From NCBI GenBank assembly GCA_051003235.1, contig JBPCLN010000101.1, positions 1 to 56,049 on the forward strand: a stretch of DNA of 56,049 nt. The letters run 5' to 3'. The translations under genes were made by a program, and so were the position numbers. Within the stretch, counting starts at the first letter, position 1, and each line of letters opens with the position of its first letter. The DNA is from Chloroflexota bacterium. GTDB taxonomy: Bacteria > Chloroflexota > UBA4733. This document shows positions 1-56,049 of this stretch, piece by piece. Under the pieces are notes generated by a model. The model saw only the letters and a list, made by a program, of their open reading frames with translations, did no database searches and was not told the origin of the DNA.

Positions 1-201
1 GTCGGCGTGCCGCCCGTCATTGGACACGCTGGCAACGCCGATGGTCACGAGTTGCCATTTGTCCTGGGTATCCACCTCCGCCGCGGCGAGGTTGCCGGTC
101 TGGTGCAAACGGGCGATCAGAGAACGGCCGACCTGGCGTTTGTCCTTCAGAGAGTGGCTGTAGGGGAGGTGAATCGTGATGCGAGCGGTGGCGACGAACA
201 T
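1..201 (-). CDS. DUF503 (YlxP-like) protein, 3' end runs off window
   Basis: Manual translation MFVATARITIHLPYSHSLKDKRQVGRSLIARL...AAAEVDTQDKWQLVTIGVASVSND matches the SLKxKR...AEV..QD.WQ pattern of DUF503; absent from the ORF track because it is truncated. Confidence 0.85.
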   Translation of the reverse strand, partial: MFVATARITIHLPYSHSLKDKRQVGRSLIARLHQTGNLAAAEVDTQDKWQLVTIGVASVSNDGRHAD

Positions 202-278
202 TGCGGCATCAGGGCCTGAATGGGGCGCCGGCTGGCCGGACGGCGCCGCGAAGCCCTCCCAGCGTACCAGATAGACCG

Positions 279-773
279 TTATTCGGCGGTCGATACCGCC
301 GATAGCGTGTTCGGCTCGGGCGAACGCCAGGCGCTGCAGAAGGCGGCGAACTGCTTGAGGGCGCCACTCTTGACGACGATTGCCTCGGGGCGCAAGATCG
401 TCGCGTACATGGTGAGCAGGGCGATGACGTCGAGTAAGGCCCGGTAACTGGAAAAGCCGGACAGGTCGATATAGATCTTGGAAAAGGGCTGGTCCAAATC
501 CAGAGCGGCACGTACGTCAAAAGCGTCAAGGACCTCAAAGTGGAGGCCAGGATGCATCTGCCGGGCGCGAGCAATACAGTCGGGGCTGACGTCGGTGCCG
601 ATCACCTCCCGGCAATACTGGGCCAACACGACCGTTGTCGTGCCCCATTCGCAGCCGATTTCCAGCACCACGTCGTCTTTACCGACGACGCTGGGGATCG
701 TCTCCCGATACTCTTTGACACCGCGCGTGGCGATATAGCGCGTCTTCAGCTTGAATTGCTGCTCATTCGCCAC
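279..773 (-). CDS. Class I SAM-dependent methyltransferase
   Basis: VLEIGCEWG motif I, acidic GTDVS motif II; GTG start at 773 chosen because upstream sequence runs into the SRP RNA region. Confidence 0.75.
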   Translation of the reverse strand: MANEQQFKLKTRYIATRGVKEYRETIPSVVGKDDVVLEIGCEWGTTTVVLAQYCREVIGTDVSPDCIARARQMHPGLHFEVLDAFDVRAALDLDQPFSKIYIDLSGFSSYRALLDVIALLTMYATILRPEAIVVKSGALKQFAAFCSAWRSPEPNTLSAVSTAE

Positions 774-854
774 GCTACCCTGCTTTCTCTGTGCTCGCAG
801 TGTACCGGGCGGCGGCAATTTGGGGCCGGCGCGGTGACGTGGTAGGCTAGAGGC

Positions 855-1126
855 GGTCGTGCTACACGGGGCGCTGGTGGTGCCTTGAACCCGCAATCCA
901 CCTTAAGGCGGGGTGGAATTCCCTCCCGAGGCCGTGAGCCTGCCGATTCTGACCGATTGGTCCGGCGTTGATGGATGGGCCCTGCGCGGCGAAGCACTAC
1001 GAACCCCGTCAGGTCGGGAACGAAGCAGCGGTAAGTAGCCCGCTTCGGGTGCCGCAGGAACGCCTAACCGGAGTCGCCCGGTTGGTTATGGCGGTTTGGT
1101 TTCCAGTCGAAGGAGGGTGCACGACC
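855..1126 (+). ncRNA. ffs: Large bacterial (Alu-domain-containing) signal recognition particle RNA
   Basis: Helix 8 signature GUCAGGUCG-GGAA-CGAAGCAGC at ~1008-1029; 5' GGUCGUGC pairs with 3' GCACGACC; 5' Alu-like GGUGCCUUGAACCCGCAAUCCACC resembling Bacillus scRNA; ~270 nt. Confidence 0.93.
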
Positions 1127-2134
1127 TCCCACCAGGCTCCCGAGGCTGATCTGCTCCCCGGCCAGGCAGACAAAACCGACAATGACGATCGGCGCGACCA
1201 TCGTCGCCCACAGCACCCAGGAAAAGCTGAAGGCGACCGGTTCACTGACGTGGCTGATCTGCGTCAGCACGGCGATCGCCACGGCCTGGAAGACGCCGAT
1301 GAAGGCCGGCCCGGAGGGCACAATGCTGCCGAAGTTGACGAGAATCATGAGCAAGAGCGCATCGTGCAAGGGGATCGGCCGGCCAATCACCGCTTGAATC
1401 GGCCCGGCGAAGGCAGCCAGTACACAGAGGTAGACACCAAGCTCGATCGCCCAGATTAGACCCGACAGCACAGCCACGGCCACGGCGTCGATCGGGCTGC
1501 GCAGCAGGTGGAGACCACTGTCAAAGCGATCGACCAGGATGGCAACCTTTTCGGCCAGGGCGGCGGGTAAGGGCCGGCTGCAATAGGCAACGATCCGCCG
1601 CGCGGTGGCGCGGCGATAAGCCAGCAGGGCGAGGAACACCGCGGCCCCCAAAAACAGCAGCGCCGACAGGTCGCCGGCGCGCTTTACCCAGATCGGGAAG
1701 GGATAGAATAGCGAGATCACGGCCAGCGCGAGTACCAGGGTCAGGCCGTCACAGAGGCGCTCCATGACGATTGTGGCAAACGCCGTGGTGACGGAAACAT
1801 TCTCCTTACGACCGAGCGTGTAGGCCCGCACCAGTTCCCCGAGCCGGAATGGCAAGACGTTGTTGGCCATGAAGCCAATTGCTTCCACCTCGCTCAAATG
1901 CAAGACCGGTATGCGTCGCACCCCGGCCAGTAAACGCCCCCAGCGCATACCGCGCGGTAGGAACGTGACGAGGTACAACAGGCCCCCGGCAAACAGCCAG
2001 CGTACGTCGGCGGCGTGAATCGCTTGGCCGGCCGCCGGCAAATTTTGCGCCTTCCGGACGATCAGGACGAGCAACACGCCGCTGACCAGCAGGCCAAACG
2101 ATTGGCCTAGCGACCGGAGGATACGCCCTGTGAT
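1064..2134 (-). CDS. Lysylphosphatidylglycerol synthase TM-domain (UPF0104, flippase-like) membrane protein
   Basis: RxxRW, GFMANNVLPFRLGELVR, ERLCD and PSGPAFIGVF motifs; multiple TM helices; start uncertain. Confidence 0.85.
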   Translation of the reverse strand: MTGRILRSLGQSFGLLVSGVLLVLIVRKAQNLPAAGQAIHAADVRWLFAGGLLYLVTFLPRGMRWGRLLAGVRRIPVLHLSEVEAIGFMANNVLPFRLGELVRAYTLGRKENVSVTTAFATIVMERLCDGLTLVLALAVISLFYPFPIWVKRAGDLSALLFLGAAVFLALLAYRRATARRIVAYCSRPLPAALAEKVAILVDRFDSGLHLLRSPIDAVAVAVLSGLIWAIELGVYLCVLAAFAGPIQAVIGRPIPLHDALLLMILVNFGSIVPSGPAFIGVFQAVAIAVLTQISHVSEPVAFSFSWVLWATMVAPIVIVGFVCLAGEQISLGSLVGGRAPSFDWKPNRHNQPGDSG

Positions 2135-2226
2135 TGGCTTACCGCCTGTCTGCCGGCTACCGTTGGGTGCAGGAGTTGCGTCTACTCGCTCGGACGGGGC
2201 GCGTCGCCTGCCACTACAATGGTTAA

Positions 2227-3228
2227 GTGTACCGACCAACGACGAAGGGAGCCGGCGTGGTGTATTCCGTCGTCGCGCCCGTTTTCAACGAAGCCGCCAC
2301 GCTCCCCCACTTTTATCAGCGAGTAAGCGCCGTTCTGGAGCGCCTCGGTGAACCCTACGAGATCATTCTCATCGATGACGGCAGCCGTGATACCTCGTTC
2401 GAGCTGATGCGCTGCCTCCATGCCGAAGACCCGCGCGTCAAAGTCTTGAGCTTCTCGCGCAACTTCGGCCATCAGATCGCCATCAGTGCCGGCATCGACG
2501 CCGCGGGCGGGGATGCCGTAATCGTCATCGACTCCGACCTGCAGGACCCGCCGGAAGTGATTATCGACCTGGTGGCGGCCTGGAAGCGCGGCTATGAAGT
2601 GGTGTATGCCGTGCGATCCGCCCGCAAAGGCGAAACCAGATTTAAACTGGCGACGGCCAAAGTCTTCTACCATCTGCTGTCGCGCATTGCTGCGGTTGAC
2701 ATCCCGCACGACACCGGCGACTTCCGCCTCATGGATCGCCGGGCGGCCCTGGCCATGCGCAGCCTCCGGGAGCACCATCGCTTTATGCGCGGCCTCTCCT
2801 CCTGGATCGGCTACCGTCAGACCGGCGTCCCCTACGTCCGGCAGGAGCGATTCGCCGGCAGCACCAGCTATCCATTGCGCAAGATGGTGAAGCTGGCGAT
2901 CGACGCGATGACGAGCTTTTCCTACTTGCCGTTGCAACTGGCCACTACCTTTGGCTTTGCCACCGCCGGGCTCAGTGTGCTGGGCATCCTGCTGACGATC
3001 ATCCTGCGGCTGACCAACCGCACTGTCGCCGGCCAGGCGACGACCCTGGTTGCGGTGCTGTTCCTGGGCGGCATTCAGCTCATTTTCCTCGGTGTGATTG
3101 GTGAGTATCTGGGCCGAATTTACGACGAAGTGAAAGGTCGCCCTCTGTATTTGCTGCGTGAGGCGCTGGGGTTTGACGGGGATGGGTCGGATCGGCGATC
3201 GGGGCCGGAGTCCGATTCGCGTTGTTAA
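2227..3228 (+). CDS. GT2 polyprenol-phosphate glycosyltransferase (GtrB/ArnC/YkoT-like)
   Basis: [36 protein letters not shown], two C-terminal TMs, [17 protein letters not shown]. Confidence 0.93.
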
Positions 3229-4517
3229 GCCCGAACGGCGCTGCGCACATCCTCCAGCACCATGTTCGCCACCCGCTCCGCCAGGGCAATGCTGTAGTTC
3301 TGCCCGCGATCCTGGGGATAGATCTGAAACATGTTCGCCATATAGAAATCGGGTACGGGCGTACGATTCGGCGGCAGGCGCTCGACAAAGCCGGCAGTAA
3401 CGATAGGCTGGGCGTAGGGCGCTTTGAACACGTGGGCGGCCTGCACCCAACTCGGATCGAACGCCGGATTGAGGCGGGGCAGGGCGGCGGTGAATGCCGT
3501 CACCACGGCCTCGTCGGTCTGCCGAAAAACTGGATCATCCTGGGGCAGGTAGTTGCCAAGATACACCAGGTGTTTGCCGCCATAATCGCTCGGCGGCAAG
3601 AGGTTGGTGTGCTCCACGACCGCCAGGAAAGGGAAACCAGGGTCGTTGATGCAGAGCCAGTACGGACGCATCAACTGGCGGTCCAGTTCCAGCACCACAC
3701 AATGGGCGGCATAGGCGAGACCCTGATCGTACTGCTGGCGAAACGCTGCCGGCAGGTCGGGGACGAGCTGGAGGGTCAACCGCGTCGGCGCCGTGGAGAC
3801 CACCACGTCGAACACCGCCTGCCGAGCGTTGGTCTCCAGGGTGAAGCCGCCGCCGCTCTGGGGGACGATACTGCGCACGGTCTCCCCGAAGTGCAACCGG
3901 CCATGGCGCTGCTGAATCGCTCCCACCAGGCGTTCATAGAGCAGTTGAAAGCCGCCGCGCACATAGCCCAGCTTCGCTGTCCGGTAATGCAGTCGGGCCC
4001 ACATCCAGGACATGAGAATGTCATCGGCGTGGACGCCGAATTTGGCGCGGAGCAGCGGCTCCCACACCACACGGTACGGTTCGGCGCCCATCCAACGGCG
4101 CAGCCAGGCACTGGCGGTGTGGCGCTCCAGTCGGTGGTAGTTGCGCTCTACCTTCAGGTAGGCGGTTGCCGCCCCCAGGCGTAGGCGGTTCGGCAACGCC
4201 AGCGGCGGGAAGCGGAGCACCGCACCGACGGAATCCATCGGGTACATGCCGCCATGGTACAGGATGCTCGATTCGGGCCGCAGCCAGAGCAAGCGATCGC
4301 CCAGACCCAACTCCTGAATCAGATTGATGGCGGACCGGTCAGTGCCAAAGAGATGGTGGTAGAACTTCTCGACATAAGCCCCGCCCACGCGGAAGCCGGC
4401 CGCAAGGCCGCCCGGCTCACTGCCGCGCTCGAAGACCTCTACCGATTGCCCGGCCTGTACCAACCGGTAGGCGAGCGTCAGGCCGAGCGCGCCGGCGCCG
4501 AGGATGGCGGTGGTCAT
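3225..4517 (-). CDS. NAD(P)/FAD-dependent oxidoreductase (amine oxidase/protoporphyrinogen oxidase-like)
   Basis: N-terminal GAGALG dinucleotide fold, [20 protein letters not shown]. Confidence 0.85.
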
Positions 4518-4598
4518 GCTGGGCGATGCGTCTTCATTGCGCCATGGTACCGTAGCGTCCGTTTCATAGCGCGGCGCAAGGGAAAAGGGCGGTACCGA

Positions 4599-5294
4599 AT
4601 GACGAAAGGCCTCCGCGAGGCCGCTGCTGCGCAGCGACCGTCCGCGACCACGACGCACGTCTTCCTCTTGCGTCACGGACAGACAGAAGGGAATCGCCTT
4701 GGACAACTGCTCGGCGTCACCGATCTGTCGCTCAACGCCACGGGCCAGGAGCAGGCGCGGTTACTGGGGAAATGGCTGGCGGGCCAGGAGCGGATCGACG
4801 GCGTCTATTCCAGCGCCATGGCCCGCGCTGTCGAGACCGCTGCCATCGTCTGCCGCGAACTCGGGCGCTTGGAGCCGCATCTGGTCGATGCGGACCTTGG
4901 CGAAATGAATTTTGGCCAAGCGGAGGGCGTCCCGGTGGCGGAGATCGGCGTCCACTTTCCCCACCTTGCCGAGTACGTAGATCGCACCCTCGCGGAGCAC
5001 CCCGACTGGCAGTGGCCCGGCGGTGACTTTCGCATCGCCTACTACCAACGCGCTGTGGACACCGTCAACCGGCTCGCCGCGCAGCATGTCGGGCAGACGG
5101 TTGCCCTGGTCACGCACGGCGGCGTCATTACCGGCTACCTGCATTGGATCAGCCGCCAAATCCTGGGCTTCTCCGTCGATTTTCACGTGGAAAATTGCAG
5201 CATCACCGAGCTCGACTGGCAACCGGACACCGTCACCGTGGTCCGCGCCGGGGAACGGCCCTGGCTTCAGGCGCCGAGCGACAATTCTGACTGA
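4599..5294 (+). CDS. Histidine phosphatase family protein
   Basis: LLRHGQTEGN, RAVET, GEMNFG, VTHGG motifs. Confidence 0.9.
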   Translation: MTKGLREAAAAQRPSATTTHVFLLRHGQTEGNRLGQLLGVTDLSLNATGQEQARLLGKWLAGQERIDGVYSSAMARAVETAAIVCRELGRLEPHLVDADLGEMNFGQAEGVPVAEIGVHFPHLAEYVDRTLAEHPDWQWPGGDFRIAYYQRAVDTVNRLAAQHVGQTVALVTHGGVITGYLHWISRQILGFSVDFHVENCSITELDWQPDTVTVVRAGERPWLQAPSDNSD

Positions 5295-6565
5295 ATCGTG
5301 CGCTGCGCGGCCGCACTGGCCTCCGTCAGCGCTTGTTGCGGCGTCACCTGGCCGTTCATGGCCTTCTGCACGTCCAGTTGCAGGCCGGAGGCGACTTCCG
5401 GTTCCCAGATGGCGTCCTGCGGGGTTCGCGCGACTTTGAGCGCTTCCAGCATCACCTGGGCATCGGCGTCGCTCGCGATGGCGGACGACTGCTGGGCGGC
5501 GAGCGTGGCAGGAATAATCCCGCCGGTGAAGACAGCGCTTTGCGCGTCGGCGTTCGTTGCCAACCATTTCAAGAACTGCCACGTCCCTTCCGGTTGCGGT
5601 GCGGTGGCTTGTTGAGGCGAAAACGCATAGATGGCGTCGACTGCCGTCGCAGGCTGGCCGCCGTCAAGCGTGGGGAGGGTGGTCAGGTGCATAGGGACCT
5701 GGGGCGCCTGGCTTTTCAGGCGGTGGAACCCGCTATACGACACCGGCAACATGCCGAGCTTACCGTGCGTGAAGACCCCGTTCAGGCCTTCCGTCAAGGT
5801 GGTCAAGGTGACGAGCCGGCCGATCTCGGCAGCGCCGCCGTTCGTTTGCTGGCCGGCGAGGAGCCAGTTCATGCCCTTAAGGCCGGCGGCGTTATTGAAC
5901 GCCGGTGTCTTGAAGTCGGCCGACAAGAGGTTCGCTCCTTGCTGCCAGAGCCAGATTGAAAAGGGAACACTCTGGTCAATAATGGCGCCCGTCTGGAGCA
6001 GGTGGCCTTGCGCATCACGCTTGAGCAGGGCGGTACAGGCCGCCAGAAAGGCGGAGACGGACCAGTATGGCGCCGGCTGCACGTTGACCTCCATCAGCAG
6101 TTTTGCATTGTAGGCAAGCACGTTGGCGTCCGCGCCGATGGGTAGCCCCCAGAGGTCGTTTTTGAGCGTACCGCCCGACCAGAAACCGGCACTGAAAACG
6201 TCGCCGGTGAGACCGTCGCGCCGAGCGAAATCGGTCAGTGGGAAGGCGACCCCGCGGCTCACCAGACCCCAGGCGCGCGAGCGCGGATAGATGACGACGT
6301 TCGGCGCATCATGGGCCCCGATCACGACCAGCAACTTTACGGACAGATCGGGTTGCGGCTGGGCCACGACCGCCACCGCCGGCTTGGTGGCATTGTAGCG
6401 AGCGATCAGGGCGGTGATAGTCGAGGCGATGGACAGTCCGGTTTCGTACCAGACGACAATCGGCTCCGGTCCACCACCACTGCCGCTATTTGGGACCCCA
6501 CAGCCGGTCAGCGTCAAAGCACCGGCACTGAGGAGGGCCTGGCGGCGGGTGAGGCGGATGCGCAT
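5267..6565 (-). CDS. ABC sugar-type extracellular solute-binding lipoprotein
   Basis: TRRQAL Tat-like motif, LTGC lipobox, LWGLP, LAYN, WQFLKWL; RBS AAGGAG upstream. Confidence 0.85.
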   Translation of the reverse strand: MRIRLTRRQALLSAGALTLTGCGVPNSGSGGGPEPIVVWYETGLSIASTITALIARYNATKPAVAVVAQPQPDLSVKLLVVIGAHDAPNVVIYPRSRAWGLVSRGVAFPLTDFARRDGLTGDVFSAGFWSGGTLKNDLWGLPIGADANVLAYNAKLLMEVNVQPAPYWSVSAFLAACTALLKRDAQGHLLQTGAIIDQSVPFSIWLWQQGANLLSADFKTPAFNNAAGLKGMNWLLAGQQTNGGAAEIGRLVTLTTLTEGLNGVFTHGKLGMLPVSYSGFHRLKSQAPQVPMHLTTLPTLDGGQPATAVDAIYAFSPQQATAPQPEGTWQFLKWLATNADAQSAVFTGGIIPATLAAQQSSAIASDADAQVMLEALKVARTPQDAIWEPEVASGLQLDVQKAMNGQVTPQQALTEASAAAQRTIQSELSLGA

Positions 6566-6762
6566 CCTTCTCCTTTTTGCCTGCTGCCACACGGTGGGCG
6601 CCGGCCCAACACGGCGCACTGGCCGGAGCTTTTGACTTCGTGCCGACACGGCCATGCATGCCCTGCCATCCATGATAGGGTATCGTGGGCGCCCGAGCAG
6701 CAAAGGTGGGCGCAAATTTGGGCGGGGTGCACATGATGGCAACGCCGCCAGGGGGAGAGCGC

Positions 6763-7530
6763 ATGATTCGATTATCAGCCTGCGTTGAAATGATTTATCG
6801 CGACCTACCGATGGTCGAACGCATCGCGCACGTCGCGGCCATGGGCCTGCCGGCGTTTGAATTCTGGAGCTGGGTCAATAAGGACCTACCGGAGATTGCC
6901 AGGGCGAAGGCGGAACACCGCCTGGCTGTTTCCAGCTTCGCCTACGCCAGTCCTGGCGCGATTGTCGATCCAGCAAACCATGCCGCCTTCCTGAAGCATT
7001 TCGACGGCGTCCTCACGGCCGCCGACACGCTGGATTGCCGAACCGTAATCGTGACTGTTGGCCAGCAACTCCCGGCGGTGGGACGGGCCGATCAGCACGC
7101 AGCGATCGTGGACGCCTTGCGGGCGCTAGCGCCACGCGCGCAGCAAAACGGCATCAGTATCGTCGTAGAGCCGCTTAACACTCTGATCAACCACAAGGGC
7201 TATTACCTATCAACGTCGGAGGAGAGCTTTCAGATCATCGACGAAGTAGGGAGTCCGGCGATTTCCATTCTCTTCGACGTCTATCATCAACAAATCACCG
7301 AAGGCAATCTGATCAACAATATCACCACCTATTTCCAGAAGATCGGCCACTTCCATATTGCCGATAACCCTGGGCGCAACGAACCCGGCACCGGCGAAAT
7401 CAACTATGCCAATGTGCTACGCACCATTGACAGTCTCGGCTACAGCGGCTATATCGGCCTGGAATACCGACCGAAAGCCGATGCCGACGCCGCACTACAG
7501 GCGACCAAAGTCATTGCCGGCATGGCCTGA
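6763..7530 (+). CDS. hyi: Hydroxypyruvate isomerase family TIM-barrel protein
   Basis: FEFW, EPLN, FDVYHQQITEGN, HFHIADNPGRNEPGTGEINY, GLEY. Confidence 0.85.
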   Translation: MIRLSACVEMIYRDLPMVERIAHVAAMGLPAFEFWSWVNKDLPEIARAKAEHRLAVSSFAYASPGAIVDPANHAAFLKHFDGVLTAADTLDCRTVIVTVGQQLPAVGRADQHAAIVDALRALAPRAQQNGISIVVEPLNTLINHKGYYLSTSEESFQIIDEVGSPAISILFDVYHQQITEGNLINNITTYFQKIGHFHIADNPGRNEPGTGEINYANVLRTIDSLGYSGYIGLEYRPKADADAALQATKVIAGMA

Positions 7531-7710
7531 GGCGCCCGGTCCTCTCGCTGGTTAGGCGGTGATCCATAGGGTCGCGGAAACCGTACTATCGTTGTGAGGA
7601 CCGGCGAGCGAAATGCTCTCGGACCGGATCGGCCAGTGTGTACCGATTGAAACCATCCGATCAGTCGGTATCCTTGCCGCCGGCGCAGAAGTAGAAACGG
7701 CGTGGCGGCG

Positions 7711-8397
7711 ATGCAGCACGATGAAGCAGCGGAGCTGCTGGCGAGCTACGCGCTCGAAGCCTTGTCGGAAGACGAGCAGGCGGCGGTGACGGAGCACGTC
7801 GCTCGGTGCCCGACGTGTACTGCGCAACTGGCAGCGTACCGCGCCGTCATCAGCGTGCTGCCGCTCGCCCTGGAACCGGTCGCGCCACCCAGGGAGTTGC
7901 GGCGTCGCGTCCTCGCTGCGGCAGTTTCCGGGGACGCCGGCGCCCACGGGCAGCAACGACCGCGGGTACTTTTCTTCAGGCAGAGTGCCGCCGGCTGGCT
8001 CACCGCTGCGGCGCTCTTGCTGGCGGCAGCCGGTTTAGGTGGCTGGGGAGTGGCCGAACATGCGCAGTTGCAGGGCGCTCCCCAAATCGCTCTGGTGGCG
8101 GCAAACCCTGGAACGGCCGCCAGTGGAACGGTGACATACTTGCCCGGCCGTGCCCCGGCGGTCTACGTCGCGCACCTGCCTATGCCGCCCCAGAATCGAG
8201 TGTACGAAGCCTGGGTCATACACGCCGGCCGGCCGCAGGCCGCCGGCATCTTTGTGACGTCGCCGGACGGAACGGGCGGCGTGGTGCTCACCGCTGCGCC
8301 TGCATCGGGCGATAAGGTGGCCATTACGCTCGAGGCGGCGCCGGGCGGTGCGGTTCCCGCCGGTCCGACCGTCCTCAGCGGAGCCCTCACGACCTGA
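7711..8397 (+). CDS. Anti-sigma factor, RskA-like (zf-HC2, TM, extracytoplasmic RskA domain)
   Basis: YALEAL, HVARCPTC, central TM, VYEAW and AITLE..GG..P.GP. Confidence 0.85.
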   Translation: MQHDEAAELLASYALEALSEDEQAAVTEHVARCPTCTAQLAAYRAVISVLPLALEPVAPPRELRRRVLAAAVSGDAGAHGQQRPRVLFFRQSAAGWLTAAALLLAAAGLGGWGVAEHAQLQGAPQIALVAANPGTAASGTVTYLPGRAPAVYVAHLPMPPQNRVYEAWVIHAGRPQAAGIFVTSPDGTGGVVLTAAPASGDKVAITLEAAPGGAVPAGPTVLSGALTT

Positions 8398-8514
8398 GCA
8401 TCGGCGCCCTCTCCTTACTCCGGCTTGCCCCAGACTAGCGGTATGCCGTTACACTTCATCTTACCGTTACCGATTACGCGTACATGACCGTTACTGCTGA
8501 CGTTTGGGTCGCCG

Positions 8515-8520
8515 TATAAT
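8515..8520 (+). promoter_or_regulatory. Putative -10 box (TATAAT) for the DUF4446-selA operon
   Basis: Perfect TATAAT in GC-rich intergenic DNA, preceded by CCGTTAC direct repeats; no clear -35. Confidence 0.4.
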
Positions 8521-8657
8521 GCTGACAGGCAAGCGGACCCTGGTGACTTGAACGCTGTGCAGGCGCGCCGAGATGCGCCATAGTCCGGACCGGTGACGGG
8601 TCAATGCGTATACTCGGAACCGCGGGCCGTGTGTCAGGTGCGACGGGATGGGGAGCA

Positions 8658-9170
8658 GTGGTAGCAAGTCAATCGGTCCTGGTCGGCCTGACGGCCGCCG
8701 TGGCGATCGCCTTACTGTTTGCATTGTGCTCCCTGGGTACCGTCCTCCGGCTGTGGCGCGAGGTGATGCAAGTGCGACACGCCTCCAAAGCGTTCGGCAA
8801 TGGCGGTCTCCACGGTCTTGATCAGGTGCTGCGCGAGCAGGAATTGCAGCTACGCCAGGCCGAAGATCGCGTAACGGAACTGGAACGGCGGCTCGGTCAG
8901 GCCGAACTGCGGCTCGCCGGAGCAATTCAGCACGTCAGCGTGGTACGGTTCAATCCGTTCCGCGACGCCGGTGGCGAGCAGAGCTTCGTGATCGCCTTGC
9001 TGGACGATGGCGGTACCGGCATACTGGTGACCGGAATTCATTCCCGAGCGGAAACGCGGATCTACGCGAAGCCGGTGGTCGCCGGCAATTCGCAATATCC
9101 ATTGTCGGAAGAAGAGGTCTCCGCCATGCGATCAGCGGTCGCCACGCCGCTCGGAGTAAGCGGCCGGTAA
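8658..9170 (+). CDS. DUF4446 family membrane-anchored protein
   Basis: N-terminal TM, coiled coil, VVRFNPFRDAGGEQSF..ALLD and RIYAKP motifs. Confidence 0.85.
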   Translation: MVASQSVLVGLTAAVAIALLFALCSLGTVLRLWREVMQVRHASKAFGNGGLHGLDQVLREQELQLRQAEDRVTELERRLGQAELRLAGAIQHVSVVRFNPFRDAGGEQSFVIALLDDGGTGILVTGIHSRAETRIYAKPVVAGNSQYPLSEEEVSAMRSAVATPLGVSGR

Positions 9171-10534
9171 TGGCGGACTACCGCGACCTCCCGTCGGTGG
9201 ACGCCCTATTGCGACATCCCGGCGTGGCCGCGGATAGTGGCGCGCCCGATCAGGGGCGGCGCGTTGCCGCGGCCCGGCAGGTGCTGACGGCGGCGCGCGC
9301 CGCCATTGCCAATGGGCAGCCGGCGCCTTCGACCGCGATACTTGCCGCTCGCCTCTTGGCGCTCGTCGCCGCGGAACGCCAGCCGCACCTGCGACCGGTG
9401 ATCAATGCTAGCGGCGTCATCTTGCAGACGAACCTGGGTCGTGCCCCCCTCTCCTCAGCAGCGCAGGACGCCATCGCCCTTGTTGCTTCCGGTTACAGCA
9501 ACCTGGAGTACGATTTGGCGCTCGGGCAACGCGGTAGCCGACTGGCCGGTATCAGCGGCCTCATAGCGGAGTTGACTGGCGCGGCTGGCGGCATGGTCGT
9601 CAACAACAATGCCGCAGCGGTCTTGCTCGCCCTGGCGGGAATCGCCGCCGGTAAGGAGGTCCTGGTTTCCCGCGGTCAGCTTGTGGAAATCGGCGGCGGC
9701 TTCCGCATCCCAGACGTCCTTCGGCAGAGCGGCGCACGGCTGGTGGAGGTGGGCGCCACGAACCGGACTTATGCGCGTGATTACGAGTCGGCGGTGACGG
9801 CTGAGACCGCCGCCATTTTACGCGTGCATCCCAGCAACTTCGTGCAGCAGGGTTTCGTCCACCAACCCGAACTAACTGAGCTTGCCGCCCTTTGCCGAGA
9901 CCGCAACATCCTGCTGATCGACGATCTTGGCAGCGGCGCTCTATTCGATACTTCAAGGTTCGGTCTGGCTCATGAGCCGACCGTGCAGGAAAGCCTGGCG
10001 GCCGGCGCCGACCTGGTCTGCTTCTCCGGCGATAAGCTGCTGGGCGGCCCTCAAGCCGGGATTCTCGCCGGGAAGGCCGGCCTGCTCCAGGAACTGTCCC
10101 GGCATCCGCTTGCCCGCGCCCTGCGCCTGGATAAGCTGAGCCTGGCCGCCCTGGAGGCAACGCTGCGCCATTATCTCCTCGGCGAGGCGGAGGAATGGGT
10201 GCCCGTGTGGCGCATGATTCGCTGCCGTCCAGAGGAACTCGACGGTAAGGCCGCCGCCTGGGTCGAGCAGTTGCAGATGGCCGGCATTCCAGCGAGCGTC
10301 GTCGCCGGAGAATCCACCGTCGGCGGCGGCTCTTTGCCGGGGGAGACGCTGCCGACATCACTCGTTGCCCTCGCTGCGGCGAACGTGGAAGCGCTGGCCC
10401 GCCGCCTCCGTACCGGCGACCCCAGTGTCGTCGGTCGCATCCAACGCGGCACGCTGCTCCTCGACCCGCGTACGGTCGCCGCCTCAGAGGAGGACGCTCT
10501 ACTGGCGCGTGTCATCACCGCCTGGCCGGAGTGA
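9170..10534 (+). CDS. selA: L-seryl-tRNA(Sec) selenium transferase
   Basis: VINASGVILQTNLGRA, VNNNAAA, SRGQLVEIGGGFRIPD, EVGATNRT, FSGDKLLGGPQAG (PLP lysine), GGGSLP. Confidence 0.96.
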   Translation: MADYRDLPSVDALLRHPGVAADSGAPDQGRRVAAARQVLTAARAAIANGQPAPSTAILAARLLALVAAERQPHLRPVINASGVILQTNLGRAPLSSAAQDAIALVASGYSNLEYDLALGQRGSRLAGISGLIAELTGAAGGMVVNNNAAAVLLALAGIAAGKEVLVSRGQLVEIGGGFRIPDVLRQSGARLVEVGATNRTYARDYESAVTAETAAILRVHPSNFVQQGFVHQPELTELAALCRDRNILLIDDLGSGALFDTSRFGLAHEPTVQESLAAGADLVCFSGDKLLGGPQAGILAGKAGLLQELSRHPLARALRLDKLSLAALEATLRHYLLGEAEEWVPVWRMIRCRPEELDGKAAAWVEQLQMAGIPASVVAGESTVGGGSLPGETLPTSLVALAAANVEALARRLRTGDPSVVGRIQRGTLLLDPRTVAASEEDALLARVITAWPE

Positions 10535-10554
10535 CGTGCCGGTGGCCTGACCGC

Positions 10555-11622
10555 CTATTCGGAAAGGCGGAGGAAGCTAGCGTAGCGTCGCGCCGTCACG
10601 TCGCCGCCGGCTACCGCGGCGGTTACCGAGCAGCCGGGTTCACTCCGATGCCGGCAATCCATGCCGAAGCGACACGTCCCCACCAGGGGCCGCAGCTCTC
10701 GGAAAAGCAGCGCCACGTCGTCGCGGTGAACGTCCCAGAGACCGAATTCGCGCATGCCCGGCGTATCCACCACGCCGCCGCCACCGTCCAGGGCGAACAT
10801 TTCCAGCGACGTCGTCGTGTGTCGGCCCTTGCCGGTCAGATTGCTCACTTCGCCGACGCGCAAGCCAAGATCAGGTTGCACAGCGTTCAGGATCGTGGTC
10901 TTTCCCGCACCGGACTTCCCGGCGAGGACGGAGAGACGGCCTTGTAGGGCCTCGCGAAAGGAAGGGACGCCCATTCCGGTCGCGGCGCTGGTGAGAAAGA
11001 CCGGGTAGCCGAGACGGCGATAGTTTGCCACCTCCGCGTCGAACCGTCCCTCGGCCACCAAATCCATCTTGGTGATGCAGATGCCGGCGGGCACGTCGGT
11101 CGCCTCGGCGGAGGCCAGGTAGCGATCGACGAGTTCCCAGGAGAGGGCCGGGCGTTCGGCGGCACAGATGACGATGACCTGATCAACGTTGGTGACGATC
11201 ACCTGCTCAAGCGACTTCCCGCCCGCCGCCCGCCGCACCAACTTGCTCCGCCGCTCCTGGACGGCCACGATCACCCCGTGGCCGGCTTCTGCATCCAGAA
11301 AGGACACCGCATCGCCGACAGCAATGGGATCCACGGTGCGGATGTCCTCCACTGTCACTACATGGTGACGGAGCGAGCCGGCGTCGGCAATCGGGTAGAC
11401 CAGATGCTTGCGTAACCGGCTGGAGATCGTGCAACTCACGGTCCGGTCGCCCTGCCGGACGGCGTACAGGCCTTGACTCTTCCGGAATACCACACCATCC
11501 TGCTGGGCGCCGTTGGCAATCACCTCCGGCGTGTCTGTCGCTGCCTCCACAGCTGGATCAAGTAACGTCGGGGCGCCCTGGCTTGACCGGCGTTGGGACT
11601 GCTTCAATGCTTGTTTCGACAT
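10555..11622 (-). CDS. rsgA: Ribosome small subunit-dependent GTPase A (circularly permuted GTPase)
   Basis: VGD OB-fold, TKMD (G4), GKSGAGKT (G1), GRHTT, DTPGMREFG, CRFGMDCRHRSEPGC zinc finger. Confidence 0.93.
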   Translation of the reverse strand: MSKQALKQSQRRSSQGAPTLLDPAVEAATDTPEVIANGAQQDGVVFRKSQGLYAVRQGDRTVSCTISSRLRKHLVYPIADAGSLRHHVVTVEDIRTVDPIAVGDAVSFLDAEAGHGVIVAVQERRSKLVRRAAGGKSLEQVIVTNVDQVIVICAAERPALSWELVDRYLASAEATDVPAGICITKMDLVAEGRFDAEVANYRRLGYPVFLTSAATGMGVPSFREALQGRLSVLAGKSGAGKTTILNAVQPDLGLRVGEVSNLTGKGRHTTTSLEMFALDGGGGVVDTPGMREFGLWDVHRDDVALLFRELRPLVGTCRFGMDCRHRSEPGCSVTAAVAGGDVTARRYASFLRLSE

Positions 11623-11661
11623 ATGTCCTTCATTTCCATAACGACTCAAATGAACCGAGCG

Positions 11662-11712
11662 AAAAAGCGTTGCGCGACCGACGTACGGCCCGCGTGCACT
11701 TCAAGCGCAACG
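11662..11712 (-). terminator. Putative attenuator/terminator hairpin in the rsgA leader
   Basis: On - strand CGUUGCGC...GCGCAACG stem (11712-11705 / 11675-11668) followed by CUUUUU, ~40 nt before the rsgA start. Confidence 0.45.
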
Positions 11713-11825
11713 GGTAACTCTTGAAAACGGGCGGCCCAGCACGCACCGTCCGTAACAACGCGAGTAAACAGGATTGCTCAGCCTTCGAGCGTCACGCGCG
11801 TGACAGGCGCTTTCGGACCGATCGA

Positions 11826-11894
11826 CTACTGGGGAAAGTCGCTCGTTCCTGCCGCCCGGAGACCGTAACGGAGGGCAAACACATCTACACGCAT
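11826..11894 (-). CDS. Putative 22-aa leader peptide MRVDVFALRYGLRAAGTSDFPQ
   Basis: Strong RBS AAAGGAG 8 nt upstream, downstream of a sigma70 promoter and upstream of rsgA. Confidence 0.55.
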   Translation of the reverse strand: MRVDVFALRYGLRAAGTSDFPQ

Positions 11895-11958
11895 TGCACA
11901 CACTCCTTTCCGTCTCCCGCCGCCGCTCAGACCATCTGGGAGCGTCACGACTCGCTGC

Positions 11959-11987
11959 ACTGTACGGCTTCCTCCGTTCCATGTCAA
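11959..11987 (-). promoter_or_regulatory. Sigma70-type promoter for leader peptide/rsgA
   Basis: TTGACA-N17-TACAGT on - strand. Confidence 0.7.
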
Positions 11988-12101
11988 TGGGCAAGCATCG
12001 CAACACATCAGGCCGCGGCGCCCGGGGTTGGCGGTCCGGTGGTATAGTGGCGAGCGACGCCTGCAGTGATGCACTATGATGGGACGACCAGGGGCGTCGC
12101 T

Positions 12102-13233
12102 TTGGAAAGATGGGCAGGTTTCACCATATCCGAACTGTCGATATTGTTAGCTGAGTTGGCGCAACGCACCGCTCAGATGCAGGTGCGGCTTTGACCTGCC
12201 TACCAAGATTCAGTTAATCGCCGACCTCGACGCCCAGGCATCGGCGTCGGACTTTTGGGATGATCCTCGTTCCGCCCAGGCGACCAATCAACAACTGACG
12301 GTCCTCCGAGATCAGGTGGGCCGTTGGCAAGGCTTTGAGCACGATATTGGCGAGCTGCAAGAGTTGCTGGCTCTTGCTGAGGGTGACGACGAGCTCACCG
12401 CCGAGATTGAGCGGCAAGGCCGCGAACTGAACCGGCGCCTCGACCGCATGGAATTCGATCTGCTCCTCGGCGGAAAGTACGACATCAATAATGCCATCGT
12501 GGAGATCTCGTCCGGCGCCGGCGGCATTGAAGCCCAGGACTGGGCGGAAACGTTGCTGCGGATGTACCTGCGCTGGGGGCAAACTCACAAGTTCGAGACG
12601 GAGTTAGTCGACCAGCAACCGGGCGAAGAGGCCGGCATTAAGAGCGCCACCGTGCTGGTGCGCGGCGCTTACGCCTATGGGTATCTCGCCTCGGAGCGCG
12701 GTACGCATCGCCTGGTCCGGCTGTCGCCGTTCGATTCAGCCCAGCGGCGTCATACGTCGTTCGCGCTCGTTCAGGTGATGCCGGAAGTGCAGCAAGACAC
12801 GGAGATTCAGATTGATCTCCGGGACGTGCGCGTCGACACCTACCGCTCGACCGGCGCCGGGGGTCAGCACGTGAACAAGACGGACTCTGCGGTTCGCCTC
12901 ACCCATATTCCTACCGGTATTGTCGTTACTTGCCAGAACGAACGCTCTCAACTGCAAAATCGGGAAGTGGCTATGAGCATATTGCGTTCCCGATTACTCG
13001 AGCGGCGCCTCCAGGAGCAGGAGGCGGAGTCGGCCCGCCTGCGCGGGCAATTCGTCGCCGCCGACTTCGGCACCCAAATTCGCAACTACGTCCTGCACCC
13101 GTACACGCTCGTAAAGGACTTGCGGACCGCTGTTGAAACGAGTAACACCCAGGCAGTACTGGATGGCGATTTGGACGCCTTCATGGAGGCGTACTTGCGC
13201 TGGCAGGTCGGACGTAGCAGGAATGCCGCTTGA
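12102..13233 (+). CDS. prfB: Peptide chain release factor 2, +1 programmed frameshift at 12189-12195
   Basis: Internal SD AGGTG + CGG CTT TGA C shift site; downstream frame has GAGGIEAQDW, SPF, GAGGQHVNKT; start (TTG 12102 or ATA 12126) uncertain. Confidence 0.96.
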
Positions 13234-13369
13234 TGCGCGACTGTGTAAATTTCCGCGCACGCTAAGCAGTAAGACTAGTCGTACCGCCAGATTTGCGGTA
13301 TGATAAGAGACGGTCACCTGAGCGTTCCGCTGGCAGTCTAACCTTGCCGAGACGGCCTGAGAGGCACCG

Positions 13370-13837
13370 ATGCGCGCGTTCTTCCGGGTGCTTTTTGCCA
13401 CTTTGGCAATAGCCCTGGTTGCTGCTTGTGGTCAGGCGCAGAGCACGCTCAACACGGGGCAGTCATACGCATTGGCGCCGGACATGAGCGTCCGCCTGGT
13501 TTCCTACCGGCCCTCACTCAATGAGTTGCAATTACAAATTACGCTACTCCCAACCGGCAACACGGCTCTGGAATCGCTCGTGCCGGCCCTCGTCGTCATC
13601 CCCAATGGCGGACGTGAGACGTCGTCGACTCTCGATTTCCAACAGGCGGGCGCCCTGATCACGATGCTCCTGGCTGATGCCGAAAACGTGGCGAGCGTCA
13701 CCGTGCGCGACACGCGTAGCGGCCATTCGGCGGACTGGGCCGTGCAGACTGCCATGACGTTGTTGCCGTGCAAGGGCAGTGGTGACTGCCAGCTAATTGG
13801 CATGCCGCATGCGCAGACGCAGCCGGGCCACCCTTAG
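13370..13837 (+). CDS. Hypothetical lipoprotein
   Basis: RBS GAGG, signal peptide with LVAAC lipobox. Confidence 0.6.
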   Translation: MRAFFRVLFATLAIALVAACGQAQSTLNTGQSYALAPDMSVRLVSYRPSLNELQLQITLLPTGNTALESLVPALVVIPNGGRETSSTLDFQQAGALITMLLADAENVASVTVRDTRSGHSADWAVQTAMTLLPCKGSGDCQLIGMPHAQTQPGHP

Positions 13838-13971
13838 CCGGTACGTTTGCTGCGCTCGCGGATCAAGTGGGGAGCGGTGCCGCGCCCGACCGCATATCTT
13901 GGTATGATGTGCGTGCCGGTCGGATCACGCCTCGGTGCATTTGGCCGCCCGGCCCCTTCAAATGACGGGCG

Positions 13972-14832
13972 GTGGCGAAGTTGATTCGAGCTTCCGGGGT
14001 GGCGGGCGTCTTCCTCGTCCTAGTGCTCAATCTGCTGTTAGCGCTCGCCGTACGACGCGCCCAGGCGAGCAGCCGTCCCGTACCGCCACGCATGCGAACG
14101 CGCATCGCTGTCTTCGGCGCCGGCACGCTGCTCCTTCTAATTGCGTGCCTGCTGCCCAACGGCAGTGTCTTGCCGGCGATGACCGGCCATGTGCTATTGG
14201 CCTTCGCGGTGCCGCCGCTGCTCCTCCTCGGCATCCCTCGCCCCGTACTGGTGCCGCTCTTTGCCCATCGCCGGTCGCGCCATATCCTGCTGGAAATGAC
14301 GCGACCGGCGCGAGCCGCCATCATATTCCTCAGTACCCTCTTCCTTTGTTACCTGCCGCGGGCCTTCGAGGCGACACTGGCGAACGATTGGCTGCGGTTT
14401 GCTATGGGTCTCGCTATTCTGGTCGCCGCCTTGCTCTTCTGGTGGCCGGTCATCGAACCGTTCCCGACATGGGAACGCGAACTGGCTGAGGTCGGGAAGT
14501 TGCTCTACCTGTTTATCGGCAGTTCCGTGCTGAAGGCCCTGGGCTTTATCCTGGCGATCACGCCCCGCCCGATCTACACCTTGCCCGCGAACGCGCATCC
14601 CCTGTGGGGCTTGTCCGCTATCAATGATCAACAGTACGCCGGATGGCTCATGGTCAGCGCCGGCACCTTCGTCCTCCTGGCCGCTGCTACAGTCATTTGC
14701 ATCCGACTCCTGCACGAACCGGGCGAGGACGACGGCCCGCCACTGCCCTGGCCCCGCCGCTCGGATACCGGCGGCAAGAACTTCAACGTCGACATCAAAT
14801 GGCCACAGGGACCCGATTCCGGCGCCGAGTGA
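13972..14832 (+). CDS. Cytochrome c oxidase assembly factor, Caa3_CtaG-like membrane protein
   Basis: HVLLAFAVPPLLLLGIP, LLFWWPVI, DQQYAGWLM motifs; multiple TMs. Confidence 0.75.
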   Translation: MAKLIRASGVAGVFLVLVLNLLLALAVRRAQASSRPVPPRMRTRIAVFGAGTLLLLIACLLPNGSVLPAMTGHVLLAFAVPPLLLLGIPRPVLVPLFAHRRSRHILLEMTRPARAAIIFLSTLFLCYLPRAFEATLANDWLRFAMGLAILVAALLFWWPVIEPFPTWERELAEVGKLLYLFIGSSVLKALGFILAITPRPIYTLPANAHPLWGLSAINDQQYAGWLMVSAGTFVLLAAATVICIRLLHEPGEDDGPPLPWPRRSDTGGKNFNVDIKWPQGPDSGAE

Positions 14833-14916
14833 ACGGCATGGCAGTCGAGAAACGGGCCGATTTCAAGGCGTCAACCCCTATTCCCCAACCAGGGAGCGAG
14901 TGGCGTAAGGAGCGAC

Positions 14917-15840
14917 GTGGCAAGTTGGCTTGAGGTGGCAGTTGAGGCCAACCCGGAGGCCGCGGAAGAGTTGATGGGTGTGCTGCGTCGGTACTGTCCC
15001 GATGGCGTAGTAGCCGTGCAGGCCTTGACCGCGGCGGACAGCGACGCCGGCTGGGATGGCAGCGCGCCGGATGGTCCCGTGACGTTGCGCGGCTACCTGC
15101 CGGTGGATGCCCACACCAATGGGCGCCGCCAGGAGATCGAAACTGCGGTGTGGCATGTCTCTTGCCTCGCTCCCGGAGTAGTGGTCGGTCCGACTTTCCA
15201 GGAACTACGGGAAGAAGATTGGGCCAACGCCTGGAAAAAGTTCTACCGTCCCCAGCGCATCGGCCGGCGCTTGCTCCTGGGTCCAACCTGGGAAGCATTC
15301 AGCAGCGGTCCCGACGATGTAGTGGTACGCCTGGACCCCGGCAACGCCTTCGGGACCGGACTGCATCCAACCACGCGCCTGGCGCTGCAACTGCTGGAAG
15401 GTACGCCGTTGGTCGGCGTGCGCCTCCTTGATGTCGGCGCCGGATCGGGTGTGCTGGCCATCGCCGGGGCCCTGCTTGGCGCCGGCGAGGTCCTGGCGCT
15501 GGATACGAGCGCCGACGCGGTGCGCGTGACGGCCGAGAATGCGCGGGTGAACGGGCAGGCAGAGCGTATCACCGTCCGCGAGGGGTCGGCGGATCTCGTC
15601 CGGCAGGAAGCCAATCCGCAGTTTGACGTTGTCGTTGCCAACATCGTCGCCAAGGTATTGATACAACTGGCGGAAGACTTGACGGCGGCGGTCGCGCCCG
15701 AAGGTCAACTGCTGCTTTCCGGCATCATCGAGCCGGCCGAACTTGAATTGATGGTGACGTTCGCTACCTTCGGCTTCCTGCCCGTAGAACGCCTGGCGGA
15801 AGCCGACTGGCGCGCCCTGCGTCTGCAACGGCTCGCCTGA
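14917..15840 (+). CDS. prmA: 50S ribosomal protein L11 methyltransferase
   Basis: EEDWANAWK, LDPGNAFGTGLHPTT, LDVGAGSGVLAI, VVANI, LLSGII. Confidence 0.95.
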   Translation: MASWLEVAVEANPEAAEELMGVLRRYCPDGVVAVQALTAADSDAGWDGSAPDGPVTLRGYLPVDAHTNGRRQEIETAVWHVSCLAPGVVVGPTFQELREEDWANAWKKFYRPQRIGRRLLLGPTWEAFSSGPDDVVVRLDPGNAFGTGLHPTTRLALQLLEGTPLVGVRLLDVGAGSGVLAIAGALLGAGEVLALDTSADAVRVTAENARVNGQAERITVREGSADLVRQEANPQFDVVVANIVAKVLIQLAEDLTAAVAPEGQLLLSGIIEPAELELMVTFATFGFLPVERLAEADWRALRLQRLA

Positions 15841-16566
15841 GTGCCTCGATTCGTAGTCTCGGCGGCGACGATGGCGGATGACGACGCGGTGTTGGAAGGG
15901 CCGGTGGCGCGGCAGATCGCCGTTGTGTTGCGCCTGCATGTGGACGACGAAATCACGCTCTGTGATGGCCAGGGTACGGAAGCGCCGGGCATCCTCACTT
16001 CCGTGTCACTCCGCCGGGTGACCGTGCGCCTTCTGCGGCGGGTCATGACCAATGTGGAAGCAGCGCTGGATATCCACCTCTTTCCAGCATTGCTGCGCGC
16101 GCCACGCTTTGAGCTCGTCCTGCAGAAAGCGACCGAACTAGGAGTCGCGGCAATCACGCCGATGCTGTGCCACCGCTCCGTCGCGCGGCCGTCCGGCGAC
16201 GATATTCCGGAGCGCTGGCGGAGCATCGTCCGCGAAGCGGTCGAGCAGTCAGGCCGCAGCCGCCTGCCGGCCCTGGCGGCGGCCGTGCCGTATACCACCG
16301 CCTGCGCCCGGGCGGCCCGCGCCGACCTGGCCATCTGCTGTTCCGAGCACGGCGGCGAGGATCTGCGCTCCTTTTTTGTCCCTCCTGTTCCCCGAACGTT
16401 CGCTGTGCTGGTGGGACCCGAGGGTGGTCTGGAACCGGCCGAAGTGAGCGAAGCCGACCACCAGGGCCTCCGTCCAGTGACGTTGGGCACCCGCATCCTC
16501 CGCGCCGAAACCGCCGCAATCGCTGTCTGTTCGGCGGCATTGTGCCTGGCCGGGGACTGGCGGTAA
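15841..16566 (+). CDS. rsmE: 16S rRNA m3U1498 methyltransferase
   Basis: VLRL, QKATELGV, EAVEQSGR, VGPEGG, LGTRILRAETA; follows prmA. Confidence 0.95.
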   Translation: MPRFVVSAATMADDDAVLEGPVARQIAVVLRLHVDDEITLCDGQGTEAPGILTSVSLRRVTVRLLRRVMTNVEAALDIHLFPALLRAPRFELVLQKATELGVAAITPMLCHRSVARPSGDDIPERWRSIVREAVEQSGRSRLPALAAAVPYTTACARAARADLAICCSEHGGEDLRSFFVPPVPRTFAVLVGPEGGLEPAEVSEADHQGLRPVTLGTRILRAETAAIAVCSAALCLAGDWR

Positions 16567-16568
16567 CG

Positions 16569-17327
16569 ATGGCTACGGTACTTGGCATCCCGATCGCCCC
16601 CGTTGACCGGGCGGGCGCCGTAGAGCGAGTGGTCGCCTTGATGGCCAGCGGTGGGCATCATCAGGTGGTGACGGTCAATCCGGAGTTCCTCGTTGCTGCC
16701 CGCTATCGCCCAATGTTCGCCGCCATTCTTCGGCGCGCGGCCCTGGCAACGGCGGACGGCGTCGGGATCCTGCTGGCGGCGCGCTTGCAAGGCACACCGC
16801 TCCAAGGACGAGTCACCGGCACAGACCTGGTCGTAGACCTCGCCCAACGCGCCGCCGAACTGCAATGGGGCATTTTCCTGTTGGGGGCGGCGCCCGGCGT
16901 AGCCGAGCGCGCGGCGGAAACGCTACGCCTGGGTGTGCCGGGGGTGCGCGTCGTTGGCGTCTGGGCCGGATCGCCTCGCGCGGACGACGAAGCGGATATT
17001 CTGCGCCGGCTGGCTGTCGCTCGACCCGACGTATTACTCGTCGCCTACGGAGCGCCTGCGCAGGAGCTCTGGTTGGCGCGCAATCTAGCGCAAACGCCGG
17101 CCATCATCGGCATTGGTGTGGGCGGCGCTTTCGACTTTCTGGCCGGCGTCAAACCGCGCGCACCACAGGTGCTGCAGCGTGCCGGCCTGGAGTGGCTCTA
17201 CCGCCTCTTGCAGGAGCCATGGCGGGCCCGGCGTATGCTGGCCCTGCCCGCTTTTGTCGCCCTCGTCGCCCGCGACGTGCTGGCACAACGCTTGCGACGG
17301 AGAAGCCGTGCAGGCGATATCAATTGA
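16569..17327 (+). CDS. WecB/TagA/CpsF family glycosyltransferase
   Basis: VTVNPE, ADGVGI, RVTGTDL, AYGAPAQE, GVGGAFDF, LEWLYRL.QEP.R. Confidence 0.93.
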   Translation: MATVLGIPIAPVDRAGAVERVVALMASGGHHQVVTVNPEFLVAARYRPMFAAILRRAALATADGVGILLAARLQGTPLQGRVTGTDLVVDLAQRAAELQWGIFLLGAAPGVAERAAETLRLGVPGVRVVGVWAGSPRADDEADILRRLAVARPDVLLVAYGAPAQELWLARNLAQTPAIIGIGVGGAFDFLAGVKPRAPQVLQRAGLEWLYRLLQEPWRARRMLALPAFVALVARDVLAQRLRRRSRAGDIN

Positions 17328-17438
17328 CCGCCACAGGGCCGCGGTCTATAGTTGCTGTTAGCATCAAAGAGGTGCCAAATGGGGCTTTCATTACCAGCCC
17401 TGCGTTCCTCACCGGACAACCGGCAAGGATGGGGTGTC

Positions 17439-17849
17439 ATGGCGAACGAGCGAGTGGACTCGAGCAGCTTGCTCGAGCTCATTGACGAGCAAGAGGAGCT
17501 GATTGAGCAACGCTCGCGTGACCTCGGCATCGCCCGTCGTAGCCTGGAGCGCGCGCGTACCCAGTGGCTCGTATTGCAGAATTACGACACGGTCGCCTCC
17601 ACCCGAGAGCGGGAAGAAGCGGCCATGCATCTGGAAGGGATCGCCGCCTACGTCCAGCAGTTGGAGGACGGCATCGTCGCCTCCCACGCCCTGATCAAAG
17701 CGTACAAGCGGGCGCGCGTTGACAATTTTCCCTGGGTTCGGGCGCTCGGTTTTGCGCATCGTCAGATCACCCGCCGCTTACCAGGCCGCCGCCGCGGTGA
17801 AACGCTGATCTTGCCGGCGGCCGAGGAACCCCAAGCGCTGGAGGAATAG
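17439..17849 (+). CDS. Hypothetical coiled-coil protein
   Basis: Open frame with GC-typical codon use, E/R-rich heptads, fills gap between convergent genes. Confidence 0.6.
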   Translation: MANERVDSSSLLELIDEQEELIEQRSRDLGIARRSLERARTQWLVLQNYDTVASTREREEAAMHLEGIAAYVQQLEDGIVASHALIKAYKRARVDNFPWVRALGFAHRQITRRLPGRRRGETLILPAAEEPQALEE

Positions 17850-17869
17850 GCGCAAGGGCGGGTCTGCTG

Positions 17870-18604
17870 TCAATGGCGCATGGCCACGAGCAAAGCAATG
17901 ATCGCCAGACCGTTGTTGGCGCCATGGAGCAGCATCGAGGCAAACAGGCTGCGTGTGCGCTGAAAGACTAGGGCGAGGATGCAGCCCATAACAAACAGCA
18001 CCGGAAGCAGCTTCCAGAGACCGGCCACGCCGGAAACCAGGTGGGCGGAGGCAAAAATCAGGGCATCCACGACGACCGCCGGCGCCACGCCGAGGCGTCC
18101 CCGCAGCCATTGGTAGAGCACGCCCCGGAAAAGCGCTTCCTCCACCAGGGGCGCAACGCCGGCCACCACTACGAACGCTAGGGCGATAGTGCCCGGACCA
18201 ATACCGCGGAGGCCGCCCGGGCCAAACAGTTCGGTCACATTGGAAGGAATGGGCTGACCGTGATTGATGACATAGGCGGAGGCAATACCGGCGAGAAGGA
18301 GGATGCCAAACCAGACCGGCAGAAACGTCAGGACACCGAGTAGCGTCTTCCAGCCGGGAAAACGATAGCCGAGAACACTCCAGCCGCCGGAGCTGCGAAT
18401 CACCACCACAATCGCCAGGTAGAGGATCAAATACACGATCGCCGTCAGGGCGAGGCCGGTGCTGACCGAAAGGGTGCGCTGCTGCGCTCGCAGCATGACG
18501 CCGACGAGCAGCACTCCACCCGCCACCCAGCCGGCGAGACTGAGGCCAAGGATGGTGATGATATGGCCGAAGCCCCACGGTGTCCGACTGGTCCGCTCGC
18601 TCAC
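17870..18604 (-). CDS. CPBP (CAAX/Abi) intramembrane glutamic protease
   Basis: EEALFRG, FASAH, HGANN motifs. Confidence 0.92.
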   Translation of the reverse strand: MSERTSRTPWGFGHIITILGLSLAGWVAGGVLLVGVMLRAQQRTLSVSTGLALTAIVYLILYLAIVVVIRSSGGWSVLGYRFPGWKTLLGVLTFLPVWFGILLLAGIASAYVINHGQPIPSNVTELFGPGGLRGIGPGTIALAFVVVAGVAPLVEEALFRGVLYQWLRGRLGVAPAVVVDALIFASAHLVSGVAGLWKLLPVLFVMGCILALVFQRTRSLFASMLLHGANNGLAIIALLVAMRH

Positions 18605-19362
18605 CGTGCCGTCAGTCCGCCATCGATGACCAGGGCCGTCCCCGTCACGAAGGCGCTGTCGTCGCAGGCCAGGTAGAGCGCAGCTTTGGCGATCTCTCCC
18701 GGCTCTCCCATCCGGCCCATCGGCTGGCGTTCCACCATGCGTTGCCGTTCCGCCACGGGGTCAGGCTGGGCACTGAGGATCTTCTGAATCCAGGGCGAGT
18801 CGACAGTACCGGGACAGATGGCGTTGATGCGGATATTCTGACCGACAAAGTCCACCGCTACCGATTTGGTCAAGCCGACCACACCCGCCTTCGCCGCACA
18901 ATACGCGGCGCGGTTCGCCACCCCGACCTGGCCGGCCACGGACGCCGTATTGACAATCACACCGCCACCGCCCGTGATCATCGCCGGGATCGCGTACTTG
19001 CAACCCAGATAGACGCCTTTGAGATCGACAGCGAGGGTGCGGTCCCAATCTTCTTCGCTGGTTTCCACCACGGTCGCGGCGACACCGATACCGGCGTTGT
19101 TACATAGAATGTCGAGGCGGCCCCAGCGTTGCAGGACGCCATCCACCGTCCGCTGAACCTCGGCGCTCTTGGAGACGTCAACCGCAAAATATTCCGCCTC
19201 TCCACCCGCGGCGCGAATACGCTCGACGGTGGCGACGCCGCCGGTTTTCGAATAGTCCGCCACGCCAACGCAGGCTCCCTCGGCAGCGAATAGCTCGGCG
19301 ATCGCCTGGCCGATTCCCGATCCTGCGCCTGTCACCAATGCGATCTTCCCGGCCAGCTTCAT
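18601..19362 (-). CDS. Short-chain dehydrogenase/reductase
   Basis: TGAGSGIG, NNAG, YCAAK, ICPG, DGG. Confidence 0.95.
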   Translation of the reverse strand: MKLAGKIALVTGAGSGIGQAIAELFAAEGACVGVADYSKTGGVATVERIRAAGGEAEYFAVDVSKSAEVQRTVDGVLQRWGRLDILCNNAGIGVAATVVETSEEDWDRTLAVDLKGVYLGCKYAIPAMITGGGGVIVNTASVAGQVGVANRAAYCAAKAGVVGLTKSVAVDFVGQNIRINAICPGTVDSPWIQKILSAQPDPVAERQRMVERQPMGRMGEPGEIAKAALYLACDDSAFVTGTALVIDGGLTAR

Positions 19363-19448
19363 GCGCTCTCCCCACGGTATGACACACCCCGACGGAGCAA
19401 GGGTACGACCAGGGGGGACGGCACGTCAACGCCGCGGGAAGCTTGCGC

Positions 19449-20873
19449 TCAGGGCTGGGGCGCTTGGCCCAGCGAGACCGGCTTGCTCACTTTCTGGTTG
19501 TCTGTCGCCTGCACCCAGGTCAGCGTGATCTTGTCGCCCGGCTTATAGGATTGAAGGGTGCCGGAAAGGCTGCTGGTATCGGTAATCGCCTGGTCCTCAA
19601 TCGCCGTGATCACGTCCTTTGGCTTAATTCCAGCAGCGCCCGCCGGTGAGCGGGCCGGCAGCTTCAGAACGACGACACCGGTCACAATGGGCAGACCGAA
19701 GCGCTGCGCGAGGGCTGGTGAGTTCGTCGTGACGTCCACCCCGAGGTAGGCATAGTCAACGTGACCCTGAGCCATGAGCGTGGCGGCAATCTTCTTGGCA
19801 GTGTTGATGGCAATGGCGAAGCCGATACCCTCCGCCTGAGGTCCCCCGGGCTGCGCCGTACCGGCCTCCAGTGTGTTGATGCCAACGACCTGTCCGTCCA
19901 GGTTGACGAGCGGGCCGCCGCTGTTGCCTGGGTTAATGGGGGCGCTGGTTTGGATGACGTCGAAGAGGAAGGGCCCGGCTGTCGTTGCCTGGCTGGTCTG
20001 GGTAGCGCCGCCCACGCTCTTGCTACTCTGGATCGGCGGTTCCTGGACCGTGCGGCCGAGCGCGCTGACCACGCCAGCCGTGACGGTGGGACCGCCCGGC
20101 AGGGCTAGGGCGTTGCCAATAGCGACGACCCACTGTCCCACCGCCAGCTTGCTCGAGTCCCCCAGGGCTAGAGGCGTGAGTTGGGCGCCACTGACCTGCA
20201 CGACTGCCAGATCAGTCCGCGGATCGGCGCCCACCAGCGTCGCAGGATACTCCTTGGCGCCGTCGGACAGGCTAACGACGAGTTTCTGAGCGCCCCGTAC
20301 GACGTGGTCATTGGTGAGAATGTGCCCCTGCGTGTCAAGCACAATTCCGGTGCCCACCCCCGTTGGTACGGCCTGACCACTGCCGAGGGCGCCCAACTGC
20401 ACCTGCTCGTTTGTAATCTGGACTACACCCGGCGTGTCCTTTTTCGCTACGCTGATGATAGAGTCAGGAGCGAGAGCAGCCTGACCGGACGGCGACCCGA
20501 TCCCGGCCACCACCAGTTCCGCCGTGGGCACCCCGGCCACCGTCTGTGCAGACGAACTACTGTGCACTGTCGCTGTCGGCGAGGAAGTGGACGTGTCCGT
20601 CTGGTCTTTTGCTGTTGACACGGCGGAGGTTGTGACGGGCGCGGTGGTCGCGACAGCCGCACTGGTAGTAGAAGCCGGAGCGCTCGTCCCCGTACTGGTA
20701 ATTGCTACCGTGGTCGCCGTGCCGCTTGTCGCGGCAGGCGCTGACGAAGCGGACGCAGAACTGACGGACGAACGCGACCCACTGCTGTTCGACGCCGTGG
20801 CGCTCACCGAACAACCGGTGAGGATAAGCAAGGCTGTGAGGAGTCCAGTGAACGTCCGAGTTCGCGGCCGCAT
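19449..20873 (-). CDS. htrA: HtrA/DegP-type S1C serine protease with PDZ, lipoprotein
   Basis: LTGC lipobox, S/T linker, ILTNDHVV, DLAV, INPGNSGGPL, C-terminal PDZ. Confidence 0.9.
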   Translation of the reverse strand: MRPRTRTFTGLLTALLILTGCSVSATASNSSGSRSSVSSASASSAPAATSGTATTVAITSTGTSAPASTTSAAVATTAPVTTSAVSTAKDQTDTSTSSPTATVHSSSSAQTVAGVPTAELVVAGIGSPSGQAALAPDSIISVAKKDTPGVVQITNEQVQLGALGSGQAVPTGVGTGIVLDTQGHILTNDHVVRGAQKLVVSLSDGAKEYPATLVGADPRTDLAVVQVSGAQLTPLALGDSSKLAVGQWVVAIGNALALPGGPTVTAGVVSALGRTVQEPPIQSSKSVGGATQTSQATTAGPFLFDVIQTSAPINPGNSGGPLVNLDGQVVGINTLEAGTAQPGGPQAEGIGFAIAINTAKKIAATLMAQGHVDYAYLGVDVTTNSPALAQRFGLPIVTGVVVLKLPARSPAGAAGIKPKDVITAIEDQAITDTSSLSGTLQSYKPGDKITLTWVQATDNQKVSKPVSLGQAPQP

Positions 20874-20998
20874 ACTGTTCGCCCTCCGAGACGGGCGGCG
20901 TCTACCTGACGCCGCCTTCTGCGCAGGACACTAATGCAAAAAACGGGCCGTGGTAGTACAGAGGCGAGAACCGGTGTTCGCGGTCCTGCTCCCCAATA

Positions 20999-21826
20999 TC
21001 AGTGCGGTCCCTTCAGGTCGTCGCCGCACGGGCCGCCACCCGTGGCCGTCTCGCGCTGCACGACCTCGCCGTCCATATTGTACAACGGGAAGTACCACTT
21101 GGAGAGTTCGTGGGCGGACTGGCCGGCATAGTGACAGATGAAGGATCGGCGGAAGCGATCGGCCGACTGGTTGGGAAAGGAGCCGTGGATGAGGTTGCCT
21201 CCGAAGAAGAGCGTATCGCCAGGGGCCATACGGACGGGTACTTGCTCCAACCCCTCCGGTACCGGCACGTAGTTCGCAGTAAAGGAGACGGTCATGTCCG
21301 CCTCCTCCGGGCAGAAGATATCTAGCAGGTGGCTGCCGGGTGCGACAAAGAGGCAGCCGTTCTCTTCGTCGATCTCATCCAGGGCCACCCAGGAGGCAAC
21401 GCAGGTGCCCGGATGGACCTTGAGGTAGAAATTGTCCTGATGGAAGGCCTGGCCACGCGCCGTGGGGGGCTTCCAATAGAACATGCTCTGGGCGGCGATC
21501 GGTGGTTCGCCGAGCAGGCCCGTGAGGACCGTGTCGAATGCGGGGTGCAGCATATAGCGCATGATGACGTCGGAGACGCGGTGCGGGTGCATCATGCGCG
21601 GATAGGCGAGCAGGATATCGCCCTGAGCGCGCGCCTTCTCGACGGGCAGCGCCTTAAAACAACCGGGAATGCTGCGGCGTTCGTGCAGGGCATCGAACGT
21701 GGTCTGCAACTCCGCCACTTCGGAAGCATCGATCAGGCCCCGCACAATAAGAAACCCATCGCGGGCAAACGCTGCGACATCCCCGTCCGTCACGGCCGGG
21801 GCGGGAGAGACAAGGGTATCGATCAT
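20999..21826 (-). CDS. Phytanoyl-CoA dioxygenase (PhyH) family Fe(II)/2OG oxygenase
   Basis: FARDGF, HQD, NGCL..PGSH, GD.LFF, HGS.PN.S, RR. Confidence 0.9.
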   Translation of the reverse strand: MIDTLVSPAPAVTDGDVAAFARDGFLIVRGLIDASEVAELQTTFDALHERRSIPGCFKALPVEKARAQGDILLAYPRMMHPHRVSDVIMRYMLHPAFDTVLTGLLGEPPIAAQSMFYWKPPTARGQAFHQDNFYLKVHPGTCVASWVALDEIDEENGCLFVAPGSHLLDIFCPEEADMTVSFTANYVPVPEGLEQVPVRMAPGDTLFFGGNLIHGSFPNQSADRFRRSFICHYAGQSAHELSKWYFPLYNMDGEVVQRETATGGGPCGDDLKGPH

Positions 21827-21931
21827 TCGTATTTCTCTTTCCAACATGGCCCAATCCTCATGCTTGCAGTATCCGGTTACATCCGCCGTGAGACAATGGA
21901 CCGGACGGTCGCGTTCTTGTACAATCCTGCT

Positions 21932-22819
21932 ATGCACGATACTCCCGCTCCGCCGCCCGGCTTACTGGTAGCCGGTCATTTCCGCCAGGGCGCCGGTTAT
22001 GCGACGCAACGTCGTAACGGCACGCGGGACTGGCTCATCGCCTACACCGTGGCCGGCACCGGACGCTACCACTGTGGTGGGGCAACCGTCCTCGCCCAAC
22101 CGGGCGACGTCACCTTGCTTGATCCGGGCGTCCCCCATGACTACGCCACCGCTGCCGGCGGCCGTTGGGAGTTTTTTTGGGCCCACTTCGTACCCCGCCC
22201 ACCGTGGCGGCCCTGGCTGCAAATGCCGGTTGGTGCGGGCGGTCTGCGGAGGCTGACGATCAGCTCCCGCACGCATCGCAGTCGCCTGGTGGACGCCTTC
22301 AGCCGCCTGGTGACAGACGCCGTCGCTCTCCCCGCCTACGGCGCGCTGGCTGAGGAGATGGCGCTCAACGATCTGGAAGAAGTGGTGTTACTCTGCGCCC
22401 TAGAAATGGCAGGCTCTCGTGCCCAACGTCTTGACCCGCGCATTCGACAAGTCCTGGCGGCCATCGCCACAGACCTGGCAGGAGTGCATCCCATCGCCGG
22501 TCTGGCGGCCCAGGTGGCGCTGTCGCCCTCCCGTCTGGCCCATCTCTTCAAGGCGGAAACCGGCGCGTCGGTCTTGGACACCCACTTGCACATGCGTCTC
22601 TACCAGGCAAGCCGGCTGCTGGCCTACACCGCACAGGACGTGGCCCAGATCAGTCGCAGCGTCGGATATCGTTCTCCCTATTTCTTCAGCCGCCAGTTCC
22701 GTCAGCGCTACGGCATGAGTCCCAGCCGGTACCGTGCCACCATCACCGTCCAAATCGCCGGTCAAGGCGCCGAGAGGAACGTCGACGTTGCCGGCCGTTC
22801 GGGTCAATCCATGCCATGA
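21932..22819 (+). CDS. AraC family transcriptional regulator
   Basis: N-terminal cupin arm (WAHF), LSPSRLAHLFK, GY.SPYFFSRQFR..GMSPS.YR. Confidence 0.92.
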   Translation: MHDTPAPPPGLLVAGHFRQGAGYATQRRNGTRDWLIAYTVAGTGRYHCGGATVLAQPGDVTLLDPGVPHDYATAAGGRWEFFWAHFVPRPPWRPWLQMPVGAGGLRRLTISSRTHRSRLVDAFSRLVTDAVALPAYGALAEEMALNDLEEVVLLCALEMAGSRAQRLDPRIRQVLAAIATDLAGVHPIAGLAAQVALSPSRLAHLFKAETGASVLDTHLHMRLYQASRLLAYTAQDVAQISRSVGYRSPYFFSRQFRQRYGMSPSRYRATITVQIAGQGAERNVDVAGRSGQSMP

Positions 22820-23709
22820 CCGAATGGCTCTTCGCCGACCCAACGCGCATCGACCGGTTCGGAAGCAAGCTGGTAGCGAGTATCCGTGGAGAGCCGGATG
22901 CGGCGCTCTGAATTGTTGTTGTCGAGTGAACAGTGCATCGTGAACATGCCGAACAGGAGCATGTCGCCAGGCGCGAACTCGGCGGAGAGCCAGCGTCCGC
23001 CGTAACGCTGTTGCACCGCCCCCGGATCTTTGGTCAGCCAGCCGCCATCGTACGGGTTGTGGTCCTTGTCGCGATCCACGTCGATCACCCCGTAGGTTGA
23101 CTTCAGCGTTTCGAAGCGGTGCGATCCCTCCAGAATCGCCAGCGGCCCGTCGCTGAAGGGAACCGGACCAATGGGCGTCCAAGTCGTGAACAGATTCCTG
23201 GTGCCGCGGCCCATGTAGACCCAGTCATAGTGACAGCCCGTGGCCGACCCCGGACGCACGTTGCGCACCCAGATGAAGGTGAACGGCAAGATTAGACCAC
23301 CCAGGAAGGTCTCATAGAATCGGATGATGCGGCCCTGTTGCAATAGGGTGCGCAGGGCGGCGCCGGTGCGTAAATCTTTGGCGAACGCCTTGCGGTCAAT
23401 CTGACCCAAACCGTTATTGCTGCCGGAGAAGATGGCATCGGTCAGAGGACGGCTGCGGTCGAGTAGACCGACACCGTCCAGCTTGGCGCAGAGTTCGCCG
23501 CGCGCCGCCAGGACCTGCTCGCGGTCGAGGTAGCCCCGCAACAGCAGGTAACCGTCCTCCGCCAATCGCTCGCGCAAGGCCGGACCATTGCCCGCCAGCC
23601 GGGCGGAGTCACGCAACTCGCCTAACGGTCCGGCGCCGGGACCAAAGGTATGGCCGTGCGAGGTAGGGACGAAGGTAGTCTCGGTACATGTGGTCACCGT
23701 TTTCTCCAC
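22804..23709 (-). CDS. Phytanoyl-CoA dioxygenase (PhyH) family oxygenase
   Basis: DGYLLLRG, HYD, WTPIG, EGSH, HCSLDN, RLSTDTRY. Confidence 0.88.
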   Translation of the reverse strand: MEKTVTTCTETTFVPTSHGHTFGPGAGPLGELRDSARLAGNGPALRERLAEDGYLLLRGYLDREQVLAARGELCAKLDGVGLLDRSRPLTDAIFSGSNNGLGQIDRKAFAKDLRTGAALRTLLQQGRIIRFYETFLGGLILPFTFIWVRNVRPGSATGCHYDWVYMGRGTRNLFTTWTPIGPVPFSDGPLAILEGSHRFETLKSTYGVIDVDRDKDHNPYDGGWLTKDPGAVQQRYGGRWLSAEFAPGDMLLFGMFTMHCSLDNNNSERRIRLSTDTRYQLASEPVDARWVGEEPFGHGMD

Positions 23710-23712
23710 GCG

Positions 23713-25188
23713 CTAATTCCTGGGCATTTGCACGAAGGCCTGGCAGGCATCCTGGACCTGCTGGAGGCCGGTCCCGTAGGAGATGTCGCCATAGAACATC
23801 GGTGGGGAGGTTTTCTCCCAGGCCGCCTCCAGATCCGTATAGCGCAAATTGTAGGGCATCGGGAAGGGGCCATCCACCGTGCTCATCCAATTCAGTACGC
23901 GCCCAAATACCGGCGTGAGTTTCTGGATCTCCGGCGCCGACCACACCGATTTGCGAGCGCTGGGTTGGTACTGCGTATTGACCACCGCCCAGATGCCGGT
24001 CTCCTGGGAGGTCTCCGCCTGGACGAGGCTGTAGGCGAGTTCCGGCTGCTTGCTCCCCGTGAAGATGGAAAAGTTCTCTACGAAGCCCTGGTAGCCGCGC
24101 AGTCCGGTGGGTCCCTTCGGGAAGAGCGCCCAGCCGACGCCGAACTTGCTGCCCACCTGCTTTTCCAGCATCAGCACGTTGTAGGAACCGGATTCCACGG
24201 CAGCGTACTGGCCGGCGAGGAAGGTGAGGCCGTTGGCCTCCGCACGGCTCGGCGCGATGTGCTCAATGGTACGCAGGTTGACGGCCCATTGGGCGGCGTC
24301 TTCCGCCGGCTTGTTGGTGTTAAAGGTGAACTGCTTGCCGTCGGCGGACAAGACGTCGCCGCCCCAGGTGCGGGCCAGGGAGCAGAAGTCGTAGTAGGTA
24401 TTCGGAAAGTAGTTGGTACCGAAAGTGTTTTGACCAACGTCTGTCGTTGCTTTGCCGAGCGCGACGAAGTCCGCGACCGTCCAGTCATCCGTCGGCTCTT
24501 TGACCCCCCGGCGCTGCAGCAGATCCTTGTTATAGGCAACGAGTGCCGGGTTCCCCGGGTGCAGCAAATAGGGCAGGGCGTAGAGTTTGCCGTCGAAACT
24601 GGAGCCGGTCAGTGCCGTCTGGAAGAAGTCACTCATGCCGGGGTCGTGTTGCTTGACGTAATCATCAATAGCCCGGAACGCGCCCTTGGAAGCGGAGAAG
24701 GCGAACCATTTGATGCCGCTGAAGCTGACATCCTCCAGGGTGCCGCTGGCGACCAGCGTCAATTGCTTGGTTGGCATGTCGGCGTAGGCCACGGAATCGA
24801 CGGTGAGATTCACCTCCGGATGCTGGGTCTGCCAGGTCTGAGCGGCGTGGCGCTGCCATTCGTCACCGGCCCCGGCATAGGTGGCGATACTCAAGGCCGT
24901 CTTCTTCCCAGGCTGGGCGGCTTGCGCCGAGGACGTGGCGGCCGACACGGCCGATGTGGCGACAGTGGTCGTCGGCGCAGCGCTGGTCGCGACCGAAGAG
25001 ACGGCAGAGGCGGCGGGGGCCTGTGACGTCGCCGCGACAGAGGCCGCGGCTGTCGGTGAAACGGCGCCGGCGCCACCCGGGCCGCCGGCGCCGCAGGCTG
25101 CCAGCACTCCCACCGCCGGGAGCACGAGCGTCGCGCCGAGCGTCTGACGGAGGAGCACGCGCCGGGATACCAACGAATGGATGGACAC
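23713..25188 (-). CDS. ABC sugar-type solute-binding lipoprotein
   Basis: SRRVLL Tat motif, LAAC lipobox, Ala/Thr linker, GKLYALP, YNKDL. Confidence 0.88.
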   Translation of the reverse strand: MSIHSLVSRRVLLRQTLGATLVLPAVGVLAACGAGGPGGAGAVSPTAAASVAATSQAPAASAVSSVATSAAPTTTVATSAVSAATSSAQAAQPGKKTALSIATYAGAGDEWQRHAAQTWQTQHPEVNLTVDSVAYADMPTKQLTLVASGTLEDVSFSGIKWFAFSASKGAFRAIDDYVKQHDPGMSDFFQTALTGSSFDGKLYALPYLLHPGNPALVAYNKDLLQRRGVKEPTDDWTVADFVALGKATTDVGQNTFGTNYFPNTYYDFCSLARTWGGDVLSADGKQFTFNTNKPAEDAAQWAVNLRTIEHIAPSRAEANGLTFLAGQYAAVESGSYNVLMLEKQVGSKFGVGWALFPKGPTGLRGYQGFVENFSIFTGSKQPELAYSLVQAETSQETGIWAVVNTQYQPSARKSVWSAPEIQKLTPVFGRVLNWMSTVDGPFPMPYNLRYTDLEAAWEKTSPPMFYGDISYGTGLQQVQDACQAFVQMPRN

Positions 25189-25253
25189 GAGAACGTCCTT
25201 TCTCCTTGAGCCGTGACCCACCAGCACAGCCCATCGAACAACCGAGCCCGCCG

Positions 25254-26153
25254 CTAGCCCTTGATCCCGGTAATACTGATCCCTTCCACCAGCGTTTTCT
25301 GCGTAACATAGAAGAGCACAACGACGGGGATGATTGTCACCGTTGTGGCGGCCATCAGGTAGGGCCAGGCCAGCTTCTCCACGAAGTCGGTGCGAAACAA
25401 CTGCAGCCCCAACGCCACCGGGTACAGCGACTGGTCATTGAGGTAGATCAGCGGTCCCAGGTAGTTATCCCAGGCCCCCATAAAGGTGAACAGACCGACG
25501 ACGGCCAGGGCCGGCTTGGACAGCGGCAGGATGATGCGGGTAAGGATGCCCAGTTCAGAAGTGCCGTCAATGCGCGCCGCTTCTGAGAGCTCCTGCGGGA
25601 TCGACAAGAAGAATTGGCGGAGGAGGAAGATGCTATAGGCGCTACCGAAGAACGCCGGCACAATCAGCGGCTTGTAGGTATTAATCCAGTCCAGTTGCTT
25701 GAACGTAAGAAACAGCGGCACCATCGTCACCTGGTAAGGAATCATCATGGTGCCGAGGCAAATGGCAAAAAGAATGTTGCGCCCCTTCCAGCGCAAGCGA
25801 GCGAAGCCATAAGCGGACAGCGAACAGGCAACGATCTGGCCGATGACGCTCAGGATGGCATAGCGGAAGGAGTTCAGAAAGAACAGACCGAACGGCTGTG
25901 CCCGCAGAGCCTCCGGGTAGTTGGCGAAACGCATAGGGATGGGGAGCCAGATCGGCGGCACATGATAGGTCTGGGCGTCGTTCTTCACCGAAGTCGAAAG
26001 CATGAAGATGAGCGGCAACAGAAAGATCAGGGCCAGCACGAGCATCATGAAATAAAAAAGCACGCCGCGGCTGACGGAGCGAATGTCCAACGCCGCCGCT
26101 TTCGGGCGGGCAGTCGTGCCGGCGTAGGCCTTGGGGAGTACCGCCTGACTCAT
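25254..26153 (-). CDS. Carbohydrate ABC transporter permease (MalG-like)
   Basis: AYGFARL, LLRQFF.SIP.ELSEAARIDG EAA motif. Confidence 0.95.
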   Translation of the reverse strand: MSQAVLPKAYAGTTARPKAAALDIRSVSRGVLFYFMMLVLALIFLLPLIFMLSTSVKNDAQTYHVPPIWLPIPMRFANYPEALRAQPFGLFFLNSFRYAILSVIGQIVACSLSAYGFARLRWKGRNILFAICLGTMMIPYQVTMVPLFLTFKQLDWINTYKPLIVPAFFGSAYSIFLLRQFFLSIPQELSEAARIDGTSELGILTRIILPLSKPALAVVGLFTFMGAWDNYLGPLIYLNDQSLYPVALGLQLFRTDFVEKLAWPYLMAATTVTIIPVVVLFYVTQKTLVEGISITGIKG

Positions 26154-26199
26154 GGCTTACCTCCTTCTGCTCCGTTGCTGCGCAACATATATCCAGCGA

Positions 26200-27135
26200 T
26201 CAATCGACCTGCCCGCCATAATGCACCTTGGCGCCGCCGGTACGAAAGATCAGGACGGTGAAGACGACGATGACGACGAACAACACCCAGGCCATAGCCG
26301 AGGCGTAACCCATCTTGAAAAACTGGAAGGCGTTCTGATAGAGGTAGACGCTGTACAGGTTGGTGGCGTTATCCGGTCCGCCCTGCGTCAAGAGCCAGGG
26401 CAGCGTGAAGTACTGAAAGGTACCAATCATACTGGTGATGCCGACAAAGAGGATGGCGGGCGAGGACATCGGCACCGTCACGCTCCAGAAGCGTTGCCAG
26501 CGGTTGGCGCCATCCACCACCGCCGCGTCGTAGAGGGAGCGCGGCACGTCTTGCAACGCCCCGAGGAAGATCAGGATGGCGCTGCCGCTGGCCCAGGTAT
26601 TGATCAGAATAAGCGACAGCTTGGCCAGCCCAAGGGAAGAGAGCCAGGGCACCGCCGGAATGTGAAAGGTCGCCAGGATGTTGTCGATCAAACCATAGTT
26701 CGGGTTGTACATCCAAAGCCACACCATCGCCGAGGCGACCGCCGGCACAATCGACGGGATGAAGAAGGCGGTGCGGAAGAGCGGCCGGCCGCGCATCTCC
26801 TGGTTCAGCAGGTTCGCCAGCAAGAAGGAGACGACCAGCACCGCCGGCACGCCGATGACGACGAAGTAGATGGTGTTACCCAGCACCGTTTGAAAGAGAT
26901 TATCGTGTTGGAACAGGTTGATGTAGTTGGCGAGACCGATGTAGCGCGGGGAGTTGAGCACGTCATAGGCCGTGAAGCTATAGAACAGTGAGGCCAGGAT
27001 AGGATAGGCCGTCCAGAGGAGAAAGCCGAGCAACCAGGGCAGAACGAATAGGATGCCCACGACAAAGCGGCGCAGCTCGCGCCGCGATGCCGCCCGTTGC
27101 CGGTCGACCCCGGCGACCGTCGTCAGCGCTGCCAT
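26200..27135 (-). CDS. Carbohydrate ABC transporter permease (MalF-like)
   Basis: IGLANY, LYDAAVVDGA EAA motif, GYASAMAW; RBS AAGGAGG. Confidence 0.95.
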   Translation of the reverse strand: MAALTTVAGVDRQRAASRRELRRFVVGILFVLPWLLGFLLWTAYPILASLFYSFTAYDVLNSPRYIGLANYINLFQHDNLFQTVLGNTIYFVVIGVPAVLVVSFLLANLLNQEMRGRPLFRTAFFIPSIVPAVASAMVWLWMYNPNYGLIDNILATFHIPAVPWLSSLGLAKLSLILINTWASGSAILIFLGALQDVPRSLYDAAVVDGANRWQRFWSVTVPMSSPAILFVGITSMIGTFQYFTLPWLLTQGGPDNATNLYSVYLYQNAFQFFKMGYASAMAWVLFVVIVVFTVLIFRTGGAKVHYGGQVD

Positions 27136-27162
27136 TGTGTCCTCCTTTACTTCCCTCCTGCC

Positions 27163-27213
27163 ACCTACCCCCCACCCCCCTTCCCTAAAAAGGAAGGGGG
27201 TTGGGGGGTAGGT
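27163..27213. repeat. REP-like palindromic element (short form)
   Basis: ACCTACCCCCCACCCCCCTTCCCTAAAAAGGAAGGGGGTTGGGGGGTAGGT near-perfect inverted repeat; related copy at 34339-34465. Confidence 0.7.
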
Positions 27214-28808
27214 CACCCGTTCGGGAACTGCTGCTGCAACTGGTTGGTCACAATTTGCTGCAGTTGGGCCAAAGCGTCCTTCGGCTGGGCCTTGCCGTAG
27301 ATCACGTCCTGTTGCACCTTCCCCCACTGCTGGCCACAGTAGTTCTCTATGGGGTTGGAGGGCATGCCGTACAGTTTGTCGGCGGTCTGAATCGAATTGA
27401 CGAAGAAATCCAGGCCCTTGTATTTGCTGAAATCGACCTTCTTCAGGAAGGACTGGCGGGCGCCCAGCCAGCCGGTGCCGTCGAAGATCGTCTGCTCGGC
27501 GGTGTTACTGGCCAGGAACTCGATCAGTTGGAAGGCATTGTCGGTGTTCTTGGCCCCCTTGGGAATGAAGGCATTGTGGCCAACCAGGGTCTGGAACTTG
27601 TAGCCCTTCTTCGATGCGGGTACCGGGGCCCAGGTATAGGCGAACTCGCGGCTGGGAGAGCTGTGGGCAAGTTCGCCCGGTGCCCAGTAGCCGTTGATGT
27701 TGATGTCTTCCACACCGGAGGGGAACGCCGCCGTCGGACTTTCCGTCCAGGTGCCGTAGCTGTTGTGGAAGCCGGCGACAGCCTGGGCCCCACCGGCAAT
27801 GTCGTAGACCTTCTTGAGGATGGTCAAACCCTCCGTCAGTTGGTCGTTATTGAAGTTGAACTTGCGGCTCGCCTCGTCATAATAGTCGATACCCCAGGCC
27901 TGCGCCCAGTAGAAGGGGTTACTGCCGCCGAAGCTGCCGCCCATCGCATCGAGCGGGTCAATGCCCAGCACCGAGATGCTGCCATTGCTCGCCTTCTGGG
28001 TGAACTGCTGCTGCATTTGGGTGAGCGTATCCCAGTCCCAGGAGATCGTCTTCGGATCGACATTGAACTTCTGGAGGTTCGTCATGTCAAAGCAGAGGCC
28101 ATAGCGACAGAAGCCCTCCACCGCCGACACGCCGTAGGTCTTGCCTTTGTAGCTGCTATAGGTCCAGTAAGCCGCTGGGATGTCGGACTTGAGCGGGATG
28201 CCGTCGACCGTCGATTGGGCAATCATGGCATCTAGCGGTATGGCCGCGCCGCGCGCCCAGAATTCCGGGTAGGGGGCGTTGCCGACCGCCACGTTTGGCG
28301 GGCTGCCGCCGGCGATGGCGGTGAGCAATTTGGTGTTGTTGTCGGCCGTGATCCAGTGGACGTTGAAGCCGGTGAGGGCGTCGGCCATCTGCTTGTTCAG
28401 TGCATCCCAGGTCTGAATTGCCGTCGCTCCGCCCCAGCCGTACCACAGGTTAAGGGTGAGCGCAGCGCCCTTGTGCGTTTCACCCGCCGCCGGCGTCGCC
28501 GTGGGTTTCGGCGCTGACGCCGCCGCGACGGACGTGCTCGCCACGGAGGCGGCGGCGGTCGTCGCGGGAGAGGAGGCACTTGCGGTTTTGGCTGCGGTAC
28601 TGGGCGCTGCCGTGCCGGCCGCTACGGAGGCCGCGGTGCTGGCAGCGGAAGAAGCCGCCGTGAGCGTGGCCGATCCGGCGGCGCTACTACTGCCCGTCGA
28701 TGCGGTGCTGCCGGCGCCACAGGCAGCCAGCAAGGCGGCACCGACCGGCGTTACGGCGGCGACCCGTAACAGGTGGCGGCGCGAATAACGAACCGTAGAC
28801 TCGGACAT
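27213..28808 (-). CDS. ABC sugar-type solute-binding lipoprotein
   Basis: SRRHLL Tat motif, LAAC lipobox, long A/S/T linker, GKTYGV; RBS AAGGAG. Confidence 0.88.
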   Translation of the reverse strand: MSESTVRYSRRHLLRVAAVTPVGAALLAACGAGSTASTGSSSAAGSATLTAASSAASTAASVAAGTAAPSTAAKTASASSPATTAAASVASTSVAAASAPKPTATPAAGETHKGAALTLNLWYGWGGATAIQTWDALNKQMADALTGFNVHWITADNNTKLLTAIAGGSPPNVAVGNAPYPEFWARGAAIPLDAMIAQSTVDGIPLKSDIPAAYWTYSSYKGKTYGVSAVEGFCRYGLCFDMTNLQKFNVDPKTISWDWDTLTQMQQQFTQKASNGSISVLGIDPLDAMGGSFGGSNPFYWAQAWGIDYYDEASRKFNFNNDQLTEGLTILKKVYDIAGGAQAVAGFHNSYGTWTESPTAAFPSGVEDININGYWAPGELAHSSPSREFAYTWAPVPASKKGYKFQTLVGHNAFIPKGAKNTDNAFQLIEFLASNTAEQTIFDGTGWLGARQSFLKKVDFSKYKGLDFFVNSIQTADKLYGMPSNPIENYCGQQWGKVQQDVIYGKAQPKDALAQLQQIVTNQLQQQFPNG

Positions 28809-28925
28809 GGGACAAACTCCTTTCCTACCCTGACGTTCTACGCTGACAAGGGCGACGGAGGATCCAAGCTACGGCCGGAAACTTAGCCGGGCGGCAACGC
28901 ATGATCCTCTCGTCGTGGTACTGGT

Positions 28926-28954
28926 AATGTACTCTACGAATGCGCGCGGGGCAA
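28926..28954 (-). promoter_or_regulatory. Putative sigma70 promoter of the ABC importer/PhyH operon
   Basis: TTGCCC-N17-TACATT on - strand ~120 nt upstream of the SBP start. Confidence 0.45.
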
Positions 28955-28982
28955 GGTGAATCGCGCCGAAGCGCCAATTGCG

Positions 28983-29996
28983 CTATCTCCCCCTCGCGCC
29001 TGCCGGCTGCTCGACGCGCACCCCCTCCGTCACCATCGGGTACAAGATGCGGTCGGCGCCGGCTTCTTCCAACTTGCCACCCAGCCATCGCGGGTCCGGG
29101 TGCAAGGCAATGATGGTGCCACCGCCACCGGCCCCGGCCAGCTTCGCGGCGAGCGCGCCGTGCTGGACGGCGGCGGCGATTAGCGCTTCATTGTCGGGGC
29201 CGGAGCCGCCGAGGTCGCGTTGGATGGCGTGATTCTCGGTCATCAGGGCGGCGAGCAACGGCCAATCGTGCAACAGCACGGCCTTCTTCCCTTCGCGTGC
29301 CAGCTGCCCAATGCGCAGATAGGCATCGCGTACCTCCTTGTCCCCTTCCAACCAGCGTTCCCGGATGGGCTTGTGGACCGCGCCGGAGGAATGGACGACG
29401 CCGGTGTGGGCAAGGACAAAAGGCAACTGATCGACGTCGCCGCTCAGGCTCTCAATCGTGGCATACGGCTCCTTGCCGACTTCGCGATAGAACTCCTTCT
29501 CGCGAAAGTCCATAAAGTTGAGGCCGCCGAACGATGTCATGTAGAAGTCCTGGTAGCCACACACCACTCCCATGCGGTTGAGTTCGACGGAGCGGGCGAG
29601 TTCCGCGAACTGGTAGCGATTCCAGGTCTTTCCGGCATAGATGCTCAAGGCGCGCAGCGTAGCGCACACCAGGGCCGAGGAGGAGGAGAGACCGGATGCG
29701 AAGGGGATATCGCTGCGAACCGTCAGCCGGATCGGGGCATCGTAGAGGTGCAATTCCGCCAGGCATGCTTTCGAGATGTCGTACACGTCGCCGCGCAGCG
29801 TGAGATCATCCCGTCCGCCAATCTCCAGAGGCCGGCCAAGCGACACCAGCGTCAGGCGCTCGGCCGGCTCCACCTCGGCGTAGGCGCGTGGCTCGATGGA
29901 ACAACTGAGGACGGAGCCGCCGTACATGTCGGTGGGATTGCCGATAATGCCGCACCGACCAGGGGCCGAAACGAGAATGGTGGCGGCCGCCGCCAT
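28983..29996 (-). CDS. GHMP-family sugar kinase (glucuronokinase-like)
   Basis: GRCGIIGNPTDMYGG, PFASGLSSSSA, CGYQD, AKLAGAGGGG. Confidence 0.85.
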   Translation of the reverse strand: MAAAATILVSAPGRCGIIGNPTDMYGGSVLSCSIEPRAYAEVEPAERLTLVSLGRPLEIGGRDDLTLRGDVYDISKACLAELHLYDAPIRLTVRSDIPFASGLSSSSALVCATLRALSIYAGKTWNRYQFAELARSVELNRMGVVCGYQDFYMTSFGGLNFMDFREKEFYREVGKEPYATIESLSGDVDQLPFVLAHTGVVHSSGAVHKPIRERWLEGDKEVRDAYLRIGQLAREGKKAVLLHDWPLLAALMTENHAIQRDLGGSGPDNEALIAAAVQHGALAAKLAGAGGGGTIIALHPDPRWLGGKLEEAGADRILYPMVTEGVRVEQPAGARGR

Positions 29997-29999
29997 CGC

Positions 30000-30890
30000 C
30001 TAACCCAGCTTCCGCATCAGGTACTGGCGCAGGAGGTAGCCATAGCGCTCGTCCGCCAGGGCAAAGTCGACAAAGGCTTTGTAGTAGCTCTCGAAGTTGC
30101 CGATATCGTAGCGTTGCTCACCGTCCTGTAGCTTGACGCAGCAGACCCTTTTGCCCTGCTTCAATAAGATCCGGATGGCGTCCGCCAGCCAGATTTCGCC
30201 GCCCTTGCCCGGCATGGTCAGGTCGAGCGCCTCGAACACCTCCGGGCCAAAGACGTAGCGCGCGGCGATGGCCAGGTTACTGGGAGCGGAGCCGCGGGCC
30301 GGCTTCTCCACCAGATCGGATATTTCAAAGTCATCACCGGCGCCATTTTTCGGGCGCACCACGCCATACTTGTAGGCCTCGTCCGCCGGCACTTCCTCTA
30401 CGGCGATGGTGCAACTGGCCTGCTGGCGGACATGCACACCGATCATGCGTTCCAGCACGCTCTGCCGTCCGGCGCTGCGGATAATGCTGTCGCCGAACGC
30501 CACCACGAACAGGTCGTCGCCGGCAAAGCGTCGCCCAAGCCGCACAGCATCGCCGTTGCCGGCCTGGGTACTCTGGCGAGTGTAATAAAAGGAAGTGTCG
30601 GCCTCGGCGAAGTTGAGCATCTCCACCAGATCCTGATTGCCCGACGCACCAAGCCGTTGGATCAGATCGGGGTCGCGGTCAAAATGATCTTCGATGGAGG
30701 TCTTCTTGCGCCCCGTGACGAGCAAAATGTCCCGAATGCCCGCTTGCTCCAGTTCCTCGACGATGTACTGCACGGCTGGCTTGCGCCCAACGGGCAGCAT
30801 TTCCTTCGGTTGCGATTTGGTCACCGGTAAGAGGCGGGTGCCCAAGCCTGCCACCGGAATGACGGCTTTACGAACGGCCGGGAGGGTCAT
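30000..30890 (-). CDS. galU: UTP--glucose-1-phosphate uridylyltransferase family
   Basis: KAVIPVAGLGTRLLP.TK..PKEMLP, IEDHFD, YGVV, VEKP, GEIWL.DA, RYDIG. Confidence 0.88.
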   Translation of the reverse strand: MTLPAVRKAVIPVAGLGTRLLPVTKSQPKEMLPVGRKPAVQYIVEELEQAGIRDILLVTGRKKTSIEDHFDRDPDLIQRLGASGNQDLVEMLNFAEADTSFYYTRQSTQAGNGDAVRLGRRFAGDDLFVVAFGDSIIRSAGRQSVLERMIGVHVRQQASCTIAVEEVPADEAYKYGVVRPKNGAGDDFEISDLVEKPARGSAPSNLAIAARYVFGPEVFEALDLTMPGKGGEIWLADAIRILLKQGKRVCCVKLQDGEQRYDIGNFESYYKAFVDFALADERYGYLLRQYLMRKLG

Positions 30891-30965
30891 GGCAGTGTCC
30901 TCACTTCTATGGGGCCGCGACTGCTATGTCGGTATCGTCAACTCAAACACCTTGTCCGGTTCGTC

Positions 30966-31065
30966 CGCCGGGTAAGTCGTTAGCGAAGCCTCACGGAGCG
31001 TGGTCGTGAAGTCGCCGGGTAAGTCGTTAGCGAAGCCTCACGGAGCGTGGTCGTGAAGTCGCCGG
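30966..31065. repeat. 47-bp tandem duplication (2 copies + 6-bp CGCCGG)
   Basis: CGCCGGGTAAGTCGTTAGCGAAGCCTCACGGAGCGTGGTCGTGAAGT at 30966 and 31013, CGCCGG again at 31060. Confidence 0.95.
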
Positions 31066-32014
31066 TCGCCTTCGGCGCCGCGTATAGCTTGCGCTCCAGC
31101 GTGCGATGATAACCCGACCAGTTACCTGGCCGTTCCACCTGCAGGAGGGCGGCGGCGAAGATGGCAAGTTGGCAACTGGTGTAATCGGCCAGATGCAGCG
31201 CTACCGCTTCCAGAGTTTTGGGCAACTGGGGCGACCGCCATTCGTGGCGGCCGTGATGGCTGAGGAGCATGTGGCGGAGGCGTACCAGGAGTTCCGCCGA
31301 TAGTTCCGGGATGCGGGCGCCGAGCTGCGCCAGCAAGGCGTCGGCGATCGGGATATGCCCGAGCAGCCCGCCTTCGTCCGTTTCCTCAAAGGCGGCTGCC
31401 GTATTGTATTCGCGCACCTTGCCGATATCGTGCAGCAAGGCGGCGGTGATCAGCAGTTCGCCGTCCATCTCGGGATGGAGGGCGAACTGCGCGCGGCAGA
31501 GCCTGACCACTTCCAGGGTGCGCTCCAACAAGCCGCCGAGATAGGCGTGATGGATTTGCGTCGCCGCCGGCGCCAGCGCGAACTGGGCATATCGCTCGCG
31601 GTCGAAGGTCGCCTCCAGGAGGGCGCGGAGGCCGCGATGCCGGACGCTATTCACTTCGGCGCGGAACTCGCGGCCCATGGTCGCCGCGTCACGCGGACTG
31701 GACGGCAAGAAATCGGCGAGTTGGTAGTCGTTGTGGCTCGTCGGGCTCACGTGCTCGACGACCACCTGCACGTCGCCGTTGTACAACTGGCAGCGCCCTC
31801 GGACGTGGACGATGCTTCCCTCCCGTGTGAACGGATAGAAGCGATCGGCGTCCTCCCAGGCTACCGCGTTCACCTCGCCGGTGCGATCGCCGAGGACCAG
31901 CGTCATGAAACTGCCGGAGCGGCTGCGGTGCGTCCGCTGTTGCCGGGAGCGCACCTGAAACGGCGCGGAAAACTCCTGCCCGTCGGTGAGGTCGGTGACC
32001 CAGATCTTCGCCAC
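30980..32014 (-). CDS. yhaM: YhaM/Cbf1-like OB-fold + HD-domain 3'-5' exoribonuclease (possibly degenerate)
   Basis: LGDRTGEV..V.W OB-fold, HHAYLGGLLE, LLHDIGK, LLGHI, SHHG. Confidence 0.8.
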   Translation of the reverse strand: MAKIWVTDLTDGQEFSAPFQVRSRQQRTHRSRSGSFMTLVLGDRTGEVNAVAWEDADRFYPFTREGSIVHVRGRCQLYNGDVQVVVEHVSPTSHNDYQLADFLPSSPRDAATMGREFRAEVNSVRHRGLRALLEATFDRERYAQFALAPAATQIHHAYLGGLLERTLEVVRLCRAQFALHPEMDGELLITAALLHDIGKVREYNTAAAFEETDEGGLLGHIPIADALLAQLGARIPELSAELLVRLRHMLLSHHGRHEWRSPQLPKTLEAVALHLADYTSCQLAIFAAALLQVERPGNWSGYHRTLERKLYAAPKATGDFTTTLREASLTTYPATSRPRSVRLR

Positions 32015-32086
32015 AGATACTCCCGTGCCGGACCATACCGATACGATAGGCCGGCAGGCGCAGCGTTACCGCGACCGGATAGCCGG

Positions 32087-32659
32087 TCAACCCAACCGTG
32101 AATGCCCGGTAGGCAACTGTAGCACACGCACCTGCAAAACGTCGGAAAATTCCAGTACGGCGACGCTGGCCGCCGGTAAGCCTCGCGGATCGACGGCACT
32201 GCCCGGATTGAGGAGGACGAAGCCGTCGGCGTGCTCCGCGACCGGGCGATGGGAATGGCCAAAACAGAGGACGTCCAGGCGTTCCGGGAACCGAGCCGCC
32301 GTCCGTCGCCATGCCGCCGCGTTTTGGCCGGCGGCGTGTACCGCCCCGACCCGCCAGCTACCGATTTGTAAGAGCAGGGCGGCCGGCGTCTCCGCGCCTA
32401 AGTCAACCGGGTCGACGTTGCCCAGGACCGAAAACAACGGCGCTCGCTGCCGCAACGGGTCAAGCAGTGCCGGGTTCAGAAAGTCCCCGCAATGGAGGTA
32501 GGCGTCGCATGTCCCCATGCGTTCGATCGCTACATCGGGAACGGCAGCCGCACGGCTGTACCGATGCGTGTCCGACAAGACGCCCAGACGAAAAGGACGA
32601 TCGTCGGGCGCCGCCAGCGCGACGACCTGCGGAACGAGTGAATTAGGCACGCCAATCAT
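32087..32659 (-). CDS. Metallophosphoesterase, YfcE/MJ0936 family
   Basis: SDTH, HCGD, LGNVD, FGHSH, LNPGS. Confidence 0.9.
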   Translation of the reverse strand: MIGVPNSLVPQVVALAAPDDRPFRLGVLSDTHRYSRAAAVPDVAIERMGTCDAYLHCGDFLNPALLDPLRQRAPLFSVLGNVDPVDLGAETPAALLLQIGSWRVGAVHAAGQNAAAWRRTAARFPERLDVLCFGHSHRPVAEHADGFVLLNPGSAVDPRGLPAASVAVLEFSDVLQVRVLQLPTGHSRLG

Positions 32660-32828
32660 TCCTCTTCTCCGCTTCAGGATACGGCAACCAGGGGGAAATT
32701 TCGGCGCATCACCGGCGCAGGAGCACATAGCACAAGGAGGGACGACTACGCCAGCGGTAAAGGCGATGAACGTCCGGCAATATCAATAGTACCCTTGGCT
32801 AATTGCCGGAGCGTGGGCGCAAAAGGTA

Positions 32829-32857
32829 TTGACATGACGATAGAAGTGTCCTATTGT
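32829..32857 (+). promoter_or_regulatory. Sigma70-type promoter driving the candidate ncRNA
   Basis: TTGACA-N17-TATTGT with A-rich sequence just upstream; no + strand protein gene follows. Confidence 0.75.
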
Positions 32858-32863
32858 ACTGAC

Positions 32864-33310
32864 ATCACGGAACGGGGTTCCGCAAGCGCCTCCTAGACCT
32901 GCAGGACTGGGGGGATCGCCCCGCTTCGAGAAGACGACGACGCTGGATGGGAATAGTCGGCAAGGTTCCGTCCGGCATCCGAGCCGAAAGGTGGGTTCAC
33001 GGTTCTGCGTTGGTGCCTCCTTCGGGAGTCCCGGCGCTCCGGCGAACTCGCAGCACCCGGCCATCCGCCCCGTGGCGGATGGGTGCAGGGAAGGCGACCG
33101 GCGTTGGGGTAAAGCCCGACACACTGCCACCGGGGCGGGTTCCGGCAACGGAGTCCGGTGGCGGCGGCGCAAGGCGAAGGTCTTGCGGCTGGTGCGGAGG
33201 ATGACGTTCGTCCCCGTCTTGCGCGGACGGTGGTGCGAACAAGGTGGCTGTTGCGAGGCAGCCTCGGTCGTCGGTTCCGGCGTAGTCCCGGAGGGCAACC
33301 TCCGGGACTC
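32864..33310 (+). ncRNA. Candidate large structured non-coding RNA of unknown class
   Basis: Own promoter, terminal hairpin, about ten helices with GCAA/GCGA/UUCG loops and G-U pairs, 5'-3' closing pairs; no credible ORF. Confidence 0.7.
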
Positions 33311-33318
33311 GTTGTTGT
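33285..33318 (+). terminator. Terminal hairpin / intrinsic terminator
   Basis: GTCCCGGAGG-GCAA-CCTCCGGGAC perfect 10-bp stem followed by TCGTTGTTGTT; abuts stop of the convergent gene. Confidence 0.7.
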
Positions 33319-34316
33319 TAAACGTGCCGCGCAACCATCCGCAATGTTGCTTCCCAGGCTTCCCCTCGTTCCAGCACCCGCCGGCCGGCATTAATGCCGT
33401 GTTCGTCCAGGTTGAAGGCATCCGTCGCACAGGTGTACGGCTCAAAGCAGACGACACCCTGCCCGGGTGGCGCATAGACCACGATTTCCCGGAAGTTGGC
33501 GTCGGCTTCCAGCGCCATTTCCAGTCTGACGGCCGGGTCGACCAACCGGCAGGTGGAAGTACCGTCCACGAGCGTGACGGCGCTATAAACATCGTCGAAT
33601 GTCCGGTCGCCGATGGGCATCAGCCGGTCGGTTGGGTCTTTGGACGTGAGCGGTACGCGCCGCCCCGTCGGAATCAAGCCGGCATCCAGCTCCCAACGGT
33701 CGCCCACCGGCACGGCGATTTGGCAGTCGCTCTGCTGTCCTTCGTCCGTCATTGGGGCCCGGAAATATGGGTGAATGCCGAAGCCGAACGGCATGCTGCT
33801 GTCACCTTCATTGATCGCGCTCACGGTCAGGCTGAGCACGGTCCCTTGTAATACATAGTCGGCGACAAGGCGAAACGGGAATGGATAGCCCTGGCTTTGC
33901 TCCAGGTCGGCGTGCGCAATGACACAGCGCAAATGAGCGCCCTGGTTCGTAGCCTCCGCCGCTTCCACCCGGAACGGCGCCGCCAGCACCAGGCCATGGA
34001 TGGCGTTGCCGTGATTATTGACCGCCAACTGATACTCCTGGTCCTGAAAGCGATAGCAGCCCCGCGCGATGCGGTTGGGGAAGGGGAACAACAGGGGTTG
34101 GCCGAAGCGCGATGGCGTTGCCCGTAGCTCCGCCGCCGACGCCGGGGCACGCAAGAGCTGAATCGCCCGTCCCTCCGGCCCGCGCACGCTAAATTGCACA
34201 CAATTGGCACCCACCCCCGGCAGGACACGCGCGGTCGAACCCGCTTCTCTGTCGTGCAGGACATACCCGCCCAGGGGCGCCTCACCGACGGTAACTGCAT
34301 ACCGATAGTCGGCCAT
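33318..34316 (-). CDS. Aldose 1-epimerase family protein
   Basis: LFPFPNRI, AIHGL, YPFPF, GIHPYF, FDD, CFEPYT. Confidence 0.92.
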   Translation of the reverse strand: MADYRYAVTVGEAPLGGYVLHDREAGSTARVLPGVGANCVQFSVRGPEGRAIQLLRAPASAAELRATPSRFGQPLLFPFPNRIARGCYRFQDQEYQLAVNNHGNAIHGLVLAAPFRVEAAEATNQGAHLRCVIAHADLEQSQGYPFPFRLVADYVLQGTVLSLTVSAINEGDSSMPFGFGIHPYFRAPMTDEGQQSDCQIAVPVGDRWELDAGLIPTGRRVPLTSKDPTDRLMPIGDRTFDDVYSAVTLVDGTSTCRLVDPAVRLEMALEADANFREIVVYAPPGQGVVCFEPYTCATDAFNLDEHGINAGRRVLERGEAWEATLRMVARHV

Positions 34317-34338
34317 GTTGATTGCTCCTCTCGTGGGA

Positions 34339-34465
34339 ACCTAACCCCGTCTTCCCCTTCCCTAACGAAGGAAGGGGAAGACGGGACGGGGATAACGGCC
34401 ATCCCTCGTCGTCGCCCCCCGTCGTCGCCCCCTTCCTTCTTAGGGAAGGGGGTTGGGGGTTAGGT
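34339..34465. repeat. REP/BIME-like composite palindrome
   Basis: Two inverted CCCCTTCC(C)T..AGG(G)AAGGGG hairpin units bounded by ACCTAACCCC...GGGGTTAGGT. Confidence 0.7.
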
Positions 34466-37102
34466 CGCCTCCGGCCCGGCACTGGACACAACGACGCGAT
34501 CGAGATCAAGGTGGCGGCGAACGGTGTCCAGCACGTCGCCCGCCTTGACCGCGTTGACGCTGGCGATGAAATGGTCAACTTCATCAAGGGGCAGCCCGAA
34601 GCGCTGGATACTCATCAGTAAGGAGGCGACGCCTGCGGTGGTCTCCAGCCGCAGGGGCATGCTGCCGGTCAGCAACTGTTTCGCCTCGGCCAACTCCGAA
34701 TCGGTCGGGCCATCCTCCCGATAGCGGCGGAACTCGCCAAGCGTCGCCTCAACCGCCGCTTCGACATCCTTGGGCGCCACCCCAATGCGGGCCGCCCAGG
34801 GACCAGGCCCGAAGCCGGCATCGAAACTGGTCGAGGCGTAGTAAGCGAGGCCCCGCCGCTCGCGTACCTCCTCGCCGACCCGGCCGCCCATGCCGAGCCG
34901 GCCGAGGATAGTGTCGGCGACCAGGAGCCGAAAATAGTCCGGGTCGTTGCGCACGATCCCCGGCAGGCCAATCACCAGATCGGTCTGCGTCTTGCCGGCA
35001 ACGCCCTGGAACCCGCGTTGCACGGCGGGCACGGCGTTGACGGGCGGGATGGCGATATCCGGCGCGGCCCGTAGGGCCGGCCAGGCGCCGAAATAGCGCT
35101 CCAAATATTCCAGGGCGCGATCGCCATCCAAACCCCCGGCCATGGCGATGACCATACCGGCGGAACCGGCGAAACGCTCCGCAAAGCGCGTTACATCGTC
35201 CCGGCTGATCGCCTCGATCATCGCCGTCGTGCCGGTCGGCCAGCGGTGGTAGGGGTGGCCGACCGGATAGGCCAGTTCTCGGAAGCGCCGCTCCGCGACC
35301 TCACGCGTATTGGTCGCCTCCTCCCGCGCCGCCGCCAGCATTGGTCCGCGCACGATATCCAACTGAGTGTCAGGATAAACGGGCTGCCGAAACACGTCGG
35401 TGAGCAAATCCAGCGCCACGTCCAGGTGGTCGAGTAGACTCTTCACGGAGTAGGAACTGAAGTAATCGCCGCTGCCGCCGTGCAGTTGGATGCCCCGGCG
35501 ATCACTCTCCTCCGAGATCTGCTCGTAACTGCGCCGTTCCGTACCACGCAGACGCAAGGCGCCTTGCGCGGCGGCGACGCCCCGCTGATCGTCGGCATCG
35601 TAGGCAGAACCGCCAGGCACGGACGCCTGCACAAGTTCCCAGGGCGTCCCTGGCGCCGCGTGGAGGAGGACGACTATGCCATTCGACAACACCGCGCGCC
35701 GAATGGTGAAGCCTGCCGCCGGCTGGCGCTGGATGGTCGGCGCCGGTCGCGGCGACTCGGTCGCAGGCGTCGCCGCGGGGCCAACCTGGGGGATCGTCAC
35801 CGCCACCGGCGCCGCCTCCGTCGGCCTGAACCAACCGAGCGTGCGGTTCTCCGGCGCGAAGTAGCGGGCGCAGACGCTCCGAATCTCCTCCGGCGAGACG
35901 GATCGCAGCCGCTGCAAGAGCTCGCGGTCATCCGTGGGCAAACCGGTCAGCACACTTTGGCCCAGAGCGGAAGCCTGCCGGCTGACGCCTTCCGCGGCGT
36001 AGAGGAACTGCGCGGCAGCTTGTTCGCTGGCGCTGAGCAACTCTTGTTCGTCGACGTGCTCGCTGCTCAGGCGCTGCAACTCGTCGAACAGGATGCGCTC
36101 AACTTCCTGGGGCTCCGTGCCGGGGCGCAACGAGGCGCTGAGGTAGAAGAGACCCGGGTCGACGCTGGTACCGGTGCTGGCGGAAACGGAGCTGGCCTTT
36201 CCGGTATCGACGAGGACCCGCCGCAGGCGCGAACTCCGCCCCATGCCGCCGCCGCCTCGCCCAAGCGCCGTGCCGCCGCTGAGCAGGGCATCCACAACGG
36301 AGAGCGCTGGTATGTCCTGATGGCCGGCCGCCGGAATATGGTAGACGGCCATGAGATGGGCGGTGCCGCCCGGACGACGCACTTCCACGCGACGTTCACC
36401 TTCCTGCGGCGGCTCGACTGAGCGCAGCGCCGCCGCCGACTGTCCCGCCGCGATACCACCGAAGTAGTGCTCAATCTGAGCAAGCATGGTTGGCGCCGAG
36501 AAGTCGCCGACTGCCACGGCAACCGCATTGTTCGGGTGGTAGTAGCACTGGTAGTGCGTCCACAGTTCCTCGCGGGTGATACGTTCCAGGTCACTCTTCC
36601 AGCCGATCACCGGCTGGCCGTACGGGTGGACCTTGTAGGCGACAGCCATCACTTCTTCGTAGAGGTGACGCGTCGGGTAGTTCTCGCCGCCCTGGCGTTC
36701 AGAAATGATGACGGTGCGTTCTCGCTCGACCTCCGCCGGGTCCAGCACCGCATTTACCATGCGATCGCATTCCAGCTTCAGCGAAAGCTCGATTCGGTCG
36801 GCCGGCAGGGCCTCAAAAAAGGCGGTGCCGTCCATCCAGGTGAAACCGTTGCGATAGCCGCCATTGGCGGCCACGACACGATGCAAGGCACCCTTGGGAA
36901 AGGTAGGGGTGCCGTCGAAGAGCAAGTGCTCCACCCAGTGGGACAGGCCCGTCGTCCCGGCGACTTCGTTCCGGGAGCCCACCTTGTAGAAGACATAAAA
37001 GGCGGCAACCGGTGCCGCGTGGTCCTCACGCAGAAGCACCGTCAAGCCGTTCGGGAGGACCGCCGACTCAACAGGAAGACTCGACTGGGTCGTGGGGGCC
37101 AT
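34460..37102 (-). CDS. M16 (pitrilysin/insulinase) zinc peptidase, two-half fusion
   Basis: LPNGL, VGSRNE, HWVEH (HxxEH), HPY, second half with RERRGLAY. Confidence 0.93.
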   Translation of the reverse strand: MAPTTQSSLPVESAVLPNGLTVLLREDHAAPVAAFYVFYKVGSRNEVAGTTGLSHWVEHLLFDGTPTFPKGALHRVVAANGGYRNGFTWMDGTAFFEALPADRIELSLKLECDRMVNAVLDPAEVERERTVIISERQGGENYPTRHLYEEVMAVAYKVHPYGQPVIGWKSDLERITREELWTHYQCYYHPNNAVAVAVGDFSAPTMLAQIEHYFGGIAAGQSAAALRSVEPPQEGERRVEVRRPGGTAHLMAVYHIPAAGHQDIPALSVVDALLSGGTALGRGGGGMGRSSRLRRVLVDTGKASSVSASTGTSVDPGLFYLSASLRPGTEPQEVERILFDELQRLSSEHVDEQELLSASEQAAAQFLYAAEGVSRQASALGQSVLTGLPTDDRELLQRLRSVSPEEIRSVCARYFAPENRTLGWFRPTEAAPVAVTIPQVGPAATPATESPRPAPTIQRQPAAGFTIRRAVLSNGIVVLLHAAPGTPWELVQASVPGGSAYDADDQRGVAAAQGALRLRGTERRSYEQISEESDRRGIQLHGGSGDYFSSYSVKSLLDHLDVALDLLTDVFRQPVYPDTQLDIVRGPMLAAAREEATNTREVAERRFRELAYPVGHPYHRWPTGTTAMIEAISRDDVTRFAERFAGSAGMVIAMAGGLDGDRALEYLERYFGAWPALRAAPDIAIPPVNAVPAVQRGFQGVAGKTQTDLVIGLPGIVRNDPDYFRLLVADTILGRLGMGGRVGEEVRERRGLAYYASTSFDAGFGPGPWAARIGVAPKDVEAAVEATLGEFRRYREDGPTDSELAEAKQLLTGSMPLRLETTAGVASLLMSIQRFGLPLDEVDHFIASVNAVKAGDVLDTVRRHLDLDRVVVSSAGPEAT

Positions 37103-37342
37103 TGCAGCACCGTTCTCTGGACGGCGGGGCTTCGTTCCGCGCCGGACTGGTCAGTAGCATAGCGCACTCAGCAGGGTAAGACGGTGCCTGCGGCCCAACC
37201 TGCGTCCCCTGCTCGACGGACCCCGCCGGCGGCGACCTTGGCGGGGCAAGCACTGTACTGCCACCGATAATGGCGTCGCGCACCCGACGATGCGGTCGAA
37301 CCGTACGCTGCGGCGTTGGGACATGTGACGGTGACGCTGGTG

Positions 37343-38152
37343 TTAGGGCCTATTTTGGCGAAGTCGCGCCAACTCCGCCTCCAGGGCCTGCCGCGCCGCC
37401 GCTTCCCGGTCCGCCCGTTCCTCAGCCAACTGCGCGCGCTCCACCGCCAACTGTTCCCGTGCCCAGGCCAGCCGCGCCTGCTCCTCGGCCAGCCGCGCCT
37501 GCTCCTGCGCTTCCCGGCGCAAGGCGACTTCCCGGCGCAACTGGGGCTCCACGTCCCAAATCGGGGGGAACACCTCGCCGCTCAGGTGATCCACCACCCG
37601 CAGTGCGTTGTCCACTAGCCGGAAGCCGAAGTGAATCAGCTCGCTCCACAGCGTCTCCGTCGGTAGGACCACGCGGTGCACGTCCGCACTACCGTCCCGA
37701 TGGTCGCCCAGGCGCCAGGCTTGCAGGCGGGGTTCCGGCGCAAAGTCCCCGCTCGGGTCGAGCACGACGTACTCCCGCACCCCTTCCCGCCGGTACCAGT
37801 CCTTCTTCGCCGTCAGGTCCTTGTTCTCGACGGAGGACAGCGACAGCACTTCGATCACCAGGTCCGGCGCCTTGCCCTCGACCCAGACGTCGTAGCGGGG
37901 ACGCACCCAGTCCGTCACGCCAAAGGCAACCAGAATGTCTGGTTCCCGGTAATCTCGGAGGTCATTGGCGTTGCGATGCACCCGCAGTTCGGCGGCGACG
38001 TAACAGTCGGGACCGGCGAGGCGACCGCGCAAAGGGTAGCTCAGGCTGTCGATGGTGTCGCGGTGGTCCTGGCCGGCCAAGGGCTCGTCCTGTTCTTCGC
38101 TATCGAAGAGATCTTCGACCGGCCAGTCCAGAGCGGCGATCTCGGCGCGCAT
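37343..38152 (-). CDS. Uma2 (DUF820) family PD-(D/E)xK endonuclease-like protein with coiled-coil tail
   Basis: EPD, PDLVIEVLS, K..WY...GVREY...DP; EQARLA repeats (21-nt tandem at 37466-37507). Confidence 0.88.
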   Translation of the reverse strand: MRAEIAALDWPVEDLFDSEEQDEPLAGQDHRDTIDSLSYPLRGRLAGPDCYVAAELRVHRNANDLRDYREPDILVAFGVTDWVRPRYDVWVEGKAPDLVIEVLSLSSVENKDLTAKKDWYRREGVREYVVLDPSGDFAPEPRLQAWRLGDHRDGSADVHRVVLPTETLWSELIHFGFRLVDNALRVVDHLSGEVFPPIWDVEPQLRREVALRREAQEQARLAEEQARLAWAREQLAVERAQLAEERADREAAARQALEAELARLRQNRP

Positions 38153-38252
38153 CCTGCCTCGCTTCCTTTGCCGCCAAGCGTAGCATGGAGCAAGGCTCTG
38201 GGTCACGCAGCGAGCGCCTCAAGTTCGACGCGCCCGGTCTGCGGCCGTTTAT

Positions 38253-39317
38253 CTACTTCGGTGCGTGATACCCCGTGAGTTCGACGTAGCCCTGGCCGCT
38301 GATCGGGACTCCGGCGCGCGTCCCACCGATGCTCACGGCGCCTTCCCAATAGTCCAGAAAGTCGAGGCTGGCCTTACCGCCGAAGCTGAGTTCCTGATTC
38401 TTCACGGTCGGCTCCAAGGATAGGCTGAGGTGCTGCGATGGAATCTGCACGATCCAGCCGGAAGGGTAGGTAATCCCGGTGACGGGACTGGACCAGGAAC
38501 CAGTCACCTGTTGGCTGAAGGAACCGCTGGTGAGGTCAGTCACCTGGCCATCGGCGCCGACGTAGGAACCATAGCTGAAATACTGCCTATCGTCGGCCCC
38601 CCGGTTGAAGGAGAGCATCACATCGCTGCCGTCCGCCAACTGGACGGCGTACCAATCCCAGCCGCCGACGCTGCCCACGATGAAGTTACCCCACTGATGG
38701 TCCATCCAGGCGATGCCGGTGACGGGAAGCGGCTGGCCGTGGTCCTGCAAGGTGCCGGTTAATGCCATACGCGTGCGCGAATAGTAATACGACTTGCCGA
38801 ATGGTCCGAAGTCGATCAACCCCGTGCCGCCGTGCATGACCGCCGGCTTGTCCGCCGTCAGTTGCAGATTGATGGCGTAATCGGTCAGGCCGGCCTGCAA
38901 TGAATCGTGCCCCTGCCGGCCCTGCATGTGCCATGTATCCAGCGCGAGGGTGAAGCCTGGTCCGCGGCCGCCCTGTTCGCCGCTGCCACTGCGCTGATCA
39001 AACTGGAAAGTGTTGCGGTGATCATCGGTGATGGCGAAGTGGGCTTCATAACCGGGTGGGGCGTCGCCGCGGCGAATCTGAAAGAAGACCAGTTCAAAGC
39101 CGTATTGGCGGCCGTCAGCGGCCGCTAGGTGCCCGGTGTAGTACCACCATTCCGTCAGGTCGCCGTGGGGGGATTCGTCCAGCGGCAGCGTGACGCGCTG
39201 CGGGTTGGAGACAGCCAGGGCCGGCGTCGCCACCGGCGCGATGGTCGGCAGCGGCGTTGGTACCGCCGCGGCGCTGCCGCAGGCGGTGAGGACCAGCGAC
39301 GCGAGGAGCACGGGCAT
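38253..39317 (-). CDS. AttH/CrtC-like lipocalin-fold secreted hydrolase, lipoprotein
   Basis: LTAC lipobox, EWWYYTG, SYYYS, WMDHQW, GWDW, YWEG, GYVELTGY. Confidence 0.88.
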   Translation of the reverse strand: MPVLLASLVLTACGSAAAVPTPLPTIAPVATPALAVSNPQRVTLPLDESPHGDLTEWWYYTGHLAAADGRQYGFELVFFQIRRGDAPPGYEAHFAITDDHRNTFQFDQRSGSGEQGGRGPGFTLALDTWHMQGRQGHDSLQAGLTDYAINLQLTADKPAVMHGGTGLIDFGPFGKSYYYSRTRMALTGTLQDHGQPLPVTGIAWMDHQWGNFIVGSVGGWDWYAVQLADGSDVMLSFNRGADDRQYFSYGSYVGADGQVTDLTSGSFSQQVTGSWSSPVTGITYPSGWIVQIPSQHLSLSLEPTVKNQELSFGGKASLDFLDYWEGAVSIGGTRAGVPISGQGYVELTGYHAPK

Positions 39318-39346
39318 AATGCGACGTAAACCGAGGCGCACTTTTG

Positions 39347-41599
39347 CTAACTCTCCGATCGCAAAGGCCGGCGTTGGGGCGCCGCCGGCAACAGGCTGCG
39401 GAGCGCCGACGGCATCCACCAGTTCCAGTCACCGAGCAAGCGCATCGTGGCCGGCACCAACAAGGCGCGTACGATAGTGGCGTCAAGCAACACGGCCAGC
39501 GCCACACCCAGCCCTAACGCCTTAATCAATACGATTGACGCCGCCATAAATGAAGCGCTGACCAGGACGACGATCAGGGCGGCGCTGGTGATGATGCGGC
39601 CGCTGCGGCGCATCCCTTCCGCCACACTGCGCGCATTGTCCCCGCTGCGATCATACGCTTCCTTCATCCGCGAGAGTAGGAATACCTCGTAGTCCATGCT
39701 CAAGCCGAAGAGCGTGCAGAACATCAGGATCGGCAGCTCCGCCTCGACGTAGCCCAACCTGCTGAAGCCCAACAGACTGGTGAAGTGACCGTCTTGAAAG
39801 ACAAATACTAGCGCCCCGTAGCTGGCGATGATGCTCAGGCTGTTCATGATTATCGCCTTCACCGGTAGGAAGGCGCTGCGGAAGAGGATGAACAACACCG
39901 TGTAGGTGCTCAGGACAATGAACAGCAAGGCGTGAGGAAACTGGCTGTACAGTTCTTGTACCACGTCATGGATCTCGGCGGTGACGCCGCCGACCAGCAT
40001 CGTGGCGCCGGCGCCGGGCGTCATCCGGCGGAGGGCGAGCACCAGCGCCTGCGAGCGGGGGTCAATCGCGGAGTATTTGCTGTAGACCTGCACGAGCGCC
40101 GTATTCCCTTTCACCGTGGCGGCAGCCGTCGCCGCGGCGAAGTAATCCGGCACCCGCTTCGGGTCGGCGTACATCAACTGGTATTGGGCGAGCGTGAGCC
40201 GCGCATCGATACTGGTGACGCTGTCGACTCGAGCGACCCTTGGGTCGGCGCTAACTCGCTGAGTGAAGGCATAGAGTTCCGCGAGGTTGGCCGGGGCGAG
40301 CGCATCGCCGGTGAAGGAAAGGACCACAAACGCCGGCGAGCCGTCACCGGGCGGGAATTCGGCGTTGAGCACATCGAAGGCCTGGCGGGAGGCCACCGAT
40401 TGGGGAAGAATCGAGGCGTCGGGCGAACTGAGGCGGACGTGGAGGAAAGGCACACCGAGGACGAGCAACAGGCCCAGCGCCGGCACGCCGATGGCCAGGG
40501 GCCGCCGCATCACGGCGTGGGCCAACCGCTCCCAGAACAGCGTGACACTCCGGGAGCGCGGCAAGACTTGCAAGGCGTCTACGCGCCGACCAAGGAGGGC
40601 CAGTATCGCCGGCAACAGGGTCAGGGCGGCGACCACCGTGCAGAGTACGACGATACAGCCGCCGAGGCCGACGGAGCGCAGCAACATAAAATTGAAGCTC
40701 AGGAGTGCCAGCAGCCCCAGGCAGACCGTCGTCCCAGAGAAGAAGACCGCCCGCCCGGCCGTGGCGGCCGTGGCGGCGACCGCCTCCAGTACCACCTGCT
40801 GGTCCCTACCGGCGGCGTCGGTGCCGTGTCCCGCCAACTCTTCGCGAAAGCGACTGGTCATAAAGAGGGAATAGTCGACACCCAGGCCCAGGCCGATCAT
40901 CGTGGCGACGTTCAGGACGAAGATGGACATATCCGTGACCTGTGCGACCAGATAGATCACGCCGGCGGCAACGCTGACCCCGAGCCCCCCGACGAGCACC
41001 GGCACGAGGGCGGCGACGAGCGTCCGGAACACCAGCACCAGGGCGATGGCGGCGAAAGGAAAGGCGATCAATTCTGCCCGGTGCAGGTCGGAGGAGCTGG
41101 CCGCTTCGATATCGGAATAGAAGGCCGGCGCGCCCCCCACGAGCACCCGCAGGCTGGAAGGCTGGAGGCGCGCCTTGACGCCGTCCACGACCACGGTACC
41201 GGGGTCGGCATTCGGGTCGAGCACCAGCACCTCGTAGGCGGTATGCCCGTCCCGACCGATCTGGCGGTAGTTGTCCGTGTGCCAGATGATCTCCTTCACG
41301 TCGGGGTCGCCGGCGACGCGCGCCAGCGCCAGGTGCGCCTGGGCCACAAACTGCGCATCATTGGGATGCAGCGTTGGACTGGTCAGTACCACTAACAGGT
41401 CGTTCGCGCTATACCCGAGGCGCTGTTGCAGCAGGTCGCGCGCCTGGGCGGTCTCCGATCGATTATCGGAAAAGCCACCGACCTTCAGGACGTGCTCCAG
41501 CTTGAGCAGCGCCGGAATACTGACGGCAAACAACAACGCCCACACGACGATGACCGGCCACGGGTGCCGCGCACACCAGCGACCGAGCTGCTCAAACAT
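39347..41599 (-). CDS. MMPL family (RND-like) transporter
   Basis: GLGVDYSLF..RFREE, FGLSMDYEVFL.SR, DATIVR.LLVPA.M..LG..NWW.P. Confidence 0.95.
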   Translation of the reverse strand: MFEQLGRWCARHPWPVIVVWALLFAVSIPALLKLEHVLKVGGFSDNRSETAQARDLLQQRLGYSANDLLVVLTSPTLHPNDAQFVAQAHLALARVAGDPDVKEIIWHTDNYRQIGRDGHTAYEVLVLDPNADPGTVVVDGVKARLQPSSLRVLVGGAPAFYSDIEAASSSDLHRAELIAFPFAAIALVLVFRTLVAALVPVLVGGLGVSVAAGVIYLVAQVTDMSIFVLNVATMIGLGLGVDYSLFMTSRFREELAGHGTDAAGRDQQVVLEAVAATAATAGRAVFFSGTTVCLGLLALLSFNFMLLRSVGLGGCIVVLCTVVAALTLLPAILALLGRRVDALQVLPRSRSVTLFWERLAHAVMRRPLAIGVPALGLLLVLGVPFLHVRLSSPDASILPQSVASRQAFDVLNAEFPPGDGSPAFVVLSFTGDALAPANLAELYAFTQRVSADPRVARVDSVTSIDARLTLAQYQLMYADPKRVPDYFAAATAAATVKGNTALVQVYSKYSAIDPRSQALVLALRRMTPGAGATMLVGGVTAEIHDVVQELYSQFPHALLFIVLSTYTVLFILFRSAFLPVKAIIMNSLSIIASYGALVFVFQDGHFTSLLGFSRLGYVEAELPILMFCTLFGLSMDYEVFLLSRMKEAYDRSGDNARSVAEGMRRSGRIITSAALIVVLVSASFMAASIVLIKALGLGVALAVLLDATIVRALLVPATMRLLGDWNWWMPSALRSLLPAAPQRRPLRSES

Positions 41600-41703
41600 C
41601 CAACCAACGCCCGTGCACTGTGTTCGCCACCCTCTTCCCAGTATACGGGCAGTCTTCGCTGCCGCCGGCCGCAGTCGTGGCCTCGTTCGCGTTCCAGCCG
41701 CAC

Positions 41704-41732
41704 TTGACAAGCGACAGGGTGTAATACAATAT
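41704..41732 (+). promoter_or_regulatory. Possible promoter/operator upstream of the SBP gene
   Basis: TTGACA at 41704, TACAAT at 41725 (15-nt spacer, short) overlapped by palindrome TGTA-A-TACA. Confidence 0.35.
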
Positions 41733-41763
41733 ATGGGCGTCTTCTCGTGAAAGGTGGATCGTT

Positions 41764-43254
41764 GTGCCGTTGACATTCCCACAAGCCGGCCGAACGCGTC
41801 GTTCGACCTTGTGTACCTGCTTCGGAACGATTGGTCTGCTCGCCGGCTTGCCGGTGCTGGCCGCCTGTGGCGCCGCCACATCCGCCGTGGCAACCAGCCA
41901 GCCAGCTTTCACAGTGGCCTCAACTACCAGCGGCGCTGCCACGGCCACCGCGGGTTCGGCCACCGGCACGACAGCGCGCGTGGTGGGCGCCAACGCCGCC
42001 ACGACGAGCGCTGCCACCGCGAGCGCCGCACCAGCGTCCAGCGCCGCCGCGGCCGGCGGAAAAACGACCATCTTCTATATCAGCCGTGACCCGTTGAAGC
42101 CGCCGGATATCGACACCCTGACGAAGCCCTGGCTGGACGCCCATCCGACCTATAGCCTTCAGACGGAGGTCGGCGTCAATGACGCCAAGCTGGCGACCCT
42201 GGTGGCGGCCGGTCAACAGATGGACGCCATAGGCTGGTACCAAACGGCGCAAGACGTGAACATTGCCATGAATCTCCTCATCCCCCTCGACTCCTATATC
42301 GCGCGTGACCATTGGAATACCCAACAGTACAGCCAGGACATCTTGAATCTGGTGGGCAGCTACCAGGGGAAGCTGTACGCCCTGCCGTATGCCTATGGCG
42401 GCGACGCGCCGTTCGGCTTGGTCTATAATCGCTCCCTGTTCCAGGCAGCCGGGATCGCCGAGCCGCCAACGACCTGGGATAAGACCTGGACCTGGGACGA
42501 TTTCGCCACCGCCGCCGGCAAACTGACCAAGCGGAATGGCGCCAGCCAGACGCAGGCCGGCCTGGCCAACTATGGCTTCTACGTCAATACGATCCCGCTG
42601 ATTTGGAAACCGGTACGGTGGATGCAGGACGACTACAAGACGATCACCTGCGATTCACCGGACATGATTAATGCCTATCAAAAGTACCTGGACCTGGTCC
42701 TGAAGGATCGCGCCTCCACCTCCAGTCCGGGCTTCACCGCCGGCAAAGGAGATCCCTTTTATGGCGGAATCGCCGCCATGACGGGGCCCTGCTGCAGCGC
42801 GCTCAGCTACGCCACCAAAATGCCGCCGGCCATCGATTGGGGTTTCGCACCGATGCCGAAGGGCGCCGTGACGACGCCGGATGTCCAGGCCACGATCAGT
42901 GGAATCGGCACGCTCGCCAAAGACCGTGACGCCGGCTGGTCGTTCCTGATGGCCATCCTTGATAAGTCGCGGTTGGCCAATGCCGCGCAACGCCAGCCGG
43001 CGATACCGGCCGACGTATCGACCTGGGTAGACGCCAACTTCCAACAGTGGCCCAAGTCCAATGCGAAGAACATCATCGTCGACGGAACGAAGATCGCCCT
43101 CGGTATCGATCCCATTCGCTTCCATCCCAAGTACAACGAGATGAACACCACGATCATGCAGCCGGCCTGGAATTCCATGCTCAAGGGAACGGAGACCGCG
43201 CAGCAGGCGTTGACGCGCATCAAAGGGCCCTTGCAGACGCTGGCGGGAGCATAA
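41764..43254 (+). CDS. Orphan ABC sugar-type solute-binding lipoprotein
   Basis: TRR motif, LAAC lipobox, A/T linker, GKLYALP, YNRSLF, WTWDDF. Confidence 0.85.
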   Translation: MPLTFPQAGRTRRSTLCTCFGTIGLLAGLPVLAACGAATSAVATSQPAFTVASTTSGAATATAGSATGTTARVVGANAATTSAATASAAPASSAAAAGGKTTIFYISRDPLKPPDIDTLTKPWLDAHPTYSLQTEVGVNDAKLATLVAAGQQMDAIGWYQTAQDVNIAMNLLIPLDSYIARDHWNTQQYSQDILNLVGSYQGKLYALPYAYGGDAPFGLVYNRSLFQAAGIAEPPTTWDKTWTWDDFATAAGKLTKRNGASQTQAGLANYGFYVNTIPLIWKPVRWMQDDYKTITCDSPDMINAYQKYLDLVLKDRASTSSPGFTAGKGDPFYGGIAAMTGPCCSALSYATKMPPAIDWGFAPMPKGAVTTPDVQATISGIGTLAKDRDAGWSFLMAILDKSRLANAAQRQPAIPADVSTWVDANFQQWPKSNAKNIIVDGTKIALGIDPIRFHPKYNEMNTTIMQPAWNSMLKGTETAQQALTRIKGPLQTLAGA

Positions 43255-43294
43255 GGGGCGCAACAGCGGGCCCAGGGGGTACCCTCCACCTCCC

Positions 43295-43963
43295 TTACAC
43301 TCTAGCCAGTCTCCTGTTTCTAATGATCCACATCGCCGCAACTACCAAGCAGACCGTCCCGCCTGCCCCTAACAGCACCTGAAAGGGCCGGATCCCTGGG
43401 GGCGCGGACGATGCCGGCGGCGCGGGCGGCGTGGACGCAACCGCGGTCGGCGGGGCCAGCGTGCTGGTGGCCTGCTGCGCGCGTGCCGCTGCCGCCGCCG
43501 GATGGGGGGCCGGCGCCAGTGCTGCACCGGCAGCAGCGGTAGAGGCCGCCGTCGTGGCGGCGGCGAAGGCGCGTCCTGACCCCGTCGCCGCCATCGACGT
43601 GGGGGAACCGGCCTGCGAGGCAGCGAGTGAAGCGCCACCGGGAACGGGGCGGGCCAGAGCCAGGGAGAGACCGAGCGCCAGGAAGAGCACAGCCGCGGCG
43701 GAGAGAAAGGAAATCGGCAAGAGGGGCCGCGGCGCTGCCCGGCGCGGCGCGGTGGCAGTCGGCAGCAGAAAGGAACGCGGCAGTACCGGCTCCGGCAGGT
43801 TGCGGAGCAAGAGCGCCGTCGTCTGCAAGGAGCGCAATTGGGCACGGCAAGCGGCGCAACCCGCCAGATGATCGTCCACCATCCGCCGTTCCGCCGGCGT
43901 TAGGCCGTCTACCGAATAGGCGGCAAGGAGCGCCTCGGGATGCTCGTCCGCCATGCTGTTCAC
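43295..43963 (-). CDS. zf-HC2 anti-sigma factor with two TMs
   Basis: LLAAY.VD.L, HLAGCAAC, PRSF; overlaps the sigma stop codon. Confidence 0.85.
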   Translation of the reverse strand: MNSMADEHPEALLAAYSVDGLTPAERRMVDDHLAGCAACRAQLRSLQTTALLLRNLPEPVLPRSFLLPTATAPRRAAPRPLLPISFLSAAAVLFLALGLSLALARPVPGGASLAASQAGSPTSMAATGSGRAFAAATTAASTAAAGAALAPAPHPAAAAARAQQATSTLAPPTAVASTPPAPPASSAPPGIRPFQVLLGAGGTVCLVVAAMWIIRNRRLARV

Positions 43964-44580
43964 TGTTTCTCCTGTATGTAGACAGAACGTAGACCGGACG
44001 GCAAGAGTTCCGGACGCTCGGCCAACCAGTCGCGCAGGCGGGCCCGCCCCCGGCTGAGGCGAGACTTAATGGTGCCGATATTGGTGCGCTCCACCTCCGC
44101 CGCCTCGGCGTAGCCGTAGCCCTGGACGTCACAGAGAATGACTACGGCGCGCTGATCGGGCGGCAGCGCGGCCAGGCCGGCGCTCAAATGGCGGCCCAAT
44201 TCGCTGGTCACCACTAACTGGGCCGGGTCGGGCGCTTCGCCGGCCAGTTGCTCCGTTTCCGGCTGCTCGGCGAGGATGGCGTCGTAGGAACGTTCGGGCC
44301 GGCGACGCCGGGTGCGTAGGACGTCGTAGCAGCGGTTGACCAGGATGCGCGTCAGCCAGGCGCGGAAGCTGCCACCATGAAACGTGTCCAGATGCTGCCA
44401 GGCGGCCAGCAGGCTCTCCTGGGTGACGTCGGCCGCCGATGGTTCGTCACCGAGCATGCGCAGGGCGATGGCAAAGAGGATGCGCTGCAGCGGCTCAACC
44501 AGACGGTTAAAGGACGGCAGATCGCCGGCCCTGGCGAGTGCCTGGAGGCGTTCGTCCGCTGTGCTCCCCGTCGGCTGCAC
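43960..44580 (-). CDS. ECF sigma-70 factor
   Basis: AADVTQE, FRAWLTRI..NRCYD, LP.DQR, GTIKSRLSRGR; GTG start inferred. Confidence 0.92.
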   Translation of the reverse strand: MQPTGSTADERLQALARAGDLPSFNRLVEPLQRILFAIALRMLGDEPSAADVTQESLLAAWQHLDTFHGGSFRAWLTRILVNRCYDVLRTRRRRPERSYDAILAEQPETEQLAGEAPDPAQLVVTSELGRHLSAGLAALPPDQRAVVILCDVQGYGYAEAAEVERTNIGTIKSRLSRGRARLRDWLAERPELLPSGLRSVYIQEKQ

Positions 44581-44585
44581 CCGGC

Positions 44586-44611
44586 GGAACCTTTCTGCTC
44601 CATCCAGCGTT
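44586..44611 (+). promoter_or_regulatory. Putative ECF-sigma promoter for the DUF4349 gene
   Basis: GGAAC-N17-CGTT. Confidence 0.55.
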
Positions 44612-44673
44612 GGAGTGCATGTACACCGGCGGCATGGTACCGCCGGTCCCTCCGTCACGAAAGGTGGTTCACC

Positions 44674-45687
44674 ATGCGTCCTGCTCCGATGCAACAACCA
44701 GACCGGAACCGTCCCCGCCGCCGCGCGATGGTCTCGGTCGCCGGCGTACTGCTCCTGGCCGTCGCGTTGAGCGCCTGCGGCGTCGGTACCCGAGCGCTGT
44801 CACCGTCGTCCAGCACAGCGTGGGTCAGTAGCGCGATGGCGGCGACCGCGGCCGCCGCCACCGCAGCGGGTGCGCTGCCGGCGATCCGCGCGGCGTCCGC
44901 CCCCATTGCCGGCGCCCCATCTATCGCCGCCGCCCCCGCCAAGAATCAGACCAGCCCGCTGCCGATCCTACCGTCGGGACAGATGCTGATTCGCTCCGGC
45001 CAGATCGAGTTAGAGGCCGGTAACCCGGCGACCCTCGTCGAGCAAGTGCGCCAGATCGCCGGCGCTGCTATCGCCGGCGCCGATGCGGGTTACGTCGCCG
45101 ACGAACAATTGCAGTCGCACGACGCGACGTTCACGGCGACCATCACGATCAACGTGCCCGCGCCATCGTTTGCAACGGTGATGGAGCAGTTACGGCGCTT
45201 AGGCACGCGAGTCCTGAATGAAACGAGCAGCAGTCAGGATGTCACGGAGCAGTTCGTCGATGTCGACGCCCAGTTGCAGGCGCTCCGCGCCACCCAGGCC
45301 CAGTTGTTGACCTTGCTCAGCAAGACGCAGCAGGTGGCCGATACGCTCACCGTGCAGCGTGAGCTCTCCAACGTCAATATGCAGATTAACCAGTTGGAAG
45401 GGCGCGAAAACTACCTGAAGGCGCATAGCGCCTACTCCACCATTGTCGTGACGATCCGTCCACCGGCGACGGCGACAACGCCAACCCCGTCTCTGCTCTG
45501 GAGCCCGTTGCACGCCCTGTTGAGCGCCATTGCCGCCCTCGGCACGGTCGGGCAGGGAGTCGTCGATGCCCTGATCTGGTTCCTCGTCTTTGGTATCCCG
45601 CTCGCGCTGGTGGCCCTCCTGGGTCTGGTGGTGCAGCGCGCCATTAGCCGGACGCTGCGCGCACGACGCAGTACGCCGACGCCGTAG
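44674..45687 (+). CDS. DUF4349 family lipoprotein
   Basis: LSAC lipobox, LIRSG.I.L, VP, QDVTEQFVD, coiled coil ..EG, YSTI, C-terminal TM. Confidence 0.85.
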   Translation: MRPAPMQQPDRNRPRRRAMVSVAGVLLLAVALSACGVGTRALSPSSSTAWVSSAMAATAAAATAAGALPAIRAASAPIAGAPSIAAAPAKNQTSPLPILPSGQMLIRSGQIELEAGNPATLVEQVRQIAGAAIAGADAGYVADEQLQSHDATFTATITINVPAPSFATVMEQLRRLGTRVLNETSSSQDVTEQFVDVDAQLQALRATQAQLLTLLSKTQQVADTLTVQRELSNVNMQINQLEGRENYLKAHSAYSTIVVTIRPPATATTPTPSLLWSPLHALLSAIAALGTVGQGVVDALIWFLVFGIPLALVALLGLVVQRAISRTLRARRSTPTP

Positions 45688-45775
45688 CGCAGACGACGGG
45701 ATCGACGGCGGCGAGTATAATCCGATGCCTACTCGAGACGCGCCAGCACGCGTTCCTTGTCGGTGAGGAGGTCCC

Positions 45776-47824
45776 ATGAAGCAATATCCGCCAGCCCAGA
45801 TTCGCAATGTTGCGCTCATCTCCCACGGTGGCGCCGGAAAGACCAGCCTGACGGAAGCCATGCTTCTGGCGGCAGGGGCGATCAGCCGGCGGGGTAGCGT
45901 GGAAGAAGGGAACACCGTCTCCGACCACGACCCGGAGGAGCAGCGACGGCAAATCTCGCTCGGGCTCAGCGTCTGCCCCTTGGAATGGCAGGATTGCAAG
46001 GTCAATCTGCTGGACACGCCCGGCTATTCCGACTTCGTCGGCGAAGTGAAGCAGGCGCTTCGCATCGCCGATGCGGCAATTTTGCAGGTCTGTGCCGTCA
46101 ACGGTATCGAAGTGGGGACGGAACTGGTCAGCCAGTACGCTGCGGAGCGGCAGTTACCGCTGCTGGCCGTCATCGGGCGGCTGGACCGCGAACACGCCGA
46201 CTTCGAACAGGCGCTCGCCGGCCTGAAGATGATGTTCGGCAACCGCGCGGCCCTGCTCCATTTGCCGATCGGGCACGAACGCAGCACGCGCGGCTATGTC
46301 GATCTGCTGACGCAAAAGGCCCATCTCTATACCGACGGCGACGCGCACGAAGAGGCGGTGCCGGAGGAGCTGGCGGACCGGGCAGCGGAGGCGCGCGAGG
46401 CGCTGATTGATGCCGTGGCGGAGCTGGACGACGATTTACTCGCCAGGTACCTGGACGGCCAGGAAATCAGCGCGGCGGAACTGCGGCCCATCATCCGCCG
46501 CGGCGTCGGAAGCGGCAGCCTCGTCCCGGTGCTGTGTACGGCGGCGACGCAGGGCATTGGCGTCCCCGCCGTGCTGGACGCCATCGTGCAATTCCTGCCC
46601 TCCCCGGAGGAGGCGGGTACCGCGGACGTGAAGGGACCCCTGGCGGCGCTCGTCTTCAAGACGACGAGTGACCCTTTTGTCGGCAAGGTGAGTTACTTCC
46701 GCGTTTACTCCGGCACCTTTCGGGCCGATGCCCATGTTTGGAATAGCAGCCGCCTGCACGAGGAGCGGGTCGCCCAGGTCGCTACCGTGCGCGGACGCAG
46801 CCAGGAAGTGGCGGGCGATGTCGTGGCGGGGGATATCGGCGCCATCAACAAGCTGGGCGACACGGCGACGGGCGATACGCTCAGCCATCGGGACCATCCG
46901 GTGGTGCTGGACGGCATTTCCTATCCGGATCCGGCCTTCCACGTGTCGGTAGAACCGCGAACCAAGGCGGACCTGGATAAGCTCGGTCCCGCCCTGGCCC
47001 GGCTGATGGAAGAAGACCACACCATCACGGTCAAGAAAGATCCTGACACCGGCCAGACGATCCTATCCGGCATGGGTGAAATGCATCTGGACGTGGCGAT
47101 GGAGCGGCTGCGCCACAAATACAAGCTGGAGCTGGTTCTGGCGACCCCGCGGGTGCCCTATCGCGAGACGATTCGAGGGCGGGGCAAGGCTCAGGGGCGC
47201 CATAAGAAGCAGACCGGCGGTCACGGCCAGTTCGGCGACGTATGGATTGAGTTGGAGCCGGCCGAAGCCGGTGGCGGCTACCAGTTCGTTGACCGCGTGG
47301 TCGGTGGCTCGGTGCCGCGCCAGTTCATCCCGGCCGTCGACAAAGGAGTGCAAGAAGCGCTGGCGGAAGGGATCATCAGCGGCAATCGCGTCGTGGATAT
47401 CCGCGCTATCCTCTATGATGGCTCCTACCATCCGGTCGATTCATCCGAAATGGCCTTCAAGCTCGCGGCAGGCATCGCCGTACGGAAGGCGGCGGAGCAG
47501 GCGCGCCCGGTACTCCTGGAGCCCATCCTCGAGGTGACAATTACCGTCCCCGAGGCCAGCATGGGCGACGTCATGAGCGATCTCAACACGAAGCGAGCGC
47601 GAATCGAAGGGATGGAACCGACCGGCGCGGGCTTGCAGCGCATCAAGGCGCAAGCGCCCCAGGCGGAACTGCTGCGCTACGCGATTGATCTGCGCTCGAT
47701 TACCCAGGGCCGGGGCGTCTTCAGCACCAGCTTCTCCCACTACGAGGAAGTACCGGCGCATATTTCCGATCAGGTGAAAGAGGCGACCGCCCACAAGCGG
47801 GAGCACGAGCCCGCCCACGTGTGA
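45776..47824 (+). CDS. fusA: Elongation factor G paralog (EF-G2-like, outside the str operon)
   Basis: HGGAGKT, DTPGY.DF, GMGEMHL, KKQTGGHGQFG, DGSYH.VDSSEMAF, LRS.TQGRG. Confidence 0.9.
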   Translation: MKQYPPAQIRNVALISHGGAGKTSLTEAMLLAAGAISRRGSVEEGNTVSDHDPEEQRRQISLGLSVCPLEWQDCKVNLLDTPGYSDFVGEVKQALRIADAAILQVCAVNGIEVGTELVSQYAAERQLPLLAVIGRLDREHADFEQALAGLKMMFGNRAALLHLPIGHERSTRGYVDLLTQKAHLYTDGDAHEEAVPEELADRAAEAREALIDAVAELDDDLLARYLDGQEISAAELRPIIRRGVGSGSLVPVLCTAATQGIGVPAVLDAIVQFLPSPEEAGTADVKGPLAALVFKTTSDPFVGKVSYFRVYSGTFRADAHVWNSSRLHEERVAQVATVRGRSQEVAGDVVAGDIGAINKLGDTATGDTLSHRDHPVVLDGISYPDPAFHVSVEPRTKADLDKLGPALARLMEEDHTITVKKDPDTGQTILSGMGEMHLDVAMERLRHKYKLELVLATPRVPYRETIRGRGKAQGRHKKQTGGHGQFGDVWIELEPAEAGGGYQFVDRVVGGSVPRQFIPAVDKGVQEALAEGIISGNRVVDIRAILYDGSYHPVDSSEMAFKLAAGIAVRKAAEQARPVLLEPILEVTITVPEASMGDVMSDLNTKRARIEGMEPTGAGLQRIKAQAPQAELLRYAIDLRSITQGRGVFSTSFSHYEEVPAHISDQVKEATAHKREHEPAHV

Positions 47825-49809
47825 ACGCGGTTCACGACAACGCGCCGCCGCCCATCCTGGCGATTGCCGGCGGCGCCGGCGCGATGGGTTCCCTCTTTGC
47901 GGAACTGTTGCTACCAGCGTTGCGTTGCTGCCTCCTGATCGATCGCTTTGGCGCTGACGACCACCGCGGGGACGAAACCCCGGTCGCCCTCGCGCCGCTC
48001 GTGGAGCGCCTGACGGCGGGGCTGACCCGTCAGGGACTGGAGGTGCGGCTCCTTGCCGGTCACCGGTCAGGCGTCGCGGCGCCGGCGCCCATCTCCGGTC
48101 GTGACGTGCGCCTGGCGCCGGCCTGGCTGCTGGCTCGCTCCCAGGAAGCACAGGAAGCCTGGCCGGACCAGGCGGAACTAGCGGGCGGTCCGGCAGCAGT
48201 GGCGGAGCGAATGCGACAGCACCCGGAACTGCGCTACGTGGTTGGTTTCCTCACCCCCGACGACGCCGCCGCCGCAGCCCGAACGTGCGATATCCTGATG
48301 ATCGCCACCCATTATCAGGACGACGAGCAGTTTGGCCTGCTGCTCGCTCCCTATGCCGCCGCCATTCGTACCGGTAGTCTGGTCACTGATCTCCTCTCCA
48401 TCAAAGAAGCGCCGGTGCGGGCGCTGTGCCGGCTCTTTCCGCCCGCGGTCGGCGTGCTGGGGATGCACCCGCTGTTCGGGCGCATGCCGGTGGACGTGAC
48501 CGGCCTTGTCGTGGCCGTCGTGCCGGCGCCGGACGGCCGCCCCAGCGTAGCCGGGCAACGCTGGCTGCTGGCGCAGCTTGCCCAGCGGGGCATGCTGATA
48601 ACGCCGACTGGTGGCACCGAACACGACGCGGCGATGGGGTACGTGCAGGCGCTCACGCACTTTGCGCTGCTCTGCTTCGCCTACACCTTTGTCCGCGCCA
48701 ATCAGGACCCTACCCTCCTCCTCCCCTTCCGGACGCCCGTCTTTGAGCCGCTGCTCTACCTGGCAGCGCGCGTCGCCTCCCTGGCCCAACGCACGCCGGA
48801 GGTTTACCGCGCGATCCAGGTGGAATGCACGCGCCCGGAATTGCGCCGGCTGTTCGTGGCAACGGCGCAGGAACTGCTCACGGCGATCGACAGCGACACG
48901 GGGCTGGTGGCCATGTTCGAAACCCTCGGCGCACCCTGGACGCCCGCCTATCATCGCGATGCCGAGGCGTTCGAGCAGTTGGTCACCATGAGCAGCGCGC
49001 TGACCGAGCCGATCAACGCGCTGCGCCATGCCCTCCTCCGCAGTGCCGGTCAGGTGCGGGGCATCCGCAACACGCGCACCGGCGTGGTGACCCTGGGGAT
49101 GGTTTACATAGATCCACTCCACCATGATCGGGTCGACCTGGCGTCGCGGCTACGCTACCGGCGCTTCAATCTGACCGCTGGAACACTTGATGGCGAGGCG
49201 CAGGGGGACACAGCCGACCGGCCGGACGTTGATCGCCAGAGAATTGAGGCGGCCCTCGGTTCATTGCCGCTGGCCCAGGTTCAGCTACTGAGCGAGACAG
49301 AAATGCTGACCTGGCTCAACACCCACGCCGGCCCGCGCGCCGGGCCGGATGACTACCGTGGCGTCGACAGAAACACGATACCCCTTGGGAACCCAAGGCA
49401 GCGCCTCCGCTACGTCGGGAAGGCGCATTTTGACCTGTCGCTGGAAGTACCCGCCTGGTTCGATGATGACAGTCTCTCTCGCCTCCTTCTTGGCCGCCGC
49501 AGTGGACGGGCCACCCTCGCCGTCGCCCAACTGGTATCCCAGGACGCCGGAGGCATCCGCGTCGCCGCCGGCCGGCGGGCGGCGACGGTACGCATCGTCA
49601 CGCTCTTACCGCCGCAGGAAGTGATGGCCTTGCGCGCCACGGCGGAGCAGGAAGAGCCGTCAGGCCAACCTCGCACCGGTTGGCCGGAATGGCGGCGCCT
49701 CACCGACCGGCGCTTTGGGGCCCTGGTCATCAAGCATCAGACGGAGGCGCGTCAGGCGACCCTTGACTGGCTGCTGGCCCACGGCTGTACGGTCTTGCGC
49801 CGCGCGTGA
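47821..49809 (+). CDS. Prephenate/arogenate dehydrogenase-like protein with large insertion and C-terminal extension
   Basis: GGAGAMG, D.LS.K, HPLFG, EHDAAMGYVQALTHF; translationally coupled to fusA paralog. Confidence 0.65.
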   Translation: MNAVHDNAPPPILAIAGGAGAMGSLFAELLLPALRCCLLIDRFGADDHRGDETPVALAPLVERLTAGLTRQGLEVRLLAGHRSGVAAPAPISGRDVRLAPAWLLARSQEAQEAWPDQAELAGGPAAVAERMRQHPELRYVVGFLTPDDAAAAARTCDILMIATHYQDDEQFGLLLAPYAAAIRTGSLVTDLLSIKEAPVRALCRLFPPAVGVLGMHPLFGRMPVDVTGLVVAVVPAPDGRPSVAGQRWLLAQLAQRGMLITPTGGTEHDAAMGYVQALTHFALLCFAYTFVRANQDPTLLLPFRTPVFEPLLYLAARVASLAQRTPEVYRAIQVECTRPELRRLFVATAQELLTAIDSDTGLVAMFETLGAPWTPAYHRDAEAFEQLVTMSSALTEPINALRHALLRSAGQVRGIRNTRTGVVTLGMVYIDPLHHDRVDLASRLRYRRFNLTAGTLDGEAQGDTADRPDVDRQRIEAALGSLPLAQVQLLSETEMLTWLNTHAGPRAGPDDYRGVDRNTIPLGNPRQRLRYVGKAHFDLSLEVPAWFDDDSLSRLLLGRRSGRATLAVAQLVSQDAGGIRVAAGRRAATVRIVTLLPPQEVMALRATAEQEEPSGQPRTGWPEWRRLTDRRFGALVIKHQTEARQATLDWLLAHGCTVLRRA

Positions 49810-49844
49810 CGGTGAAGGGTCGGCACGGTGGGTGGCGGCCCACG

Positions 49845-50594
49845 TTACGGCAGCGTCAGCAACCGCGGCCCGTCCTCCGTTATGGCGACGGTGTGTTCAA
49901 ACTGGGCGGAAAGGCTCCCATCGGAGGTTAAGACCGTCCACTTATCATCCAGCACCCGTGTATCCGGCTTGCCGGCATTAATCATCGGCTCGATCGTCAG
50001 CACCATGCCACGCCGGAGCACCGGACCCTTGCCGGCCGGGCCATGATGGAAAACCTGGGGGTCCTCGTGGAGGTGGCGGCCTACGCCATGTCCGCAATAC
50101 TGGCGAACGACCGAGAAACCCTGGCCTTCAACATAGGCCTGGATCGCCCCACCGATATCCGTCAAATGCCGCCCCGTTCGAGCCTCTTCGATGCCGATCC
50201 GCAAGGCCGCCTGACACACGTCCAGCAGACGCTGTGCTTCGGCCGAGATCTGGCCCACCGGAAAGGACACCGCGGCGTCACCGTGCAATCCCCGGTAGTT
50301 GGCGCCGATATCGATGGTGATGATATCGCCCTCCTCCAGCCGCCGGCTGCCGGGGATGCCGTGTACCACCTGATCGTTGACGGCGACGCAGATACTGGCC
50401 GGGAAGCCGTTGTAGCCTTTGAACGACGGTTTGGCATTGTGGCGTCGGATGAACGCGTCGGCTTTGGCGTCCAGATCGGCCGTCGTCACGCCGGGCTTGA
50501 CCAGATCACGCATGTAGGTCAACGTGTTGGCGACAATTCGCCCCGCTTCCCGCATCGTCGCCATTTCGGACGGAGTCTTGAGAATGATTGCCAT
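49845..50594 (-). CDS. map: Type I methionyl aminopeptidase
   Basis: FPASIC, HGIP, IDIG, GD, GHGVG..LHE.P, IEPMI, SAQFEHT. Confidence 0.96.
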   Translation of the reverse strand: MAIILKTPSEMATMREAGRIVANTLTYMRDLVKPGVTTADLDAKADAFIRRHNAKPSFKGYNGFPASICVAVNDQVVHGIPGSRRLEEGDIITIDIGANYRGLHGDAAVSFPVGQISAEAQRLLDVCQAALRIGIEEARTGRHLTDIGGAIQAYVEGQGFSVVRQYCGHGVGRHLHEDPQVFHHGPAGKGPVLRRGMVLTIEPMINAGKPDTRVLDDKWTVLTSDGSLSAQFEHTVAITEDGPRLLTLP

Positions 50595-50604
50595 TTCGCC
50601 GATC

Positions 50605-50847
50605 TTATACTTTCATTCCGGCGGCGAGGAGCGCGCCGATCCCGCCGAGGGCGCAGACCACCGCCAGGTAGCTAAAGCCGACGCCCGCCTGCGGTGCCAC
50701 CAGAAGTTGCGCCCCAGCGGCCGTGAGGAGCAGGACGGCAGCCAGCGCGAGCGGCGCCACTTCAGCCGTAAGCCCCAAGCGAGGGCGTAGCAGGCGACGA
50801 TGCTCGGCGGAATATGCACTCTCGGGTGGAGTTTCCATTCCAACCAT
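50605..50847 (-). CDS. Small hypothetical membrane protein (2 TM)
   Basis: Two hydrophobic segments, co-oriented directly upstream of map. Confidence 0.5.
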   Translation of the reverse strand: MVGMETPPESAYSAEHRRLLRPRLGLTAEVAPLALAAVLLLTAAGAQLLVAPQAGVGFSYLAVVCALGGIGALLAAGMKV

Positions 50848-51068
50848 GGTACCCCACCCACAGACGTTTCGGTGACTCCACGGTCCTGGACACGGTTACC
50901 GTGGAAGGTATCGGATTGGTCCAGGCCCTGGTCGAAGTGAGCGTCGGTAGGTCATCCGAACGATAGACCCATTCCCCATGCCATCACATTGCCATGGCCA
51001 GGCACGCACAACCGAGGCGCCGCGCAACAACATTCTGACAATGCCGCGCCGCGGGAAAGGACAGGCGG

Positions 51069-51842
51069 TCAGGCAAGCCGCGCCGCGATGCCCGCCAGCC
51101 CAGGCGCTGCCGGGTAGCGCGCCAGCACTAGCGGGTCGTGGCCGGGAATGATGTGGTCGGGCGAGCCGGCCAGGGAGCGGACGGTCTCGAAGGCATCGTA
51201 CATCTACGGCAGGTCGCTCACGATGCGGAATGGGCGATCCTCCTCAATGTTGGCGTAGTAGTGCGTCGCGTCGGAGGCGAGGACAACCTGGCCGCGTGCG
51301 GTGCGTACCGCCGCGACTTGGAGTCCGGGCGCGTGGCCACCGACGTAGTGGACGGTGATGCCGGGCACGACCTCCGCCACCCCATCCACAAAGCGCAGGC
51401 GCCCGGCGTAGTTGTGGCGCACCAGCCCGATAACGTCCTCCGGCTCGACGATCGCCCGGATGGCCGCCTTGCCGGCGTAGCGCCCGGTCCAGAAGGCCAT
51501 CTCGCGATCCTGCACCACGAAGGTGGCGTTGGGGAACTCTGCGACGTTACCGACGTGATCGAAGTGGAAGTGGGTGAGGATGACGTGGCGCACCGCGCCG
51601 CTGTCGATGCCGAGCAAGCGCAACCCCTCGGCCGGCGTGCGCAGAATCGTGCGCTGGCGACGCGCGGCGGTCTCCGCCGTGAAGCCACAGTCCACCACGA
51701 CCGTTCGCTCGGGCGAGACTGCCGCCCAGACAAAGTAATCCATCGGCATCGGCCCATCGTGCGGGTCACCGCCATAGAAGTGCTCACCGCGCCGACCGTC
51801 GCGCTCGGCGTACTTGATCGCATACAGCTCATAGATCGACAC
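51069..51842 (-). pseudogene. N-acyl-homoserine lactonase-like MBL-fold hydrolase with in-frame TAG at 51204-51206
   Basis: THFHFDH, GHAPG, ASDA; the frame continues past TAG to the conserved PGHDP and ends at TGA 51069. Confidence 0.8.
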
Positions 51843-51975
51843 CGGCAGTCCTCCTCGTGGACCTACTGACTGGTGCCCGCCAGGAATTGCCGGTAACGGC
51901 GGTCGAGATCAGGCGCGTTCGTCGCGGTGGATTGTACAGCCCGAGCGCCGACGCCTTACGCCGCTCCGCCCGGTA

Positions 51976-52323
51976 CTACTCGGTCGGGCCCCGATCGCGG
52001 AAGACTGTCGCCGCCGTATTGCGCAGGAAAAGCGCCGCCCCGGCGCGCAGCATCCGCTGGGTATCTGTCGAGCGACCGACCTGGGGATTCTGCACAGCAT
52101 AGCGCGACGGCGGGAAGAAGGCATCGACCTGCGCCCGCCCGGCGGCAATGGCGGAGGTTTCGTCGGCAGCCTCGCACGTCGTGTTGATCTCCACGTTGCG
52201 GCGATCTTTCACAATCGTATAGGAATGTTGTTCCGAATCCTGCTGCCAGCGCTCCAGGTCGCGGCGGTCCCACGGGGTATCCGGCCAGGGCTCGACCAGA
52301 AATGTCATCGTCCACGTCATCAT
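51976..52323 (-). CDS. Hypothetical protein
   Basis: RBS AAGGGGG, 115-aa open frame co-oriented with the lactonase gene. Confidence 0.45.
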   Translation of the reverse strand: MMTWTMTFLVEPWPDTPWDRRDLERWQQDSEQHSYTIVKDRRNVEINTTCEAADETSAIAAGRAQVDAFFPPSRYAVQNPQVGRSTDTQRMLRAGAALFLRNTAATVFRDRGPTE

Positions 52324-52475
52324 CGCAATCCCCCTTTTCATGACAGCATACGGCATTCCATGGCGCGGCGAACACGCGCCGCCGACGCCTCCCATGGCGG
52401 ACGTGTTCTGATCTCCATATTGCGCTATGCTTAGGCGTTTTTGACCGCATCGTACATGGATGGGACTGGACAGCA

Positions 52476-53423
52476 ATGGAATACCGGCAACTGGGGCGCA
52501 GTGGACTGAAGGTCTCTGAGATTTCGCTGGGGACCTGGCAAAACTTTGGGCAACGCATCGACGAGGCGGCGGCGTTTGCGGTCCTCGACAATGCCGTGGA
52601 CCTGGGCATCAACTTGATCGACACAGCCGACGTCTATGCCGGAGGCAAGGCGGAGGAAGTGACCGGCCGCTGGCTCGCCGGGAAGAATCGCGCCGAACTG
52701 GTGATCGCCACGAAGGCGCGCGGTCGGATGGGCAAGGGACCGAACGCCGAGGGCCTCTCGCGCAAGCACCTCTTTGAGGCGTGCGAGGCCAGCCTCCGAC
52801 GGTTGGGAACGGACTATCTTGACCTTTACCAGTGCCACCATCCCGATCCGGTCACGCCCCTCGCGGAGACCATGGGCGCCCTGACCGACCTGGTCCGCCA
52901 GGGGAAGGTGCGCTACATCGGCTTGTCCAACTACTCGGCCGACTTGATTGCCGAAGCGACAGGCATCAGCGACCGTCGCAATCTGGAGTATTTTGTCTCC
53001 CTCCAGCCGAACTACAGCATGCTCGTTCGGAACATCGAACGGGCCGAGATCCCGCGCTGCGAAAAGGATGGGCTCGGTCTGATCGTCTACTCCCCCCTGG
53101 CGCAGGGGATGCTCAGCGACAAGTACGTCGGCGGCGACATTCCGGAGGGCACACGCGGCGCCGGCAACGAGCGCTTCGCCCAACGCCTCCAGGAGACCCT
53201 GCCCCGGCTCCAAAAGCTGGCCGCGCTCGCCAAGGGGCGTAATCTCACTATGTCGCAGTTGGCGCTCGCCTGGATTCTGCACCAAAGAGTGCTGTCGAGC
53301 TGCATCGTCGGCGCCAGCCGCCCCGAACAACTGCAAGAGAACGCCGGCGCCAGCGGTGTGCGCCTTAGCGAAGCGGAGGTGCAGCAGATCGAAGAGATCT
53401 TGAGCGGGCCGGCTGGAGCGTGA
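52476..53423 (+). CDS. Aldo/keto reductase (Kv-beta/YghZ-like)
   Basis: LGRSGLKVS, DTADVY, IATK, SLRRLGTDYLD, GKVRYIG.SN, YSPLAQG. Confidence 0.95.
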   Translation: MEYRQLGRSGLKVSEISLGTWQNFGQRIDEAAAFAVLDNAVDLGINLIDTADVYAGGKAEEVTGRWLAGKNRAELVIATKARGRMGKGPNAEGLSRKHLFEACEASLRRLGTDYLDLYQCHHPDPVTPLAETMGALTDLVRQGKVRYIGLSNYSADLIAEATGISDRRNLEYFVSLQPNYSMLVRNIERAEIPRCEKDGLGLIVYSPLAQGMLSDKYVGGDIPEGTRGAGNERFAQRLQETLPRLQKLAALAKGRNLTMSQLALAWILHQRVLSSCIVGASRPEQLQENAGASGVRLSEAEVQQIEEILSGPAGA

Positions 53424-53462
53424 GGGGCGCATGACCTGGTTGGTGGACTCGAGTATCGGCGA

Positions 53463-54488
53463 TTGGGGCTAGATCAGCCCACGTCGTTGTGGCCGCAAAG
53501 CACGCCGGACCATGATCGACGTTTTCATGATGCGACCATGCGGCATGTCGCCCGCAACGTCACGCCATATCTCCTCGGTGCCGATCCGTTCGCCACCGAG
53601 CGGCACGCCCGAATCTTGCGCCATGCCGGCGGACTCTGGTTCATCAATCTGGCATTCTGGGACATCATCGGCAAGGTCGCCGGCTTGCCGCTCCATCAGC
53701 TCTGGGGTGCCTTTCGGGACAAGGTGCAGGCCTACGCAAGCACGGCGGAAGTTGGCACGCCGGAAAATCGCGCCGATCTCGCCGCGCGATATCACAGCGA
53801 AGGCTTCCGGGCCATGAAAATCCGATTCCATGCCGAGCGGATGGAGGACGACCCGGCCCTCCTCGACCGCATCCGCGCCGCCGTTCCGGACATGACGATC
53901 ATGGTCGACGCCAATCAAGCGACGAACCTGCCTAGCCCCGAGCCCGGTCCGATCTGGGACTACCAACGCGCCTTGCGCACAGCCCGGGCACTGGAAGAGC
54001 GCCACGTCTACTGGCTGGAAGAGACCTTGTCGCGCTACGACTTCGATAATCTGGTCCGCTTGCGGGAAGGTACGGAGATCTATATTGCCGGTGGCGAGTC
54101 CAACCGCCAACTGCACGAATTCCGCTGGCTGATCGAGCGGGGCGTCTACGACATCGTTCAGCCGGACTGCGCGCTCTCCGAAGGCGTCTCGCAGTTGCGC
54201 AAAGTGGCCGCGATGGCCGAACTCTGTAAGCGCCACTTCGTCCCCCACCACGGATTAAGTGGGCTGGGCCTCGCCGGCGTCGTTCACCTGGTGTGCTCGC
54301 AGCCCGGTCTGGCCTGGCTGGAAATGATGTACGAGCCGCCGACCCGGACGATCGAGGTCTATCAGCAGCTCGGTGGCATCCTGGAAAGCCGGATCTGGAT
54401 CGACGCCGATGGCTACGTCCGTCCGCTCCAGGCCCCTGGTCTAGGCGTCACCGTCAACGAGCAGCGGATTGCGCAGTACCGCCAGTGA
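53463..54488 (+). CDS. Mandelate racemase/muconate lactonizing enzyme family, apparently 5'-truncated
   Basis: AFWDI.GK..GLP, KIR, MVDAN, WLEE, GGE, QPD, APGLG; N-terminal capping strands appear missing. Confidence 0.75.
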   Translation: MGLDQPTSLWPQSTPDHDRRFHDATMRHVARNVTPYLLGADPFATERHARILRHAGGLWFINLAFWDIIGKVAGLPLHQLWGAFRDKVQAYASTAEVGTPENRADLAARYHSEGFRAMKIRFHAERMEDDPALLDRIRAAVPDMTIMVDANQATNLPSPEPGPIWDYQRALRTARALEERHVYWLEETLSRYDFDNLVRLREGTEIYIAGGESNRQLHEFRWLIERGVYDIVQPDCALSEGVSQLRKVAAMAELCKRHFVPHHGLSGLGLAGVVHLVCSQPGLAWLEMMYEPPTRTIEVYQQLGGILESRIWIDADGYVRPLQAPGLGVTVNEQRIAQYRQ

Positions 54489-54577
54489 CGGTCGGCAGCA
54501 TCGCTGGCGGAGCGTGCAGAGGATGGACGGGCGCGGTATCGTTAGGTGAATGACGCAAGAGAGGATCCCTACGCCGA

Positions 54578-56049
54578 ATGAGTGCCGCTGCTACCCCTGC
54601 TCCCACCACATCTCCCGCCAGTGCGCCGGATGCGAATCCTACCTACGATATCGTCGTGATTGGCGGCGGCCCGGGCGGCTACGTGGCGGCAATTCGCGCC
54701 GCCCAGCTTGGCCTGAAGGCGGCGGTCGTCGAGCGGGAGGAAATGGGCGGCATCTGCCTGAACTGGGGCTGCATTCCCAGTAAGGCGCTATTGCGCAACG
54801 CCGAGGTGCTCAGCCTGATCAACCGCGCCGATAGTTTTGGCATCTCCGTCGGTAACGTCAGCGCCGACTACGGGGCCGGAATGGCGCGGTGCACCAAGGT
54901 GATCACGACGCAGGTGCGCGGCGTCAACTTCCTTATGCGCAAGAACCAGATTGACGTTGTGCGCGGCACGGCGAAAGTGATGGGCAGGGATCGCGTCACC
55001 GTCTCCGGCGGCGCCGACGGCGACCGCGAACTGCAGACCAGGAATGTGATCATCGCTACCGGCTCGCGTGTACGCCAACTCAAGGGTGTGGAGGTCGATG
55101 GTCAACACATCATTTCAGCCCGCGAGATGTGGAGCGTCGACACCCTGCCGAAGTCGATCCTCATCATCGGCAGTGGCGCGATCGGCGTGGAGTTCGCGAC
55201 GGTCTTCCAGGCCTACGGCACGGACGTGACGCTGGTGGAGTACCTGCCACGAGTGCTGCCATTGGAAGACGAAGAGATCAGCACGGAACTGGCGCGTAGC
55301 TTCTCCCGACGCGGCATCAAGATCATGACGTCTACCAGCGTCGACGGCGCCGAAGTCTCCGGCAACACGGTGAAAGTGCGCCTCTCGCCGGCTCCCGGCG
55401 GAAAAACGGTAGAAGTGAATCAATGGCAAGAGCAGGCCCAGCAAGAGCGCACTACCCAGCAGGGCGAGACCGAGCCGCAGACCCTGGAGGTGGAGCGGGT
55501 GCTGCTGGCGGCCGGCTTCCAGCCGAATAGTGGGGACCTCGGCCTGGAGGCGCTCGGCGTCACAATCAACCAGCGCGGCTTCATCGACATTGACGACCAC
55601 ATGCAGACGAATGTGCCGGGCATCTACGCCATCGGTGACGTCACCGGCAAGGTGCCACTGGCGCACGTCGCCTCCGCTCAGGGTGAGGTGGCGGCGGAGG
55701 CGATCGCCGGCCACCCGGAACTGAAGCTGGACTACAACGCCATGCCACGCTGCACCTATAGCAACCCGCAGGTGGCCTCGATGGGCCTGACGGAAGCGCA
55801 GGCCCGCGAAGGCGGGCGCGAGGTGCGCGTCGGCAAGTTTCCCTTCCGCCCCAACGGCAAGGCCCAGGCGTTGAACGAACTGGACGGTCAGATCAAAATC
55901 ATCGCCGACGCCGGCAGCGGCGAAATCCTCGGCGTGCAGATGATCGGGCCGGACGTGACCGAGTTGATCGGTGAATTCTCCCTGGCCCGCTCTCTAGAGT
56001 CGACACCCTTCGAGTTAGCCCGCTCCGTCCATCCCCACCCGACGCTCTC
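54578..56049 (+). CDS. lpdA: Dihydrolipoyl dehydrogenase, 3' end runs off window
   Basis: Manual translation: GGGPGGYVAA, GGICLNWGCIPSK, ATGS, GSGAIGVE, AIGDV, ending HPHPTL. Confidence 0.95.
   Translation, partial: MSAAATPAPTTSPASAPDANPTYDIVVIGGGPGGYVAAIRAAQLGLKAAVVEREEMGGICLNWGCIPSKALLRNAEVLSLINRADSFGISVGNVSADYGAGMARCTKVITTQVRGVNFLMRKNQIDVVRGTAKVMGRDRVTVSGGADGDRELQTRNVIIATGSRVRQLKGVEVDGQHIISAREMWSVDTLPKSILIIGSGAIGVEFATVFQAYGTDVTLVEYLPRVLPLEDEEISTELARSFSRRGIKIMTSTSVDGAEVSGNTVKVRLSPAPGGKTVEVNQWQEQAQQERTTQQGETEPQTLEVERVLLAAGFQPNSGDLGLEALGVTINQRGFIDIDDHMQTNVPGIYAIGDVTGKVPLAHVASAQGEVAAEAIAGHPELKLDYNAMPRCTYSNPQVASMGLTEAQAREGGREVRVGKFPFRPNGKAQALNELDGQIKIIADAGSGEILGVQMIGPDVTELIGEFSLARSLESTPFELARSVHPHPTL

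Follow-up and report, generated by a model that had tools for sequence, protein, structure and literature searches.

The rsgA gene and its paralogue

The window considered here (the whole 56,049-nucleotide stretch of Chloroflexota DNA that was analyzed) contains an rsgA gene of the long type on its minus strand, at 10555..11622. It encodes 355 amino acids from an ATG at 11622, preceded by the Shine-Dalgarno (SD) sequence AAGGA (11630-11626). The protein matches PF03193 (E 2.6e-54) as well as the RsgA chains in PDB (E 1e-57 to 1e-44 overall, and 9.8e-57 for 6h4d). It has the features of RsgA/YjeQ, that is, a circularly permuted GTPase domain (G4 TKxD, G1 GxSGxGKT, G3 DTPG) and a Cys/His zinc cluster; the GTPase motifs and the C-terminal cluster are intact, and the motifs are invariant in our alignment A2. 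In the RsgA phylogeny the protein lies inside a clade of 51 rows (SH-aLRT 99). A scan of the window for tRNA and tmRNA genes gave no predictions.

The original prediction had proposed looking for another rsgA in the genome, and there is one: C133, whose product (300 aa) is 38-39% identical to that of the window and groups with the short copies of congeneric species. A second RsgA is present in 8 of the 9 genomes that carry the RsgA clade of the window. Only the long-type copy of this genome is preceded by the leader described below, and none of the seven short-type second copies has such a leader.

Promoter, upstream ORF and terminator-like hairpins

Upstream of rsgA, on the same strand, we found a sigma-70-type promoter (11959..11987), with TTGACA at 11987-11982, a 17 nt spacer, and TACAGT at 11964-11959. 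Its hexamers match the consensus at 10 of 12 positions, and it is the sole promoter-like site in 11300-12500 (shuffle mean 0.4); transcription would start near 11952. A short upstream ORF (uORF) follows close behind the promoter and has a strong SD and a start codon of its own. The SD, GAAAGGAG, is contained in the segment GGGAGACGGAAAGGAG (S1; 11903..11918, minus strand), 8 nt ahead of an ATG at 11894. The uORF (11826..11894, minus strand) has 22 codons followed by a TAG stop (11828-11826), and would encode the peptide MRVDVFALRYGLRAAGTSDFPQ. Two stretches within it are relevant to RNA pairing: the anti-SD strand A1 (11856..11876, minus strand; codons 7-13, GCC CUC CGU UAC GGU CUC CGG), and the candidate antiterminator strand CGGGCGGC (11851..11858, minus strand; uORF nt 37-44). 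Among the four strain variants listed from the contigs of 4 DNA runs, two lie in the uORF (11883 and 11844), and both are synonymous third-position changes. The runs listed as containing this DNA include no RNA run.

Between the uORF and rsgA there are two hairpins with U tracts. The distal one, T2 (11661..11712, minus strand), includes the stem named in the original prediction, CGTTGCGC/GCGCAACG, which is an exact 8-nt inverted repeat (11712-11705 / 11675-11668) with arms 29 nt apart and CTTTTTCGC after it. The fold of T2 is ambiguous: this 8-bp stem is not the minimum free energy (MFE) structure of that stretch, and a competing hairpin (11700-11666, -13.8 kcal/mol) shares its U tract, such that either the arms CGUUGCGC/GCGCAACG or the rival hairpin would precede the UUUUU. 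We also observed a second terminator-like hairpin that had previously been overlooked, T1 (CGGACGG..CCGCCCG; 11724..11752, minus strand), with its stem at 11752-11728, UUUU at 11727-11724, and a predicted energy of -10.6 kcal/mol. T1 is weak, having a mismatched stem and 4 U only, and was detected solely under relaxed U-tract criteria. Downstream of the terminators, the window has no further promoter-like site ahead of rsgA, and therefore rsgA must be reached by read-through.

The promoter with its spacing, the SD, the 22-codon uORF, and the stem with U tract that had been claimed for this locus were thus each found in the sequence. The hairpin-rich character that had been described for the sequence behind the uORF is not above background, since the whole leader of the window folds no better than its shuffles (z = -0.13). 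In the MFE fold of this leader, S1 pairs with A1 to form a hairpin that we call H1 (16 nt of complementarity, 75%; -17.6 kcal/mol). This pairing is equalled by 134 of 500 shuffles, and so is not significant alone. The same fold contains the pairing of uORF nt 37-44 with the 3' arm of T1, to which they are exactly complementary (8 nt, 100%; -19.8 kcal/mol; equalled by 12 of 500 shuffles). This is the only antiterminator candidate of the window that beats chance: A1 against the 5' arm of T1 was not significant (266 of 500 shuffles), and no pairing with T2 was significant. The start region of rsgA is unpaired in the MFE fold.

Conservation of the leader in Chloroflexota

A DNA search with the leader of the window in 40 relatives gave no match beyond its own genome, and orthologous loci were therefore located through the protein. 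In all three genomes of the same genus, TTGACA-17-TACAGT, an SD, and an ATG opening a uORF of 17-25 codons occupy the same place. The layout of promoter, uORF and terminator belongs to a real conserved leader, but in the three congeners no leader hairpin is followed by a U tract. Their H1 is matched by 12, 52 and 0 of 500 shuffles, respectively.

Considering loci with at least 500 nt of upstream sequence, a uORF of 12-35 codons with a strong SD precedes rsgA at 33 of the 38 Chloroflexota loci in the RsgA clade of the window, versus 11 of 70 other RsgA loci; the leaders are mutually related, so these counts are not independent. Nine of the 11 uORFs outside the clade resemble the same leader (L098, L108, L053, three in family f9, and three in genus g50). 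Leaders of the same layout, similar in appearance but undetected by the leader covariance models, stand ahead of the sole rsgA in f9 (G013, G025) and g50 (G230, G134). Nearly all leaders use a near-complete complement of the 16S 3' end, GAAAGGAG(G), as SD. The uORF always runs through A1, and its stop codon lies 0-33 nt downstream of that stretch; in the best-sampled subfamily (14 leaders) the stop is at the same place, with TAA in 12, TGA in 1 and TAG in 1. Like the synonymous strain variants of the window, this speaks for maintenance of the reading frame.

Where GC is below 0.55, every leader (27 of 27) carries a hairpin and U tract beginning 22-39 nt past the uORF stop, usually with a second one 100-140 nt beyond the first. 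Among leaders with GC of at least 0.55, hairpin and U tract are found in 5 of 15, the window being one of these.

Competing pairings in related leaders

RNAalifold on 14 leaders predicted H1, T1 and T2. We then considered a covariance-model alignment of 23 rows (A5), in which H1 and T1 are 94.4% paired, with changes on both sides in 14 of 21 pairs. The covariation score is 0.318, compared with 0.168 for shuffles (0 of 500 reach the observed value) and at most 0.082 when the strands are slid. For the antiterminator, A1 with the 5' arm of T1, 74.3% of the pairs are kept versus 34-53% when slid, and 13 cells are changed on both sides (0 of 500 shuffles). The OFF structure guided the fitting of A5, and a single row of A5 served to define the antiterminator; both biases favour the switch model. 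In an alignment-free shuffle test of 30 leaders, H1 outscored 95% or more of the shuffles in 27 of them and the antiterminator in 19. In these relatives a single uORF segment serves both pairings. In L089, for instance, H1 and the antiterminator each reach -30.6 kcal/mol with sequences specific to its subfamily. Across leaders, the H1 that locks the SD ranges from -17 to -31 kcal/mol. The covariation and the shuffle tests in related leaders thus support the attenuator-type architecture that had been proposed, in that the pairings are mutually exclusive.

The covariance models R1 and R2, built on H1 and T1 of the relatives, did not match the window, its congeners (L008 to L010), f9 or g50 at E up to 10. 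For the homology of the window leader we therefore rely on position, SD and layout: what it shares with the leader of its relatives is the promoter, the SD, the uORF, the H1 layout, and its place before an orthologous gene. It appears to be a GC-rich, divergent version of the family, to which we would assign it by position and architecture. S1, A1, a uORF stretch complementary to the T1 3' arm, and two weak terminators can all be recognised in it; with its parts being this divergent, a switch in the window would be deduced from homology of layout. Scans with Rfam release 15 identified no family in 11000-12800 of the window (E up to 10), and the leaders at 10 related loci were likewise free of matches (E up to 1).

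The leader peptide

The original prediction had pointed to an RAAG sequence in the peptide as reminiscent of arrest motifs. This sequence is not kept: the congeners have RCGRR, GWGFR and RRHAA in its place. The uORF nucleotides that are conserved in the genus correspond to the 3' strand of H1, and RNA pairing thus explains them without a role for the peptide. In the 14-leader subfamily, dN/dS over uORF codons 2-13 was 0.78 in frame and 0.69 out of frame, and our test for selection at the peptide level gave no clear signal. Within this subfamily only, the pattern S-V-[LIV]-V-x-D is kept, and Val7 of the peptide uses all four Val codons. Leader peptides are almost wholly different between subfamilies; we found no nascent-peptide arrest motif conserved across leaders, and no amino acid consistently enriched in their peptides. 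Overall the peptide seems weakly constrained, and translation of the uORF, as judged from sequence, is putative. We rejected amino-acid attenuation as a candidate, given the lack of codon runs.

A proposed ribosome-dependent attenuator and its alternatives

Our preferred reading, to which we give a probability of roughly 0.6, is that 11987-11623 (minus strand) comprises the promoter and ~330-nt leader of the long-type rsgA, and that this leader is a ribosome-dependent attenuator, widespread in Chloroflexota and so far undescribed. It probably ties rsgA expression to the behaviour of ribosomes on the uORF. In the model, four segments would compete: segment 1 would be S1, with the near-perfect SD of the uORF and the bases up to the ATG; segment 2 would be A1, the anti-SD stretch within the uORF; segment 3 would be the 5' arm and loop of the intrinsic terminator, and segment 4 its 3' arm and U tract. 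Pairing 1:2 (H1) together with 3:4 (T1) would lead to termination before rsgA, and pairing 2:3 would prevent it. With no ribosome, H1 and then the terminator would form. A ribosome reaching the stop codon would cover segment 2, so that the terminator would form too. Should a ribosome be held at the SD, at the start codon or on the first few codons during synthesis of the terminator, it would block segment 1 and leave segment 2 free, allowing read-through into rsgA. What the data show are the conserved parts and, in relatives, the mutually exclusive pairings; the ribosome as effector, the direction of the response and its physiological signal are what we infer. As for the signal, we lean towards slow or stalled early translation, the alternative being the supply of free initiation-competent 30S subunits.

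Under that alternative the switch would be the same, but the SD would have to capture a 30S subunit in the brief interval before the anti-SD strand is transcribed, with capture giving read-through and its failure termination. In this way the 30S pool that RsgA matures would, by its quality and quantity, set rsgA expression or be subject to feedback from it. This would fit the unusually complete SD, always locked by a strong hairpin, and the weakly constrained peptide; a leader on a sole rsgA would suit housekeeping homeostasis better than drug resistance, and RsgA acts on the 30S decoding centre (PMC5499641). We nevertheless consider it rather unlikely: it is purely inferential, it leaves unexplained why the uORF extends through A1, and it does not account for the few peptide positions kept in one subfamily. 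A tentative version of it, which we hold no more probable, would make the leader a sensor of 30S quality and quantity feeding back on a maturation factor, where kinetic competition between SD and anti-SD would report whether an initiation-competent 30S is at hand, or stays too long at the start, and would set read-through of the tandem terminators accordingly; if true, this would be autoregulation of a ribosome-assembly GTPase via the functional state of its product. Those kept positions, with Val7 encoded by all four Val codons, would instead favour the reading of the original prediction, a nascent-peptide arrest leader that responds to antibiotics, as ermCL or rli80/hflXr do; a drug-bound ribosome would stall on RAAG and so induce a resistance or rescue RsgA paralogue. 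Here the layout also fits, in that an early stall in the uORF would free segment 2; the genome has two rsgA copies with the leader on one only, most genomes carrying the clade have a second RsgA as well, and Streptomyces coelicolor offers a precedent (PMC7157823). This reading we regard as unlikely, given that RAAG is lost in congeners, that the nucleotides conserved in the genus are those of H1, that dN/dS is as high in frame as out of frame, that peptides differ almost completely between subfamilies, and that a resistance role for the RsgA of the window is hypothetical. Of the proposal that this copy is a resistance or rescue paralogue, the part that stands is the existence of a second rsgA; however, leaders of similar appearance also stand before the only rsgA in other Chloroflexota (f9 and g50), and thus the leader alone does not mark such a paralogue.

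The GC-rich members, including the genus of the window, could be under translational or Rho-dependent control, with the leader sequestering the ribosome-binding site of rsgA, as apparently in f9, where a conserved CUCCAC...GUGGAG hairpin covers the rsgA SD. The congeners do lack U-tract terminators, and a CUUCCUCCUUCUC-like stretch in L008 to L010 could pair with either SD. However, duplexes between the rsgA start region and the leader were no better than shuffles in the four genus members (202, 61, 44 and 210 of 300), the rsgA start is unpaired in the fold of the window, and the window itself retains two hairpins with U tracts, all of which make this quite improbable. In the same four genomes, a second partner for the uORF SD did not do better than shuffles. 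Least credible, to the point of being very improbable, is that rsgA merely has an independent small gene upstream, made up of the promoter, the uORF and the terminators and yielding a small protein or an sRNA of ~150-230 nt. In favour are the strong promoter of this unit and its tandem terminators, which look efficient in relatives; but the linkage with rsgA holds over many lineages, no further promoter-like site precedes rsgA in the window, the next SD directly adjoins the second terminator in three short leaders (L069, L079, L085), the peptide is poorly conserved, and the antiterminator pairing would be purposeless in a stand-alone gene.

Comparison with known systems and implications

The attenuators of the enterobacterial trp, his, leu and thr operons have a short ORF near the promoter followed by an intrinsic terminator; pairings 1:2 and 3:4 terminate, pairing 2:3 reads through, and the position of the ribosome decides. 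The ribosome-dependent attenuator proposed here would share with them the promoter-proximal uORF, the terminator and the four-segment logic. In contrast to them, the rsgA leader has no regulatory codon runs, and the gene it precedes encodes a ribosome-assembly GTPase and is not a biosynthetic operon. Moreover, segment 1 is the SD and start region of the uORF instead of codons within the ORF, with segment 2 inside the ORF; the inducing state would thus be a ribosome at or near the start, and not one at hungry codons.

Among antibiotic-inducible leaders are those of ermCL-ermC, Listeria rli80-hflXr, and vmlR; hflXr of Listeria was reportedly the subject of work by Duval and colleagues in 2018. 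The likeness of the rsgA leader to these is one of layout: a ribosome-associated factor whose gene follows a short uORF, alternative hairpins, and, as in hflX/hflXr, a leader on one of two paralogues. Unlike in them, we found no conserved arrest motif; its peptide is weakly constrained, and its layout occurs on sole rsgA copies too. A likeness of arrangement is found in S. coelicolor, which has two RsgA paralogues (SCO6149/SCO5211), one of them dependent on WblC and tetracycline, that is, under stress-responsive control linked to translation inhibitors. There, control is exerted through a transcription factor, WblC/WhiB7, whose own gene has a uORF attenuator, whereas here the uORF leader is directly on rsgA (PMC7157823).

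As in cis-regulatory families of Rfam, the rsgA leader is a structured 5' region with terminator-like hairpins, yet we found no match to them at the thresholds given above. In our literature search we came across no description of a cis-acting rsgA leader. To our knowledge, how bacteria set the levels of ribosome-assembly GTPases is largely unknown. The rsgA leader would be a compact RNA switch that uses the ribosome-binding site of its own uORF as first segment, and it should for this reason read initiation or early elongation, and not amino-acid supply. It appears widespread in Chloroflexota, a phylum that is environmentally abundant but poorly studied. Occurring in genomes with a single rsgA as well as on one copy where there are two, the leader offers a natural system for following leader retention and loss after duplication. 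It may also help to learn if RsgA paralogues have a part in translation stress, a role suggested for Streptomyces.

The rsgA leader in the window

The rsgA gene lies on the minus strand (ATG at 11622, end at 10555) and encodes 355 aa (PF03193, E = 2.6e-54; PDB RsgA chains, E values down to 9.8e-57). Since prfB (release factor 2; 12066-13233, plus strand) lies upstream on the opposite strand, positions 11623 to ~12060 form a divergent intergenic region. The prfB gene has the classical programmed +1 frameshift site: CTT TGA C ends frame 0 at 12189-12195, and the +1 frame continues the PCRF/RF-1 domains. An extended -10-like box (TGgTATAGT, ~12040-12048) lies on the prfB side, thus the promoters of prfB and of the rsgA leader stand back to back. 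Elsewhere in the window, at 8604-10534 (plus strand), selA (L-seryl-tRNA(Sec) selenium transferase; PF03841, E = 7.8e-132) comes immediately after a DUF4446 gene. The organism probably uses selenocysteine.

Consistent with the original prediction, the leader (minus strand) starts with a TTGACA-17-TACAGT promoter (11987-11959), the sole promoter-like site found in the intergenic region, followed by a strong SD (GAAAGGAG) 8 nt 5' of the ATG of a 22-codon uORF (ATG 11894 to TAG 11826). Two terminator-like hairpins separate the uORF from rsgA. The first, T1 (CGGACGG..CCGCCCG plus UUUU, 11752-11724), has a predicted energy of -10.6 kcal/mol. For the second, T2, the proposed stem CGUUGCGC/GCGCAACG is indeed an exact 8-nt inverted repeat (29-nt spacer) with a U5 tract on the minus strand, but the minimum-energy fold favours a different hairpin (-13.8 kcal/mol) ending in the same U tract. 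A promoter scan found no promoter-like sites between T2 and rsgA, so rsgA transcription must pass both hairpins. About 110 nt after the uORF had also been described as hairpin-rich; the leader as a whole is no more stably folded than its shuffles (z = -0.13), and it has no match in Rfam. A scan of the window found no tRNA genes.

Conservation and distribution of the uORF leader

The genome is a Chloroflexota MAG whose class has just 6 species genomes in the collection, and a DNA search with the leader found no match in relatives. Orthologous rsgA genes (65-71% identical) are present in all three same-genus genomes, each preceded by TTGACA-17-TACAGT, a GGAG-type SD, an ATG and a uORF encoding MRVYTCAFRSALRCGRR, MCACICAVRSALGWGFRERRIGTVG or MAVGTYASRSAQRRHAA. 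The RAAG motif, formerly likened to arrest sequences, is not conserved, and 3' of the uORF the genus leaders are hardly alignable.

The anticipated second RsgA exists in the window genome (contig C133, 300 aa, 38% identical) and adjoins a nrdR-like gene. In a tree of 124 rows, the window RsgA falls in a 51-row clade (SH-aLRT 99) with members from several families of Chloroflexota and from numerous metagenome contigs, and the short copy clusters with the short copies found in its own genus and family (support 100). Eight of the 9 genomes carrying the window clade have a second RsgA; the remaining one is 83% complete. We searched for ATG ORFs of 12-35 codons with a strong SD, starting from the conserved GVVFRK anchor and covering the interval 90-900 nt 5' of it. 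Of the 38 clade loci with 500 nt or more of upstream sequence, 33 have such a uORF, against 11/70 other RsgA loci; the 7 short second copies all lack one. The 11 comprise two truncated clade-like genes (L098, L108), L053, three loci of genus g50, three of family f9, and two that look unrelated. Leader peptides vary widely between subfamilies, while an GAAAGGAG(G/A)CGC-like SD is found nearly everywhere.

The f9 and g50 genomes have a single rsgA, and their leaders are not matched by R1 and R2, covariance models built from relatives; if these leaders are related, it is not only spare paralogues that carry the leader. In f9 (L018, L019, L021), leaders are short and GC-rich; the uORF (MTTVHIARPRLAGRLPRS-like) holds GCGCGCCC, complementary to a downstream GGGCGCGC, and a conserved CUCCAC...GUGGAG hairpin covers the rsgA SD. 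This layout, lacking a U-tract terminator, is of the erm-like translational type. In g50 (L052, L054, L055; ~1080-1350, rsgA-oriented), a conserved ~87-aa ORF (MSAYDAIANIAEPRTQLDVEETIVIILERDGSLSYHPP...) lies between the leader terminators and rsgA, and its stop overlaps the rsgA ATG (ATGA), suggesting translational coupling. Genus g86 (L048, L049) has a long-type RsgA with an extra acidic low-complexity N-terminal extension (~120-130 residues) sharing a ...LK(N/D)(R/K)HGRPVN... stretch; the gap between the uORF stop and the first terminator is 109 nt in L049. A metagenome contig carries a fluoride riboswitch downstream of its rsgA locus (L061:3625-3684, plus strand; RF01734, 44.8 bits, E = 2.3e-9).

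Alternative pairings in related leaders

Fourteen leaders (L066-L070, L074, L076, L079, L082, L084-L086, L091, L051) are alignable over their whole length: a CTTGACA-17-TAAACT promoter, SD, 21-codon uORF, two tandem terminators and a further small ORF that extends into rsgA. This ORF (e.g. L070:1359-1610; MLAQVAQVFHTNG.LSAR.IQNGRLSK...), 3' of the terminators, has its own SD (AGAAAGGAA) and crosses the rsgA start codon out of frame; its first ~30 codons vary synonymously at third positions. It may add translational control in this subfamily and has no counterpart in the window.

RNAalifold predicts, for the 14 leaders, both terminators and a hairpin (H1) between the SD region and uORF codons 15-18; once the SD and terminator 3' arm are masked, that uORF stretch folds with the terminator 5' arm. 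A covariance model of this subfamily found full-length leaders in L053, L108, L039, L098, L094, L056, L093 and L060/61, and a second added L089 and L073. In the resulting 23-row alignment, which was fitted to the OFF structure (H1 plus the first terminator), that structure is 94.4% paired, with changes on both sides in 14 of 21 pairs and a covariation of 0.318 (0.168 shuffled, 0/500; at most 0.082 when slid). The antiterminator, defined from one row, is 74.3% paired (34-53% slid), with 13 doubly changed cells (0/500 shuffles). Because of this fitting and one-row definition, we also ran a test that needs no alignment, covering 30 leaders: SD region:uORF pairing outscores 95% or more of the shuffles in 27, and uORF:terminator 5' arm plus loop does so in 19. 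Both pairings share uORF nucleotides, and their sequences differ between subfamilies. All 27 leaders with GC below 0.55 have a hairpin with U tract that begins 22-39 nt 3' of the uORF stop, but only 5/15 GC-rich ones do.

Pairings in the window and the role of the peptide

In the window, the minimum-energy fold includes a pairing of the SD segment (11918-11903) with uORF codons 7-13 (-17.6 kcal/mol), which is not above chance (134/500 shuffles score as well); in the three congeners 12, 52 and 0 of 500 do. The genus-conserved uORF nucleotides (GCC-nUC-CGn-AGC-GCG-CUG) form the 3' strand of this hairpin. Position 9 uses four different Arg codons, which give no evidence of peptide selection since they sit in its internal loop. 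Of the window-specific pairings, only one exceeds chance: uORF nt 37-44 and the T1 3' arm are perfectly complementary over 8 nt (12/500 shuffles), and their pairing would also preclude T1. The order of parts matches that in relatives. Since models from relatives do not detect the window leader, and congeners lack U-tract terminators, we infer the switch here from layout and kinship.

Codons 2-13 of the 14-leader subfamily give dN/dS values of 0.78 (in frame), 0.69 (frame +1) and 1.93 (frame +2). Few peptide positions are kept (S-V-[LIV]-V-x-D), position 7 uses all four Val codons, and the stop is TAA in 12 leaders, TGA in one and TAG in one. Strains near the window show two uORF variants, both synonymous at third positions and outside predicted stems. 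Judging from these sequences, the frame is probably translated, and the peptide sequence probably matters little.

A proposed ribosome-dependent switch

Read-through is predicted when a ribosome occupies the SD, the start codon or the earliest codons, where it would block segment 1 and leave segment 2, the anti-SD segment within the uORF, free; of the ribosome positions, only these would have this effect. Classical leader-peptide attenuators and drug-inducible leaders follow the same logic; in the rsgA leader, by contrast, the ribosome-binding site of the uORF itself serves as segment 1. The signal could be slowed early translation, as originally proposed, or the capture of a free 30S subunit before the anti-SD is transcribed, and the two would give opposite responses to many stresses.

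Streptomyces coelicolor is reported to have a stress-induced RsgA paralogue controlled by WblC (PMC7157823). Our literature search turned up no publication describing a leader of rsgA. The cis-regulatory leader of rsgA is thus real and conserved, had no earlier description in the papers and Rfam families searched, and probably works by a novel form of ribosome-dependent attenuation; the window leader is a divergent, GC-rich member with uncertain exact output.

What the first reader, a model, noticed from the sequence alone, without database searches (positions are those of the whole stretch)
32829..33318. Candidate new class of large (~420-450 nt) highly structured non-coding RNA with its own promoter and terminator
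Seen in the sequence: a near-consensus promoter (TTGACA 32829, 17 nt, TATTGT 32852) points into a gap with no credible protein gene, and the gap ends in a perfect 10-bp GCAA-capped hairpin (33285-33308). Between them I can pair these nested helices. CGGAAC 32868-73 with GUUCCG 33274-79 closes the 5' and 3' ends. CGACGAC 32935-41 pairs with GUCGUCG 33267-73, and there is an 11-bp helix 32942-52/32966-76. GCGUUGG/CCGGCGC encloses CUCC-UUCG-GGAG (33007-37). CCAUCCGCC/GGCGGAUGG spans 33061-82. A junction closed by ACCGGC 33097/GCUGGU 33188 holds GUUGGG/CCCGAC, CUGCCACCGG/CCGGUGGCGG with an inner UUCCG-GCAA-CGGAG, and CGCAAGGC/GUCUUGCG. GUUCGU/GCGAAC encloses CCGUCU/GGACGG, and GGCUGUU-GCGA-GGCAGCC follows. 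Possible long-range alternatives are CCUGCA 32898/UGCAGG 33084 and CCUCC 32889/GGAGG 33196. The many G-U pairs and the GNRA/UUCG loops read correctly only on the + strand. Known classes: it lacks the RNase P (GAGGAAAGUCC), tmRNA, SRP, 6S, OLE and raiA signatures I remember. Inference: a stand-alone large ornate RNA (ribozyme or RNP scaffold).
Basis: partly seen in the sequence, partly recalled or inferred. Interest (0 to 1): 0.92.

Follow-up and report, generated by a model that had tools for sequence, protein, structure and literature searches.

The report
New large structured RNA in Chloroflexota
A stand-alone gene for a roughly 420-450-base, intricately folded non-coding RNA that matches no catalogued RNA family sits here; it appears only in one little-known genus of soil and rock Chloroflexota, and its function is unknown.

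Summary
A sigma-70-type promoter (32829-32857) and a hairpin terminator (33284-33309) bracket about 450 nt with no conserved reading frame.

- **Homologues:** they exist in 3 of 3 other genomes of the same genus (88, 86 and 67% identity). Conservation starts at the promoter and stops after the terminator.
- **Structure:** a 150-pair, 21-helix model is 94.7% paired across the 4 sequences, against 36-49% when partners are slid. It has 27 pairs changed on both sides, against 0-8 slid and 9.3±2.5 shuffled.
- **Known families:** no Rfam 15 family matches. RNase P, tmRNA and SRP RNAs lie elsewhere in the genome.
- **Distribution:** two sub-domain covariance models, two sequence patterns and BLASTN found it nowhere else. 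This covers 397 other Chloroflexota genomes, GTDB species genomes, JGI metagenomes, IMG/VR, plasmids and phages.
- **Expression:** contigs of 381-395 nt from soil RNA libraries, and a 161-nt one from a biocrust library, lie wholly inside the predicted transcript.

The 5'/3' closing helix CGGAAC/GUUCCG and both long-range alternatives do not.

The function is unknown. My best guess is a trans-acting folded RNA, either an RNP scaffold or a self-assembling ornate RNA. An invariant palindromic CUGCAG loop suggests dimerisation. Only 4 distinct sequences exist, so the structure is well supported but the mechanism is inferred.

The parts
32829..32857 (+). Sigma-70-type promoter: -35 TTGACA (32829-32834), 17-nt spacer, -10 TATTGT (32852-32857)
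   Evidence: 10 of 12 consensus matches and the only such site in 2.5 kb. TTGACA is invariant and the -10 is TAnnnT in 4 of 4 homologues, while sequence further upstream does not align.
32864..33318 (+). Predicted transcript of about 455 nt including the terminator, or about 420 nt up to the terminator stem. The start (about 32864±3) is inferred from the -10 box.
   Evidence: Conservation begins at ...ACAUCACGG and ends after the terminator. RNA-library contigs cover 32885-33282. There is one copy in the genome.
32868..32928 (+). P1 domain: a 5' hairpin made of P1a 32868-77/32919-28, P1b and P1c 32889-96/32907-14, with the invariant internal-loop block CGGGGUUCCGCAA
   Evidence: helices 1-3: 100, 100 and 93.8% paired; P1c has 3 pairs changed on both sides. 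The G-to-A and C-to-U changes in the divergent homologue keep the P1a pairs.
32899..32904 (+). Invariant palindrome CUGCAG in the apical loop of P1c; candidate symmetric kissing-loop (self-association) site
   Evidence: CUGCAG is present in 4 of 4 sequences while the stem beneath covaries. No differences are listed at these positions in the three RNA-library contigs that cover them (table 3). The function is inferred.
32930..32941 (+). 5' strand of P2, the long-range helix that closes the core; it pairs with 33267-33277
32942..32976 (+). P3 hairpin with the invariant apical block AGUCGGCAAG, followed by the invariant joiner AUCCGAG (32977-32983)
   Evidence: helices 5-6: 97.7 and 100% paired, with 1 pair changed on both sides. 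One search shows the invariant blocks.
32983..33088 (+). Sub-domain P5 (GNRA-capped mini-hairpin), P6a-c (UUCG-capped arm; GCAA in the divergent homologue) and P7a-b
   Evidence: helices 8-13: P6a has 4 of 6 pairs changed on both sides; P6c has 2; P7b has 2. P7a (88.9% paired, no covariation) is the weakest helix; all 4 sequences fold to the same shapes.
33094..33195 (+). Junction domain closed by P8 (33094-33102/33188-33195), holding the hairpins P9, P10a/b (GNRA cap: GCAA, GUAA or GUGA) and P11
   Evidence: helices 14-18: P8 has 2 pairs changed on both sides, P9 has 1, P10a has 2, P10b has 2 and P11 has 2; the same three-hairpin fold in 4 of 4 sequences (-54.9 to -60.5 kcal/mol).
33196..33204 (+). 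Conserved single-stranded joiner GGAGGAUGA (U at the last position in the divergent homologue) in the central junction
   Evidence: Its GGAUG is complementary to the invariant CAUCC at 32976-32980. Both are invariant, so the pairing can be neither supported nor rejected.
33206..33240 (+). P12 hairpin: outer GUUCGU/GCGAAC, inner CCGUCU/GGACGG
   Evidence: helix 19: 84.6% paired on the sequence-only alignment; the divergent homologue forms a 7-bp hairpin (CUGCCGC/GCGGCAG) at the same place in a register shifted by 1 nt.
33246..33263 (+). P13 hairpin with the invariant GUUGCGAGGC (two tandem U-G pairs closing a GCGA loop)
   Evidence: helix 20: 100% paired, 2 pairs changed on both sides..
33267..33277 (+). 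3' strand of P2 (GUCGUCGGUUC)
   Evidence: helix 4.
33284..33319 (+). Intrinsic terminator: an 11-pair GCAA-capped hairpin (33284-33309) plus the U-rich tail CGUUGUUGUU
   Evidence: helix 21: 97.7% paired, 2 outer pairs changed on both sides. The convergent aldose 1-epimerase gene ends at 33318.

Best explanation
This is an independently transcribed gene for a 420-455-nt, highly structured non-coding RNA of an undescribed family. It is single-copy and conserved in all four known species of one uncultured Chloroflexota genus.

Shown:
- It has its own conserved promoter and terminator.
- It is non-coding.
- It has a conserved architecture. A 5' hairpin domain (P1) and the terminator lie outside a core closed by a long-range helix (P2). 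From the core's central junction radiate P3, a P5-P7 sub-domain, a three-hairpin P8-P11 domain, P12 and P13. Invariant single-stranded joiners separate these arms.
- Its sequence is present in environmental RNA libraries.

Inferred: it acts in trans as a folded RNA and is not a cis-regulator. The most likely role is a scaffold of a ribonucleoprotein or of an RNA-only assembly (about 40% of my belief). The invariant palindromic CUGCAG apical loop would form a symmetric kissing contact between two copies, as the palindromic loops of OLE and GOLLD do. A ribozyme or ligand-binding core is the next most likely role (about 15-20%).

My confidence of 0.8 applies to 'a real, structured, stand-alone ncRNA of a new family', not to the mechanism.
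For: - **Transcription unit:** the promoter and terminator are at the stated places. TTGACA, the TAnnnT -10 box and the terminator are conserved in 4 of 4 homologues, while the flanks do not align.
- **Homologues:** BLASTN found it in 4 of 61 genomes, which is 3 of 3 other genomes of the genus, at 88, 86 and 67% identity. It is single-copy.
- **Structure:** 150 pairs are 94.7% paired, against 36.0-48.8% when slid. 27 pairs are changed on both sides, against 0-8 when slid and 9.3±2.5 in shuffles (0 of 500 shuffles reach it). Each domain folds to the same shape in 4 of 4 sequences.
- **Non-coding:**
- **No known family:**. RNase P RNA, tmRNA and SRP RNA are elsewhere in the genome.
- **Expression hint:** whole contigs of 385, 381 and 395 nt from three RNA libraries of one study, and a 161-nt contig from a second study, lie inside 32885-33282. 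All stop within 10 nt of each other, just 5' of the terminator stem.
- **Strain variant:** of 8 substitutions in that variant, 3 fall in unpaired columns, 3 keep their pairs (G-U to A-U, G-U to G-C, C-G to U-G) and 2 break pairs in the weakest helices. This is my reading, table 3.
- **Stand-alone:** the next gene downstream is convergent, and the upstream gene differs in each of the 4 species.
- **Precedent for palindromic-loop kissing contacts:** passages of PMC12286853.
Against: - Only 4 distinct sequences exist, and three of them are 85-88% identical to one another. Most covariation therefore comes from one divergent genome and reflects few independent events.
- The single-sequence fold is only modestly better than shuffles (z -2.87; 2 of 100 shuffles fold as well).
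- Helices P4 and P7a have no covariation and some broken pairs.
- The terminator's U-tract is interrupted by G.
- Contigs cannot show the strand, ends or level of an RNA, and RNA libraries can contain DNA (caveats printed).
- No partner protein, ligand or target is indicated by the gene neighbourhood.
- The palindromic loop is invariant, so covariation cannot test the kissing contact.
Confidence: 0.8

Rival explanations
1. It is a new ribozyme or metabolite-binding RNA. The conserved junction strands (AUCCGAG, GGGAAGGCG, GGAGGAUGA) and the invariant loops would form an active site or binding pocket rather than a scaffold.
For: At least five sequence blocks, mostly unpaired in the model, are invariant across homologues that are only 65% identical overall. 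The compact multi-way junction is closed by a long-range helix. GNRA caps are kept as a class on P10b (GCAA, GUAA, GUGA).
Against: There is no match to any ribozyme or riboswitch model in Rfam 15. No adjacent gene suggests a substrate. There is no evidence of processing sites. Distribution in a single genus is unusual for an essential catalyst.
Confidence: 0.17
2. It is a highly divergent member of a known large RNA family (RNase P, tmRNA, 6S, OLE, ROOL, GOLLD, raiA, HEARO/omega RNA, or a group I or II intron) that the covariance models miss.
For: The genus sits in a class with only 6 species genomes, so divergence could be extreme. 6S RNA was not found in this genome with RF00013.
Against: cmscan with permissive filters at E<=10 returned none of these families. 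RNase P RNA, tmRNA and SRP RNA are each found elsewhere, above their cut-offs. At about 450 nt and 21 helices it is unlike the roughly 185-nt 6S rod (6S size is from recall). No IscB/TnpB, reverse transcriptase or transposase gene flanks it.
Confidence: 0.04
3. It is a cis-acting or antisense element tied to the convergent aldose 1-epimerase/M16 peptidase genes, for example a shared bidirectional terminator or transcription-collision insulator with a long structured leader.
For: The epimerase and M16 genes lie downstream, convergent, in all homologous loci that extend far enough. In the window the epimerase stop codon is 9 nt from the hairpin.
Against: An insulator or terminator needs no 400-nt covarying multi-domain fold or its own conserved promoter. 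In the most divergent species the gap to the epimerase is about 140 nt. The hairpin has a U-rich tail only on the plus strand.
Confidence: 0.04
4. It encodes a small protein or is a dual-function RNA.
For: High-GC ORFs overlap it: 85 aa and 286 aa on the plus strand, 269 aa on the minus strand. A GGAGG lies directly before an AUG at 33201.
Against: No frame is open in all 4 homologues. Substitutions per codon position are flat (22/16/18, 26/16/20, 48/47/52). Of 12 internal indel runs, 10 shift the frame. There is no Pfam match. GGAGG abuts the AUG with no spacer, and that frame ends after 12 codons in the divergent homologue (my reading).
Confidence: 0.02

Closest known systems
OLE, ROOL and GOLLD RNAs (large 'ornate' bacterial ncRNAs; Rfam RF01071, RF03087, RF01998 - accession numbers recalled)
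   Same: It is a stand-alone, several-hundred-nucleotide, multi-helix bacterial RNA with blocks of invariant nucleotides and an unknown biochemical function. It has a palindromic hairpin loop like those that make symmetric intermolecular kissing contacts in OLE and GOLLD (passages of PMC12286853).
   Different: No covariance-model similarity. It is smaller (about 450 nt). It occurs in Chloroflexota from soil and rock, not in Firmicutes, rumen or lake organisms or phages. It has no phage or tRNA-cluster context. Oligomerisation is untested.
raiA motif RNA (RF03072 - accession number recalled)
   Same: It is a structured ncRNA of unknown function with its own promoter and terminator. The abstract of PMC12968392 (listed) reports raiA as highly abundant in cells. 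Here the RNA was assembled from small soil metatranscriptomes.
   Different: No model match. raiA is reported in more than 2700 species (abstract), whereas this RNA was found in 4.
Bacterial RNase P RNA class A (RF00010)
   Same: Similar size class, a GNRA-rich multi-domain fold and a long-range closing helix.
   Different: The genome has its own RNase P RNA elsewhere (189.5 bits), carrying GAGGAAAGUCC and ACAGAAUGCGGCUUA. This RNA scores nothing against RF00010.
HEARO/IscB omega RNAs and other guide RNAs of mobile elements
   Same: A large structured RNA with a narrow, patchy distribution.
   Different: There is no adjacent IscB, TnpB, transposase or reverse transcriptase gene. The neighbours are a metallophosphoesterase, aldose 1-epimerase and an M16 peptidase. 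It is single-copy and has no model match.

Membership tests
Any Rfam 15 family (4227 models) | Covariance-model score at or above the family's gathering score | tested here: not met
   the only match in the 56-kb window is SRP RNA at 857-1124. (E<=10, permissive filters, 32650-33450): four matches of 14.8-16.3 bits against cut-offs of 39.1-112.
RNase P RNA class A (RF00010) | Match to RF00010, including the P4 strands GAGGAAAGUCC and ACAGAAnnCGGCUUA | tested here: not met
   No RF00010 match at the locus. The genome's RNase P RNA is at G000:C300:13928-14213 and shows both strands.
tmRNA (RF00023) | Match to RF00023 with a tRNA-like domain and tag reading frame | tested here: not met
   tmRNA is at G000:C382:2741-3100 (158.7 bits). 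ARAGORN finds no tmRNA in the window.
6S RNA (RF00013) | Rod of about 185 nt with a central bubble (recalled); match to RF00013 | tested here: not met
   There is no RF00013 match anywhere in the genome or at the locus. The fold has 21 helices in several domains and is not a rod.
OLE / ROOL / GOLLD / raiA / HEARO | Match to the family's covariance model | tested here: not met
   None of these appears even at E<=10.
OLE / ROOL / GOLLD | RNA-only homo-oligomer formation (PMC12286853) | not testable with these tools
   Only a lead: the invariant palindromic CUGCAG loop.
HEARO / omega RNA / retron ncRNA | Adjacent IscB/TnpB nuclease or reverse transcriptase gene (recalled) | tested here: not met
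   Pfam scans of the flanking ORFs in the window and in three homologous loci show none.
Group I / group II introns | Match to the intron models; interruption of a host gene | tested here: not met
   No match. The locus is intergenic, between convergent and divergent genes.

The most novel reading that the evidence does not exclude
The RNA is the founding member of a new class of ornate bacterial RNAs. It would assemble without protein into a symmetric homodimer or higher oligomer through its invariant palindromic CUGCAG loop. Alternatively, its invariant junction would form a new catalytic or ligand-binding core. Either would be the first such RNA from Chloroflexota, abundant enough to be assembled from soil and biocrust metatranscriptomes.
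Probability: 0.25. Interest if true: 0.85.

Novelty: categorically new. Interest (0 to 1): 0.7.

Why it matters
Bacterial non-coding RNAs of several hundred nucleotides with intricate conserved folds are rare. Nearly every one studied in depth has revealed unexpected biochemistry: RNase P, tmRNA, group I and II introns, OLE, and the ROOL and GOLLD nanocages.

This one is a new sequence and structure family with no relatives in Rfam 15. It comes from an almost unsampled class of Chloroflexota (6 species genomes) found in rock, soil and biocrust samples.

It has clear boundaries, a testable secondary structure and a specific self-association hypothesis. It can therefore go straight to in-vitro transcription, chemical probing and cryo-EM without a cultured host.

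Its limits are the narrow distribution, with four species known, and the lack of any functional clue from neighbouring genes.

Tried and rejected
Both substitutions in the divergent homologue break pairs (helix 1). The same substitutions are tolerated in the alternative P1a pairing (helix 1).

No change is compensated, and 4 of 6 and 2 of 5 pairs respectively break in some sequence.

3. **First RNAalifold run**. It paired ACGACGAC with the terminator's U-tail and GGCGACCG with CGGUCGUC. I rejected these in favour of P2 and P8, which carry consistent or compensatory changes.

4. **Candidate pseudoknot**: P7b loop CCGU (33070-33073) with the P10a internal loop GCGG (33135-33138). It is 100% paired in 4 of 4 sequences, and 3 of 4 pairs change on one side only (helix 4). 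It has no double changes, overlaps two P10a pairs, and many chance 4-bp matches of this quality exist. I keep it as a lead only.

5. **Wider homologue searches**, all negative:
- BLASTN: 0 of 57 genomes outside the genus.
- CM R1 (5' domain): in 151 Chloroflexota genomes, only the 4 genus genomes are strong. Eight hits at per-genome E 3.5e-4 to 0.054 are about what chance gives over 147 genomes, and the three whose alignments were printed share little with the conserved blocks.
- CM R2 (3' domain): same result, with the best other hit at E 0.0019. None lies beside an R1 hit.
- A 30-nt pattern with up to 3 mismatches: 4 of 401 genomes.
- A two-block pattern in GTDB species genomes: 20 loci, of which 3 are real, all from the same genus.
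- The same pattern in JGI metagenomes: 45 loci, of which 3 are real. Two are 99.6-99.8% identical and one 100% identical to known sequences.
- IMG/VR: 3 chance hits and 0 hits for the two patterns.
- Plasmids and phages: none.

6. **Sister genus**: 0 of 2 genomes. They are only 57 and 66% complete, and their M16 peptidases are only 24-27% identical. This is neither evidence of absence nor usable for synteny.

7. **Flanks in RNA libraries**: 32600-32871 and 33314-33600 had no cover in the four RNA runs.

10. **Literature**: no paper found describes a large Chloroflexota ncRNA (searches; 'find' in PMC11109978 gave 0 mentions of Chloroflex). Supplements were not seen.
Full report
**What is at the locus**

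Between the start of a metallophosphoesterase gene (32087-32728, minus strand) and the end of an aldose 1-epimerase gene (33318-34316, minus strand) lies a 589-nt gap. It holds the only sigma-70-like promoter in 32000-34500: TTGACA at 32829, a 17-nt spacer and TATTGT ending at 32857 (1 site found; shuffles give 0.3±0.6). It also holds an 11-pair GCAA-capped hairpin at 33284-33309, followed by CGTTGTTGTT. Terminator-like sites as such are not enriched in this stretch (2 found; shuffles give 2.0±1.6). The weight of the terminator therefore comes from its conservation, described below. ORFs that overlap the gap (269 aa on the minus strand; 286 and 85 aa on the plus strand) have no Pfam match.

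**Homologues and boundaries**

BLASTN over 61 genomes found the 459-nt stretch in 4. These are the window's own genome and all 3 other genomes of its genus, at 88, 86 and 67% identity. It found it in none of the 57 others. There is one copy in the own genome. In the alignment that includes the promoter, TTGACA is invariant and the -10 box keeps TAnnnT. Sequence upstream of -35 and downstream of the U-rich tail does not align. Conservation of the body starts at ACAUCACGG, about 7 nt after the -10 box. This is what an independent transcription unit looks like.

The downstream neighbours (convergent epimerase, then an M16 peptidase) recur in every homologous locus that extends far enough. The upstream gene is different in each species:
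- a metallophosphoesterase in the window's genome;
- a Zn-dependent alcohol dehydrogenase;
- a MurG-like glycosyltransferase with FtsW;
- an unassigned 516-aa ORF.

**It is not coding**

No reading frame is open in all four sequences. Differences from the window sequence fall evenly on the three codon positions (22/16/18, 26/16/20 and 48/47/52). Of 12 internal indel runs, 10 have lengths that are not multiples of three.

**It is structured**

The plus strand folds to -241.2 kcal/mol (z -2.87; 2 of 100 shuffles fold as well). The minus strand folds to -195.9 kcal/mol (z -1.48).

I built the structure model in three steps:
- I started from an RNAalifold run with the U-tail excluded.
- I added the terminator hairpin.

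The result is a 150-pair, 21-helix model. On the sequence-only MAFFT alignment of the four sequences it gives these figures:

| Measure | Model | Partners slid by 1-3 columns | Shuffled |
|---|---|---|---|
| Cells paired | 94.7% | 36.0-48.8% | 89.7% |
| Pairs changed on both sides | 27 | 0-8 | 9.3±2.5 (0 of 500 reach 27) |

The helices with double changes are P1c (3), P3 (1), P6a (4), P6c (2), P7b (2), P8 (2), P9 (1), P10a (2), P10b (2), P11 (2), P12 (2), P13 (2) and the terminator (2). Folding each domain of each sequence on its own gives the same shapes in 4 of 4 sequences.

Two cautions apply. Three sequences are 85-88% identical to one another, so most covariation comes from the single 65%-identical genome and reflects few independent events. 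P4 and P7a have no support and some broken pairs.

**Architecture** (window coordinates)

- P1 is a 5' hairpin domain (32868-32928).
- P2 (32930-41 with 33267-77) closes the core.
- Inside the core lie P3 (32942-76), a sub-domain of P5-P7 (32983-33088), a three-hairpin junction P8-P11 (33094-33195), P12 (33206-40) and P13 (33246-63).
- The terminator follows at 33284-33309.

Blocks that are invariant, or differ at one position in the divergent sequence, sit mostly in loops and joiners:
- CGGGGUUCCGCAA (P1 internal loop);
- CUGCAG (P1 apical loop);
- UUCGAGAA;
- AGUCGGCAAG (P3 loop);
- AUCCGAG;
- GGGAAGGCG;
- GGAGGAUGA;
- GUUGCGAGGC (P13).

These are shown.

The CGGAAC/GUUCCG end-closing helix and both 'possible long-range alternatives' do not.

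**What it is not**

- Rfam 15 at gathering score finds only the SRP RNA at 857-1124 in the whole window.
- At E<=10 with permissive filters, the locus gives four matches of 14.8-16.3 bits against cut-offs of 39-112.
- The genome's RNase P RNA, tmRNA and SRP RNA are elsewhere. 6S RNA was not found, but this RNA is not rod-like.
- No nuclease, transposase or reverse transcriptase gene is adjacent.
- There is no plasmid, phage or IMG/VR counterpart.

**Distribution**

The genus belongs to an order and a class that each hold only 6 species genomes. The RNA is in 4 of 4 genomes of the genus and in 0 of 2 of the sister genus, which are 57 and 66% complete and very distant.

| Search | Collection | Result |
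|---|---|---|
| CM R1 (5' domain, 131 positions) | 151 Chloroflexota genomes | Strong only in the 4 genus genomes; weak hits at chance level |
| CM R2 (3' domain, 95 positions) | 151 Chloroflexota genomes | Strong only in the 4 genus genomes; weak hits not co-located with R1 hits |
| 30-nt pattern, up to 3 mismatches | 401 Chloroflexota genomes | 4 of 401 |
| Two-block pattern | GTDB species genomes | 20 loci, 3 real, all titled Chloroflexota or Chloroflexi MAGs |
| Two-block pattern | JGI metagenome contigs | 45 loci, 3 real, all at least 99.6% identical to known sequences |

All of this means 'not found in what was searched'. Searches of more than 40 genomes used Infernal's stricter filters, and the exact patterns cannot see diverged relatives.

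**Expression**

The run index lists 20 runs from 12 studies that hold part of an 801-nt stretch around the locus. Seven of them are RNA libraries. I laid four RNA runs:

| Run | Library | Contig length | Window position |
|---|---|---|---|
| X14 | Soil metatranscriptome, study P9 | 385 nt | 32885-33273 |
| X15 | Soil metatranscriptome, study P9 | 381 nt | 32896-33277 |
| X16 | Soil metatranscriptome, study P9 | 395 nt | 32896-33274, plus 19 loose 5' letters that match the conserved GUUCCGCAA block and then diverge |
| X17 | Biocrust library, study P10 | 161 nt | 33127-33282 |

Every contig lies wholly inside the predicted transcript. All four stop within 10 nt of one another, just before the terminator stem. 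The tool rates such agreement between two studies as a weak hint. Contigs cannot show strand, ends or level, and DNA can contaminate RNA libraries.

The soil contigs belong to a fifth, 95-99% identical variant. Of its 8 substitutions, 3 fall in unpaired columns and 3 keep their pairs (33174 G-U to A-U, 33190 G-U to G-C, 33054 C-G to U-G). Two break pairs at the base of P6a and P7a, the weakest helices. Its 3-nt deletion lies in a GGC repeat and can be placed in the P10a-P11 linker. This is my reading.

**How it most likely works**

Shown: a stand-alone, conserved, structured, non-coding transcription unit.

Inferred: it works in trans as a folded RNA. No gene lies downstream on its strand, the upstream neighbour is not conserved, and it has its own terminator.

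The invariant loops and joiners, set among freely covarying stems, point to specific tertiary or intermolecular contacts. One feature gives a concrete hypothesis. The apical loop of P1 carries the 6-nt palindrome CUGCAG in 4 of 4 species, and no difference is listed there in the three RNA contigs that cover it, while the stem below it covaries. Palindromic loops of exactly this kind form symmetric kissing contacts between chains in the OLE dimer and the GOLLD cage (passages of PMC12286853).

I therefore rank the possible roles as follows:
- a scaffold, either RNP or RNA-only, possibly dimeric: about 40%;
- a catalytic or ligand-binding core: about 15-20%;
- everything else, including cis or antisense roles, a missed known family, or coding: about 10% together;
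- the remainder is undetermined.

GGAGGAUGA could pair with the invariant CAUCC at 32976-32980. Its GGAGG also resembles a Shine-Dalgarno sequence. Neither idea can be tested with invariant columns.

**Novelty and verdict**

No Rfam family matches, and no paper found by three searches describes it (I saw listings, abstracts and 'find' passages only, and supplements were closed).

It ranks high but not at the top for three reasons. It is known from four species of one uncultured genus, its function is unknown, and the covariation rests largely on one divergent sequence.

Noticed in passing
G000:C300:13928-14213 (locus L005 1501-1786, minus strand) and G001:C1:118745-119041 (locus L116): The genus's RNase P RNA is short (286-297 nt against a 367-position model). 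The P13/P14 region is deleted, and P3 and P12 are shortened. It sits in an unusual array: 16S rRNA 3' end, then 5S rRNA, RNase P RNA and four tRNAs, with no 23S between the 16S and the 5S. The arrangement is identical in two species, and the RNase P RNAs are 96% identical. RF00010 was not found in the other two genomes of the genus, perhaps because rRNA regions are unassembled there.
   Followed up: partly
window 857-1124 (+): A large bacterial SRP RNA (RF01854, 163.7 bits), the only Rfam match at gathering score in the 56-kb window.
   Followed up: no
window 30980-32014 (-): An ORF with an OB-fold (tRNA_anti-codon) domain plus an HD domain. From recall, this architecture resembles the YhaM-type 3'-5' exoribonuclease. 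It lies two genes upstream of the RNA in this species only.
   Followed up: no
upstream of the RNA promoter: window about 32729-32828; L006 about 7152-7297; L011 about 3222-3343; L018 about 1795-1942: The gene upstream of the RNA differs in each of the four species, while the downstream side is syntenic. There is thus a recurrent rearrangement breakpoint just 5' of the promoter. No integrase or transposase turned up in the six upstream ORFs scanned in three of the homologous loci.
   Followed up: partly
window 33158-33169: A short GGC triplet run (GGUGGCGGCGGCG) at the P10a/P11 boundary is one unit shorter in the soil metatranscriptome variant (table 4).
   Followed up: no
sister genus genomes G004 and G005: The only other genus of the class has much smaller genomes (1.1-1.6 Mb at 57-66% completeness). 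It carries the M16 peptidase as two separate genes of about 430 aa, 24-27% identical to the fused 880-aa form in the window.
   Followed up: no
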